NCBI GenBank assembly: GCA_037443365.1
Contig: JBBIOM010000009.1
Coordinates: 13,183 to 60,057 of the forward strand
Reading direction: 5' to 3'
Length of the DNA stretch: 46,875 nucleotides
Source: Armatimonadota bacterium
GTDB taxonomy: Bacteria; Sysuimicrobiota; Sysuimicrobiia; Sysuimicrobiales; Humicultoraceae
The notes below the pieces were generated by a model that saw nothing but the letters and a program-made list of their open reading frames with translations, did not search any database and was not told the DNA's origin. The position numbers were made by a program, and so were the translations under genes. Shown here one piece after another: positions 1 to 46,875 of the stretch; position 1 is the first letter of the stretch, and each line of letters starts with the position of its first letter.

Positions 1-10
1 CACGCACCCC

Positions 11-1360
11 TCACGCCTGACGCTGAAGGTCGTCCATCAGGCGCTTGACGCTGGCCGCGAGGTGGGCGTCGCGGTGAAGCGCCTCGCGCACGCGCTGGCA
101 GGCGTGCATCACCGTGGTGTGATCGCGGCCGCCGAACTCCTCGCCTATGCGAGGCAGAGAGGCGTCGGTGATCTCGCGCGCCACGTACATGGCCACCTGC
201 CGTGGGAAGGCCACGCCCTTGGTGCGGCGCTTGGCGCGCATCTCCTCTACGCGCAGGCCGAAGAACTCGGCCACCACCTGCTGGATGGAGTGGATGGTGA
301 CGACCCTGGCGCGGGCGGGGGGAAGCAGGTCGCGCAGGACGTCGGCCGCCAGCGTTACGCTGATGGGCGCCCGCGTGAGGGAGGCGTACGCGACGACGCG
401 CACCAGCGCGCCCTCGAGCTCGCGTATGTTTGAGTGGATACGCTGGGCGATGAACTCCGCGACCTCGACGGGCACCACGATGCCCTCGCTCTCGGCCTTC
501 TTGCTCAGGATCGCGATGCGCGTCTCCAGGTCCGGGGGCTGGATGTCGGCGATCAGGCCCCACTCGAAGCGGCTCCGCAGGCGGTCCTCCAGGGTGGGTA
601 TCTCCTTGGGCGGCCGGTCGGACGAGATGATGATCTGGTGATTGGTCTCGTGCAGCGTGTTGAACGTGTGGAAGAACTCCTCCTGCGTGCGCTCCTTGCC
701 GGCCAGGAACTGGATGTCGTCTATCAGCAGGACATCCACGCCGCGGTAGCGCTGCCGGAACTCCAGGGTCTTGTCGTCGCGGATGGAGTTGATCAGCTCG
801 TTCGTGAACTTCTCGCTGCTCACGTACGCGACGCGCGCGATCCCCTCTCCGCGCAGCACCCGGTGCCCGATGGCCTGGAGCAGGTGCGTCTTGCCCAGCC
901 CCACGCCGCCGTAGATGAACAGGGGGTTGTAGGCGCGCGCGGGCGCCTCGGCCACGGCCATCGCCGCGGCGTGGGCGAAGCGGTTGCCGGCCCCCACGAC
1001 GAACGTTTCGAAGGTGTACTTGGGCGAGATGTGGGTCCCCTCGAGCACGCGTGACTGGGAGGGCGCCGCCTGGTGGGCGGAAGGCGCAGGAGGCGCGGGC
1101 GCGGCCTCGACGACCGAGATGCGCACTCCCACGTCGCGCCCGACCACGCCGCGCAGCGCCCGACGGATGGGCTCTGTCAGGCGCTGCTCCACCCACTCCT
1201 TGGCGAAGCGGTTGGGCACGGCGAAGTGAAAGACGTCGCCCTGGAGACCGACGGGACGCATCACCCGCAGAAACGATTCGAGGGTGGGCTTGTTTAGCTG
1301 TCCTTCCATCCTGCGCAGCGCCTCGGCCCACAGCTCTGCGGGAGAGACTTCGATCGTCAC
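11..1360 (-). CDS. dnaA: Chromosomal replication initiator DnaA
   Basis: Walker A YGGVGLGKT, LLIDDIQFL, RELEGAL, domain IV FGGRDHTTV. Start moved to GTG at 1360, preceded by AGAGGAG. Confidence 0.98.
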   Translation of the reverse strand: MTIEVSPAELWAEALRRMEGQLNKPTLESFLRVMRPVGLQGDVFHFAVPNRFAKEWVEQRLTEPIRRALRGVVGRDVGVRISVVEAAPAPPAPSAHQAAPSQSRVLEGTHISPKYTFETFVVGAGNRFAHAAAMAVAEAPARAYNPLFIYGGVGLGKTHLLQAIGHRVLRGEGIARVAYVSSEKFTNELINSIRDDKTLEFRQRYRGVDVLLIDDIQFLAGKERTQEEFFHTFNTLHETNHQIIISSDRPPKEIPTLEDRLRSRFEWGLIADIQPPDLETRIAILSKKAESEGIVVPVEVAEFIAQRIHSNIRELEGALVRVVAYASLTRAPISVTLAADVLRDLLPPARARVVTIHSIQQVVAEFFGLRVEEMRAKRRTKGVAFPRQVAMYVAREITDASLPRIGEEFGGRDHTTVMHACQRVREALHRDAHLAASVKRLMDDLQRQA

Positions 1361-1400
1361 GGCCGGCTCCTCTCTGTGCCCGATGCCCTGCTCCCAGTTC

Positions 1401-2192
1401 CTAGGACTTGAAGACCTCGTCGAGGAAGGCGACCCCATCCTCGGTCAGCGTGCGCTTTCCGTGTCCCTTTCCGGTGGCAAGACGCAGGCGTTCCAGGGCC
1501 TGAAGCTCGCGGTACGCGGTGCTGTGGCTGATGCCGAGCTCGTTGGCGATCGTGGTGGGGCCCACCGCCCCCAGCTCGGCGACCAGCAGCAGCACCTTCT
1601 TCTGGCGCGTCGTGATGGAAGGGGCCGGACGGGCCGGCGGCTCCGGGAGTGCTGCCGGCGCGGGATGGTCCTGCTGCACGCGCAGCGTGATAACGGTGCC
1701 GTGGTCCAGGTTGTCCTCTATGGAGAGCGTGCCGCCCAGGAACTGCATCTGCTCCTTTGCGACGGGCAGCCCGCTGCCCACGCCGCGGATGAGGCGGCGC
1801 ATCTCGGCGGTGGCGGTGGAGAAGCCCGGCATCACCGCGCGCTCCTTGTCGGCGATCCCCGGCCCCTGGTCGGCGACGCGTATGGTGTTGCCGTCGTCGA
1901 GGACAGTGATCGTGGCGTTGTGGAAGTAGGCGTGTATCAAGTTCTCGACGATCTCCTTGATGACGACGAACGGGACCCGCCCTCCGCGCTCGCGCGACAC
2001 GGCGTACGTGCGCGCCGCCAGTTCGCCGACGAGCGTATTGAAGTCATCTCCCCGCAGCGAGATGACCCGCGGGGTCGCGAGCGGCGAGTCGTACACCGCC
2101 AGGCGCACCTCTGGCCCGGCCTCGCCACCGGCGTGCGGCGAGTCGGAGCGCCGCTCATCGAGCAACCGCGCGATGATATCCCTGATGGACAT
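1401..2192 (-). CDS. GHKL/HATPase_c ATP-binding protein with C-terminal winged HTH, no HisKA domain
   Basis: N-box EIVENLIHA, G1 DQGPGI, PGFST, G2 GVGSGL; Pro-rich linker; HTH GPTTIANELGISHSTAYRELQAL. ATG at 2192 after GGGGA. Confidence 0.85.
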   Translation of the reverse strand: MSIRDIIARLLDERRSDSPHAGGEAGPEVRLAVYDSPLATPRVISLRGDDFNTLVGELAARTYAVSRERGGRVPFVVIKEIVENLIHAYFHNATITVLDDGNTIRVADQGPGIADKERAVMPGFSTATAEMRRLIRGVGSGLPVAKEQMQFLGGTLSIEDNLDHGTVITLRVQQDHPAPAALPEPPARPAPSITTRQKKVLLLVAELGAVGPTTIANELGISHSTAYRELQALERLRLATGKGHGKRTLTEDGVAFLDEVFKS

Positions 2193-2306
2193 TGAGTCCC
2201 CGCTGCGCCGGAATGGGTTAGCCACCGGTTCGCCGACTCCTACCCCCGGGCCTGTCGAGCACGGGATTTCACGCCCATCCCCCGACGGGCAGCGGAACGG
2301 CACGGG

Positions 2307-2556
2307 TGTGGACAACCCTGTCCGGGCTCACAAGGGATTCGCGCCTCGACACCCTGCCTCCTCTGTCCGGCGCGAGCCCGAAGACTCAGGCCAGAAGCAG
2401 GCCGCGCGCGTTATCCACAGGTGTGGAAAACCCTGTGGACAAGGCGTGGGCTTCCAGGCGCGTTTGCGCCGATTCGGGCGCCTCCCGCCTGCCCTGGCCG
2501 GCCCCACCCGGGACGCGCGCGCGCAAACATGTGGACAAGAAAGGGGGTTGCCCACA
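2307..2556. other. DnaA-box cluster (putative oriC element)
   Basis: TGTGGACAA 2307-2315, TTATCCACA 2411-2419, TGTGGAAAA 2422-2430, TGTGGACAA 2434-2442, TGTGGACAA 2530-2538, TTGCCCACA 2548-2556. Gene orientation diverges here. Confidence 0.85.
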
Positions 2557-2611
2557 GGATACGCGCACCCGGCGTGTGCCGGCCCAGATGGATCCGAGGC
2601 ACTACACGGCG

Positions 2612-2640
2612 TTGCCGCCCCAGGAGTGCCGTGCTATAGT
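2612..2640 (+). promoter_or_regulatory. Sigma70-type promoter of the rpmH operon
   Basis: TTGCCG-N17-TATAGT with extended -10 TG. Confidence 0.65.
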
Positions 2641-2668
2641 TTGTCTGTTCTGCCACGGAGGATCCCGA

Positions 2669-2809
2669 GTGAAGAGAACCTTTCAACCGAAGAAGCGGAA
2701 GCGCGCGCGCACACACGGCTTTCGAGCACGCATGAGCACCCCGGGCGGGAGGCGGACGCTGAAGCGCCGTCGAGCAAAGGGAAGGCACCGGCTGAGCGCC
2801 TCCGGGTAG
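2669..2809 (+). CDS. rpmH: 50S ribosomal protein L34
   Basis: [25 protein letters not shown] start after GGAGGA. Confidence 0.97.
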
Positions 2810-2817
2810 GGCGCAAG

Positions 2818-3180
2818 GTGCCCGCCCCGCGGCTCGGCCGTCTCTCGCGGGAGGAAGACTTTCGCCGCGTGTACCGCGAAGGCTCCCGATGTACGACCGC
2901 GCTCCTTGTGCTACACGCCCGGCCCAGCGGCACCGGATGCGTGCGCCTGGGGCTGGCCGTGAATAAGGGCTTCGGCATCGCCGTTCTGCGCAACCGGATC
3001 CGCCGGCGCCTGCGCGAGGCGGTTGGTGCCGAGCAGGGGCGCATGGAAGTCGGGGCCGACATCGTGGTGATCCCGCGGCGCCCGGCCGCAGCAGCGAAGT
3101 ACGCTGATCTTCGCGCTGCCGTGGGCGCGGCCCTGGAGCGGCTTGGCATGTGCCGCACGGCGGAGGCAAGAAGCCGATGA
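2818..3180 (+). CDS. rnpA: Ribonuclease P protein component
   Basis: [25 protein letters not shown] (RNR motif); follows rpmH. Start approximate. Confidence 0.92.
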
Positions 3181-3386
3181 CGCGCATCCTGCTGGCGCTG
3201 ATAGCCGGGTACAGGCGACTCCTCTCCCCGCTGCTCCCGCGCGTGTGCCGCTTCCACCCGTCGTGCTCCGCGTACGCGGCTGAGGCGATTGAGCGCCACG
3301 GCGCCCTGCGGGGGATTCCACTGGTCGTGCGGCGAATCGCCCGTTGCCATCCGTTCAATCCCGGGGGCTTCGACCCGGTTCCATGA
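3177..3386 (+). CDS. yidD: Membrane protein insertion efficiency factor YidD
   Basis: [10 protein letters not shown]...[18 protein letters not shown] overlap with rnpA. Confidence 0.95.
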
Positions 3387-3407
3387 CGTCTGCGAGGAGG
3401 AAGCCGA

Positions 3408-4124
3408 GTGTTTGAGGCCATCGTGACGCTGCTGCACAGCGTGCTTATGGCGTTCCACGGCGTCACCCAGAGTTACTTCGTCGCGATCGTGCTGCTGACG
3501 ATAGCGATCAAGGTGGTACTGCACCCCCTGACGCGCAAGCAGCTCGGCTCGATGAAGGCGATGCAGGCGCTGGCACCGCAGATGGAGGTGCTGCGGCGCA
3601 AGTACAAGGATGACCCCAAGCAGCTGAACGCGGAGGTGATGAACCTCTATCGGGCCAACAAGGTGAACCCGCTGGGCGGATGCCTGCCCCTGCTGTTACA
3701 GCTGCCGGTGCTCTACGCCCTGTTCGCGCTGCTGCGCAAGCCCAGCCTGTTCGGCGGGGAGACGCTGGGCGGGGTCCCGCTCGAGGCCCACCCGTCGTTC
3801 CAGGTGATCGCCGAGCATCCCATCCTGGTGCTCGTGCCCCTGCTGAGCGGCCTGACCACCTACTACCAGCAGAAGATGTCGATAACAGACCCGCAGCAGG
3901 CCAAAATGTTTATTTTTATGCCGATTATGATCGCGTGGTTCTCCACGCAGTTTCCCCTCGGCCTGTCCGTCTACTGGATCGCCTCGACCGTGGTGTACAT
4001 CGTGGAGTACTTCATCGTGGTCGGAGCGCCCAGGCCCGTGAAGGTGGCGCCCGCCAGGCAGCCGGCCTCCTCGGGCAAGGCCAGGCGCAAGGCCGCAGGC
4101 GGCGCGGGCGGCGACGAGAAGTGA
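3408..4124 (+). CDS. yidC: YidC/Oxa1 membrane protein insertase (short form)
   Basis: NPLGGCLPLLLQLP, GLSVYW; conserved synteny. Confidence 0.95.
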   Translation: MFEAIVTLLHSVLMAFHGVTQSYFVAIVLLTIAIKVVLHPLTRKQLGSMKAMQALAPQMEVLRRKYKDDPKQLNAEVMNLYRANKVNPLGGCLPLLLQLPVLYALFALLRKPSLFGGETLGGVPLEAHPSFQVIAEHPILVLVPLLSGLTTYYQQKMSITDPQQAKMFIFMPIMIAWFSTQFPLGLSVYWIASTVVYIVEYFIVVGAPRPVKVAPARQPASSGKARRKAAGGAGGDEK

Positions 4125-4792
4125 GCAGCGCCGAGGCCTCGGGCCGCACGGTTAGCGAGGCCGTTGCCAGGGCCCTGGAACAGATGGGCGTATCGCGAGA
4201 GGACGTGGACGTCGAGATCCTGCAGGAGCCCAAGGCGGCGCTCCTGGGCTTTGGAGGAAGGGACGCGCGCGTGCGGCTCACCCCGCGTCCAGGAGCCGCC
4301 GAGACCCTCGAGTTGCTGGCCGCGGAAGTCACCCGCCTCATGGGCTTTCAGGCGGCGGTTGAGGCCGACGCGACCGCCGAGGGCCTGGCCGCCACCCTGC
4401 AGGGCCGCGGCCTAGCCCCGCTCATAGGACGCGACGGCCGCACGCTGGACGCGCTCGAGATGCTGCTGGGCCTGCTCCTGCAGCGGCGCCTCGGGCGCAA
4501 GGCCGTGGTGAGCGTGGATGTTCAGGGATACCGCACCGGCCGCGAGAAGGCGGTGCGCGAGGCCGCGCTCCGGGCCGCCGAGCGCGCGGTCAGGGAAGGC
4601 GTGCCAGTTCCCCTCGCGCCCATGAGCGCCCGCGACCGGCGGTGTGCGCACATCGCGCTGAAGGACGATGCCCGGGTCACGACGATGAGCCGCGGAGAGG
4701 ACGTTGCGCGCCACGTCGTGGTGGCGCCGCGCGCAGGAGACGGCCCGCCGGCGCCCCCAACCGCCGAACACGAACCGCTGCCCGAGGAGTGA
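4121..4792 (+). CDS. jag: Jag/EloR (KhpB) RNA-binding protein
   Basis: Jag_N (GRTVSEAV...LLGFG), KH LIGRDGRTLDAL, R3H RDRRCAH; GTGA overlap. Confidence 0.9.
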   Translation: MSSAEASGRTVSEAVARALEQMGVSREDVDVEILQEPKAALLGFGGRDARVRLTPRPGAAETLELLAAEVTRLMGFQAAVEADATAEGLAATLQGRGLAPLIGRDGRTLDALEMLLGLLLQRRLGRKAVVSVDVQGYRTGREKAVREAALRAAERAVREGVPVPLAPMSARDRRCAHIALKDDARVTTMSRGEDVARHVVVAPRAGDGPPAPPTAEHEPLPEE

Positions 4793-5520
4793 ACCCCTCC
4801 CCTTCCCGACTAGAGGCAGGCGCCTCGCTGCTCGGCCTGGAACTGTCTCCGGACGCGATTGATCTGTTCGGACGATTCCTGCGGGAGCTGCTCGCCTGGG
4901 GGGCGCGCCTGAACCTGACCGGCGCCCACGACGCGGCCCAGGTGGAAGGGCTACACTTCCTGGACTCGCTCCTGCCGCTGGCGGCCTGCCCTATGCCGCG
5001 CGGGTGCAGGGTGGTGGACGTGGGCTCGGGCGCCGGGCTTCCCGGCGTACCGCTGAAGATAGCCCGGCCGGATCTCCATCTGACCCTTGTAGAGTCCTCC
5101 CGCCGGCGCGTGGCGTTCTTGGAGCACCTGCGTCTCACGCTCGGGTTGACGGACATCGCTGTCCGCTGGGCGCGGGCCGAAGACCTGGGGCACGATCCAG
5201 GGTTCCGCGAGGTCTTTGACATCGCCCTATCGCGCGCCGCGGCCCGGCTGCGGGCCGCCTGCGAACTCTGCCTCCCGCTTGTATGCATGGGTGGCGCGGC
5301 TGTTCTTCTGCGCGGCCCCAGGGTTTCCGAGGAGATCCGGGCGGCCGAACCGCTCGTGCACGACCTGGGCGGGTCCGTGGAGGCCTGCGCGCTGCGCGAC
5401 CTTCCCACCACCGACCGCCGGCGCGCGGCCCTGGTGATACGCAAGGAGCGCCCGACGCCCGCACTGTACCCCCGGCGCGGCCGGCGCCTGGGCACCGCCC
5501 CTGCGCGCAGGAGGGAATGA
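4789..5520 (+). CDS. rsmG: 16S rRNA m7G527 methyltransferase RsmG
   Basis: NLT, HFLDSL, DVGSGAGLPG, SRA motifs. Confidence 0.95.
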   Translation: MNPSPSRLEAGASLLGLELSPDAIDLFGRFLRELLAWGARLNLTGAHDAAQVEGLHFLDSLLPLAACPMPRGCRVVDVGSGAGLPGVPLKIARPDLHLTLVESSRRRVAFLEHLRLTLGLTDIAVRWARAEDLGHDPGFREVFDIALSRAAARLRAACELCLPLVCMGGAAVLLRGPRVSEEIRAAEPLVHDLGGSVEACALRDLPTTDRRRAALVIRKERPTPALYPRRGRRLGTAPARRRE

Positions 5521-5554
5521 CCGGCCCGGGCGTTGAACCGTCCAGCGGAGAGCC

Positions 5555-6331
5555 GTGCGACGCACAATAGCGATAGTCAACCAGAAGGGCGGGGTCGGTA
5601 AGTCCACGACGGCAGTGAACCTGGGCGCCTGCCTGGCCGCCGACGGGCAGCGCACGCTGCTCGTGGACCTGGACCCGCAGTCCAACGCCACAACCGGGCT
5701 GGGCATCGAGAGGGATGCCGCAGGCGCGTCCACCTATGACGTGCTGATGAACGGCACGGCCCTGCACGACGTGGTCCTCGCCGCCGAGGTTCCCGGGCTC
5801 TACGTCGTGCCCGGCAGCATACACCTGGCCGGGGTCGAGATCGAACTTGCCGGCACCCACGAGCCGGAAAGGCGGCTTGGCAGCGCCCTGGCCGCGGCCG
5901 ACTACCCACTCGTGCTGCTGGACTGCCCGCCAGCGCTGGGGCTGCTGACGGTCAACGCGCTCACCGCGGCGACCGAGGTCCTCGTCCCGATCCAGTGCGA
6001 GTACTACGCCCTAGAAGGCCTGCGGCAGCTCCTCACATCGATCGACCTGGTGCAGAAGCACCTGAACCCAGGCCTTGAGATCGGCGGGGTGTTGCTGACG
6101 ATGTTCGATTCCAGGACCAACCTGTCCGACCAGGTCGCGGGCGAGGTGCGGCGGTTCTTCGGCGGGCTCGTCTTCCAGAGCGTGATCCCTCGCAGCGTGC
6201 GCCTGGCCGAAGCCCCGAGCCACGGCCGCCCGATAACCCTCTACGATCCGGGATCGCGCGGCGCCCAGGCCTATCGCGATCTCGCGCAGGAGGTGATACA
6301 GCGTGGCCGACAGCGCGGCGCCGCCACCTGA
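5555..6331 (+). CDS. parA: ParA/Soj ATPase
   Basis: NQKGGVGKSTT, DLDPQ, DCPP, QCEYYALEG. Confidence 0.97.
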   Translation: MRRTIAIVNQKGGVGKSTTAVNLGACLAADGQRTLLVDLDPQSNATTGLGIERDAAGASTYDVLMNGTALHDVVLAAEVPGLYVVPGSIHLAGVEIELAGTHEPERRLGSALAAADYPLVLLDCPPALGLLTVNALTAATEVLVPIQCEYYALEGLRQLLTSIDLVQKHLNPGLEIGGVLLTMFDSRTNLSDQVAGEVRRFFGGLVFQSVIPRSVRLAEAPSHGRPITLYDPGSRGAQAYRDLAQEVIQRGRQRGAAT

Positions 6332-7202
6332 GCCGCTACGCCAGCCGAGGAAGGCGCTCGGACGGGGGCTGGGCGCCCTGATTCCAGGAGCCGGGCCCGG
6401 GAGCCAGGCCGGAGCGGTAGAGCTGCCCGTTGACAGGATCCGGCCCAACCGCCTGCAGCCTCGCACCGCGTTCGGAGGGGAGTCGCAGGCAGACCTGGAG
6501 GCCTCGATCCGTGAGCACGGCGTGCTGCAGCCGGTGCTGGTGCGGCCTGTCGCGGACGGGTACGAGCTCATCGCCGGGGAGCGCCGGTGGAGGGCCGCCG
6601 CAGGTGCCGGGCTCAGAACGGTGCCAGCCCTGGTCCGCCACCTCGACGACCGCGGCGCCCTGGAGGCATCGCTGGTAGAGAACCTGCAGCGCGAGGACCT
6701 CAACCCGATGGAGCGCGCCGCGGCCTACCGGCGCCTGATGGACGAGTTCGATCTCACCCAGGAGGCCCTGGCGCGGCGCGTGGGCCGGAGCCAGCCGTCC
6801 GTGGCCAACACCCTACGCCTCAACGGGCTCCCGGCCGAAGTGCAGGCCTCGCTCGCCGCAGGGCGAATCACCGAGGGGCACGCGCGCGCCCTGCTGGCCA
6901 TAGGAGACACGCGCCGCCTGCTGTCCGTCTGGAAGGAAGTTGAGGCAAAGGGCCTTTCCGTGCGCGAGACCGAATCCAGGGCGCGCGCACGCGCTATTTC
7001 ACGTGAAATACCGGGGCGAAGGCAGAAGGACGCAGGAGAGATAAGTATTATTGAACAAAGACTGCAAGACGCGCTGGGGACGCAGGTGCGGTTGCACCTG
7101 CGTCGGCAGGGCGCGGGCGAGGTCAGGATCGTCTTCTACTCGCCCGCGGATCTGGAGCGCCTCGTTGAGACGCTGGCACCGCGCCGTGCAGGGCTTCTGT
7201 GA
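6303..7202 (+). CDS. parB: ParB/Spo0J partition protein
   Basis: ALGRGLGAL, IAGERRWRA, ENLQREDLNP, HTH. Confidence 0.97.
   Translation: MADSAAPPPEPLRQPRKALGRGLGALIPGAGPGSQAGAVELPVDRIRPNRLQPRTAFGGESQADLEASIREHGVLQPVLVRPVADGYELIAGERRWRAAAGAGLRTVPALVRHLDDRGALEASLVENLQREDLNPMERAAAYRRLMDEFDLTQEALARRVGRSQPSVANTLRLNGLPAEVQASLAAGRITEGHARALLAIGDTRRLLSVWKEVEAKGLSVRETESRARARAISREIPGRRQKDAGEISIIEQRLQDALGTQVRLHLRRQGAGEVRIVFYSPADLERLVETLAPRRAGLL
6995..7010. other. parS-like centromere site inside parB
   Basis: Perfect 16-bp palindrome TATTTCACGTGAAATA versus consensus TGTTTCACGTGAAACA. Confidence 0.8.
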
Positions 7203-7230
7203 CGGGCACCTCCGGCGATAGGGGGGCGAG

Positions 7231-7824
7231 ATGATGCATGACGATGCGCGCCTGCCAGCGCGCGAACAGGCCTGGGAACTCCTGTGCGAGTGGACTCCCA
7301 CCCCAGGACTGCGCAAGCACATGCTGGCCGTGGAGGCAGCCATGCGCTCCTACGCGCGGCGCTTCGGCGAGGACGAGGCCCTATGGGGGGTGGTGGGGCT
7401 CCTGCACGACCTGGACTACGAGCGCTTTCCCTCGCAGGAGGCCGGGCACCCCATCCGCGGGGCCGAGCACCTGCGCGCCGCGGGGTACCCCGAGGTCGTC
7501 TGCAGGGCGGTGCTGTCGCACGCCGACTACACCGGCGTGCCCAGGCAGTCGCGCATGGAGCAGGCCCTTCACGCCTGCGACGATCTGACCGGGTTCCTCG
7601 TCGCGGTGGCGCTCGTGCGGCCGTCGCGGAGCATCGGCGACGTGGACGCCGCGGCCGTCAGGAGGAAGATGAAGGACAAGGCGTTCGCCCGCGCGGTGGA
7701 CAGGGGCGAGATGCTCCGCGCCGCCGAGGCGCTGGGAGTGCAGTTTGACGAGCACGTCACGCAGGTGATCGAGGCGATGCGCGAAATCGCCTCGGACCTG
7801 GATCTGGCAGGAGAGCAGGGTTAG
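7231..7824 (+). CDS. HD (HDIG-like) metal-dependent phosphohydrolase
   Basis: KHMLAVEAAM, GLLHDLDYE, ACDDLTG. Confidence 0.88.
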   Translation: MMHDDARLPAREQAWELLCEWTPTPGLRKHMLAVEAAMRSYARRFGEDEALWGVVGLLHDLDYERFPSQEAGHPIRGAEHLRAAGYPEVVCRAVLSHADYTGVPRQSRMEQALHACDDLTGFLVAVALVRPSRSIGDVDAAAVRRKMKDKAFARAVDRGEMLRAAEALGVQFDEHVTQVIEAMREIASDLDLAGEQG

Positions 7825-7866
7825 CCCGGCCGGAGCAGGTACGCGTTCCGCAGGGAGGAGCCAGGG

Positions 7867-8583
7867 GTGCAGGGCACGCTCGTGAACGCATTGGCCGTCA
7901 CGGTGGGAGGGCTGGCGGGCGTGGCGCTGCGCCACCGGTTCCCCGAGCGGGCGCGCGAGATCGTCATGACCGGGGTCGGCCTGGCCACCCTGCTCATCGG
8001 GTTTCAGATGGCGCTGCAGACAGCCAACGTGCTGGGCGTCATAGCGAGCCTCGTGGTGGGAGGCCTCATAGGAGAGGCGCTGCACATCGAGGAAGGCATC
8101 GAGGCGCTGGGACGATGGGCAGAGCGGCTCTACGGCACAGAGGCGCAGGAGAGCACGGTGGCCGCGGCCTTCGTCACGAGCAGCCTCCTGTTTTGCGTCG
8201 GGCCCATGACCGTGCTCGGCGCGATCCAGGATGGCCTGGGACAGACGCCCGTGCTGCTCTACACCAAGTCGCTCCTGGACGGCATATCCGCCGTGGCGAT
8301 CGGCGCGGCGCTGGGGGCCGGCGTGCTGCTGTCCGCGGGCACGGTGCTGATCTACCAGGGAGCGCTCACGCTGGCCGCGGGCGCGGTGCACGCCTTCATG
8401 ACAGAGGAGATGACGCGCGAACTCACGTCCACCGGAGGTGTCCTGATCGTGGGGTTGGGCCTGGGGATACTGCGCATCCGCAAGATACGCGTCGGGAGCC
8501 TGCTGCCGGCGCTGGCCGTCTCGGTGCTGCTTACGGCCGCGCTGCCCTACCTGCGCCTCATGGCGCGCGCCCTGGGGTTGTAG
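7867..8583 (+). CDS. DUF554 family membrane protein
   Basis: GTLVN, SLLFCVGPM, KSLLDG; multiple hydrophobic segments. Confidence 0.85.
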   Translation: MQGTLVNALAVTVGGLAGVALRHRFPERAREIVMTGVGLATLLIGFQMALQTANVLGVIASLVVGGLIGEALHIEEGIEALGRWAERLYGTEAQESTVAAAFVTSSLLFCVGPMTVLGAIQDGLGQTPVLLYTKSLLDGISAVAIGAALGAGVLLSAGTVLIYQGALTLAAGAVHAFMTEEMTRELTSTGGVLIVGLGLGILRIRKIRVGSLLPALAVSVLLTAALPYLRLMARALGL

Positions 8584-8671
8584 CGCTCGGCGTGCTGGCG
8601 GGGCGGGCAACAGGAGGTGCGCCCGTGGGCGTGGAAATAGACACTCTCGATTCTGGAGGCGGAACCCCGCG

Positions 8672-9142
8672 ATGCCGTTAGGTTCCAGTCTGTCAATCCC
8701 CGACCTGACCCTGGGCCTGCTCATCGTGACGGGCGTACTGGCGATCGCGGTCGTGGCGATGGCCCTGAGCATCAGGGGTCTCGCGCGACGGGTTGCCGCA
8801 GCCGGCGGCGACCCTGCGCTCCTGGAGCGCGTGGCGGCGCTGCAGCGCGAGGCCGGAGCATGCGCGCGGCAGGTCGAGCATGTAGGGGGCCGCCTGGACC
8901 GCCTGTCCGAGCAGGCGCAGGGAAGCCTGCAGCGCACCGGCCTGGTTAGGTACGACGCCTTTCGGGAGATGGGGGGCCACCTGAGTTTCAGCCTGGCGCT
9001 GCTCGACGCGCGCAAGGACGGGGTTGTGCTAAGCGTGCTGAACGACCGTGACGGGGCGCGCGCGTACGCCAAGCCTGTTGTCGGCGGGCGCTCCACCTAC
9101 ACACTATCGGAGGAAGAGCAGCGCGCCATCGACGAGGCATAG
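8672..9142 (+). CDS. DUF4446-like membrane-anchored protein
   Basis: N-terminal TM, coiled coil, GLVRYDAF..GG.LSFSLALLD, YAKP, LSEEE. Confidence 0.8.
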   Translation: MPLGSSLSIPDLTLGLLIVTGVLAIAVVAMALSIRGLARRVAAAGGDPALLERVAALQREAGACARQVEHVGGRLDRLSEQAQGSLQRTGLVRYDAFREMGGHLSFSLALLDARKDGVVLSVLNDRDGARAYAKPVVGGRSTYTLSEEEQRAIDEA

Positions 9143-9155
9143 GCGCGCGGCGTAT

Positions 9156-9785
9156 ATGGTCTTCACCGACAGGAGAGACGCCGGCCGCCGCCTGGCTGCG
9201 GCCCTTGCCCATCTGCGCGAAGCGAGCCCTATTGTACTCGCGGTGCCGCGGGGTGGGGTCGTCGTAGGCCGCGAGGTTGCCGCGGCGCTGGGCGCCGAGA
9301 TGGAAGTGATCGTCCCGCGCAAGCTGCGTTCGCCCTACAACCCCGAGCTGGCGATCGGCGCCGTGGCAGAGGGCGGCGCCACCGTGCTCGACGAGATGGC
9401 GCACGGCGTGGGCGCGGCGTATCTGGAGCAGGAGACAGAGGCCCAGGTCGCGGAGATCGCGAGGCGCGTAAGGGAGTATCGCGGCGGCCGGCCCATTCCC
9501 TCCCTGGCAGGCCGCACAGTAATAGTGCTTGACGACGGCATCGCCACCGGCGCCACCCTGATCGCGGCGCTGCGCGCCGTGCGCGCCGCGGCCCCTGCCC
9601 ATCTAGTGGCGGCCGTGCCGGTGGCTCCGCCAGAGTCGGTCGCCCGCCTGGCCGGGGAGGCGGACGAGGTGGTGTGCCTGTGCGCCCCGGAGTTCTTCCA
9701 TGCCGTCGGGCAGTTCTACAACGACTTCACCCAGGTTGAAGACGCCGAGGTGATGGCGCTTCTCGCGGAAGGGGGGCAGGGGTGA
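9156..9785 (+). CDS. Phosphoribosyltransferase family protein
   Basis: FTDRRDAG, PRGGV, PRPP loop VLDDGIATGAT. Confidence 0.9.
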   Translation: MVFTDRRDAGRRLAAALAHLREASPIVLAVPRGGVVVGREVAAALGAEMEVIVPRKLRSPYNPELAIGAVAEGGATVLDEMAHGVGAAYLEQETEAQVAEIARRVREYRGGRPIPSLAGRTVIVLDDGIATGATLIAALRAVRAAAPAHLVAAVPVAPPESVARLAGEADEVVCLCAPEFFHAVGQFYNDFTQVEDAEVMALLAEGGQG

Positions 9786-10912
9786 CCGCGGCCGCGGCCC
9801 TGCGCCGCACGCCGCTCCACGAGGCGCACCGGGCTGCGGGCGGCAGGATGGCCCCGTTCGCGGGATGGGAACTGCCCGTGCAGTACGCGGGCCTTGTGGA
9901 AGAGCACCTGGCGGTACGCTCGCGCGTCGGGCTCTTCGACGTCTCGCACATGGGCGAGGTCGCAATCGAGGGGCCCGGCGCGCTCTCCGCGGTGCAGCGC
10001 ATCATCACGAACGACGCCGGGCGCCTGCGCGAGGGGGAAGGGCTCTACAGCCCCATGTGCAACCCGGCCGGCGGCGTGGTGGACGATCTGACCCTCTTCC
10101 GCACCGGCCACGCGGAGTACCTGCTCATCGTGAACGCCGCCACCCGCGCGCACGACGTGGCGTGGATACAGGAGCACGCCTCCCCGGCGCGCGTGCGCGA
10201 CCTCTCCGATGAGGTAGCGCTGCTTGCGCTGCAGGGCCCCAGGGCCGCCGCGGTGCTGGAAGCAGCGACAGGGGCATCGCTCGCCGCGCTACCGGCGTTT
10301 CACCGTTCCGGCGGCCTCATGGTTGCGGGGGTGGGCGTGGCGGTCTCGCGAACGGGCTACACCGGGGAGGACGGGTTCGAGATCGCCTCGGCCTGGGACG
10401 AGGCCCCGCGCGTCTGGGAGGCGCTTGTCGAAGCCGGCCGGGCGTACGGGCTCGCGCTGGTGGGGCTGGGCGCCCGCGACACGCTGCGCCTGGAGGCGGG
10501 CATGATGCTCTACGGTCAGGACATCGACGAGACGACCACCCCGCTGGAGGCGCCGCTGGCCTGGACCGTGAAGTTCGACAAGGGGGATTTCATCGGCAGG
10601 GCGGCGCTGGAGCGACAGCAACAAGAGGGCGTGGCGCGCCGTCTGGTCGGGTTCGAGGCGCAAGGGCGGGCCATACCCCGGCACGGCTGCGCGATCCTCG
10701 CAGGCGGGGCGAGGGTCGGCGCGGTCACCAGCGGGACATTCTCTCCCACGCTGCGCCGCCCGATCGGGATGGGTTACGTGCCCAGGGCGGCGGCGGGGCG
10801 CGGGGGCGAAATCGAAATCGAGGTCCGCGGCGCCCTGGTGCCCTCCAGGGTGGTTAGGCTGCCATTCTACAGACGCGCAAGAGAACCAGCAGGACAAGCA
10901 ACCGAGGGGTGA
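9782..10912 (+). CDS. gcvT: Glycine cleavage aminomethyltransferase T
   Basis: GLFDVSHMGE, RTGYTGEDGFE, GARDTLRLEAG. Confidence 0.97.
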   Translation: MTAAAALRRTPLHEAHRAAGGRMAPFAGWELPVQYAGLVEEHLAVRSRVGLFDVSHMGEVAIEGPGALSAVQRIITNDAGRLREGEGLYSPMCNPAGGVVDDLTLFRTGHAEYLLIVNAATRAHDVAWIQEHASPARVRDLSDEVALLALQGPRAAAVLEAATGASLAALPAFHRSGGLMVAGVGVAVSRTGYTGEDGFEIASAWDEAPRVWEALVEAGRAYGLALVGLGARDTLRLEAGMMLYGQDIDETTTPLEAPLAWTVKFDKGDFIGRAALERQQQEGVARRLVGFEAQGRAIPRHGCAILAGGARVGAVTSGTFSPTLRRPIGMGYVPRAAAGRGGEIEIEVRGALVPSRVVRLPFYRRAREPAGQATEG

Positions 10913-10915
10913 TGC

Positions 10916-11302
10916 ATGTTCCCAAGCGATCGCAGGTACACACGTGACCATGAGTGGGCCCGGGTCGAGGACGGCAGGGCCCGGGTAGGCATTGCCGCGT
11001 TCGCCGCGGAGCGCCTGAGCGACATCGTCTTCGTCGAACTGCCCAAGGTCGGCGCAGAGGTGCAGGCAGGGCAGGCGTTTGGGGTGATCGAGTCCGTCAA
11101 GGCGGCGAGCGATCTCTACGCGCCGCTCTCGGGACGGGTCGTGGAGGTGAACCAGGCCGTGATCGAGCGCCCCGAGGCCATAAACGAGGACCCGCACGGC
11201 GCCGCCTGGATGGTGGTGATCGAGATGTCCGATCCAAAGGAGTGGGAGAGCCTACTCGACGCCGAGGCGTACGCGGCGCTGGTGGGGGAACTGCAGTCAT
11301 GA
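10916..11302 (+). CDS. gcvH: Glycine cleavage H protein
   Basis: HEWA, lipoyl motif ESVKAASD. Confidence 0.97.
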   Translation: MFPSDRRYTRDHEWARVEDGRARVGIAAFAAERLSDIVFVELPKVGAEVQAGQAFGVIESVKAASDLYAPLSGRVVEVNQAVIERPEAINEDPHGAAWMVVIEMSDPKEWESLLDAEAYAALVGELQS

Positions 11303-12675
11303 CGCTGGCCTCGGGGTGGCGCCCGCACAGGTACCTGCCGCAGACCGACGCCGAGATCGCCGAGATGCTTGCTGCGGCCGGGGTCGCGAGCATGGAGGAA
11401 CTGTTCGCCGAGATCCCGGAGGCGGTGCGCATGCGGCGCGCCCTGGACCTTCCCCCTGCCCTCCCCGAGGGAGAGCTGCTCGAGCACCTGCGGAAGCTCG
11501 CCGACGCCAACGCCCACGCGGACCGGCTGGTCTGCTTCCTGGGCGCCGGGGCCTACGATCACGTGATCCCCAGCGTGGTGTGGCATCTGGCGGGTAGGGC
11601 CGAGTTCGTTACGGCCTACACGCCGTACCAGGCCGAGGTGATGCAGGGCGAGTTGCAGGCGGCCTACGAGTATCAGACCATGCTCTGCGAACTGACCGGC
11701 ATGGACGTGGCCAACGCCTCGATGTACGACGGCGCGAGCGCGCTGGGCGAGGCGGCGGTCATGGCCCGCGACCTGACCGGGCGCAGCCGGGTCGTGGTCT
11801 CGGCCGCGGTACACCCGCACTATCGGGAGGTGCTTCGCACCTACACACGGCACCTGGGGATCGAGGTGGTCGAGGTCTCGCACAAGGATGGCTTAACGCC
11901 CACAGCCGGGATCCGCGCGGCGACTGATCCGCAAACCGCGGCGGTTGTATTGCAGTCGCCCAACGTGTTCGGGTGCATCGAGGACGGCGCCGCCCTGGCG
12001 CAGGCCGCGCACGAGGCCGGCGCGCTGCTAGTCTCATCCGTGGCCGAGCCTGTCAGCCTGGGGCTGCTGCGCCCGCCCGGCGACTACGGCGCCGACATCG
12101 TGGCCGGGGAAGGGCAGGCACTGGGCAACCACCTCAACTACGGCGGTCCCTACCTCGGCATGCTTGCCACCCGCCAGGCATACGTCCGGCGCATGCCGGG
12201 CCGCCTGGTAGGGATGACCACCGACCGCGACGGCCGCAGGGGCTTCGTGCTGACGCTACAGACGCGCGAGCAGCACATTCGGCGCGAGAAGGCCACGAGC
12301 AACATCTGCACCAACGAGGCGCTGAACGCGCTGGCGGCCGCGGTCTACATGGCGGCGCTGGGACCAGAAGGACTTCGGCGCACGGCCGAGACGAACGCCC
12401 AGCGCGCGCACTACGCGCTCGAGCGGCTGACCGCCATACCGGGGGTCAGCCGGGCGTTCGCCGCGCCGTTCTTCAACGAGTTCGTGGTCAGGACGCCCCT
12501 GCCGCCCGAGGAGATCAACGCGCGTCTGGTCGGCAAGGGGTTCTTGGGAGGCCTCCCGCTGGGCGCCTGGTACCCCGAGATGAGCGACGCCTGGCTGATC
12601 TGCGTGACCGAGGCGCGCACGCGCGCCCAGATAGACGCCTTTGCGGCGGCGGTAGGGGGGGTGATCGCGCGATGA
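11299..12675 (+). CDS. gcvPA: Glycine dehydrogenase subunit 1
   Basis: [34 protein letters not shown]. Confidence 0.97.
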
Positions 12676-14135
12676 GCATGCCGGTGATCTTCGAGCGCAG
12701 CGTGCCCGGACGCGTAGCATCAGCCCCGCCGGCCCCGGGCGTGCCCGAGAAGCCCCTGGAGGCGATCGTGGGGAAAGAGCATCTACGCGAGGCCCCGCCG
12801 GCCCTGCCCGAGGTGAGCGAGCTCGACCTAGTGCGGCACTACACGCGGCTGTCGCACCGCAACTACTCGGTGGACGCGGGCTTCTACCCGCTCGGTTCGT
12901 GCACAATGAAGTACAACCCGAAGGTGAACGAGGACGCCGCGCGCCTGGACGGTTTCGCGCGGCTCCACCCCAACACCCCCGTGCCGCTGGCGCAGGGCGC
13001 GCTCGAGATGCTGTGGCGCCTCGAGCAGATGCTCTGCGAGGTGACCGGAATGGACCGGGTTACGTTTCAGCCCTCGGCCGGCGCGCACGGAGAGCTGGCC
13101 GCGCTGATGATGATCCGGGCCTGCCTCGAGGACCGCGGCGAGCGGCGCACGCGCGTGATCGTGCCCGATTCGGCGCACGGCACGAACCCGGCGTCGGCGG
13201 CGATGTGCGGGTTCGAGGTTGTAACCGTGCGCAGCGACGACCGCGGGAACATCGACCACGCCGCGCTACGCCGCGCCGCCGATGGATCCGTTGCCGCCCT
13301 GATGCTCACCAACCCCAACACGCTGGGGCTGTTCGAGGAGGGCGTCTGCGAGGTGGCCGAGATAGTGCACGGCTGCGGCGCGCTGATGTACCTCGACGGC
13401 GCCAACCTCAACGCCATGCTGGGGATCACGCGCCCGGCCGACCAGGGCTTCGACGTGATGCACATGAACGTGCACAAGACCTTCGGGACCCCCCACGGCG
13501 GCGGTGGACCCGGTGCCGGGCCGGTGGCGGTCAGGCGCCTGCTCGAACCCTACCTGCCCTCACCGACCGTGGAGCGGGACGGCGATCGGTTCATCCTCGA
13601 CGAGAACCGGCCCAAGTCCATCGGCCGCATACGCGCCTTCAACGGCAACTTCGGCATCTTCGTGCGCACCTACGCCTACCTGCTGGCGTACGGCCCGCTT
13701 CTGCGGCAGGTTTCCGAGGCCGCGGTGCTCAACGCCAACTACCTGCTCGCGCGGCTGCGGCCCCACTTCGATCTGCCCTACGACCGCAGGTGCATGCACG
13801 AGTTCGTGCTGAGCGGACGCCGGCAGAAGGAGCGGCACGGCATCCGAACCCTCGAGATCGCGAAGCGCCTGCTGGACTTTGGGTTCCATGCCCCCACGGT
13901 CTACTTCCCGCTGATTGTGGACGAGGCCATGCTGATCGAGCCCACCGAGACCGAAAGCAAGGCCACGCTAGACGAGTTCGCCGAGGCGCTGATCTTCGCG
14001 GCCCACGAGTGCGAGGCCGACCCCGAAGCGGTGAAGAACGCGCCGCGCCGCACGGTCGTGGGCCGCCTCGACGAGGTGACTGCGGCCCGCAAGCTCAACT
14101 TGCGCTGGACCCCCAGGCGGGGTGGCGGGTCGTGA
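12672..14135 (+). CDS. gcvPB: Glycine dehydrogenase subunit 2
   Basis: [31 protein letters not shown]. Confidence 0.97.
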
Positions 14136-15088
14136 CCGCGCCCGGGGGCCACCTTCCCGACCTTGCCGACATCCAGGCGGCGGTGGCGCGCATCGCACCC
14201 TACACGCGTCGCACGCCGGTTCACGCGTGGGACGAGCAGGGAATCCTCCTGAAGCTGGAGAGCCTGCAGCCGACCGGGTCGTTCAAGGTGCGTGGGGCGG
14301 CGAACCACCTCTGCGCCGTGGCGGGCAAGGTAGCGGGCGTGGTCACGGCCTCCTCCGGCAACCACGGCCAGGCGGTCGCTTACGTGGCGGCGCGCCTGGG
14401 AATCCCAGCGGTGGTGGTGGTGCCAGAAACAGTGCCACAGGTCAAGGCGCGCGCGATCACCGGATACGGTGCCGAGCTCGTGCGGTGCGGGACCACGATG
14501 CCCGAGCGGTATGAGATGGCGCATCGCCTGGCCCGGGAGCGCTCCCTGCACATGGTGCCCTCGTTCGACGACGCCCTTGTGATCGCGGGCCAGGGGACCT
14601 GCGGCCTGGAGATACTGGAGCAGGTTCCGGACCTGGCTGCTGTGGCTGCGCCCGTCAGCGGCGGGGGCCTGCTCTCTGGGGTGGCGCTGGCGATCAAGGC
14701 GCTGCGGCCGCAGGTGCGCGTTGTGGGCGTGGAGCCGCGGAACGTGGCGCGGTTCGCGGCCTCGCGGGCGGCCGGGCGAAGGATGTCGGTTCCCTCGGTT
14801 GACACCGTGGCCGACGGCCTGCGCGCGCAGACGCCTGGGGAGCTGACATGGGAGGCCACCTGCCAGGCGGTGGACGAGTTCGTGTCTGTGGACGACGCCG
14901 CCATCCTGGATGCGGTCCGGCTCCTGTGCACGCAGGCGCACCTCGTGGCCGAGCCGTCCGGGGCGGTGCCTGTGGCCGCGATGCTTCAGGGCCTGATCTC
15001 GCACCGCCCAACCGTGGCCGTGGTGAGCGGCGGCAACCTGGACCCGGCGATGTTGGCCGGCCTCCTGACGCGCACGGAAGAGCAATAG
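14132..15088 (+). CDS. PLP-dependent threonine/serine dehydratase (no ACT domain)
   Basis: [30 protein letters not shown] overlap. Confidence 0.9.
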
Positions 15089-15135
15089 CGCGCAAGGAAG
15101 AGCCAGGGCCGGCAGGCAGCCCCAGGCAGCACTAC

Positions 15136-15184
15136 CGCACGTTTGTTCGCCATTCTCTCGCCTTGTCATACGAACAAATGTTCG
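15136..15184. promoter_or_regulatory. Two LexA (SOS/Cheo-type) boxes upstream of lexA
   Basis: CGCAC-GTTT-GTTCG 15136-15149 and perfect CGAAC-AAAT-GTTCG 15171-15184. Confidence 0.9.
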
Positions 15185-15191
15185 CTATGCT
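15163..15191 (+). promoter_or_regulatory. lexA promoter
   Basis: TTGTCA-N17-TATGCT with an SOS box in the spacer. Confidence 0.75.
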
Positions 15192-15208
15192 TGGGCAGGA
15201 GGTGGCAT

Positions 15209-15838
15209 ATGTCCGAACCCCTTACCCGTCGGCAGCACGAGATCCTGCGGCATGTAGCCATGCGTATCCGCCAGACCGGTATCGTGCCGTCGGTGCGCGA
15301 GATCGGCGGGGCGCTTGGCATGCGCTCTCCCTCCACCGTTCACCAGCACCTTGCCGCACTCGCGCGCAAGGGATACCTGCGGCGCGACGGCGACCGGATG
15401 CGCGTGATCGAGATCACCGACCGCACGCCCCTGGGAAGCGAAGAAGACGCGGTCCCGATCCCGCTCATCGGGCGCGTATCCGCGGGCGTGCCGGTCCTGG
15501 CCGAACAGCACGTCGAGGAGATGATCCCGATTCCCCGGCGCTTCGTCGGGTGGAGCAACGAGAGCTTCCTGCTGACGGTGCGCGGGGACAGCATGACGGG
15601 CGCGGGCATATTCGACGGCGACCTGGTGATAGTGCGGTGCCAGGACACCGCCTGTGCCGGGGATGTGGTCGTGGCGCTGCTGCACGACGAGGCCACGGTC
15701 AAGCGCCTGGGTGTGGCGGAAGGCAGGCTCTACCTGCGTCCGGAGAACCCGGCCTACGCGCCCATCCACGGCGAGTTCGAGATACTGGGCAAGGTGGTCG
15801 GCCTCCTGCGGCGCTACCCGGGCGGGGGACCGTCATGA
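15209..15838 (+). CDS. lexA: SOS repressor LexA
   Basis: PSVREIG wHTH, Ala-Gly cleavage site VSAGVP, catalytic GDSM and TVKR; ATG after AGGAGG. Confidence 0.97.
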   Translation: MSEPLTRRQHEILRHVAMRIRQTGIVPSVREIGGALGMRSPSTVHQHLAALARKGYLRRDGDRMRVIEITDRTPLGSEEDAVPIPLIGRVSAGVPVLAEQHVEEMIPIPRRFVGWSNESFLLTVRGDSMTGAGIFDGDLVIVRCQDTACAGDVVVALLHDEATVKRLGVAEGRLYLRPENPAYAPIHGEFEILGKVVGLLRRYPGGGPS

Positions 15839-15963
15839 TACTGACAACGCCGCACGAGCCCGCCTGGGCCGGCTTCTGGGACGACCGCTGCGCCGTGGGC
15901 TTGAAGATCCTGCTCCTCCTCGCGTGCATCCTGGCCTCGGCCCTGCTGGAGGCGCCGCGGTGA
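15835..15963 (+). CDS. 42-aa putative single-pass membrane peptide
   Basis: ATGA overlap with lexA stop and GTGA overlap with next ORF; hydrophobic AVGLKILLLLACILASALL. Confidence 0.55.
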   Translation: MILTTPHEPAWAGFWDDRCAVGLKILLLLACILASALLEAPR

Positions 15964-16346
15964 GGCGCGTCCTTCACGCGGCCGTCGCGGTCCTCCCGGC
16001 GCAGGAGGGTCCTGGGATCATCAAGGTGGCGCTGCGGTGGGAGGGTGGATACGCGACGCGCAACCTGGTCAGGCGCCTGCACCGGGGAGATGCCGCGCCG
16101 CCGGCCTGGCGGGCGGTCCTGCTCGCGCTCTGGGAGGCGCGCCGCATGCGTGCCCGTTCGGTCGTTCTGCACACGGACGACGCCCAGGCCGCGGCCCTCT
16201 TGGCCGGGGACGGCCCTGCGCAGGAAGGAACGCTCGGTACCTATCTTCAGGCCCGGGCGCTGCGCCACGCCTTTCGCTCGGTGGAGGTGCGCCCGACGGC
16301 GGAGTCGGGCTGCGCCGACCTGCCGCTGTGGGCCGCGGCCTCGTAG
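15960..16346 (+). CDS. Degenerate RNase HI-fold (RVT_3-like) protein
   Basis: AWRAVLLALWEARRMRARSVVLHTDD...YLQARALRHAFRSVEVR parallels the helix/strand pattern of actinobacterial/archaeal RNase HI. Confidence 0.6.
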   Translation: MRRVLHAAVAVLPAQEGPGIIKVALRWEGGYATRNLVRRLHRGDAAPPAWRAVLLALWEARRMRARSVVLHTDDAQAAALLAGDGPAQEGTLGTYLQARALRHAFRSVEVRPTAESGCADLPLWAAAS

Positions 16347-16400
16347 GCCGCGCCCGCAGGACGGCGTGCTCGCGCCGAAGAAGTCAAGCGGCAGGCCCCC

Positions 16401-18965
16401 ATGTCAGAGCACCCCCGCGAGCATGAGGACCAGTTCTGGCAGCGCCCGCTGGCCGCCCTGCAGGCGGATCTTCGCGCCACAACGTCCGGCCTGAGCAGCG
16501 CCGAGGCGGCATCCCGCCTGGCGCGGTGCGGTCCCAATGTTCTCCGCCCGCCCGCCCGCCGCGCCCTGCTGGTCGAGTTCCTGCTGCGATTTCGCAACCC
16601 GCTCGTGATCGTGCTGCTGGCCGCAAGCGCGGTGTCCGCCCTGACCGGAGACGCCCCCAGCTTCCTCATCATCTGCGCGATCGTGCTCCTGAGCGTGACG
16701 CTCGACTTCGTGCAGGAGCACAGGGCCGGGCACGCCGCCGAGAAGTTGAGGAAGTCGGTGGCGGTGCGGGTCTCGGTCCTGCGCGATGGCCGGCGCGTCG
16801 AGGTTCCATCCGAGCAGGTCGCCCCCGGCGACGTCGTGCTGCTGGCCGCCGGCGACCTGGTGCCTGCCGACGGCCGCGTGCTAGAGGCCCGCGACCTGCA
16901 CGTGAACCAGGCGCTCCTCACCGGCGAGCCCTACCCCGCGGGCAAGCGTCCGGGCGATCTCCCGGGAACCGTGGGGATGCCCGGGGCCACGAACGCGGTG
17001 TTCATGGGCACCTCGGTCGTCAGCGGCAGCGCGCGTGTGTTGATCTGCCGCACAGGGGGGTCTAGCGCGCTCGGCGAGATCGCCGACACCCTGGGCAGGC
17101 AGGCCCCTCCCAGCGCATTCGAGATGGGAACGCGGCAGTTCGGCTTCCTGATAATGCGCCTGACCGTGCTGCTCGTGCTGTTCGTGCTCATGGTGAACGC
17201 GCTCTTCCACCGGCCCCTCCTGGAGGCGTTCCTCTTCGCCGTCGCCCTCGCCGTAGGCCTGACCCCTGAGCTGCTGCCCATGGTGGTTTCGGTGACGCTG
17301 TCGAGGGGCGCGCTGCGCATGGCCGAGCGGAAGGTCATCGTCAAGCGGCTGGCCGCGGTCCAGGACCTGGGCAGCATGGACGTGCTTTGCACCGACAAGA
17401 CCGGGACGCTGACCCAGGCGCGCATCCGACTAGAACGGCACATCGCCGCGGACGGGCGCGAGAGCCCGCGGGTGCTGGAGCTCGCCTACCTGAACAGCGC
17501 CTTCGAGACCGGCCTGCGAAGCCCACTCGACGAGGCGATCCTTGAGCACACCGGGATAGACCTGCGCGGCTGGACGCGCATAGACGAGGTGCCGTTCGAC
17601 TTCGAGCGGCGGCGCGTGTCGGTGCTCGCGGAGAAGGACGGCGAGCGGCTCCTCGTGGTCAAGGGCGCCTCCGAGGAGATACTGCGTCTGTGCGCGACCT
17701 ACGAGGAGAGCGGCGCCACCCACCTCGCGACGCTGGACGCCCAGGCGCGGGAGAGGATCGGAGCCCTGTTCGATTCGCTGAGCCGCGAGGGGTTCCGAGT
17801 CCTTGCGGTGGCCTGGCGGCCGGTCGCCCCTGACCATGCCCACGCCGTGGTCGGCGACGAAGCCGGCCTCGTCTTCGCGGGCTTCGCCACGTTCTTCGAT
17901 CCGCCCAAGGCCAGCGCGGCGGACGCCATTCGTCGCCTGGAGGCGTGCGGGGTCTCGGTCAAGATCGTTACCGGCGACAACGAACTTGTCACCCAGCACG
18001 TCTGCGCCCAGTTGGGTCTGGGCACCACCGGGGTGCTGCTGGGCCCCGAGATCGACGGGATGCACGACGACGCGCTGGCCGCGCGCGCGCAGGGGGCCAA
18101 CCTGTTCTGCCGCGTGACGCCGGCGCAGAAGAACCGCGTCGTGCGCGCGTTGCGCGCGCGCGGGCACGTTGTGGGCTTCCTGGGCGACGGCATCAACGAC
18201 GCGCCATCGATGCACACCGCCGACGTGGGCATATCCGTGGAGGGCGCGGTGGATGTCGCCAGGGAGGCGGCCGAACTGATCCTCCTCGAGCAGGACCTGG
18301 GCGTTCTCCACGATGGTGTCATGGAGGGCCGGCGCACGTTCACCAACGTTATGAAGTACATCATGATGGGCACGAGTTCCAACTTCGGCAACATGCTGAG
18401 CATGGCCGGGGCCTCGCTGGTGTTGCCCTTTCTCCCCATGCGGCCGGTGCAGATCCTGCTGAACAACCTGCTGTACGACGTCTCCGAGATGCCCATCCCC
18501 ATGGACAGCGTGGACCCCGAGGACCTGGTCCACCCGCGCGCCTGGGACATGGACTTCGTTCGCAGGTTCATGACGGTGGCAGGGCCGGTGAGCTCGCTCT
18601 TCGACTTCCTCACGTTCTACATTCTGCTGACGGTGTTTCGGGCGCACGAGGCCCTCTTCCACACCGGCTGGTTCATCGAATCGCTCGCCACGCAGGTGCT
18701 GGTCATCTTCGTCATTCGCACGCGCGGGAACCCCTTCCGCAGCCGCCCCCACCGGTTGCTGGCCGCCATGTCGCTGGGCGCGGTCGCGCTGGCCATCGCC
18801 CTGCCGTTCTCGCCCCTGGCAGGGCATCTGGGGTTCGTGCCGCCGCCGCCGGCGTTCTTCCCTGTCCTTGGGGGTCTTGTGCTCGCCTACCTGCTGGCCG
18901 TCGAGTGCGCTAAGCGTTGGTTCTACAGGCGCGTGGCGGCCCAGGCGACGGCGCGCAGGGCCTGA
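16401..18965 (+). CDS. mgtA: Mg2+-importing P-type ATPase
   Basis: TGE, TPELLP, DKTGTLT, PFDFERRR, GDGINDAP, SSNFGNM. Confidence 0.93.
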   Translation: MSEHPREHEDQFWQRPLAALQADLRATTSGLSSAEAASRLARCGPNVLRPPARRALLVEFLLRFRNPLVIVLLAASAVSALTGDAPSFLIICAIVLLSVTLDFVQEHRAGHAAEKLRKSVAVRVSVLRDGRRVEVPSEQVAPGDVVLLAAGDLVPADGRVLEARDLHVNQALLTGEPYPAGKRPGDLPGTVGMPGATNAVFMGTSVVSGSARVLICRTGGSSALGEIADTLGRQAPPSAFEMGTRQFGFLIMRLTVLLVLFVLMVNALFHRPLLEAFLFAVALAVGLTPELLPMVVSVTLSRGALRMAERKVIVKRLAAVQDLGSMDVLCTDKTGTLTQARIRLERHIAADGRESPRVLELAYLNSAFETGLRSPLDEAILEHTGIDLRGWTRIDEVPFDFERRRVSVLAEKDGERLLVVKGASEEILRLCATYEESGATHLATLDAQARERIGALFDSLSREGFRVLAVAWRPVAPDHAHAVVGDEAGLVFAGFATFFDPPKASAADAIRRLEACGVSVKIVTGDNELVTQHVCAQLGLGTTGVLLGPEIDGMHDDALAARAQGANLFCRVTPAQKNRVVRALRARGHVVGFLGDGINDAPSMHTADVGISVEGAVDVAREAAELILLEQDLGVLHDGVMEGRRTFTNVMKYIMMGTSSNFGNMLSMAGASLVLPFLPMRPVQILLNNLLYDVSEMPIPMDSVDPEDLVHPRAWDMDFVRRFMTVAGPVSSLFDFLTFYILLTVFRAHEALFHTGWFIESLATQVLVIFVIRTRGNPFRSRPHRLLAAMSLGAVALAIALPFSPLAGHLGFVPPPPAFFPVLGGLVLAYLLAVECAKRWFYRRVAAQATARRA

Positions 18966-19015
18966 CCGTACCGGCGCCGAACAACCCCCTACGACCCCCT
19001 GGGGGAAGGACCGCG

Positions 19016-19546
19016 TTGACGAACGAGACCACTTTCGGCTCCACGTCCATGGCGCAGGGCGAGGCCCACCTTGAGGCCGGCGAGTGGCCGGAGGCCGAGG
19101 CCGCCTTTCGAAGCGCCGCCCTGGCCGACCCGTCGTCCGCATCCGCGCTCAGCAAGATGGGCGTGGCGATCGCGCACCAGCGCCGCCTCGAGGAGGCGGA
19201 GGAGGCGTTCACCCGCGCGGTGTCGGTGGATCCGCGGCACGCGCCTGCCTGGAGCAACCTGGGCAACATATACAGGGAGACAGGACGGCTCGAGCAGGCG
19301 CTGGAGGCCTACCAGAAGGCGATCGCGCTGGATCCCGACTACTGGATCGCCCACCAGAATCTGGGAGGTCTATACAGACAGATGGGGCGCACCGGCGACG
19401 CGGTCGCCTCGCTGCGGCGCGCCACGCGTCTGTCGGCAAGCAGGGCCCTGCGCGGCGCCGCGCCCGCTGGTGGGCGCCGCTTCGGTTGCGGTGGTGCTTC
19501 GGCCGCGGCCCTGATCGTGGTTGCCGCGGCCGCGCTCTTGCTCTAG
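19016..19546 (+). CDS. TPR repeat protein with hydrophobic C-terminal tail
   Basis: Repeats such as AWSNLGNIY...ALEAYQKAIALDP and AHQNLGGLY; TTG start after GAAGGA (approximate). Confidence 0.85.
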   Translation: MTNETTFGSTSMAQGEAHLEAGEWPEAEAAFRSAALADPSSASALSKMGVAIAHQRRLEEAEEAFTRAVSVDPRHAPAWSNLGNIYRETGRLEQALEAYQKAIALDPDYWIAHQNLGGLYRQMGRTGDAVASLRRATRLSASRALRGAAPAGGRRFGCGGASAAALIVVAAAALLL

Positions 19547-19650
19547 AGGCATTGCGCCGCGGGCAGGGAATATCCCGCGCGTGGGCGCGGTTATCGAACC
19601 TGGTGTCCCGCACCGCCGGGAAGCCGAAGATCTACTGGGAGGGGCAGTGA

Positions 19651-19998
19651 ATGCCAAAGCCAGTGGCCGTGACCGAGAAGACGTTTGACGCCGAAGTACT
19701 CAAGTCGAATCTGCCTGTCCTGGTGGACTTCTGGGCCGAGTGGTGCGGCCCATGCCGCATGGTGGCGCCCGTAGTGGACGAGCTGGCCGGCGAGTATGCC
19801 GGGCGGCTCAAGGTTGCCAAGGTGGACGTGGATACGAACCAGGGCCTGGCCGTTCGCTACAACATCATGGGCATTCCCACCCTTGGCGTCTTCAAGGGCG
19901 GGGAGATGATCGAGCGGATCGTGGGCTACATGCCCAAGCCCGAGCTCAAGCGGCGCCTTGACGGGCTGCTGGAGCCTGGGCCCAAGAAGAACGCCTAG
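19651..19998 (+). CDS. trxA: Thioredoxin
   Basis: DFWAEWCGPC. Confidence 0.97.
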   Translation: MPKPVAVTEKTFDAEVLKSNLPVLVDFWAEWCGPCRMVAPVVDELAGEYAGRLKVAKVDVDTNQGLAVRYNIMGIPTLGVFKGGEMIERIVGYMPKPELKRRLDGLLEPGPKKNA

Positions 19999-20915
19999 GG
20001 CCGCTGCTCCCGCAGCCAGCGATCGGCATCGATCGCGGCCATGGCGCCGAACCCCGCCGCGGTGACCGTCTGGCGGTAGGTGCCGTCGTGCGCGTCGCCC
20101 GCCGCAAACACGCCCGCGACGCTCGTCATTGACCGCTCGCGCAGCCGGATGTAGCCGGCCTCGGTGAGGTCGAGCTGCCCGGCGAAGATGCGCGTGTTGG
20201 GCGAGTGGCCGATCGCCAGGAACACGCCGTCGGTCGGCCTCTCCGTACGCTGTGAGGTCTTCAGGTTCACAAGGCGCAGCCCGGTCACCCTGTCGCCGCC
20301 CAGTATCTCCTCGACCACGCTGTCCCAAACGAAGGAGATCTTGGGATGCCTGGCGGCGCGGTTCGCCAGGATCTTGCTGGCGCGCAGTTCGTCCCTCCGG
20401 TGCACCACCGTGACCGCCTGGGCGATCTCCGCGAGGTAGAGCGCGTCCTCAAGCGCCGTGTCCCCGCCACCCACCACCACGACCGTGCGTTTCCTGAAGA
20501 AGAAGCCGTCGCACGTGGCGCAGGTGGACACGCCCAGCCCCAGCAGGCGCGACTCCCCAGGGACGCCGAGCATCTTGGGCGAGGCGCCGGCGGCCACTAT
20601 CACGGAGCGGGCCTCGAAGCGCTGGCCTGATCCGGTGGTGACCGTGAACGGGCGCAGGCTGAAGTCCACCGAGGTCGCGTCCTCGCTTACGAACTCGGTC
20701 CCGAACCGCTCGGCCTGCCGCCGCATCGCACCCACCAGCTCCGGGCCCCTTATCCCGTCGGCGAACCCCGGGTAGTTTTCCACCAGGTGCGCCAGCATGG
20801 GCTGCCCGCCGGCCGCGACCCCCTCCAACACGAGCGGCGCCCGGTTGGCGCGGGCGGAGTAGATCGCCGCGGTCAGGCCAGCCGGCCCGCCCCCGATGAT
20901 GAGTATGTCGCGCAT
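19995..20915 (-). CDS. trxB: Thioredoxin-disulfide reductase
   Basis: GGGPAG, CATCDG, GGGDTA, HRRDELRA; ATG after GGGAGGGG. Confidence 0.96.
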   Translation of the reverse strand: MRDILIIGGGPAGLTAAIYSARANRAPLVLEGVAAGGQPMLAHLVENYPGFADGIRGPELVGAMRRQAERFGTEFVSEDATSVDFSLRPFTVTTGSGQRFEARSVIVAAGASPKMLGVPGESRLLGLGVSTCATCDGFFFRKRTVVVVGGGDTALEDALYLAEIAQAVTVVHRRDELRASKILANRAARHPKISFVWDSVVEEILGGDRVTGLRLVNLKTSQRTERPTDGVFLAIGHSPNTRIFAGQLDLTEAGYIRLRERSMTSVAGVFAAGDAHDGTYRQTVTAAGFGAMAAIDADRWLREQRP

Positions 20916-21036
20916 CTTGCCCCCTCCCTGGTAGGCGCCCCTCTGGTGGGCGCGCGGCAGCGAGCGGCTGCCGCGCGCTTCGAGCATAGCACACCCATGC
21001 CCGGCGCCGTGCCATGCGGCCCAGGGAACAGGGGTA

Positions 21037-21065
21037 TTGACAAGCGGAGAAGACTTGACAATAAT
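21037..21065 (+). promoter_or_regulatory. Heat-shock operon promoter
   Basis: TTGACA-N17-AATAAT. Confidence 0.7.
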
Positions 21066-21074
21066 GTTGTCAGG
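21054..21074. promoter_or_regulatory. HAIR-like inverted repeat (putative HspR operator)
   Basis: CTTGACA-N7-TGTCAGG overlapping the -10; same 7-7-7 geometry as HAIR CTTGAGT-N7-ACTCAAG. Confidence 0.7.
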
Positions 21075-21128
21075 GTTGTTGCCATGGACGGAGGCACTGG
21101 GCCCGGAGCGATAGGGACGGGAGGGCGC

Positions 21129-21461
21129 GTGTTGCAGGAGAGCAGGGACAGCCGGCCCGTGTACGTGATAAGCGTCGCGGCGGAGATAACGGGATTGCAC
21201 CCCCGGACGCTGCGCATCTACGAGATGAGGGGCCTGCTGTCCCCGGTCCGGCGCAACCGCATCCGGCTCTACTCCGAGCGCGACATCGAGCGGGTGCGCA
21301 TGATCCGGCGGTTGATCGAGGCCCACCGGCTGAACCTGGCCGGGGTGCGGTTGATACTGGAGGTGGTGGAACGGCTGGAATACGGCGGCAGCAAGCGCAC
21401 GGAGAGCACCATTCAGTGGTTGGTACAGCGCATACTAGACTACCAGGGAGGGGAAGGGTAA
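21129..21461 (+). CDS. hspR: HspR-like MerR-family heat-shock repressor
   Basis: PVYVISVAAEITGLHPRTLRIYE, RLYSERDIE, NLAGV; GTG after GGGAGG (alternative ATG 21084). Confidence 0.85.
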   Translation: MLQESRDSRPVYVISVAAEITGLHPRTLRIYEMRGLLSPVRRNRIRLYSERDIERVRMIRRLIEAHRLNLAGVRLILEVVERLEYGGSKRTESTIQWLVQRILDYQGGEG

Positions 21462-21904
21462 TGAGCATTATCCGATGGGAGCCTTTTGACGAGATGATGT
21501 CTCTGCGGGAGTCAATGGACCGCCTGTTCGAGGACTTCTTCACCCGGCGACCCCGCGCCGCCGCGCCGCTAGTGTGGCAGCCGGCGATCGAGGTCTTCGA
21601 CAACGACAGCGAGATAGTGGTGAAGGCCGAGCTGCCCGGGGTGGATCCCAAGGGCGTGACCGTCACCGTCACAGCCGAGGGCCTCAGCATAAAGGGCGAG
21701 GCCAAGGCCGAGCACGAGGAGAAGGGCCGCAACTACTACCGGCGCGAGCTGCGCTACGGCGCGTTCCAGCGCACCATACCGCTGCCGACCGAGGTCAAGA
21801 GCGAGGAGACCAAGGCCTCCTTCCGCCACGGCATCCTCGAGGTGAAGGTGCCGAAGGCCGAGCGGGTGAGGCCGAAGACAGTCAAGGTCGAGGTCGAAGG
21901 ATAA
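21461..21904 (+). CDS. Hsp20/alpha-crystallin small heat-shock protein
   Basis: RWEPF, AELPGV, YGAFQRTIPLP, GILEV. Confidence 0.95.
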   Translation: MSIIRWEPFDEMMSLRESMDRLFEDFFTRRPRAAAPLVWQPAIEVFDNDSEIVVKAELPGVDPKGVTVTVTAEGLSIKGEAKAEHEEKGRNYYRRELRYGAFQRTIPLPTEVKSEETKASFRHGILEVKVPKAERVRPKTVKVEVEG

Positions 21905-21922
21905 CACGAGAGGAGATCTCCT

Positions 21923-23830
<1,908 letters not shown>

Positions 23831-23839
23831 GAAGCCGCG

Positions 23840-24415
23840 ATGAGCAAGGAGCGTATCGTAAACGACGAGACCGACGGCGGGGCAGGCGACGAGCCGCCCC
23901 GAGGGCCCGAAACGGCGGAGACCGTTCTGGCCCTCCAGGCCGAGGTTGCGCGCCTGAGCCAGGAGGCGGAGCACAACTGGCAGCAGTTCCTGCGCGCGGC
24001 CGCCGACCTGGAGAACTACCGCAAGCAGGCCGCGCGACAGCGCGAGGAGGCCGTGGCCTCCACCCGGCGCGCCCTGCTGGCCGTGATCCTGGGTGTGGCC
24101 GACACCCTGGAGCGCGCCATTGCGCACGCCGCGGGCGGGGACGCGGCAGGGCCGCGTGAGGGCAACAAGGAGGCAGAGGGCATCGCCGATGGCATCCGGC
24201 TGGCGCACCGCCAGGTGCTCGAGGTGCTTTCCCGGATGGGCGTGGTGCCGATCGATGCCCTGGGCAGGGAGTTCGATCCGCGCCTTCACGATGCCGTCGA
24301 GGTCGCACCCGCGGGCGCGGACGCCCCCGCCGGCACCGTGGCCGCCGAGATCCAGCGCGGGTACATGCTGGGTGACGAGGTGCTTCGCCCGGCCCGGGTG
24401 AGGGTGGCGCAATAG
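23840..24415 (+). CDS. grpE: Nucleotide exchange factor GrpE
   Basis: ADLENYRK, FDPRLHDA, GY....VLRPARVRV. Confidence 0.96.
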   Translation: MSKERIVNDETDGGAGDEPPRGPETAETVLALQAEVARLSQEAEHNWQQFLRAAADLENYRKQAARQREEAVASTRRALLAVILGVADTLERAIAHAAGGDAAGPREGNKEAEGIADGIRLAHRQVLEVLSRMGVVPIDALGREFDPRLHDAVEVAPAGADAPAGTVAAEIQRGYMLGDEVLRPARVRVAQ

Positions 24416-24416
24416 G

Positions 24417-25352
24417 GTGGAGTTCAAGGACTACTACAAGGTGCTCGGCGTCGAGCCGGTGGCTGACAAGAAGACGATCAGCCGCGCCTTCCGGCGCCTG
24501 GCGCGCGAACTGCACCCTGACGTCAACAAGCGCAAGGGCGCCGAGGACCGGTTCAAGGAGGTAAACGAGGCCTACCAGGTTCTTGGCGACCCCGCGCGCA
24601 GGGTGCAGTACGATCAGATCTACCAGGCCTACAAGAGCGGCGGCGCGCGCTGGCAGGACGCGTTCGGTCGCGCCGCCGGGGGGCGCGTCCCTGGCGGTGT
24701 GACGTTCACCGTCCCTGGCGGGCTCGAGGATCTGCTCGGGCACGGAGTTTCAGCAGGGGGCTTCAGCGAGTTCTTTCAGCAGCTGTTTGGCGGGCTCGGG
24801 CAGGTGACGGGCCACCCGTTCGGCGCGGCGCAGCCGCCCCAGAGCCTCGAGGTTCACGCCGAGATCACGCTCGAGGAGGCGTTCGCCGGGACGCGCCGGC
24901 GCATAGAGACCCAGGGCGGCGGCCCGGGCGTGGAGGTGGAGATCCCGCGCGGGGTGCGCTCAGGGCAGATCCTGCGACTGCCGGGCGCTGTCGGAGGGGC
25001 CGATGTATATGTGAGGGTCAAGACCCTGCCCCACAGGCTCTTCGAGCGCAACGAGGACGACCTGACCGTGGCGCTGCCGGTCACGCCAAGCGAGGCGGCG
25101 CTCGGGGCCGAGATCCAGGTGCCGACGCTGGAAGGGGCTGTCACGATGCGCGTGCCGCCCGAGACGCAGAACGGCCGGCGGCTTCGCCTCAAGGGGCTCG
25201 GCATGCCCCATGCGCGCGGCGGCGGGCGAGGTGATCTGTACGTCAAGGTGAACGTGGTGATGCCCACCGGGCTCTCCGAACGTGAGCGCGCCCTGTTCCG
25301 CGAGCTGGGCGAGGCGCGCAGTGAGAGCCCGCGCAAGGGACTTATCTCCTAG
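24417..25352 (+). CDS. DnaJ-class co-chaperone without zinc finger (CbpA-like)
   Basis: [11 protein letters not shown], DnaJ_C; no CxxCxGxG repeats. Confidence 0.92.
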
Positions 25353-25366
25353 GAGATCCGCACAAC

Positions 25367-27973
<2,607 letters not shown>

Positions 27974-29503
27974 TTGGGCGACATCTGCTGGGAGGTGAGT
28001 GCCATCCTTGAGGTCACGGTCTTCGTCAGCGGCGGCGTCCTGCTCGCCCTGGAGATCATCGCCAGTCGGGTGCTGGCGCCCTACTTCGGCAACTCCATCT
28101 ACGTCTGGGGCAGTCTGATCGGCGTCTTCCTCACGGCGCTCAGCGTGGGATACGCCGTGGGTGGCAGGATCGCCGACAGGTTCCCTTCACACGGCCTGTT
28201 CTCGGGGATCGTCTTCCTGGCCGGGCTGCTAACCGTCCCAATCCCGATTCTCGCCACCCCGGTGCTCGACGCAATCGCCCGCGCCGACCTGGGCCCTCAG
28301 CTCAACCCGCTCGTCGGATCCATGGCGCTGTTTGTGGTGCCCAGCATCGTGATGGGAATGGTATCACCGTTTGCGGTGCGGCTCCGCGCCCAGGCCGTGG
28401 CCACGGTGGGGCAGACGGCCGGCGCGCTCTACGCCATCAGCACGGTGGGCTCGATTACCGGGACGCTGGCGGCCTCGTTCGTGCTGATCAACTACTTCGG
28501 GGTACGCGCCATCATTCAGATTCTCGGGTTCGCGCTGATGGCAATGGCCGTGATCGGCTGGGTGGCCACGCGGAGACGGCCCGTCGCGGTGGCGGGCGCT
28601 GCGCTGACGGTGCTGCTGGCGGTTGGGGTCGTGGGAGCGTCGCCCGCCCAGTCGCCCACGCTGGTCTATGCCCGCGACACCGTCTACCACCGGGTTACCG
28701 TCTCCGACGAGGGCACGGTCCGTTATCTCAAGCTGGACAACTACTGGCAGAGCGCCCTGGACCGCACCGAGCCGCAGCGCACGGTCTTTGCCTACGCGGA
28801 CTACATGCACCTGCCGCTCGTCTTCGTGCCCAGCCCCGGTCGCGTCTCGCTGATCGGCCTCGGGGGCGGCACGATCCCGGCCCGCTACGTCGCCGACTAC
28901 CCCACGGTAACGATGGATGTGGCGGAGATAGATCCCGAGGTGGTGGCGGTCGCCCGCCGCTTCTTCGGCGTACAGGACAGCGACCGCCTGATCATGGCCG
29001 CGCGCGACGGCAGGCTGCACCTGCGCCTGGCCCAGGCGCGATATGACGTGGTGCTGACCGACGCCTACCTGATAGACACCATTCCTTTCCATCTGGCCAC
29101 GCGCGAGTTCTTCGCGCTCGCCCGGGAGCGGCTTACGCCCGGCGGCGTTGTCGCCTCCAACATCATCGGCGCCCTGGAGGGACCGAAGAGCCGGCTGTTC
29201 CGCGCGATATACAAGACCATCCGGACGGTCTTCCCGACCGTCTATGTCTTTCCGGTTGATTTCGGGCGGTACGGCGCGCCGGGTTCGCTGCGCAACATCA
29301 TCGTGATCGCGACCGACGCACCGGCGCTGCCGCCCGAGGAGGTCCGGCGCCGGGCGCAGGCGCTCGTGGACGCGCGCCGGGTGACGGTGGGACGGTTCCT
29401 GGACGCCGCGAACGATCTCTACCTGACGGCCGTCCCTACCGCCGATGTCCCGGTGCTCTCCGACGACTTCGCGCCCATAGACGCTCTCATCCCGACGCGA
29501 TAG
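27974..29503 (+). CDS. Fused membrane domain / spermidine synthase-like methyltransferase
   Basis: [16 protein letters not shown] domain; IGLGGG, EIDPEV, TDAY. Start may be GTG 27995. Confidence 0.85.
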
Positions 29504-29585
29504 TCCCCGACTCGGCGGGCATGGGGTTGGGCACAATCGTAGTACGACGGTGCACCCGGGTTGCCGGACAGGAGGTCTTGGCGCC

Positions 29586-29810
29586 ATGCCGGTGCTGAAG
29601 ATCGTCCTGGGGGACGTCGTGCGCATGCGCAAGACCCATCCCTGCGGGAACGACCAGTGGGAGGTAGTGCGCCTTGGCGCGGATGTGGGCGTGCGCTGTC
29701 TGAAGTGCGGCAGGCGGGTGTTGATGCCGCGCGTGAAGTTCGAGCGCCGGGTCCGCACCTTCATCAGGCGCGGTCCTGACATGGTCGCATCCACGGGGGA
29801 CGCACCCTGA
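29586..29810 (+). CDS. DUF951 family protein
   Basis: [13 protein letters not shown]...R.GAD...C..CGR. Confidence 0.88.
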
Positions 29811-29838
29811 GCGCGGGAGGCGTGAGGGAATCCGCAGC

Positions 29839-32800
29839 GTGACGCACCATGATTCGAGGACGGGGCCTCGGCTCTGGGCCGCGTACCCGTGGCTGGTCGC
29901 AGCGGCGGCCGCCGTGGCGCTGGCCGCGGCGCTCGCGGGCGCCGGTCTGCCGCCTGCGCGCGGGATTGTGCTGCTCTGTGCGGCCGGCGTACTCGCGAGT
30001 CTGGTGCGCGTGCCGATGCCCGCGGGCGGGCACCAGAGTTTGCGCGCCGCGGTGGCCGCCGCCGGGCTCGATCTCTTCGGTGCGCCGGTCGCTGCCGTGG
30101 CCATGATCGCGGGCACGGTTCTTGGGGACGGCCTGCCCAGGCGGCGAGCGCTGCCGGTCGTGCTGTTCAACGCCGGGCAGCTCGCCCTGGCCACGCTGGC
30201 TGCCGGCGGTGCCGCGGAACTGGTCCATCCCGGCGCGCTCACCTGGTCCGGTGGAGAGGCCGTCGGGCGTCAGGCAGCGGAGTACGCGCTGGGCTTTCTT
30301 GCGGCGGCGGTGGTTTTCGCCGCCGTCTCCTTTGCGCTTGTGAGCGGGTACCTCTCCGCGGCGCGGCGGCGAACACTCCTCGAAGTGATGAGCGCCAACG
30401 CCGGAAGCGAGATCGTCGTGACGCTCCTGCTGTTCGTGGTGGGAGCAACCACGGGACTGGTTATCCGTGGTGTCCTGCCGATACCCGCGCTCAGCGTCGC
30501 GGCTCCGGCGGCGATCGCCGTTGTGGCCCTGCTGGCATCCGCCGCCCGACGGCAGGCATCCGGGGACCTGCTGGCGCTCCACGAGGCGGTGCTCGACGTG
30601 AACCGTACACGGTCCGCCGGCGAGATCGTGCACGCGCTGGCGGCCGCCATGGACCGTCTGGCGCCATCGGAGTTCTCCGCGGTCTGGCTGCGCATGCCCG
30701 GGGAGGCCGCACCCGGCCCGGTCCTTCACAAGGGCCTCGCGGCCGGGGGCAGCGCCGTGTGCGATGAGTTGACGGATCTCGTGAATCAGGCCATGCGGTC
30801 CGGCAGGCCCATACGCGTCGGCGATCACGAGCGCGGTCGCAGGCACGTCCCGCATGACGGGTGTCCCTTTGGAGCGGGCGGGGCACTATCGGTGATGGTC
30901 GTTCCGATGGCCACGGCCGGGGAGGTCTGGGGCGCCCTGGCACTCGCAGAGAACACGCGCAACCACTTCAGCGGGCAGCAGGAACGAATGCTGGTGACCC
31001 TGGCCGGAAGCGCAGCGCTGGCCATGCGCAACGCGCACCTGGCCGAGGAGAGCCACGACAAGGACGAGCGCCTGACCGCGCTCCGCTTCATGGGGTTCGC
31101 CCCTGGCGAGATAGGCGATCTGGATGAGACCTGCCGGGCTGTGGTCAGGCGGTCGGCGGAGGCGCTCGGGGCGCGCTACGCCCTGCTGGTGCTGTGCGAC
31201 GGGCACAGCGGCCTGCTGCGCGGGCAGGCGGCCTTCGGCACCGACGAGGAAGAGTTCAGGCGGCTGCGCACGGACCCAGACGCCGAGCCGGAACTCCTGC
31301 GCGAGGCCGCCCGCTCCCTGCGCGAACGCAGGCCGTTTGCCTGCGCCATGGTCGCCGACCCGCACATCCCGGCCTGTCGCTGTCCGGTGCTCCTGGCTCT
31401 GCCCGAGGCCTGCTACGCGCTGACCGCACCCATGTTCCACCGGTCGCAGCCGGTGGGCGCCCTGACCGTGGTGCGCAGCGAGCCAAGCCCGTTCACCGAT
31501 CCCGAAACCGCCGTCCTCGAGGCGACCGCGGCCCAGGGGGCTGTGGCGATCGAGAACGCGCGCGCCTACGCCGCGCTGCAGGCGCGCAGCCGCCACCTCC
31601 ATTCGGTGCTGGAGATGTCCGCGCGGATATACGGCGCCGCGGACCTGGCGGGCGTCTTCGCGCTCGTCGCAGAGGGAGCGCGCGACCTGTTCGGCGCCAC
31701 GGGAGCCGCGCTCGTGGTCTGGGACGGCAGGGGTCCTGTCAAGGAAACCCTCGGGTCCGGGCTGTCCGACGAATGCATGCGCACCGTGATCGCGCGCGTT
31801 CGGAACGGGCGCAGCAGGTACACCGGCCTGGCGCCGAGGCCGCATGTTGTGACCGATCTGGCGTCCGGCCCGGACGGGAAGAACGGTCGGTCCGGCGTCT
31901 TCCTTCCGCTTCGATCCGACTCGACGCTGCACGGGCTGCTGGCGCTGCTTTACGACGACGAGGCCGGGGGAGTCCCCTCTGACCTTACGATGCCCGCGGT
32001 CCTCGCCGACCAGGTGGCCTTCTCCGTGGCAAGGATAGCGCTGCTGGCCGGCAGCGAGCGGCGCCTGGGCGAGCTCGCGTTGCTGAACCGCATAATCGGG
32101 TCGGTGAACACCTCGCTCGACCCAGGCGAGGTGTGCCGCATAGCGATCTCCGAGCTCGCCGAGGCGGCGGGGTTTGCGCGCGTCACCGTTCACCGCCTGG
32201 AAGGCGCGCGGTTGCGCCTGCTGGCGCATGTCGGTTGCCCGGACGCGCCCGCCGAGACCCCGGTCTCCTCGGGAATCAGGGGGCGGGTGGCGCGCACCGG
32301 CCGTCCCGAGTTCGTATCCAGCGCCAGCGACGATCCGGACTACGTCGCCTCCAGCCCGGAGGTGACCAGCATGGCCGTCGTGCCGGTGGTGCTGGAGGGT
32401 GTTACAACCGGCGTTCTGGCCGTTGAAGGGACCGGGGCTCGCCCGCTGGCCCCCCACTCCTGCGAGTTCCTGACCGAGTTCGCCGAGCAGGTGAGCATCG
32501 CGGTCCGGAACGCGTCGCTCTTCGAGGACCTGCGCCGGACGCACGACGAGCTGCAGGTGCTGTTCGAGGCTGCCAAGGCCGTGAGCGGCACGCTGGATCT
32601 GCGCACCGTGCTGGACAGCCTCGTATCGGTCACCTGCCGCGCCTTCGGATACGAGAACGGCGCGTTGCTCATGGTGGATTCCACCACAGGGGATCTCATC
32701 GTGGAGGCGGCATACGGGTACAACCGGCCCGTTGTCGGGGTGCGCGTGCCCGCGGGAGCAGGGATCTCCGGGTGGGTTGCGCGGTCTGGCAGTCCCCTCA

Positions 32801-33546
32801 TCGTGGACGACGTGCGACGGGATTCCCGCTACATGGAGGTGGACGACCGGACATGCTCCGAGATGGCCGTGCCGCTCATTGCCGAGGGGAAGGTGCTGGG
32901 CGTGTTCAACGTCGAGAGCACACGCCCCGCGGCCTTCGGGCAGCGCGACCTGCGCCTGCTGGGCGCGCTGGCGAGTTACGCGATCGTTGCGATTCAGAAC
33001 GCGCGGCTCTACGAGCAGGCGCAACGCCTCGCGATCACCGACGGCCTTACGGAGCTGTTCAACCACAGGTACTTCTACGAGGCGCTCGACCGGCTCCTGG
33101 AGCGGTCCCGCCGCGACGCGGTGCCGCTTTCCATCATCATGGCCGAGATAGATCACTTCAAGAAGCACAACGACACCTACGGGCACAGGAGCGGGGACGA
33201 GGTCCTGCGCACGGTCGCCGGGCTGCTCCGGCGCGGCAGCCGGCCCTCGGACGTCGTCGCGCGGTACGGGGGCGACGAGTTCATGGTGGTGCTGCCCGGG
33301 GTGGGCAAGGCCGCGGCCCACGAGACGGCCGAGCGCCTCCGCCGCACGGTCGAGGCGTACCCGTTCGCCGGAAACGGTGACGGTGCCCCAAGCATTGCCA
33401 GCGTAACCATGAGCATGGGGGTCGCGGCCTACCCGCAGGACGGCGCCACAACCAGCGCGCTCGTGGAGGCGGCCGACCGGTCCCAGTACGCCGCCAAGCG
33501 GTCCGGGGGCAACAGGGTTCACTCGGCCTCGGCACAAGAGGGCTGA
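29839..33546 (+). CDS. Membrane-anchored multi-GAF diguanylate cyclase
   Basis: N-terminal TM region, about five GAF repeats, TDGLT, I-site RPSD, RYGGDEF. Confidence 0.92.
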   Translation: MTHHDSRTGPRLWAAYPWLVAAAAAVALAAALAGAGLPPARGIVLLCAAGVLASLVRVPMPAGGHQSLRAAVAAAGLDLFGAPVAAVAMIAGTVLGDGLPRRRALPVVLFNAGQLALATLAAGGAAELVHPGALTWSGGEAVGRQAAEYALGFLAAAVVFAAVSFALVSGYLSAARRRTLLEVMSANAGSEIVVTLLLFVVGATTGLVIRGVLPIPALSVAAPAAIAVVALLASAARRQASGDLLALHEAVLDVNRTRSAGEIVHALAAAMDRLAPSEFSAVWLRMPGEAAPGPVLHKGLAAGGSAVCDELTDLVNQAMRSGRPIRVGDHERGRRHVPHDGCPFGAGGALSVMVVPMATAGEVWGALALAENTRNHFSGQQERMLVTLAGSAALAMRNAHLAEESHDKDERLTALRFMGFAPGEIGDLDETCRAVVRRSAEALGARYALLVLCDGHSGLLRGQAAFGTDEEEFRRLRTDPDAEPELLREAARSLRERRPFACAMVADPHIPACRCPVLLALPEACYALTAPMFHRSQPVGALTVVRSEPSPFTDPETAVLEATAAQGAVAIENARAYAALQARSRHLHSVLEMSARIYGAADLAGVFALVAEGARDLFGATGAALVVWDGRGPVKETLGSGLSDECMRTVIARVRNGRSRYTGLAPRPHVVTDLASGPDGKNGRSGVFLPLRSDSTLHGLLALLYDDEAGGVPSDLTMPAVLADQVAFSVARIALLAGSERRLGELALLNRIIGSVNTSLDPGEVCRIAISELAEAAGFARVTVHRLEGARLRLLAHVGCPDAPAETPVSSGIRGRVARTGRPEFVSSASDDPDYVASSPEVTSMAVVPVVLEGVTTGVLAVEGTGARPLAPHSCEFLTEFAEQVSIAVRNASLFEDLRRTHDELQVLFEAAKAVSGTLDLRTVLDSLVSVTCRAFGYENGALLMVDSTTGDLIVEAAYGYNRPVVGVRVPAGAGISGWVARSGSPLIVDDVRRDSRYMEVDDRTCSEMAVPLIAEGKVLGVFNVESTRPAAFGQRDLRLLGALASYAIVAIQNARLYEQAQRLAITDGLTELFNHRYFYEALDRLLERSRRDAVPLSIIMAEIDHFKKHNDTYGHRSGDEVLRTVAGLLRRGSRPSDVVARYGGDEFMVVLPGVGKAAAHETAERLRRTVEAYPFAGNGDGAPSIASVTMSMGVAAYPQDGATTSALVEAADRSQYAAKRSGGNRVHSASAQEG

Positions 33547-33553
33547 CGCGGCC

Positions 33554-34648
33554 GTGGGCCTGACACTCGGACTTGTCGGCCTCCCCAACGCCGGCAAGAC
33601 CACGCTGTTCAATGCGCTGACGCGCGCTGGCGCGCCGGTGGCGCCCTATCCGTTCACCACGATAGAACCCAACCTGGGGCAGGTGGCGGTTCCCGACCCG
33701 CGCCTGCAGGCGGTGGCCGGTGTGATTCACCCCAAGCGCGTCGTGCCGGCGACCGTGCGTTTCATTGACATCGCGGGATTGGTGGCTGGCGCCTCGCGCG
33801 GCGAGGGGCTGGGCAACAGGTTCCTCGCCCACATACGCGAGGTCAACGCGATCGTGCACGTGGTCCGCTGCTTCACCGACGCCGCCGCGCCGCCAGACGA
33901 GGCCTGGGCGGAACCGGTGCGCGATGCCGAGATCGTGGAGACGGAGCTGGCGCTGGCCGACCTCGAGAGCGTTGAGCGGGCCACGGCGAAGGCAGCGTCG
34001 CGGGCCAAGGCTCAGGATGCGGCGGCACGCGAGCAGGGCGCGCTGCTCGCGCGCATGGCTGCCGCGCTGTCGGAGGGCGTGCCGGCAAGGCGGCAGAAGC
34101 TTTCGGATTCGGGGATGGCCCTTGCGCGTGAACTGCGCCTGCTGACGGCCAAGCCGGTCATCTATGTCGCGAACCTCGACGAGCGCCTCCTTCCCGATGG
34201 AGGAATCCCGGCGGCGGCGCTGCGCGCGCTCTCCGACCGCCAGGGCGCCGCGTTCATCGGCCTGGCCGCGCGCCTGGAAGCCGAGCTCAACGACCTCCCC
34301 CCGGACGAGGCACGAGAATACATGGAGGCGGTGGGCCTGGCAGAGCCCGGCGTGAGTCGCCTGATACGCCTGGGATTCGCAACGCTGGGTCTGGTGAGCT
34401 TCTTTACGGTGCTGTCAGACGAGGTGCGCGCGTGGCCGATCCCCCAGGGGACCGCGGCACTCGGAGCCGCGGGAGAGATCCACACCGACATGGCGCATGG
34501 GTTCATCCGCGCCGAGGTGATCGCCTGGGACGCTCTTGTAGCCGCCGGTGGGCTGCACTCGGCGCGCGACCACGGCGCGGTGCGCACCGAGGGGCGCGAC
34601 TACCAGGTCCGTGACGGGGACGTGATCACCTTCCGTTTCGCGGTCTAG
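33554..34648 (+). CDS. ychF: Obg-family ATPase YchF
   Basis: GLPNAGKTT, YPFTTIEPN, DIAGLV, IHTD, FIRAEV. Confidence 0.96.
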   Translation: MGLTLGLVGLPNAGKTTLFNALTRAGAPVAPYPFTTIEPNLGQVAVPDPRLQAVAGVIHPKRVVPATVRFIDIAGLVAGASRGEGLGNRFLAHIREVNAIVHVVRCFTDAAAPPDEAWAEPVRDAEIVETELALADLESVERATAKAASRAKAQDAAAREQGALLARMAAALSEGVPARRQKLSDSGMALARELRLLTAKPVIYVANLDERLLPDGGIPAAALRALSDRQGAAFIGLAARLEAELNDLPPDEAREYMEAVGLAEPGVSRLIRLGFATLGLVSFFTVLSDEVRAWPIPQGTAALGAAGEIHTDMAHGFIRAEVIAWDALVAAGGLHSARDHGAVRTEGRDYQVRDGDVITFRFAV

Positions 34649-34682
34649 CCGCGGGCGGCGAAGGCGCAGGGCCCCCCTGCAC

Positions 34683-34711
34683 TTGTGCCTTCCCCTGGCC
34701 GATGATACAAT
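34683..34711 (+). promoter_or_regulatory. rpsF operon promoter
   Basis: TTGTGC-N17-TACAAT with extended -10 TG. Confidence 0.65.
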
Positions 34712-34765
34712 TGGCGTCGCTTGCAGAACGCGCGGCGCGCCCGCGTGCGGGCTGTTGACCGCGCG

Positions 34766-34868
34766 TTCCTCCTGCCCTTCCCAGGTGCCAACCGAAGGAG
34801 GGGCTGCGGGCATGACGCCCTCCGGGCCTGACCTTGGGGTCCGGAAGACCAGAGGAGGAGGGGCTGCG
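34766..34868 (+). ncRNA. Putative S6:S18 ribosomal leader (possibly tandem)
   Basis: Anti-SD/SD hairpins with internal CCG: CCCTCC...GGTCCGGAAGACCAGAGGAGG and CCTCCT...CCAACCGAAGGAGG. Confidence 0.55.
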
Positions 34869-35279
34869 TTGCCTCAATATGATCTCGTGTACATTGTGAA
34901 GCCCGATCTCGACGCCGACGCGACGAGGTCGGCCATGGAGCGGGCGACCCAGCGCTTGATCGAGCAGGGAGCGGCGATTGAGCACACGGACGTCTGGGGG
35001 AAGCGCCGCATGGCCTACCCGATACAGCGCTACCGGGAAGGCCACTATGTGTTCGTGCGGCTCTCGGTCTCCGGCGATCGCATCCCGGAGATCCGGCACG
35101 GCCTGAAGGTCATCGAGGACATCCTGCGCACCTCGATAACGGTGGCCGTTGGATCCATCGCGCCCCCCAAGCCCGCGCAGCCTGCGGAAGCGCCCCTCGA
35201 GGCGCCGGTTGTCGTTGCCGGGCCACAGGGTGAGCCATCCCAGTCCGAGCCGCCGCAGCCCGCGTCGCCGGAGGCCTAG
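34869..35279 (+). CDS. rpsF: 30S ribosomal protein S6
   Basis: YDLVYIVKPD, WGKRRMAYPI, EGHY; Pro-rich C-tail. TTG start (alternative in-frame ATG 34812). Confidence 0.95.
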   Translation: MPQYDLVYIVKPDLDADATRSAMERATQRLIEQGAAIEHTDVWGKRRMAYPIQRYREGHYVFVRLSVSGDRIPEIRHGLKVIEDILRTSITVAVGSIAPPKPAQPAEAPLEAPVVVAGPQGEPSQSEPPQPASPEA

Positions 35280-35302
35280 ACCGCCCAGAGGGAGGGAGCG
35301 CT

Positions 35303-35695
35303 GTGCTCAACAGGATCATACTGATCGGCCGGCTCACGCGTGACCCCGAACTGCGGTACGTCCCCAGCGGACATCCGGTCGCATCGTTCTCGCTGGCGGT
35401 GGACAGGCCGTTTGCCAACCAGCAGGGCGAGCGCGAGACCGACTTCATTGACATCGTGGCCTGGCGCAAGCTCGCCGAGCAGGTCAGCCAGCACCTCAGC
35501 AAGGGGCGCCTTGTGGCCGTCGAGGGCCGGCTGCAGGTTCGGTCCTACGAGACCCAGGACGGGCAGAAGCGCAAGGTCGCCGAGGTGGTGGCGGACGCGG
35601 TCCGGTTCCTCGATAGGAAGGCGACCGGCGCCTCGGCGGCGATCGCCGAGGGCGGGGAGTTCGCCGAGGAGGGCGAGCAGGAGGTCCCATTCTAG
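35303..35695 (+). CDS. ssb: Single-stranded DNA-binding protein
   Basis: [19 protein letters not shown], acidic tail EVPF. Confidence 0.97.
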
Positions 35696-35765
35696 GCATC
35701 CGGCCCCAGGGACTGCCTGCCCCAGGGACCGCCGGCGCACGAGAGTTCTGAAACGGAGGAACTGC

Positions 35766-36011
35766 ATGGCAGACGCACCCAAGAAGCAGTGGCGCGGACG
35801 CAAGCCCAAGCGCAAGACCTGCGCGTTCTGCGCTGAGAAGGCCAAGGAGATCGACTACAAGGATGCCCTGCGCATCCGCAGATTTGTCACCGACCGCGGG
35901 AAGATCCTGCCGCGGAGGGTCTCCGGAAACTGCGCGAAGCACCAGCGGCTCCTGGCAGTGGCGATCAAGCGCGCGCGCGAGCTCGCGCTGCTCCCCTACG
36001 CCGGGGAGTAG
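35766..36011 (+). CDS. rpsR: 30S ribosomal protein S18 (zinc-binding form)
   Basis: CAFC, IDYKD, GKILPRR, CAKHQR. Confidence 0.97.
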
Positions 36012-36056
36012 CACGGGCGCGCCGGCGGCAGCCGGCTGGCGCGCGCCTTCAACCCG

Positions 36057-37046
36057 GTGATGTCGGCGCGGCGCATTCGCACGCAGGGCCTGACAGAGGG
36101 CGCCATCCTGGCGGCGCTCGTGGCCGTCTTTGCGGTCGCCACGCAGTACCTGCCCCTGGTCGGCATCGCCACAGCCCTGCTCTGCCCGCTTCCGCTGGCG
36201 GTTCTGGTAATACGTCACGGCCTGCGCGTGGCCGCGGTCGCCGGACTCGCGGCTGGCCTGGTCGGCGCGATGCTGGCCGGCCCGCTATTGGGGCTGGCCA
36301 TCCTGGTCTCGTTTGCCCCAATGGGAATCGTGCTGGGTGTGGGCGCCCGCCGGGGCTGGCAGGCCACGCGCGTCGTGCTTACCGCCGGGCTGGTGGCCCT
36401 CCTCACCACGGTCCTGAACTACCTGGGGCTGATGGGCGGTGGCCGGGTGAGCATGGCCGAGATGGCCCGCACCATGGAGCGCAGCGTCGAGACCTCCGCC
36501 GCCATCTATGCGCGGCTGGGGCTCTCCCAGGCCCAGATCGAGACGGTCTCTGCGCAGATGCGCGAGTTCGCGCGCCTGATTCCATACCTGTTACCGGCGA
36601 TGCTGATCTTCGGCGCGCTCTTCGCGGCATGGCTGAACTACGAGGTGGGGCGGCGCGTGCTTGCGCGAGTCGGGTACCGCCTGGCTCCGCTGCCCCCGCT
36701 GCGCACCTGGCGCATCCCGGCCGCGGGGATCTGGCTCGTGCCCATCGCCTACCTCCTGCTGGCGTTGGGATTGCGGTCCGGCGCGCCCGACATTCTGCGA
36801 AGTGCCGGCTGGAGCCTCATGCTGGCCACGCAGAGCGCGTTCACGCTGCAGGGGATTCTGGCCGGCTGGATGATCCTGGGCAACTTCGGGTTCGGCAGGG
36901 TCGCGCAGGTGCTCGCGGTCGCGATCGTCATGACGGTTCCGGCGATGGGCCTGGTGGTCTTCGTGCTTGGAATCCTGGACTCCGCGCTCCTGGTCCGCGA
37001 ACGCTGGGGCCTTGCGCGCGTATCCGCCGGGGGGGAAGACGCGTGA
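36057..37046 (+). CDS. DUF2232 (YybS-like) membrane protein
   Basis: LTEGAILAAL, PLPL, many TM segments; lies between rpsR and rplI. Confidence 0.82.
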   Translation: MMSARRIRTQGLTEGAILAALVAVFAVATQYLPLVGIATALLCPLPLAVLVIRHGLRVAAVAGLAAGLVGAMLAGPLLGLAILVSFAPMGIVLGVGARRGWQATRVVLTAGLVALLTTVLNYLGLMGGGRVSMAEMARTMERSVETSAAIYARLGLSQAQIETVSAQMREFARLIPYLLPAMLIFGALFAAWLNYEVGRRVLARVGYRLAPLPPLRTWRIPAAGIWLVPIAYLLLALGLRSGAPDILRSAGWSLMLATQSAFTLQGILAGWMILGNFGFGRVAQVLAVAIVMTVPAMGLVVFVLGILDSALLVRERWGLARVSAGGEDA

Positions 37047-37489
37047 AGGTCATACTCATCAAGGACGTCCCGGGCACCGGCAAAGCCGGGGCCACCTGCG
37101 AGGTAAAGGAGGGCTACGCGCACCACTACCTTATACCGCGCGGCCTTGCGGTGCCGGCCAGCGAGGGCGCGCTGCGCGCGCACATGCACAGGCAGCAGGC
37201 CGCCAAGAAGCGGGCCGAGCGCGATCGCGCCGAGGCCGATGGGTTGATCCAGGGACTGGAAGGACTGGTGCTCGAGGTGCGCGGCAGAGCAGGGGCCGGG
37301 GGAAAGCTGTTCGGCTCGGTTACGTCCCAGCAGATCGCCGAGGCGCTCGCAGGCCGCGGTTTTGCCGTGGACCGCAAGCAGGTCGAACTGGAAGAGCCCA
37401 TTCGGGTCGAGGGTTTCTACCGCGTTCCGGTGCGCATCCGGCCGGGCCGGGTGGTGAAGATAGACCTCAACGTCATCGGCGTGCGGTAG
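37043..37489 (+). CDS. rplI: 50S ribosomal protein L9
   Basis: MKVILIKDV, VKEGYA..YLIPRGLA, GKLFGSVT. Confidence 0.96.
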   Translation: MKVILIKDVPGTGKAGATCEVKEGYAHHYLIPRGLAVPASEGALRAHMHRQQAAKKRAERDRAEADGLIQGLEGLVLEVRGRAGAGGKLFGSVTSQQIAEALAGRGFAVDRKQVELEEPIRVEGFYRVPVRIRPGRVVKIDLNVIGVR

Positions 37490-37643
37490 GAGACGCCCCG
37501 CACCCAATCCACAGGTTATCCCCGGCGCATCCCGGCACATTTCCTGCTTACGCACAGGTCGTCCCAAAGGAGATGCACAGGCCCGCGGCAGAAGCAGTAC
37601 GCATGGCCCGGCCGCGCCACGATACGCGAGAACCCGTGCACGG

Positions 37644-37672
37644 TTGACTACCGTACATATGTTCGATAGTAT
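37644..37672 (+). promoter_or_regulatory. dnaB promoter with embedded LexA box
   Basis: TTGACT-N17-TAGTAT; CGTAC-ATAT-GTTCG at 37652-37665. Confidence 0.75.
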
Positions 37673-37704
37673 GGTGGCGCGATACCTCCAAGCAGGAGTC
37701 CGCA

Positions 37705-40700
37705 ATGAGCGTGAACCAGCCAGTTGAGCGCGTTCCACCGCAGAACCAGGAGGCCGAGCAGAGCATTCTGGGTTCGATGTTGCTGGAGCGCGACGCCATT
37801 GCGCGCGTCGTGGAAGTCGTGCGCGCCGAGGACTTCTACCGCGACGCCCACCGGCGTATCTACGAGGTGATCACAGAGCTCTTCGAGCGCGGCGAGCCGG
37901 CCGACCTGATCAGCGTTACCGATCGGATGCGCGCGCTCGGCATCCTCGACGACGCGGGCGGGGCGGCATATGTGACCTCGCTGCTGCACGCCGTGCCCAC
38001 CGCCGCCAACGTCGAGTACTATGCGCGGCTGGTGGTGCAGAAGGCGATGCTGCGCCAGATGATCTCCGCCGGCACGCAGATCGTCGGCATGGGGTTCCGC
38101 GAGGACCAGGACGTCGAGCTGTTGCTGGACCAGGCCGAGAAGATGGTCTTCGGGATCGCCAGCAGGAGGATGGGGCAGCACTTCCTCCCGATATCCGAGA
38201 TCCTGCGCGAGAGCTTCGAGCAGATAGACCGCCGCTACCGGGACAAGGGCACGATCACCGGCGTGCCCACCGGGTTCGCCGAGATCGACAAGATAACGGC
38301 CGGGCTGCAGCCCTCGGATCTGATCATCATCGCGGCGCGGCCCTCGATGGGCAAGTGCCTGAAGTTCGACGCCGAGGTGGTGGACGCGTCCACGGGAGAG
38401 GTCCGCACGGTGCAGGAGATGGTGGCCGCCGGGGAGGCCTCGCTCCTCACGCTGGGGCACGACCACAGGTTCCGGCCCGCCGCTCCCAGCCTGTTCGTGG
38501 ACGACGGCCTGAAGCCCGTCTTCCGGGTCAGTACAAGCGGTGGCCGGTCGGTCGAGACAACGCTGACCCATCCCTTCTTGACCCCGTCGGGATGGGAGCC
38601 CCTGGCCGCGCTCTCACCGGGAGCGCTCATCGCCGTTCCGCGGCGGCTCCCGGTGTACGGACGCGCCGATCTGCCTGACCACGAGGTCAAGTTGCTGGCC
38701 TATCTCTGCAGCGGCCGGCTCCCGGCGCGACCGCAGGTCGCGGAGGATTTCTCCGACGCCGCGGCGGCCGCCGAGGCGATCCTGGCCGGGGCGCGTGGCC
38801 GGCGGGCGGCGCAGTCCGGCATCGGCGGCGGCGGCGAGGGTGGGGCCGCGGTGGCCGACCTGTTCTGGCGCTACCCGGAGATGGGGCAGGCGCCGCACCT
38901 GCGCGCGCTGCCCGCCGCGGTGTTTGCGCTTCGCCGCGAGAAGCTGGCGCTCTTCCTCAACCGGCTGATGGGCGCCCTGGCCGAAGTGAGCGAGCACCAG
39001 GACGGCTACCAGGCGCAGGCGGTCTTCCCGTCCGAACGCATGGCGCGCGGCGTGGCGCATCTCCTGCTGCGATTCGGCGTGCCCGCATCGCGGCGCGACC
39101 GCACGCTCACCATGGGAATGGGGGCCACGCTGGCCCTGGTGCGCGAGATCGGCATCTTCGGCCTGGAGCGGCTGCGCAGGTGGGCGCGCAACGCCCAGCG
39201 CTCGCTGCTCGACGAGATCGACGTGATGTGGGAAGAAGTGGTCTCGATCGAGGAGGTCGGGCTGTTCCAGGTCTACGACCTGACCGTGCCGGAGACCCAC
39301 AACTTCGTGGCCAACGACGTCTGCGTGCACAACACCACCCTTGCGCTGAACATCGCCCAGCACGCCGCGCTCACGCAACGGGTGCCGGTTGCCATATTCA
39401 GCCTGGAGACCAACAAGGAGCAGCTCGTCCAGAGGATGCTCTGCAGCGAGGCGCAGGTTGACTCCTCGCGCCTGCGCAGCGGCTTCCTGAGCGACGCCGA
39501 CTGGCCGCGCCTGGCCGCCGCCATGGGAAGGCTGAGCGAGGCGCCGATCTTCATTGACGACTCGAGCACGCTGTCGGCGATCGAGATGCGCGCCAAGGCC
39601 CGCAAGCTGAAGGCCGAGCACGGGCTCGGGCTGATCATCATCGACTACATCCAGATGATCCAGTCGTACAAGCGGTCGGAGAACCGCACCCAGGAGGTCT
39701 CGGAGATCGCCCGCTCGATCAAGTCGCTGGCCAAAGAGCTGAACCTTCCCCTGATCGGGGTGTCGCAGCTCTCCCGGGTGGTGGAGTCAACCGGCAGCCG
39801 CGTGCCGCAGCTCTCGCACCTGAGGGAGTGCGTGACCGCGGACACGGTCGTGTGGGATGCCGATACCGGTCGTCGTCTGACGGTGGGCGACCTGGCCCGG
39901 CAGGCGTCCTGGCCCCGGTTGCTTTCGCTGGACACTACAATGCGGCTGGTTCCGGTTCAGCCGGCCGCCGTGCTAGAGAAGGGCGAGAACGAGATCTTCG
40001 AGGTGCGGACGAGCACGGGCCGGCGTCTCAAGGCGACTGCCAACCACCCGGTGCTGACCCCTGAAGGCTGGAAGGCGGTAGGAGATCTGCGCCAAGGGTC
40101 AATGATCGCCGCCACCCGGCGTCTTCCATTCTTCGGCGCCCGGTCGGCGGCACTGAGACCGGATCGATTGCGGCTTCTCGGTTATCTCATAGGTGATGGG
40201 AGCTACCAGCGGCACCGCGGGATATCGTTCATCAGCAGCGACCCAGGCACGTTTGAGGATTGCATTGCCGTTGCAGAGCGGGAGTTCGGAGTGCAATCGC
40301 GTCGGGGCCAGGCAAACGGGATCCCCGAGGTGGACTTCGTGTCTGTCTATCCCAACGGTGATGCATCCAGCCGCGCCTACGGCCGACCCCATGGAAACCC
40401 GCTCCGAGAGTGGCTTCGCGATCTCGGGGTCGAGGGTCAGTCGGCCCGCAACAAACGAATCCCTGATCGCGTGTTCACCGAGGCCGACCGTGACGGGATG
40501 AGGGCACTGCTTCGAGCCCTCTACTCGACGGACGGATGTCTGACGCGGCGGCGCTACCGCAACGGTGCCTTTCTGTGGTCGCTCCGCTACGATACCGCCA
40601 GTCGGGGTCTGGCTGAGGATGTGCGCGACCTGCTCCTGCGGTTTGGGATCGTTGCGCAGGTCAGCTCAGGCTACATGAGCAAGAAGGCCACTACTCCATT

Positions 40701-41343
40701 GTATCGCGTCACCGTGGAGGATTCCAGGCAGTTAGCAGCGTTCTGCCGGTTCGTCGGCATTGAGGGGCGGAAAGCGGCATTGGCGGAGCGCTGCAGTGCC
40801 GAGTTGCTCCAGCGACGATCGAAGCCCCAGTTAGATCGCTTACCCGTGGCCGCAACGGAGGCTTTGTGGGCTCGCAAGGATGAGGTTGGGCTCTGCTGGG
40901 ACCATCTCGGGTTCCGGCTGCAACGTGGCAAGTCTCTCGACCGGCCGACTGGCGCCCTTCTGGCTCGCAGGCTCAGGGCGTGGGACATCTATCAAATGGC
41001 GACCGGCGACGTACTGTGGGATCGGGTCGTTGGCGTCACGCCGATGGGCAAAGCGCCCGTGTACGACCTTGTCATGCCGGGCACCCACAACTTCGTGGCG
41101 AATGGCTTGGTTGTGCACAACAGCGGGGAGCTCGAGCAGGTGGCGGACCTGGTGATATTCATATACCGCGAGGAGTACTACGACGAGGCCAGGGCGCGGG
41201 CCGAAGGCAGGCAGCACGTGGCCGAGATCCGGGTCGCCAAGCACCGCAACGGGCCCACAGGAAACGTCGAGCTGTTCTTCAACAAGGAGCACGGCCGGTT
41301 CCGCGATCTCGACCGCAAACATGCCGCCACGCCGGGCGCGTAA
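37705..41343 (+). CDS. dnaB: Replicative DNA helicase DnaB precursor with two inteins (455 aa after splicing)
   Basis: PPQNQEAEQS, ARPSMGK|T, IIIDYIQ, SQLSR, KHRNGPTG; 1212-326-431=455 aa. Confidence 0.97.
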   Translation: MSVNQPVERVPPQNQEAEQSILGSMLLERDAIARVVEVVRAEDFYRDAHRRIYEVITELFERGEPADLISVTDRMRALGILDDAGGAAYVTSLLHAVPTAANVEYYARLVVQKAMLRQMISAGTQIVGMGFREDQDVELLLDQAEKMVFGIASRRMGQHFLPISEILRESFEQIDRRYRDKGTITGVPTGFAEIDKITAGLQPSDLIIIAARPSMGKCLKFDAEVVDASTGEVRTVQEMVAAGEASLLTLGHDHRFRPAAPSLFVDDGLKPVFRVSTSGGRSVETTLTHPFLTPSGWEPLAALSPGALIAVPRRLPVYGRADLPDHEVKLLAYLCSGRLPARPQVAEDFSDAAAAAEAILAGARGRRAAQSGIGGGGEGGAAVADLFWRYPEMGQAPHLRALPAAVFALRREKLALFLNRLMGALAEVSEHQDGYQAQAVFPSERMARGVAHLLLRFGVPASRRDRTLTMGMGATLALVREIGIFGLERLRRWARNAQRSLLDEIDVMWEEVVSIEEVGLFQVYDLTVPETHNFVANDVCVHNTTLALNIAQHAALTQRVPVAIFSLETNKEQLVQRMLCSEAQVDSSRLRSGFLSDADWPRLAAAMGRLSEAPIFIDDSSTLSAIEMRAKARKLKAEHGLGLIIIDYIQMIQSYKRSENRTQEVSEIARSIKSLAKELNLPLIGVSQLSRVVESTGSRVPQLSHLRECVTADTVVWDADTGRRLTVGDLARQASWPRLLSLDTTMRLVPVQPAAVLEKGENEIFEVRTSTGRRLKATANHPVLTPEGWKAVGDLRQGSMIAATRRLPFFGARSAALRPDRLRLLGYLIGDGSYQRHRGISFISSDPGTFEDCIAVAEREFGVQSRRGQANGIPEVDFVSVYPNGDASSRAYGRPHGNPLREWLRDLGVEGQSARNKRIPDRVFTEADRDGMRALLRALYSTDGCLTRRRYRNGAFLWSLRYDTASRGLAEDVRDLLLRFGIVAQVSSGYMSKKATTPLYRVTVEDSRQLAAFCRFVGIEGRKAALAERCSAELLQRRSKPQLDRLPVAATEALWARKDEVGLCWDHLGFRLQRGKSLDRPTGALLARRLRAWDIYQMATGDVLWDRVVGVTPMGKAPVYDLVMPGTHNFVANGLVVHNSGELEQVADLVIFIYREEYYDEARARAEGRQHVAEIRVAKHRNGPTGNVELFFNKEHGRFRDLDRKHAATPGA
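38356..39333 (+). mobile_element. DnaB intein 1 (326 aa) in Walker A, degenerate endonuclease
   Basis: GK|CLKFDAEV...TLTHPF...VYDLTVPETHNFVANDVCVHN|T. Confidence 0.95.
39829..41121 (+). mobile_element. DnaB intein 2 (431 aa) with LAGLIDADG homing endonuclease
   Basis: LRE|CVTADT...TANHPV...LLGYLIGDGS...LRALYSTDGC...VYDLVMPGTHNFVANGLVVHN|S. Confidence 0.95.
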
Positions 41344-41376
41344 GCCCCTGGCGCCGTGTGTGGCTCGGGAAGGCGC

Positions 41377-42165
41377 TTAGAGCGACGTCAGAAAGTCGTG
41401 CACCGCGCGCGTGAACTCGTCGGGGGCCTCAAGGTTCGACATGTGCCCGGCCCCCTCGATCCGCACCAGCCGGGCGCTGGGCAGGGCCGCGGCCATCGCC
41501 TCGGCCATGGCCGGCGGGGTCAGCGCGTCCTCCTCGCCCACGAGCACCAGGGTTGGCACCGTGATCCCGCCCAGCAGAGGCCGGCTGTCGGGCCGGGCCG
41601 CCATCGCGGAGAGCGCCGCGGTCAGGCCCCGCGCCGGCGGGGTCCCGATGATCTCGCGGATGGCCGCAATCACCCCAGGCCGCTGCGTCCTGGTGGTGGG
41701 GCCCACGAGAGAGCCGATGAACTCCTCCAGATAGCCCGCCGGGCCCTCGCTCTCGATGCGCGCGATCGCAGCGCGGCGGCGCGCCACGCCCTCCTCGGTG
41801 TCGGGCTCCGCGCGCGAGTCCGCGATCAGCAGGGCACTGACGCGCCCAGGCGCCAGAGCCACCACGCGAAAGGCCACATAGCCGCCCATGGAGAGCCCGC
41901 CGAGCGCAAAGCGCCCGAAGCCCAGCACGTCCATCAGCGCCAGCACGTCCCGAGCGTAAGACTCCATGCTCATCGGGTCCCGGGGGACCGCTGAATCGCC
42001 GAATCCCCGGAAGTCGGGCGATATCACCGTGAACCGGTCGCGCAGCGCGTCTGCCTGCGGACGCCACATCGCGCTATTCAGCGGGAACCCGTGCAGCAGC
42101 ACGAGCGGCGGCCCCTCGCCCGCCATCTCGTAGCCCAGCCTGATACCGCCCACCTCTGTTTGCAC
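41377..42165 (-). CDS. Alpha/beta fold hydrolase
   Basis: LLHGFP, GLSMGG nucleophile elbow, GEED, AGH; GTG after AAAGGGG. Confidence 0.92.
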   Translation of the reverse strand: MQTEVGGIRLGYEMAGEGPPLVLLHGFPLNSAMWRPQADALRDRFTVISPDFRGFGDSAVPRDPMSMESYARDVLALMDVLGFGRFALGGLSMGGYVAFRVVALAPGRVSALLIADSRAEPDTEEGVARRRAAIARIESEGPAGYLEEFIGSLVGPTTRTQRPGVIAAIREIIGTPPARGLTAALSAMAARPDSRPLLGGITVPTLVLVGEEDALTPPAMAEAMAAALPSARLVRIEGAGHMSNLEAPDEFTRAVHDFLTSL

Positions 42166-42303
42166 GCTGAACCCCTTTCGCGGTCCGGACGGGGACTCCT
42201 GGCCCTGTTCCTTCCCCAGTTGGCGCACCGGAGATAACTCCCGACGCCCCCCGGCGCATCCTCGTGGCAGCAGGACATTCCGAGCGTGCAACTGGGAGGA
42301 GCC

Positions 42304-43008
42304 ATGGAGCAGGCCGCGCCGCGATCCGTCAGCGTAGAGCCGCACCTTCCCCTGGTGGGAGCGATCGCCAGGGCGATGGCGCGCAGGTTGCCGCCCACCG
42401 TGGAGATGGACGAACTGATCAACGACGGCGTGCTCGGGCTCATCGCGGCGCTGCGGCGGTACGATCCGGTGCGCCGCGTGGGGTTCTCGACCTACGCCGG
42501 GTGGCGCATCCGCGGCGCGATGCTGGACGGGCTGCGACGCCGCGACCCGCTGCCGCGCACATACCGGCGCCTCCAGAGGACCTACCCGGGCAACTGGGTG
42601 CAGTTCGTTCCTATCGAGGAGGCCCTCATGGTGCCCGGCGGTGAAGACGAAGATCCCGAGTCCGCCGCGGTGGAGGCCGATCTCCGGCGACGATTGTGGC
42701 TGCAGTTGGCGGCCCTTCCACCGCGCGACCGGCGGGTGCTGGTGCTGCGCATGGTCCGCGCCATGCCCCTGCGCGAGGTGGCCGCGGCGCTTGCGATCTC
42801 GATCACGCGCGTGGTCGAGATACAGACGCGCGCCCTGGCGCGCATGCGCCGCCTCCTGGCCTGCGATCTCGATGCTTCGGCGCAAGGCGCGGCGCCCGTA
42901 TCTATGCGCGCACGCAGGCAGGAGGCGGCGGCGTCGCTGCCGAACGACGCCACTGCCCAAAGCCCCCCTGCCATTCCCCCTCCGCCGGTCACGGTCGGGG
43001 CGGGCTGA
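42304..43008 (+). CDS. FliA/WhiG-like sigma-70 factor lacking region 3
   Basis: Region 2 DELINDGVLGL...FSTYAGWRIRGAMLDGLR; region 4 LPPRDRRVL...LREVAAALAISITRV; ATG after GGGAGGA. Confidence 0.85.
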   Translation: MEQAAPRSVSVEPHLPLVGAIARAMARRLPPTVEMDELINDGVLGLIAALRRYDPVRRVGFSTYAGWRIRGAMLDGLRRRDPLPRTYRRLQRTYPGNWVQFVPIEEALMVPGGEDEDPESAAVEADLRRRLWLQLAALPPRDRRVLVLRMVRAMPLREVAAALAISITRVVEIQTRALARMRRLLACDLDASAQGAAPVSMRARRQEAAASLPNDATAQSPPAIPPPPVTVGAG

Positions 43009-43101
43009 GCGCGGGCGGCGGGCCCCCGGTCCCGGACCGCACATATGCCTTGGGACGCCCTCCTGGGGCGTCCCCACCGCGGCACGCTGCTGGGAGACAG
43101 A

Positions 43102-43770
43102 ATGGCGATGTCCCGTCGGCGGCCTTCACGTGTGCCAGACCAGTCTCTGAGGGGTTTCCACGCGCTGCACTCCGGCGCCCAGGCGCACATGCTGTCCAAC
43201 GCGCTCAGTCAGGTCTGCGCCTTCCTGCGCCGGCGCCCTGAGGCGGCCGAGGATCTGCTGGCCTTCATCGCCGCGCACCTGCGGGATCTCGCTCTGCCGC
43301 GCCGCCCGTTGGTCTCGCTGTCCGACGAACTGCGCTCCACACTTGCCGTGATCGGGATTGAGCGGGCCCGGTTGGGTAGCCGGCTCCGCCTCGAGGTGGC
43401 GTGCACGCCCGAATCGCTGGCCGCGCAGGTGCCGTCCCTGGTGCTGCAGCCCCTGGTGGAGAACGCCGTCCGCCACGCCGTCGCCGGGCGCGCGAGTGGG
43501 GGCCGCATCCGCATCTCGGCGCGCGTGACCCGCGGGTTCCTGCACCTGGCCGTCTCAGACGACGGTCCGGGGGTAGCGCGCCCGCTCGTCTCCTGCGGGC
43601 GCGCCGGCTTCGGACTTACAGGCGCCCGTATGCGGTTGATCGCCTTGTGCGGGCCATTGGCCCGCTTCCGGCTCCTCGGGCGACCAGGGGCAGGCGCGCT
43701 TGCCGCGATAAGCATGCCCGCGTTCTTCGGCGCAGGGCAGCCCGCAGGAGACCCGGCGCGCCTGCCGTGA
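43102..43770 (+). CDS. LytS-type histidine kinase core without sensor or TM domain
   Basis: H-box-like AQAHMLSNAL, SLSDEL, ERARLG.RL, LQPLVENAVRH, DDGPG, GFGL. Confidence 0.8.
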   Translation: MAMSRRRPSRVPDQSLRGFHALHSGAQAHMLSNALSQVCAFLRRRPEAAEDLLAFIAAHLRDLALPRRPLVSLSDELRSTLAVIGIERARLGSRLRLEVACTPESLAAQVPSLVLQPLVENAVRHAVAGRASGGRIRISARVTRGFLHLAVSDDGPGVARPLVSCGRAGFGLTGARMRLIALCGPLARFRLLGRPGAGALAAISMPAFFGAGQPAGDPARLP

Positions 43771-44612
43771 GCGCCCCGGGCCGCCTGCGCGCGATCATCG
43801 CCGATGACGAATCCGGCGCGAGGACCCACCTGCGCGCGCTGCTGCAGGGCGCGGGCGTGCAGATCGTGGGCGAGTGCGATTCGGGCGGAGCCGCGCTCGA
43901 GGCGGTCAGGGCGATGAACCCGGATCTCCTCTGCCTGGATGTGCGCATGCCCGGGCCGGATGGGATCGAGGTCGCCGGGCTGCTGCGGGCCGGGGCGGGG
44001 CCCGAGGTGGTCTTTGTGACCGGGTACGCCGATTACGCCGCCGCGGCGTTTGATCTGGGCGCTGCCGACTACCTGCTCAAGCCGCTGTCCGCGGCGCGCG
44101 TGGGCGAGGCGGTGCGCCGCGTGCGCGCGCGGATCGCGCACCACGCCCGGACCGGATCGCCACTCTCGGTGCCGCGCATCTTCGTGCCTGCGGACGAGCA
44201 CCACGTGGCCGTGGCGCCTGAAGGCATCCTGTACGTGGAGGCGCAGGGCGGCGTCTGCCTGATCCACACCGATGCCGGCTCGCAGGAGGTGCGCATCCCG
44301 CTGTCCCGGCTCGCGAGGTTGCTTGCGCCGTGCGGCTTCATCCTTACGCACCGGGCATACCTCGTGAACCTGCACCGCGTGCGCGCGCTGGTGCCGTGGT
44401 CGCGCCATGTGCACACCGCCCTGCTCGACGGCGGGAAGGAGACCCACGTCCCTGTCGCCAAGTCACGACTTGCCGCGTTTCGATCCAGCGTCATCTGGAT
44501 GGCGCGGGCAGGAGGAGGCGGGGATGGACCTGGGGCTTCAAGGAAAGGTGGCGGTCATCTCCGGCGCAAGCCGGGGGCTGGGCCGGGCGATCGCCGAGGG
44601 CCTGGCCGCTGA
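43767..44612 (+). CDS. LytTR-family response regulator
   Basis: IIADDE, LDVRMP, FVTGY, YLLKP; LytTR FILTHRAYLVN, VPVAK. Confidence 0.9.
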   Translation: MSAPGRLRAIIADDESGARTHLRALLQGAGVQIVGECDSGGAALEAVRAMNPDLLCLDVRMPGPDGIEVAGLLRAGAGPEVVFVTGYADYAAAAFDLGAADYLLKPLSAARVGEAVRRVRARIAHHARTGSPLSVPRIFVPADEHHVAVAPEGILYVEAQGGVCLIHTDAGSQEVRIPLSRLARLLAPCGFILTHRAYLVNLHRVRALVPWSRHVHTALLDGGKETHVPVAKSRLAAFRSSVIWMARAGGGGDGPGASRKGGGHLRRKPGAGPGDRRGPGR

Positions 44613-45333
44613 GGGCGCGTCGGTTGCGATCTGCGCGCGCTCCCAGGACGCGATAGCGGCCGCGGCCGAGGCCATCAACTCCAACAGCGCTGTGACCGCG
44701 TGCGGCGGGTGCGCGGTGCCGGTGGTCGCCGACATGAGCGTCGAGACGGACGTGGAGCGCTTCGTCGCCGCGGCCATTGATCGCTGGGGACGGGTGGACA
44801 TCCTGGTGACGAACGCGGGCGGCCCGCCGTCAGGACCGCTTGCATCGCTGACGGATGCCCAGTGGGAGTCGGCGGTGCAGACACTCCTGATGTCGGCCGT
44901 CCGGCTCTCCCGCGCCGTGATCCCCGGTATGCAGGCGCGCCGCTGGGGACGCATACTGCACGTCGCCTCGTTTGCGGTCAAGCAGCCCGTCCCAGGCCTG
45001 GGGCTCTCGAACGCGGTGCGCCTGGCGGTCGTGGGCCTGGCCAAGACCCAGGCGATCGAACTGGCCCCGCACAACATCCTGGTGAACACCATCTGCCCGG
45101 GGCCGATCGCGACCGAACGCCTGGAGACGTTGACGCGGCAGTACGCGGAGCGCGAGGGCATTGACTTCGACGCCGCGCAGCAGCGCCTCTGGATCTCCCA
45201 GATACCACTTTGCCGCCTGGGCGAACCCCGCGAGTTCGCGAGCCTGGCGGTCTTCCTGGCCAGTGAGCGCGCAAGCTTCATCACCGGCGGCACGTTCCAG
45301 GTGGACGGCGGCGCGGTGCGGGGGCCGTTCTGA
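44524..45333 (+). CDS. SDR family oxidoreductase
   Basis: MDLGLQGK, GASRGLG, NAGGP, SNAVR (Tyr-less subtype), VDGG; ATG after AGGAGG. Confidence 0.92.
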   Translation: MDLGLQGKVAVISGASRGLGRAIAEGLAAEGASVAICARSQDAIAAAAEAINSNSAVTACGGCAVPVVADMSVETDVERFVAAAIDRWGRVDILVTNAGGPPSGPLASLTDAQWESAVQTLLMSAVRLSRAVIPGMQARRWGRILHVASFAVKQPVPGLGLSNAVRLAVVGLAKTQAIELAPHNILVNTICPGPIATERLETLTRQYAEREGIDFDAAQQRLWISQIPLCRLGEPREFASLAVFLASERASFITGGTFQVDGGAVRGPF

Positions 45334-45370
45334 GTTCAGGCCGCCAGCGCGGCCGGGGGAGGACTTGACC

Positions 45371-46753
45371 ATGCCAGCGCCCGACATCATGGGGTACATC
45401 GACGCACACCAGCACGAGCACATCGAACACGCACGCGCATTCATCCGGCAGCCCAGCATCAGCGCCGACGGCACCGGCATCGCCGCGATGGCCGATCTCG
45501 TCGCGCAGACCATCCGGGAGGTGGGCGGAACCTCCGAGATTGTGCCCACCGCGGGGCATCCCGTGGTGGCCGGGCGCCTGGAGGTCGGCGCGGCGCGCAC
45601 GCTTCTCTTCTACGGCATGTACGATGTGCAGCCGGTTGAGGGCGAGGCGTGGACCGTGCCGCCCTTTGCGGGAGAGGTGGTGGACCTTCCCAGGTTCGGC
45701 CCTTCGATGGTGGCGCGCGGCGTGTTCAACTCCAAGGGCCCTATGGCCGGCTTCTTCAACGTGCTGCGCTCCTACCGCGCGTTGGGGGTGAGCCCGCCGG
45801 TCAACGTCGCCTTCATGGTCGAGGGAGAGGAAGAGCTGGGCAGCCGCAACCTCGGCGCGTTCGTCGAGGCGCACCGCGAGCGGCTTGGCGCCGACGCCGC
45901 CTACTTCGCGTTCTACGGGCAGGACGCCAGGGGGATACCCGCGATCTACCTGGGCGTCAAGGGCATCGCGTTCATGGAGCTCGTCTGCCGCGGGGGCTCC
46001 TGGGGCGGCCCGCAGTCGCGCATGATCCACGGGAGCAACGCGGTGTGGATCGGCAGCCCCACGTGGCGGCTGCTCGGGGCGCTGACCTCCATGATGGGGC
46101 GCGACGAGCAGATCCTGATAGAGGGCTTCTACGACGAGGTTGTTCCCCCCGATTCGGACGAGGAGCGCCTGCTGGAGCGCCTGCGCGAGATATTCGACGA
46201 GGGGGAGATCCTGGCGCAGAACGACGTGAGCAGGTTCAAGCTCGAGGGGGGAGGCGAGACGCTGCTGCGCAACTACCTGACGTTGCCCACCCTGAACATT
46301 GACGGGATTGTATCCGGATGGGTCGGCCCCGGTTCCAAGACGGTGCTGCCGCACGAAGCCAGGGCACGCGTGGATATCCGGCTGGTCCCGCGCATGGAGA
46401 TCAAGCGCACGCTGGCGCGACTGCGCGACCACCTGGATTCGCTGGGATACGATGACATCGAGATAGACCTCTGGCAGGCCTACCCGTGGGCACAGACCCG
46501 CTGGCGCAGCCCGATAGTCCAGGCGATGGAAGGGGCGATTCGCGATCAGGGGATCGAGCCCTACACATGGCCGCGCATAGCCGGCAGCGCCCCGATGTAC
46601 CTGTTCTCCGACGTGCTCGGGATGCCGTTCGTGATGGGCGGGCTGGGGCACGGCGGCCGCGCGCACAGCCCCAACGAGTACGCCACGATAGAAGGCATGC
46701 GCCTGTTCGAACGATCGGTGGCCGGGCTATTGGAGCGGTTCGCAGAGGCGTAG
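45371..46753 (+). CDS. M20/M25/M40 metallopeptidase
   Basis: YGMYDVQP, ARGVFNSKG, EGEEE, AHSPNE. Confidence 0.9.
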   Translation: MPAPDIMGYIDAHQHEHIEHARAFIRQPSISADGTGIAAMADLVAQTIREVGGTSEIVPTAGHPVVAGRLEVGAARTLLFYGMYDVQPVEGEAWTVPPFAGEVVDLPRFGPSMVARGVFNSKGPMAGFFNVLRSYRALGVSPPVNVAFMVEGEEELGSRNLGAFVEAHRERLGADAAYFAFYGQDARGIPAIYLGVKGIAFMELVCRGGSWGGPQSRMIHGSNAVWIGSPTWRLLGALTSMMGRDEQILIEGFYDEVVPPDSDEERLLERLREIFDEGEILAQNDVSRFKLEGGGETLLRNYLTLPTLNIDGIVSGWVGPGSKTVLPHEARARVDIRLVPRMEIKRTLARLRDHLDSLGYDDIEIDLWQAYPWAQTRWRSPIVQAMEGAIRDQGIEPYTWPRIAGSAPMYLFSDVLGMPFVMGGLGHGGRAHSPNEYATIEGMRLFERSVAGLLERFAEA

Positions 46754-46761
46754 CCGGCCCG

Positions 46762-46770
46762 TGCTATACT
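46762..46770 (+). promoter_or_regulatory. Extended -10 promoter of tRNA gene
   Basis: TGcTATACT 15 nt upstream of the tRNA. Confidence 0.6.
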
Positions 46771-46785
46771 GCTAGAGGTCGCCTC

Positions 46786-46863
46786 GCCCCCATCGTCTAG
46801 CCGGGCCCAGGACGTCGGCCTTTCAAGCCGGTAACGCGGGTTCGAATCCCGCTGGGGGCACCA
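46786..46863 (+). tRNA. tRNA-Glu (TTC)
   Basis: Acceptor GCCCCCA/TGGGGGC, anticodon arm TCGGC-CTTTCAA-GCCGG, T-loop GGTTCGAATCC, encoded CCA. Confidence 0.96.
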
Positions 46864-46875
46864 AAGCCAGTCAGG

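Follow-up and report, generated by a model that had tools for sequence, protein, structure and literature searches.

The window, i.e. the whole 46.9-kb stretch of DNA that was analysed, contains a minus-strand open reading frame (positions 1401–2192) whose translation gives 263 amino acids followed by a stop codon, and which we refer to as the GHKL-wHTH gene after the two domains of its product. It lies directly upstream of dnaA, which was recognised by matches to the Pfam models Bac_DnaA, Bac_DnaA_C and DnaA_N on positions 14–1360 (−), and on its other side it faces the divergently transcribed rpmH. Beyond rpmH, a domain search of the neighbouring ORFs identified rnpA, yidD, yidC, jag, rsmG and parA. 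Rfam gave no match near the locus of the GHKL-wHTH gene and dnaA. Coordinates of the features are presented in Table 1.

Since the dnaA GTG start is at 1360, the spacer between the two genes is 40 nt long. A Shine-Dalgarno-like GAGAGGAG is located inside this spacer, 6 nt ahead of the GTG, and no terminator-like site was found in 1361–1400. For the GHKL-wHTH gene the ATG at 2192 was preferred over a longer ORF extending to 2315, because close relatives start with the same MSIR... peptide at match residue 1. In the leader upstream of this ATG, two blocks are kept among eight close relatives, namely GGCGTGAAA (2267–2275) and GGTAGGAGT (2236–2244). The large number of homologues (1832 at E ≤ 1e-3 in a word-indexed search) and the mean pLDDT of 91.8 of the AlphaFold model show that the gene is real.

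The first-pass annotation had placed this gene between the DnaA boxes and dnaA, about 115 bp from the first box, and our coordinates agree well with this, as the gene ends 40 nt before dnaA and the nearest box is 114 nt away from the ATG at 2192. The motifs listed at that stage are all present in the translation (EIVENLIHA at residues 80–88, DQGPGI at 108–113, PGFST at 122–126 and GVGSGL at 137–142), and so are the Pro-rich stretch (176–192) and the C-terminal HTH.

Table 1. Features of the GHKL-wHTH/dnaA locus, in positions of the window
Feature	Positions	Strand	Basis
dnaA, 449 aa + stop, predicted second cistron	11..1360	-	ORF and Pfam
Spacer from GHKL stop to dnaA GTG, 40 nt, with Shine-Dalgarno-like GAGAGGAG	1361..1400	-	
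GHKL-wHTH gene, 263 aa + stop, predicted first cistron of the dnaA transcription unit	1401..2192	-	ORF, Pfam, homologues, AlphaFold
Winged helix-turn-helix, residues 195–263	1404..1610	-	Pfam, NCBIfam, PADLOC, model, conservation
Pro-rich flexible linker, residues 175–194	1611..1670	-	Translation, alignment, conservation
GHKL (Bergerat-fold) ATP-binding domain, residues 28–174	1671..2111	-	Pfam, 43-member alignment, models, fold search
Disordered spacer, residues 16–27, length variable across the family	2112..2147	-	pLDDT <50 at 17–21; column identity 0.13
N-terminal amphipathic helix, residues 1–15, MSIRDIIARLLDERR	2148..2192	-	Model helix 3–15, motif statistics
Leader/promoter region, from ATG to nearest DnaA box	2193..2306	-	Alignment with 8 close relatives
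Five clustered DnaA boxes	2307..2538	.	Boxes at 2307–2315, 2411–2419, 2422–2430, 2434–2442, 2530–2538
rpmH, divergent	2669..2809	+	Ribosomal_L34; promoter-like site 2612–2640

Linkage to dnaA and the DnaA boxes

An exhaustive search returned 2153 representatives of 50%-identity clusters at E ≤ 1e-3, 325 of them at E ≤ 1e-30. Where the sources give names to these proteins, they are called 'ATP-binding protein', 'histidine kinase' or 'anti-sigma regulatory factor', and the clusters found in an Atlas search are named just 'ATP-binding protein'. A genome scan with a 14-sequence alignment, using one genome per species, led to 469 confirmed relatives, of which the best 80 were examined. In all of these 80 loci dnaA is located directly downstream on the same strand, and the proteins are 37–75% identical to the query. 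According to their record titles, the best 80 of 469 comprise 59 Actinomycetota (including 14 Coriobacteriia and 12 Thermoleophilia), 8 Bacillota, 4 Sysuimicrobiota and 2 Armatimonadota, together with 6 untitled records and one 'Betaproteobacteria' bin which is probably mislabelled. The nearest relative of the window protein among those listed comes from a Candidatus Sysuimicrobiota genome. Linkage to dnaA is therefore conserved across phyla in the best 80 of 469, and the occurrence of similar proteins beside dnaA in Coriobacteriia, named in the first-pass annotation, is confirmed by the 14 loci so titled, Slackia records included, all of which have dnaA directly downstream.

For the 67 of 80 loci with a placeable dnaA start, the distance between the GHKL stop and that start is 18 nt in the median, with extremes of −8 and 191 nt. 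Two loci with long gaps were considered as exceptions to the linkage and rejected, since a 658-aa DnaA, expanded in its middle region, accounts for the gaps. No DnaA box is present between the GHKL gene and dnaA in 79 of these 80 loci (best 80 of 469 relatives). The short spacers and the absence of boxes between the genes strongly suggest that the two genes are co-transcribed, as the first-pass annotation had proposed. On the upstream side, rpmH is found in divergent orientation in 57 of the best 80 of 469 loci. In 15 loci whose upstream sequence extends over 5.6 kb or more, neither rpmH nor yidC is present there, and at one locus (L027) the upstream genes are those for thiamine transport, TPK, VanZ and MoeA. 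Since the 15 loci without rpmH or yidC upstream still keep dnaA, the linkage is to dnaA and not to rpmH. In relatives, dnaA is followed by dnaN and recF.

Searches with tblastn gave no matches among plasmid (72,556) or phage (50,697) records. Patristic distances of the GHKL protein and DnaA are correlated with r = 0.81 over 65 taxa; in a subset of 44 taxa r is 0.79, as compared to 0.78 for the DnaA–YidC control. No mirror-tree signal of co-evolution beyond shared descent was thus seen above the YidC control in these 44 taxa, which counts against a role of the protein in regulating dnaA or origin firing. The equality of the two correlations argues that the gene is old, and its inheritance looks vertical. 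The description of the gene as 'inserted' ahead of dnaA is for this reason misleading, and it appears instead to be an old part of the dnaA operon. The absence of plasmid and phage matches, together with distances that track those of DnaA (r 0.79–0.81), suggests a core chromosomal gene, which we count in favour of the protein being a regulator of dnaA expression and/or origin firing. More distant members of the family, beyond the best 80 of 469, may be sited elsewhere than at dnaA, and this counts against such a role.

The DnaA-box query TTATCCACA, allowing at most one mismatch, has 7 matches in the 46.9-kb window against 1.76 expected, and none of 100 shuffles reached 7. Five of these 7 matches make up the cluster at 2307–2538, in which the middle three boxes form a block that is kept in close relatives. 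Among the best 80 of 469 loci, 70 have two or more boxes (≤1 mismatch) within 700 bp upstream of the GHKL gene. In Coriobacteriia two boxes lie as a pair ~30 nt ahead of the GHKL gene's ribosome-binding site. In 15 Thermoleophilia-type loci an extended −10 element (TGCTATACT) is present 10 nt before the GHKL ATG, so that the transcript would be nearly leaderless. When k-mers were counted in 78 upstream regions, no operator other than the DnaA boxes stood out, and none was revealed by aligning upstream regions of the Sysuimicrobiota type (8) and of the Coriobacteriia type (12); clade-specific blocks are present in these alignments but are not palindromic, and only DnaA-box words are common across clades. 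This counts against a DNA-binding regulator, and the wHTH could be a protein-binding module.

A 30-nt stretch with an AT content of 70–83% is present in the dnaA–dnaN spacer of all five close relatives compared, the 46.9-kb window being 31% AT overall. The upstream box region reaches an AT content of no more than 57–63% in these relatives, and of 53% in the window. In one relative (L001) a degenerate box and trinucleotide repeats with a central A, which we read as DnaA-trio-like, come ahead of the AT-rich stretch. Judging from this stretch in the relatives, the unwinding element is probably located downstream of dnaA, outside the window. By the same comparison, the cluster at 2307–2538 would form the upstream half of a bipartite origin like that of Bacillus, serve as the DnaA-controlled promoter of the operon, or do both.

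Domain architecture of the GHKL-wHTH protein

The AlphaFold run was made with a 43-sequence alignment of diverse members. In the model a helix (residues 3–15) and a disordered segment (16–27) are followed by a compact domain (28–172), a Pro-rich linker of low confidence, and three helices with a wing (195–262). Within the compact domain, two strands and a long helix are seen ahead of the N-box helix, and the GHKL domain thereby carries a family-specific strand-strand-helix extension at its N-terminus. Pfam HATPase_c matches residues 77–174 with an E-value of 6.1e-13 (49.6 bits, cutoff 26.4). HisKA, sensor and receiver families were not listed by Pfam (for HisKA, none at E ≤ 1). The linker is hundreds of residues long in some relatives. 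The domain reading of the first-pass annotation, i.e. a GHKL domain without HisKA, a linker and a wHTH, holds on the basis of both Pfam and the model.

The ATP site consists of the N-box (E80/N84/H87), the G1 box (D108-G110-G112), the G2 box (G137-G139-G141) and the residues G154/N161/G165. N84, H87, G101, D108, G110, G112, G137, G139, G141, N161 and G165 are invariant in the 43 diverse members, with E80 nearly so, and on account of this invariance the Mg2+/ATP-binding boxes are taken to be intact. The HATPase_c score above the cutoff, the invariant boxes and a Foldseek probability of 1.00 to the ATP-binding domains of histidine kinases and BCK place the domain in the GHKL superfamily. The best fold matches, both for the complete model and for one of the domain alone (pLDDT 82.1), are histidine-kinase catalytic domains and BCK/PDK kinases. 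The family profile matches KinB, HK853, CheA and CpxA at E-values of ~1e-5 to 1e-6. A match to the MutL profile (E 3.5e-5) is restricted to the N-box and G1 region (profile positions 46–106).

The domain thus resembles the CA domains of histidine kinases and the mitochondrial BCK/PDK (KinB 3d36, E 2e-6; HK853; CpxA; BCK 1gjv; query-normalised TM-scores 0.5–0.56), with which it shares all of the ATP-binding boxes. Unlike sensor histidine kinases, the window protein lacks DHp/HisKA, a phospho-acceptor His helix and a receiver partner, and its residues 1–75 are modelled as helix, disorder and strand-strand-helix with no helical hairpin. His87 is present three residues after the Mg-binding Asn, at a position where histidine-kinase N-boxes carry Lys or Arg. 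In GHL ATPases (GyrB, Hsp90, MutL, MORC) the catalytic Lys comes from a transducer domain located behind the GHKL domain, whereas here a Pro-rich linker of 20 residues and a wHTH of 69 residues come next and no transducer is present. As a stand-alone GHKL domain of ~145 residues without HisKA it is similar to SpoIIAB/RsbW, and the SpoIIAB topology has a similar strand-strand-helix order before the N-box helix. An affiliation with SpoIIAB/RsbW, which had been considered earlier, nevertheless fails the family thresholds. SpoIIAB profile matches are weak (1til/1l0o, E 4e-3; TIGR01925, 26.5 bits against a cutoff of 135) and HATPase_c_2 reaches only 12.7 bits (cutoff 27.4, E 0.13). In further contrast to SpoIIAB/RsbW, the window protein carries a wHTH fused to the GHKL domain as well as an N-terminal peptide, neither a sigma factor nor a STAS gene is present nearby, and the conserved neighbour is dnaA. 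Since histidine kinases and BCK/PDK match best, the SpoIIAB and HATPase_c_2 thresholds are failed and no transducer domain is present, the GHKL domain is, as judged by profile and predicted fold, a separate, kinase-type subfamily.

Kinase-type GHKL domains usually phosphorylate a partner rather than plainly sense, which counts against the protein being an ATP-responsive regulator. It could instead be an anti-initiator or a DnaA kinase, whose GHKL domain would bind DnaA or another initiation protein and hold or phosphorylate it in an ATP-dependent manner, with the wHTH just localising it to the origin. SpoIIAB and RsbW act in this way on sigma factors and their antagonists. Such a role is consistent with a kinase-type domain whose nearest relatives are the CA domains of histidine kinases and the BCK/PDK Ser kinases, and more weakly SpoIIAB, and with the lack of the transducer domain that a GHL-type ATPase would need. 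The tight and sometimes overlapping spacing to dnaA would favour co-ordinated expression, and the conserved N-terminal extension (Y34, D35, P41), being outside the ATP site, might serve as a surface for a partner. However, the TIGR01925 score and the HATPase_c_2 E-value argue against it, and no STAS or PP2C partner is present among the neighbours examined (rpmH upstream; dnaA, dnaN and recF downstream). The longer homologues are just long-linker forms and unrelated hybrid kinases with no DnaA fusion among them, which is weak evidence. Moreover, the co-evolution signal is not above the YidC control, and the conservation of the recognition helix would be left unexplained. We consider a DnaA kinase or anti-initiator to be unlikely. 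Co-folding of DnaA (42-row alignment) with the GHKL-wHTH protein (43-row alignment), run without controls, gave scores of 0.06 and 0.00 against a mark of 0.32, which speak neither for nor against binding.

The amphipathic peptide at the N-terminus is a feature absent from the first-pass annotation. In MSIRDIIARLLDERR hydrophobic residues occur at i, i+3, i+4, i+7 and i+8. Across the family, the motif following the start codon consists of two hydrophobic residues, any residue, K/R/Q and again two hydrophobic residues; the window's version is MSIRDIIARLLDE and the Coriobacteriia variant is M-K-x-F-F. By a strict pattern (hydrophobic-pair/basic/hydrophobic-pair or K/R-x-F-F) the motif is present in 53 of the best 80 of 469 loci, and in more by eye. 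From 150 cluster representatives 44 were dropped, 20 without the N-box pattern and 24 with a short N-terminus or a first residue other than Met; the motif is present in 20 of the 106 usable ones, as compared to 0.9% of shuffled N-termini and none of 175 later segments. The peptide is strongly basic in Bacillota and acidic in others, with the Thermoleophilia form MESFLDRLLAD being neutral to acidic. Because of this variation in charge, the peptide could be either a membrane anchor or a docking motif. A match of spectrin SH3 at the N-terminus (E 0.004–0.9) was dismissed as chance, since the model places this region inside the GHKL domain.

If the peptide is a membrane-targeting helix, an ATP-driven GHKL dimer, which would offer two amphipathic helices and two wHTH domains, might pin DNA that is origin-proximal or bound by DnaA to the membrane, in a cycle that depends on nucleotide. 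MinD (with ATP) and Noc (with CTP) are known to cycle on the membrane. The frequency of the motif in loci and representatives relative to shuffles, the variable length of the disordered spacer after the peptide and the strongly basic Bacillota versions, which presumably resemble the membrane-targeting helix of MinD, point in this direction. However, the peptides of the window and of Thermoleophilia are neutral to acidic, unlike classical cationic membrane helices, the motif is missing in about a quarter to a third of the loci, a protein-docking motif is equally possible, and GHKL dimerisation is an assumption of this proposal, so that we hold a membrane tether of the origin to be quite improbable. 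With a similarly small chance, the protein may be an ATP-driven switch encoded ahead of dnaA that attaches origin-proximal DNA or bound DnaA to the membrane or to another initiation factor and releases the DNA by nucleotide state. The amphipathic peptide and the winged helix would do the attaching, and the release would license or block initiation. Such a switch would be an unrecognised core component of initiation in much of Bacillati (Actinomycetota outside the well-studied orders, Sysuimicrobiota and some Bacillota) and, if true, a physical attachment factor of the kind postulated by the replicon model.

At the C-terminus, HTH_IclR matches residues 200–239 with 24.4 bits (cutoff 22). The model contains helices at residues 195–207, 212–219 and 223–235 and strands at 239–243 and 246–249, and the domain resembles IclR, TrmB and Csa3-type models. 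The recognition helix covers approximately residues 222–235 (S-x-STAYRE-L) and the wing carries GKR (R247). R196, R228 and R247 are nearly invariant in the 43-member alignment, and the conservation of the recognition helix across phyla (0.49) compares with that of the GHKL core (0.50). With HTH_IclR above the cutoff, the helices and wing modelled and R228 and R247 kept, the domain is assigned to the winged-helix transcription factors and is predicted to bind DNA. The best NCBIfam and PADLOC matches to residues 190–250 are the wHTH models of Csa3/CasR, and in PADLOC it is the wHTH alone that was matched. Like the window protein, Csa3/CasR and the DIP2311-type protein of PDB 3lmm are regulators made of a ligand-binding domain and a wHTH. 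In 3lmm a GHKL-like domain is followed by a wHTH, with ~260 aligned columns (Foldseek E 7e-7), but its chains are longer (477–555 residues) and have an extra N-terminal domain, which we take to be AlbA_2, the GHKL part presumably being HATPase_c_4. Csa3 differs in using a CARF sensor in place of GHKL. To our knowledge, neither 3lmm-type proteins nor Csa3/CasR are linked to dnaA.

The wHTH is otherwise generic, and when compared alone to PDB sequences it gave no significant match. The protein might accordingly be seen as a bystander, i.e. a transcription factor of the ordinary kind, or a sensor for another process, which happens to be encoded at a conserved place next to dnaA without taking part in replication. 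That no specific operator was found in the upstream regions fits with this, and many unrelated genes, e.g. rpmH, rnpA and yidC, keep their order near origins. However, linkage in all of the best 80 of 469 loci survives upstream rearrangement, as in the Thermoleophilia loci, the spacers are operon-like, and the DnaA boxes precede the GHKL gene and not dnaA. A bystander is hence very unlikely.

A candidate controller of replication initiation

With an estimated probability of about 0.45, the reading that we prefer is that of a DNA-binding regulator which responds to ATP and regulates dnaA expression and/or origin firing. The linkage to dnaA, the operon-like geometry, the intact ATP site, the conserved winged helix and the precedent of AdpA (see below) speak for it. 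According to this reading, the GHKL-wHTH gene and dnaA (with dnaN and recF next in relatives) would form an operon driven from the DnaA-box-rich region facing rpmH, and the target of the winged helix would be DNA at the origin or in the dnaA-promoter region. Dimerisation or DNA affinity would be switched when the GHKL domain binds a nucleotide, and in this way the nucleotide state of the cell would be linked to dnaA expression and/or origin firing, with DnaA feeding back on the shared promoter via the boxes. An internal dnaA promoter inside the GHKL gene may exist, and this counts against the proposed regulator.

MtrA, CtrA, Spo0A and HP1021 are DNA-binding regulators that act on DnaA-box regions and modulate initiation. 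These proteins, as well as AdpA, are response regulators or AraC-type and are encoded elsewhere in the genome, whereas the window protein has its own GHKL domain and is encoded in the putative dnaA operon. In its candidate role it is similar to the protein regulators of DnaA, i.e. SirA, YabA, Soj, Hda, DiaA/HobA and CcrZ, the last of which is likewise of kinase fold with a substrate that is unknown. It has no sequence or domain relationship to any of them, and we know of none among them that is fixed upstream of dnaA across phyla. A precedent for an ATP-sensitive transcription factor acting on DnaA-dependent initiation is AdpA of Streptomyces, which reportedly senses adenine nucleotides and contributes to regulating DnaA-mediated initiation; in the dnaA-related passages of that article, the comparable regulators named are AdpA and ParA/ParB only (PMC4255298).

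A search of full-text literature, with subscription journals and bioRxiv supplements outside its coverage, returned no description of this family or of a gene fixed upstream of dnaA in these phyla. The protein is therefore presented as a candidate replication-initiation regulator with a new architecture (GHKL and wHTH) and a uniquely fixed genomic position. A position behind DnaA boxes and ahead of dnaA across at least three phyla by record title is about the strongest guilt-by-association that comparative genomics offers, and makes the protein a strong candidate for a controller of the onset of chromosome copying in these bacteria. Members of the family occur in gut Coriobacteriia that can be cultured (Slackia records L016 and L078; Eggerthellales record L077), and genetic tools are reported for Coriobacteriia (PMC9734109), so that its function is directly testable. 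The control of initiation outside E. coli, Bacillus and Caulobacter is largely uncharted. If the protein is an initiation regulator, the combination of GHKL and wHTH would be an added architecture among the controllers of initiation, and the 'dnaA promoter' of these organisms would have to be read differently.

DnaA boxes and the start of the GHKL gene

Three closely packed DnaA boxes, TTATCCACA, TGTGGAAAA and TGTGGACAA, form a block upstream of the GHKL gene that is near-invariant across eight Sysuimicrobiota-type relatives. Coriobacteriia carry a three-box block of their own, different from that of the window, at a similar position. A 114-nt leader separates the last DnaA box from the ATG. 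It contains two short blocks (GGTAGGAGT, GGCGTGAAA) that are kept in eight close relatives and whose spacing does not fit a sigma-70 promoter. In 15 Thermoleophilia-type loci, an extended -10 element (TGCTATACT) is located 10 nt upstream of the GHKL-gene ATG, and this short distance implies that the mRNA of their GHKL-dnaA unit would be nearly leaderless.

Positions of the features discussed (L handles, loci from the best 80 of the 469 relatives; P numbers, protein relatives of the GHKL-winged-helix family)
Feature	Position	Strand	Loci or proteins
Three-box block TTATCCACA, TGTGGAAAA, TGTGGACAA	2410-2443		window
Conserved blocks GGTAGGAGT, GGCGTGAAA	2236-2244, 2267-2275	minus	window
Extended -10 TGCTATACT	~150-240 nt before tblastn match		L025-L030, L033, L035-L037, L040, L041, L044, L049, L052
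Long-linker relatives			P0216, P0272-P0279, P0160
658-aa DnaA	6828-8804		L077 (Eggerthellales genome)
AT-rich dnaA-dnaN spacer stretch (downstream of dnaA)	8190-8389		L001
tRNA gene	46786-46860		window

Long linkers, an expanded DnaA and doubtful record titles

In some members of the family (Atopobiaceae, low-GC lineages) the two domains are parted by linkers of at least 200 residues, often of low complexity; the GHKL and winged-helix domains evidently function while joined by a flexible tether. In the Eggerthellales DnaA a low-complexity expansion of about 200 residues separates the N-terminal domain from the AAA+ domain. The Slackia locus (L078) has a comparably long gap from the GHKL stop to where the DnaA alignment begins.

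Three record titles, 'Betaproteobacteria' (L048), 'Aeromicrobium sp.' (L039) and 'Actinomycetes' (L003), are at odds with the loci they group with. In the GHKL tree, L003 clusters with rows of the Sysuimicrobiota type. L048 and L039 resemble Bacillota- or Coriobacteriia-titled loci both in protein identity and in their rpmH-GHKL-dnaA layout; all three are probably mislabelled or mis-binned MAGs. The sole Rfam match in the window is the tRNA gene.

The dnaA-dnaN spacer and the layout of the origin

The equivalent of the dnaA-dnaN spacer for this genome falls just beyond the window edge. In close relatives (L001, L002, L013, L004 and L006) this spacer, downstream of dnaA, reaches 70-83% AT over 30 nt. 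A degenerate DnaA box and central-A trinucleotides (TAC TAC GAT GAC TAA) precede the AT-rich stretch in L001, where the spacer looks, judged by its sequence, like a DnaA-trio with an unwinding element. This resemblance points to a probably bipartite origin whose two parts flank dnaA.

Follow-up and report, generated by a model that had tools for sequence, protein, structure and literature searches.

The question raised by this locus is whether a bacterial lineage has placed its replicative helicase gene, dnaB, under the control of LexA. The replicative helicase is essential, and its gene is usually treated as a constitutive housekeeping gene outside the SOS regulon; to our knowledge, neither dnaC, the helicase gene of Bacillus subtilis, nor its counterpart in Escherichia coli is listed among the LexA targets. 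The stretch of DNA analyzed here (the window, 46,875 nucleotides in all) comes from a bacterium of the Sysuimicrobiota, and the original prediction was that its dnaB gene is under direct LexA control, through a palindrome placed within the promoter. The article texts searched contain no report of LexA control of dnaB in Sysuimicrobiota: LexA, SOS, and dnaB are absent from the main text of PMC11604079, whose abstract describes chemoautotrophic enrichments of the phylum, and the text of PMC11962464 mentions only the gain of LexA and RecA.

In the window, dnaB follows a row of genes, rpsF-ssb-rpsR-DUF2232-rplI, which were named by their Pfam matches and among which the DUF2232 product is a membrane protein. 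The last of them, rplI, encodes ribosomal protein L9 (37043..37489, + strand; TIGR00158 at 2e-34), and an intergenic region of 215 bp (37490..37704, + strand) separates it from the start of dnaB at 37705. We confirmed that this gap is likely to hold a promoter of its own, as had been proposed, since a scan of positions 36500 to 38500 returned a single sigma-70-like match (9/12 matches; 1 site against 0.2 expected), which is the one in front of dnaB. The predicted promoter (37644-37672, + strand) consists of the -35 hexamer TTGACT (37644..37649), two nucleotides (ac), the predicted LexA-type operator CGTACATATGTTCG (37652..37665), one nucleotide (a), and the -10 hexamer TAGTAT (37667..37672). 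The putative LexA box thus lies where it had been described, in the 17-nt spacer between the two hexamers, and fills 14 of its 17 positions. Judging from the predicted promoter, transcription of dnaB would start near position 37679. The sequencing runs matched to positions 36900-38400 comprised six entries of DNA type from three studies, and no RNA run was among them.

The gene itself (37705..41343, + strand) encodes a replicative helicase precursor of 1212 aa, which scores 517 bits against the DnaB family model TIGR00665 (cut-off, 385) and 940 bits against the intein-containing model NF005852, with Pfam matches to DnaB, DnaB_C, Intein_splicing, and LAGLIDADG_3. Two intein insertions are present, with approximate boundaries taken from HMM coordinates, at about aa 219-543 (nt 38359-39333, + strand) and aa 710-1144 (nt 39832-41136, + strand), in agreement with the claim that the helicase requires two splicing events. 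It had also been suggested that induction of dnaB would bring about that of an intein homing endonuclease. This suggestion clearly applies to the second intein, in which a LAGLIDADG_3 domain was found (2.7e-22); in the first, what is left of such a domain falls short of the threshold (E 0.023; 15.4 bits versus a cut-off of 22.5). The proposed co-induction would be solely a logical consequence of the induction of dnaB.

The weight to be given to the box depends on how it is scored. Compared with CGAAC-N4-GTTCG, CGTACATATGTTCG matches at 9 of the 10 core positions, and, where the GC content is high, a one-mismatch agreement with a consensus so short and degenerate could be a matter of chance. 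The counts of the bare motif are compatible with such a reading: allowing at most one mismatch, the window contains four matches against 2.02 expected, a number (at least four) reached in 15 of 100 shuffles and hence not significant, and 107 matches, most of them intragenic, occur in the whole genome (2.22 Mb, 68.8% GC). Perfect boxes, by contrast, are over-represented between genes, four of the eight in the genome being intergenic compared with 6.4% of intergenic DNA, a share that rests on crude gene calls (2103 genes).

Weight matrices from which dnaB was excluded gave a clearer picture. With a first matrix, derived from five seed sites picked by motif alone, the dnaB box scored 20.7 bits and ranked sixth among about 2.2 million positions, behind only the five seeds; the sites below it reached 19.4 and 17.7 bits and all the remainder no more than 16.1 bits, and the top six sites are all intergenic. 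By chance, a given position would score 20.7 bits or more with a probability of 8e-8, so that about 0.18 such sites are to be expected in a single pass of the genome and about 2-4e-5 in the rplI-dnaB gap. A second matrix was built from 74 sites (29 distinct) found in the lexA1, lexA2, and recA boxes of relatives, this genome being excluded as well; with it, the dnaB box scored 23.2 bits and ranked fourth in the genome. In the scan with the first matrix, a one-mismatch box inside ssb (35347-35360) remained below 10 bits and was rejected as a chance match. The seed sites precede lexA, recA-recX, an operon whose last gene encodes a type-B DNA polymerase, the gene for a DEAH-box helicase, and one unassigned gap; since they were found before repair genes, the motif appears to mark the DNA-damage (SOS) genes of this bacterium.

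The genome encodes two LexA paralogs, and their promoters, together with that of recA, provide the reference for the operator at dnaB. The gene for the first paralog, lexA1 (15209..15838, + strand), encodes a protein of 209 aa (TIGR00498, 206 bits versus a cut-off of 111), and its promoter region (15136..15191, + strand) can be regarded as a reference operator with two boxes. The proximal box, CGAACAAATGTTCG (15171-15184), is located between TTGTCA (15163-15168), from which it is separated by two nucleotides (ta), and TATGCT (15186-15191), from which it is separated by one (c); the distal box, CGCACGTTTGTTCG, occupies positions 15136-15149, and this two-box layout is kept in relatives. The offset of the proximal box, 2 nt after the -35 and 1 nt before the -10, is identical to that at dnaB, as had been noticed at the outset. 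The same arrangement (-35, 2 nt, 14-bp box, 1 nt, -10) is shared by recA, where the operator is CGAACATTTGTTTG, and the promoter of the polymerase operon shows a like geometry except for 0-1 nt before the -10.

The second gene, lexA2 (G000:C4:69555-70172; L219:156-773, - strand in L219), encodes a protein with a TIGR00498 score of 237 bits that is 51% identical to LexA1. Both proteins are full-length, and an Ala-Gly cleavage site and the Ser/Lys residues (GDSM, VK) are visible in the alignment of the two; their recognition helices differ at few positions, with STVHQHL versus STVHSHL plus some flanking residues. A search of 41 genomes returned two LexA matches in nearly every one. The operator of lexA2 in this genome is CAAACACGCGTTCG (+ strand), and in the lexA2 promoters of relatives a conserved CGAACnnnTGTTTGC is located about 20 nt before TGcTAtAAT, overlapping the -35 region.

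Half-sites were tallied in gene orientation at the loci of relatives (L009-L038 and L119-L218), whose kinship means that the tallies overstate the independence of the individual counts. At 30 lexA1 loci, the 5' half-site is CGTAC in 19 cases and CGAAC in 9, and the 3' half-site is GTTCG in 29; at 50 dnaB loci, the 5' half-site is CGAAC (24), CGTAC (20), or CAAAC (6), and the 3' half-site is GTTCG (36), GTTTG (8), or GTTCT (6). The 30 recA loci present CGAAC (25) or CAAAC (4) followed by GTTTG (28), and the 20 lexA2 loci CGAAC (16) or GGAAC (4) followed by GTTTG (20). As for irregularities, L137 and L191, one of them a lexA1 and the other a recA locus, end at a contig edge, and the recA locus L214 is atypical. 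The half-site CGTAC was found at none of these 30 recA and 20 lexA2 loci.

It follows from these tallies that the original description of the dnaB box as carrying one mismatch is correct with respect to the Bacillus-type consensus, but not with respect to the lineage, in which CGTAC is a regular half-site. In particular, the lexA1 promoters of relatives carry CGTAC-N4-GTTCG more often than any other operator form (19 of 30 loci), and CGTACATATGTTCG itself is the usual spacer operator of those promoters, so that CGTAC at dnaB should not be seen as a defect. In B. subtilis, the GAAC core is reported to matter for LexA binding, and the A-to-T substitution of CGTAC falls within this core; the case for binding at dnaB rests, therefore, on the occurrence of CGTAC at lexA1 promoters.

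The conservation of the box was examined in 49 relatives from the phylum Sysuimicrobiota (CSP1-3), for which the set of 94 genomes considered comprises one order and seven families (f1-f7); named relatives in the phylum (Ca. Sysuimicrobiota) are Candidatus Fervidifonticultor and Ca. Geohabitans. At the dnaB promoter, 48 of these 49 relatives, which span all seven families, have a LexA-type box of at least 13 bits (46 of 47 without the unpublished genomes G015 and G024), a count that likewise overstates independence, the genomes being kin. In a first batch (f1, f2, and f7), all 29 relatives carried such a box between positions -160 and -22 of dnaB, in the setting TTGACA, 2 nt, box, 0 or 1 nt, TAnnnT, and none of the 99,940 positions that flank this interval at those loci reached 13 bits. 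In a second batch (f2 to f6), 19 of 20 genomes reached 13 bits; the exception, L184, has only 8.0 bits, yet CGAACGGACGTTTG adjoins its -10 hexamer. The dnaB boxes of family f5 are weaker (8.0-18.9 bits), and three named dnaB loci (L051-L053) attain just 3.0-10.8 bits. In an alignment of eight sequences, the block formed by promoter and box is nearly invariant, including the TTGAC of the -35 hexamer, which shows no change, whereas the preceding 60 columns are rich in substitutions and indels. A chance match, which we regard as extremely unlikely, is contradicted by the matrix rank and the P value as well as by the presence of the box in 48 of 49 relatives and its absence from the flanking positions.

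It had been suggested that conservation be compared between relatives with and without inteins. With the length of the dnaB open frame standing in for the number of inteins (zero, one, or two), we found that the box is kept at frames of about 426-460 aa (G008, G030, G038, and G072), of about 780-830 aa (many genomes), and of at least 1040 aa (others). Since the box is present at every open-frame length, the predicted LexA control does not seem to be tied to the inteins. Outside the phylum, only one of 63 dnaB loci, many of them from Bacillota, reached 13 bits, with a site 191 nt upstream of the gene, and no box was seen at the Bacillota dnaB loci scanned. Thus, dnaB would represent a lineage-specific addition to the SOS regulon rather than a canonical core member.

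Some of the other LexA-marked sites of the genome deserve a description. A perfect box at G000:C8:51436-51449 (L003) is embedded in the consensus promoter TTGACA-ta-CGAACACTTGTTCG-TATAAT, and the operon behind it encodes two proteins without family match (221 and 111 aa) and the type-B DNA polymerase. At G000:C3:96436-96449 (L004), a perfect box lies 25 nt upstream of the gene for the 754-aa DEAH-box helicase, which scores 691 bits against TIGR03817, under the cut-off of 874. The top-scoring box of the genome, CGAACATATGTTCG (G000:C6:56466-56479, L001), falls in a gap without a clear target; the nearest gene, for a FadR/GntR-like regulator, follows about 300 nt downstream, although its start is uncertain. 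A further perfect box, CGAACACCTGTTCG (G000:C3:114942-114955, L005), starts within a gene for an amidohydrolase (carboxypeptidase CpsA-like), 5 nt into its reading frame. No LexA-type box was found upstream of uvrB-uvrA (G000:C30:6552-11418), where the best scores were -2.6 and -0.8 bits, and excision repair (uvrBA) seems to be outside the SOS regulon here. The recA gene of this genome encodes an uninterrupted protein of 359 aa; in the relatives G015, G016, G019, and G029, the recA matches are split or lie within open frames of 630-750 aa, which suggests that recA is intein-interrupted in some relatives.

Promoter geometry, genome-wide rank, and the retention of the box by 48 of 49 relatives all speak for the direct LexA control originally predicted, and we think it very probable that dnaB has a dedicated promoter that is repressed by LexA and inducible by DNA damage. 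The mode of repression can be proposed from the established behavior of LexA operators: a LexA dimer on CGTACATATGTTCG would occupy the spacer and exclude RNA polymerase, and, after DNA damage, RecA filaments would stimulate the self-cleavage of LexA, the dnaB promoter would open, and more DnaB precursor would be made, from which two inteins would then have to be spliced out. Either LexA1 or LexA2 is a candidate for the repressor acting at dnaB. Since dnaB is essential, some expression must escape repression, and basal expression would probably be due to incomplete repression, to read-through from the rpsF-ssb-rpsR-DUF2232-rplI row, or to both; read-through is possible because no intrinsic terminator was predicted on the + strand of the rplI-dnaB gap and the RNA fold of the gap is structurally unremarkable (z = 0.66). 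With a predicted operator kept in the dnaB promoter throughout the phylum, the supply of helicase is probably raised after DNA damage, and this supply may serve fork restart, as first put forward. The small SOS set of the phylum would then include dnaB, lexA1, lexA2, recA-recX, the family-B polymerase operon, and the DEAH helicase gene, without uvrBA.

Two additional features of the region upstream of dnaB could modulate its expression. Three DnaA-box-like 9-mers, CAATCCACA at 37505, TTATCCCCG at 37516, and TTACGCACA at 37548 (37505..37556, + strand), each agree at 7 of 9 positions with the DnaA-box consensus TTATCCACA. These three imperfect matches in 154 nt compare with 0.07-0.17 expected, and a count of three was reached by 0.1% of 2000 shuffles. 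The block is partially conserved in the genus alignment and could possibly provide a second input to the dnaB promoter; related motifs of the TTCCACA type also occur upstream of the dnaB genes of relatives. The other feature is a degenerate palindrome remnant, CAAGCAGGAGTCCG (37689..37702, + strand), matching at 7 of 10 core positions and lying over the Shine-Dalgarno sequence AGGAG (37694-37698). In 13 of 50 dnaB loci, belonging to families f1 and f2, this second palindrome before the start codon is a perfect CGAAC-N4-GTTCG (examples are L016, L019, L021, L024, and L034; e.g., CGAACAGGAGTTCG). Such a palindrome may act as another operator or, in the mRNA, fold into a hairpin that masks the ribosome-binding site.

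The half-site tallies and the presence of two paralogs raise the possibility that the SOS regulon is split, with LexA1 acting through CGTAC-N4-GTTCG at lexA1 and dnaB and LexA2 acting through CGAAC-N4-GTTTG at lexA2 and recA, which would be a refinement of LexA control of dnaB and not a replacement for it. The 3' half-site does sort in this manner, GTTCG being found at 29/30 lexA1 and 36/50 dnaB loci and GTTTG at 28/30 recA and 20/20 lexA2 loci, and CGTAC is restricted to 19 lexA1 and 20 dnaB loci; moreover, both paralogs are maintained in nearly every relative, with recognition helices that differ at a few positions. However, simpler causes can account for GTTTG, which at recA supplies the TG of an extended -10 (GTTTGgTATTCT) and at lexA2 overlaps the -35, and the dnaB boxes of families f3, f4, and f5 carry GTTTG or GTTCT. 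The great similarity of the recognition helices also implies that one protein may bind both types of site with differing affinity, and the tallies of half-sites come from related genomes and are not independent. We consider the split unlikely. In an extended form of the same idea, a two-repressor SOS response would have LexA1 governing lexA1 and the helicase and LexA2 governing lexA2 and recA, with the DnaA-like boxes adding an input from replication initiation; to this combination we assign a rather small likelihood. If it were true, two distinct LexA circuits, each tuned in its own way, would switch replication restart in one case and recombination in the other.

A more radical alternative is that a different regulator binds the palindrome, or that the latter is a mere conserved feature of the spacer, in which case dnaB would not be regulated by damage at all. 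The departure of CGTAC from the classical GAAC core could be read in this sense, and the DnaA-box-like motifs nearby show that other inputs are possible. On the other hand, an equal motif at an equal offset is found in the lexA and recA promoters, both in this genome and in relatives, and the top sites genome-wide belong to DNA-repair genes. In addition, promoter spacers are normally not conserved in sequence, and here the 5-4-5 palindrome is kept even though the N-terminal identity of DnaB drops to about 60%. We consequently judge this alternative very improbable and retain LexA repression of dnaB as the preferred reading.

The promoters marked by LexA boxes in this genome number only about seven or eight; under LexA repression, that of dnaB would be among them, uvrBA being unmarked, and the marked set (helicase, RecA, family-B polymerase, and DEAH helicase) would point to an SOS program centered on replication restart and recombination. 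The natural operator variants described here may also serve to test the specificity of LexA in a setting with two paralogs. From the sequence evidence, the LexA control of dnaB would be a known kind of regulation with a modestly unusual operator form.

Comparison with known systems helps to place these observations. The B. subtilis LexA protein (DinR) recognizes the Cheo-box, a 5-4-5 palindrome of the form CGAAC-N4-GTTCG with an AT-rich center, which overlaps promoter hexamers; LexA is autoregulated, and recA and uvrBA are among its targets. The system predicted here is Bacillus-like in its 5-4-5 palindrome overlapping the promoter and in its putative LexA autoregulation and recA boxes, but the frequent CGTAC half-site is unusual with respect to the Cheo-box, and the assignment of targets is the reverse of that in B. 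subtilis, with a box at dnaB and none at uvrB and uvrA.

Two full-length LexA paralogs in one genome, as found here, are described also for Leptospira interrogans in the text of PMC3789691; in the Sysuimicrobiota, nearly every one of 41 genomes keeps both paralogs. According to a table of the same paper, dnaB of Leptospira was not induced by UV (0.61-fold), so that a link between LexA and dnaB is not general; this, together with the single box of at least 13 bits among the 63 loci from other phyla, is in line with the initial statement that dnaB is no standard core SOS gene.

The closest parallel is offered by Mycobacterium tuberculosis, for which the article text of Smollett et al. 2012 (PMC3381160) reports a LexA motif and a weak chromatin immunoprecipitation (ChIP) signal at the dnaB promoter; the site was obtained by height-based peak calling only, was unconfirmed by BayesPeak, and is presented by the authors as a possible weak site. 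The gene (Rv0058) is induced by damage in a partly RecA-dependent manner, as stated in the text of PMC3381160 and of Brzostek et al. 2021 (PMC8151990), and the M. tuberculosis DnaB carries an intein, according to the text of PMC11377839. Our analysis would extend this poorly supported observation to a whole uncultured phylum. As far as the published texts allow the comparison, the two systems have in common a replicative helicase gene that bears intein sequence and whose promoter region contains a LexA-type motif of the CGAAC-N4-GTTCG family; unlike in M. tuberculosis, the Sysuimicrobiota box fills the core promoter spacer, shares the offset of the lexA and recA boxes, ranks among the top four to six sites of the genome, and is found phylum-wide.
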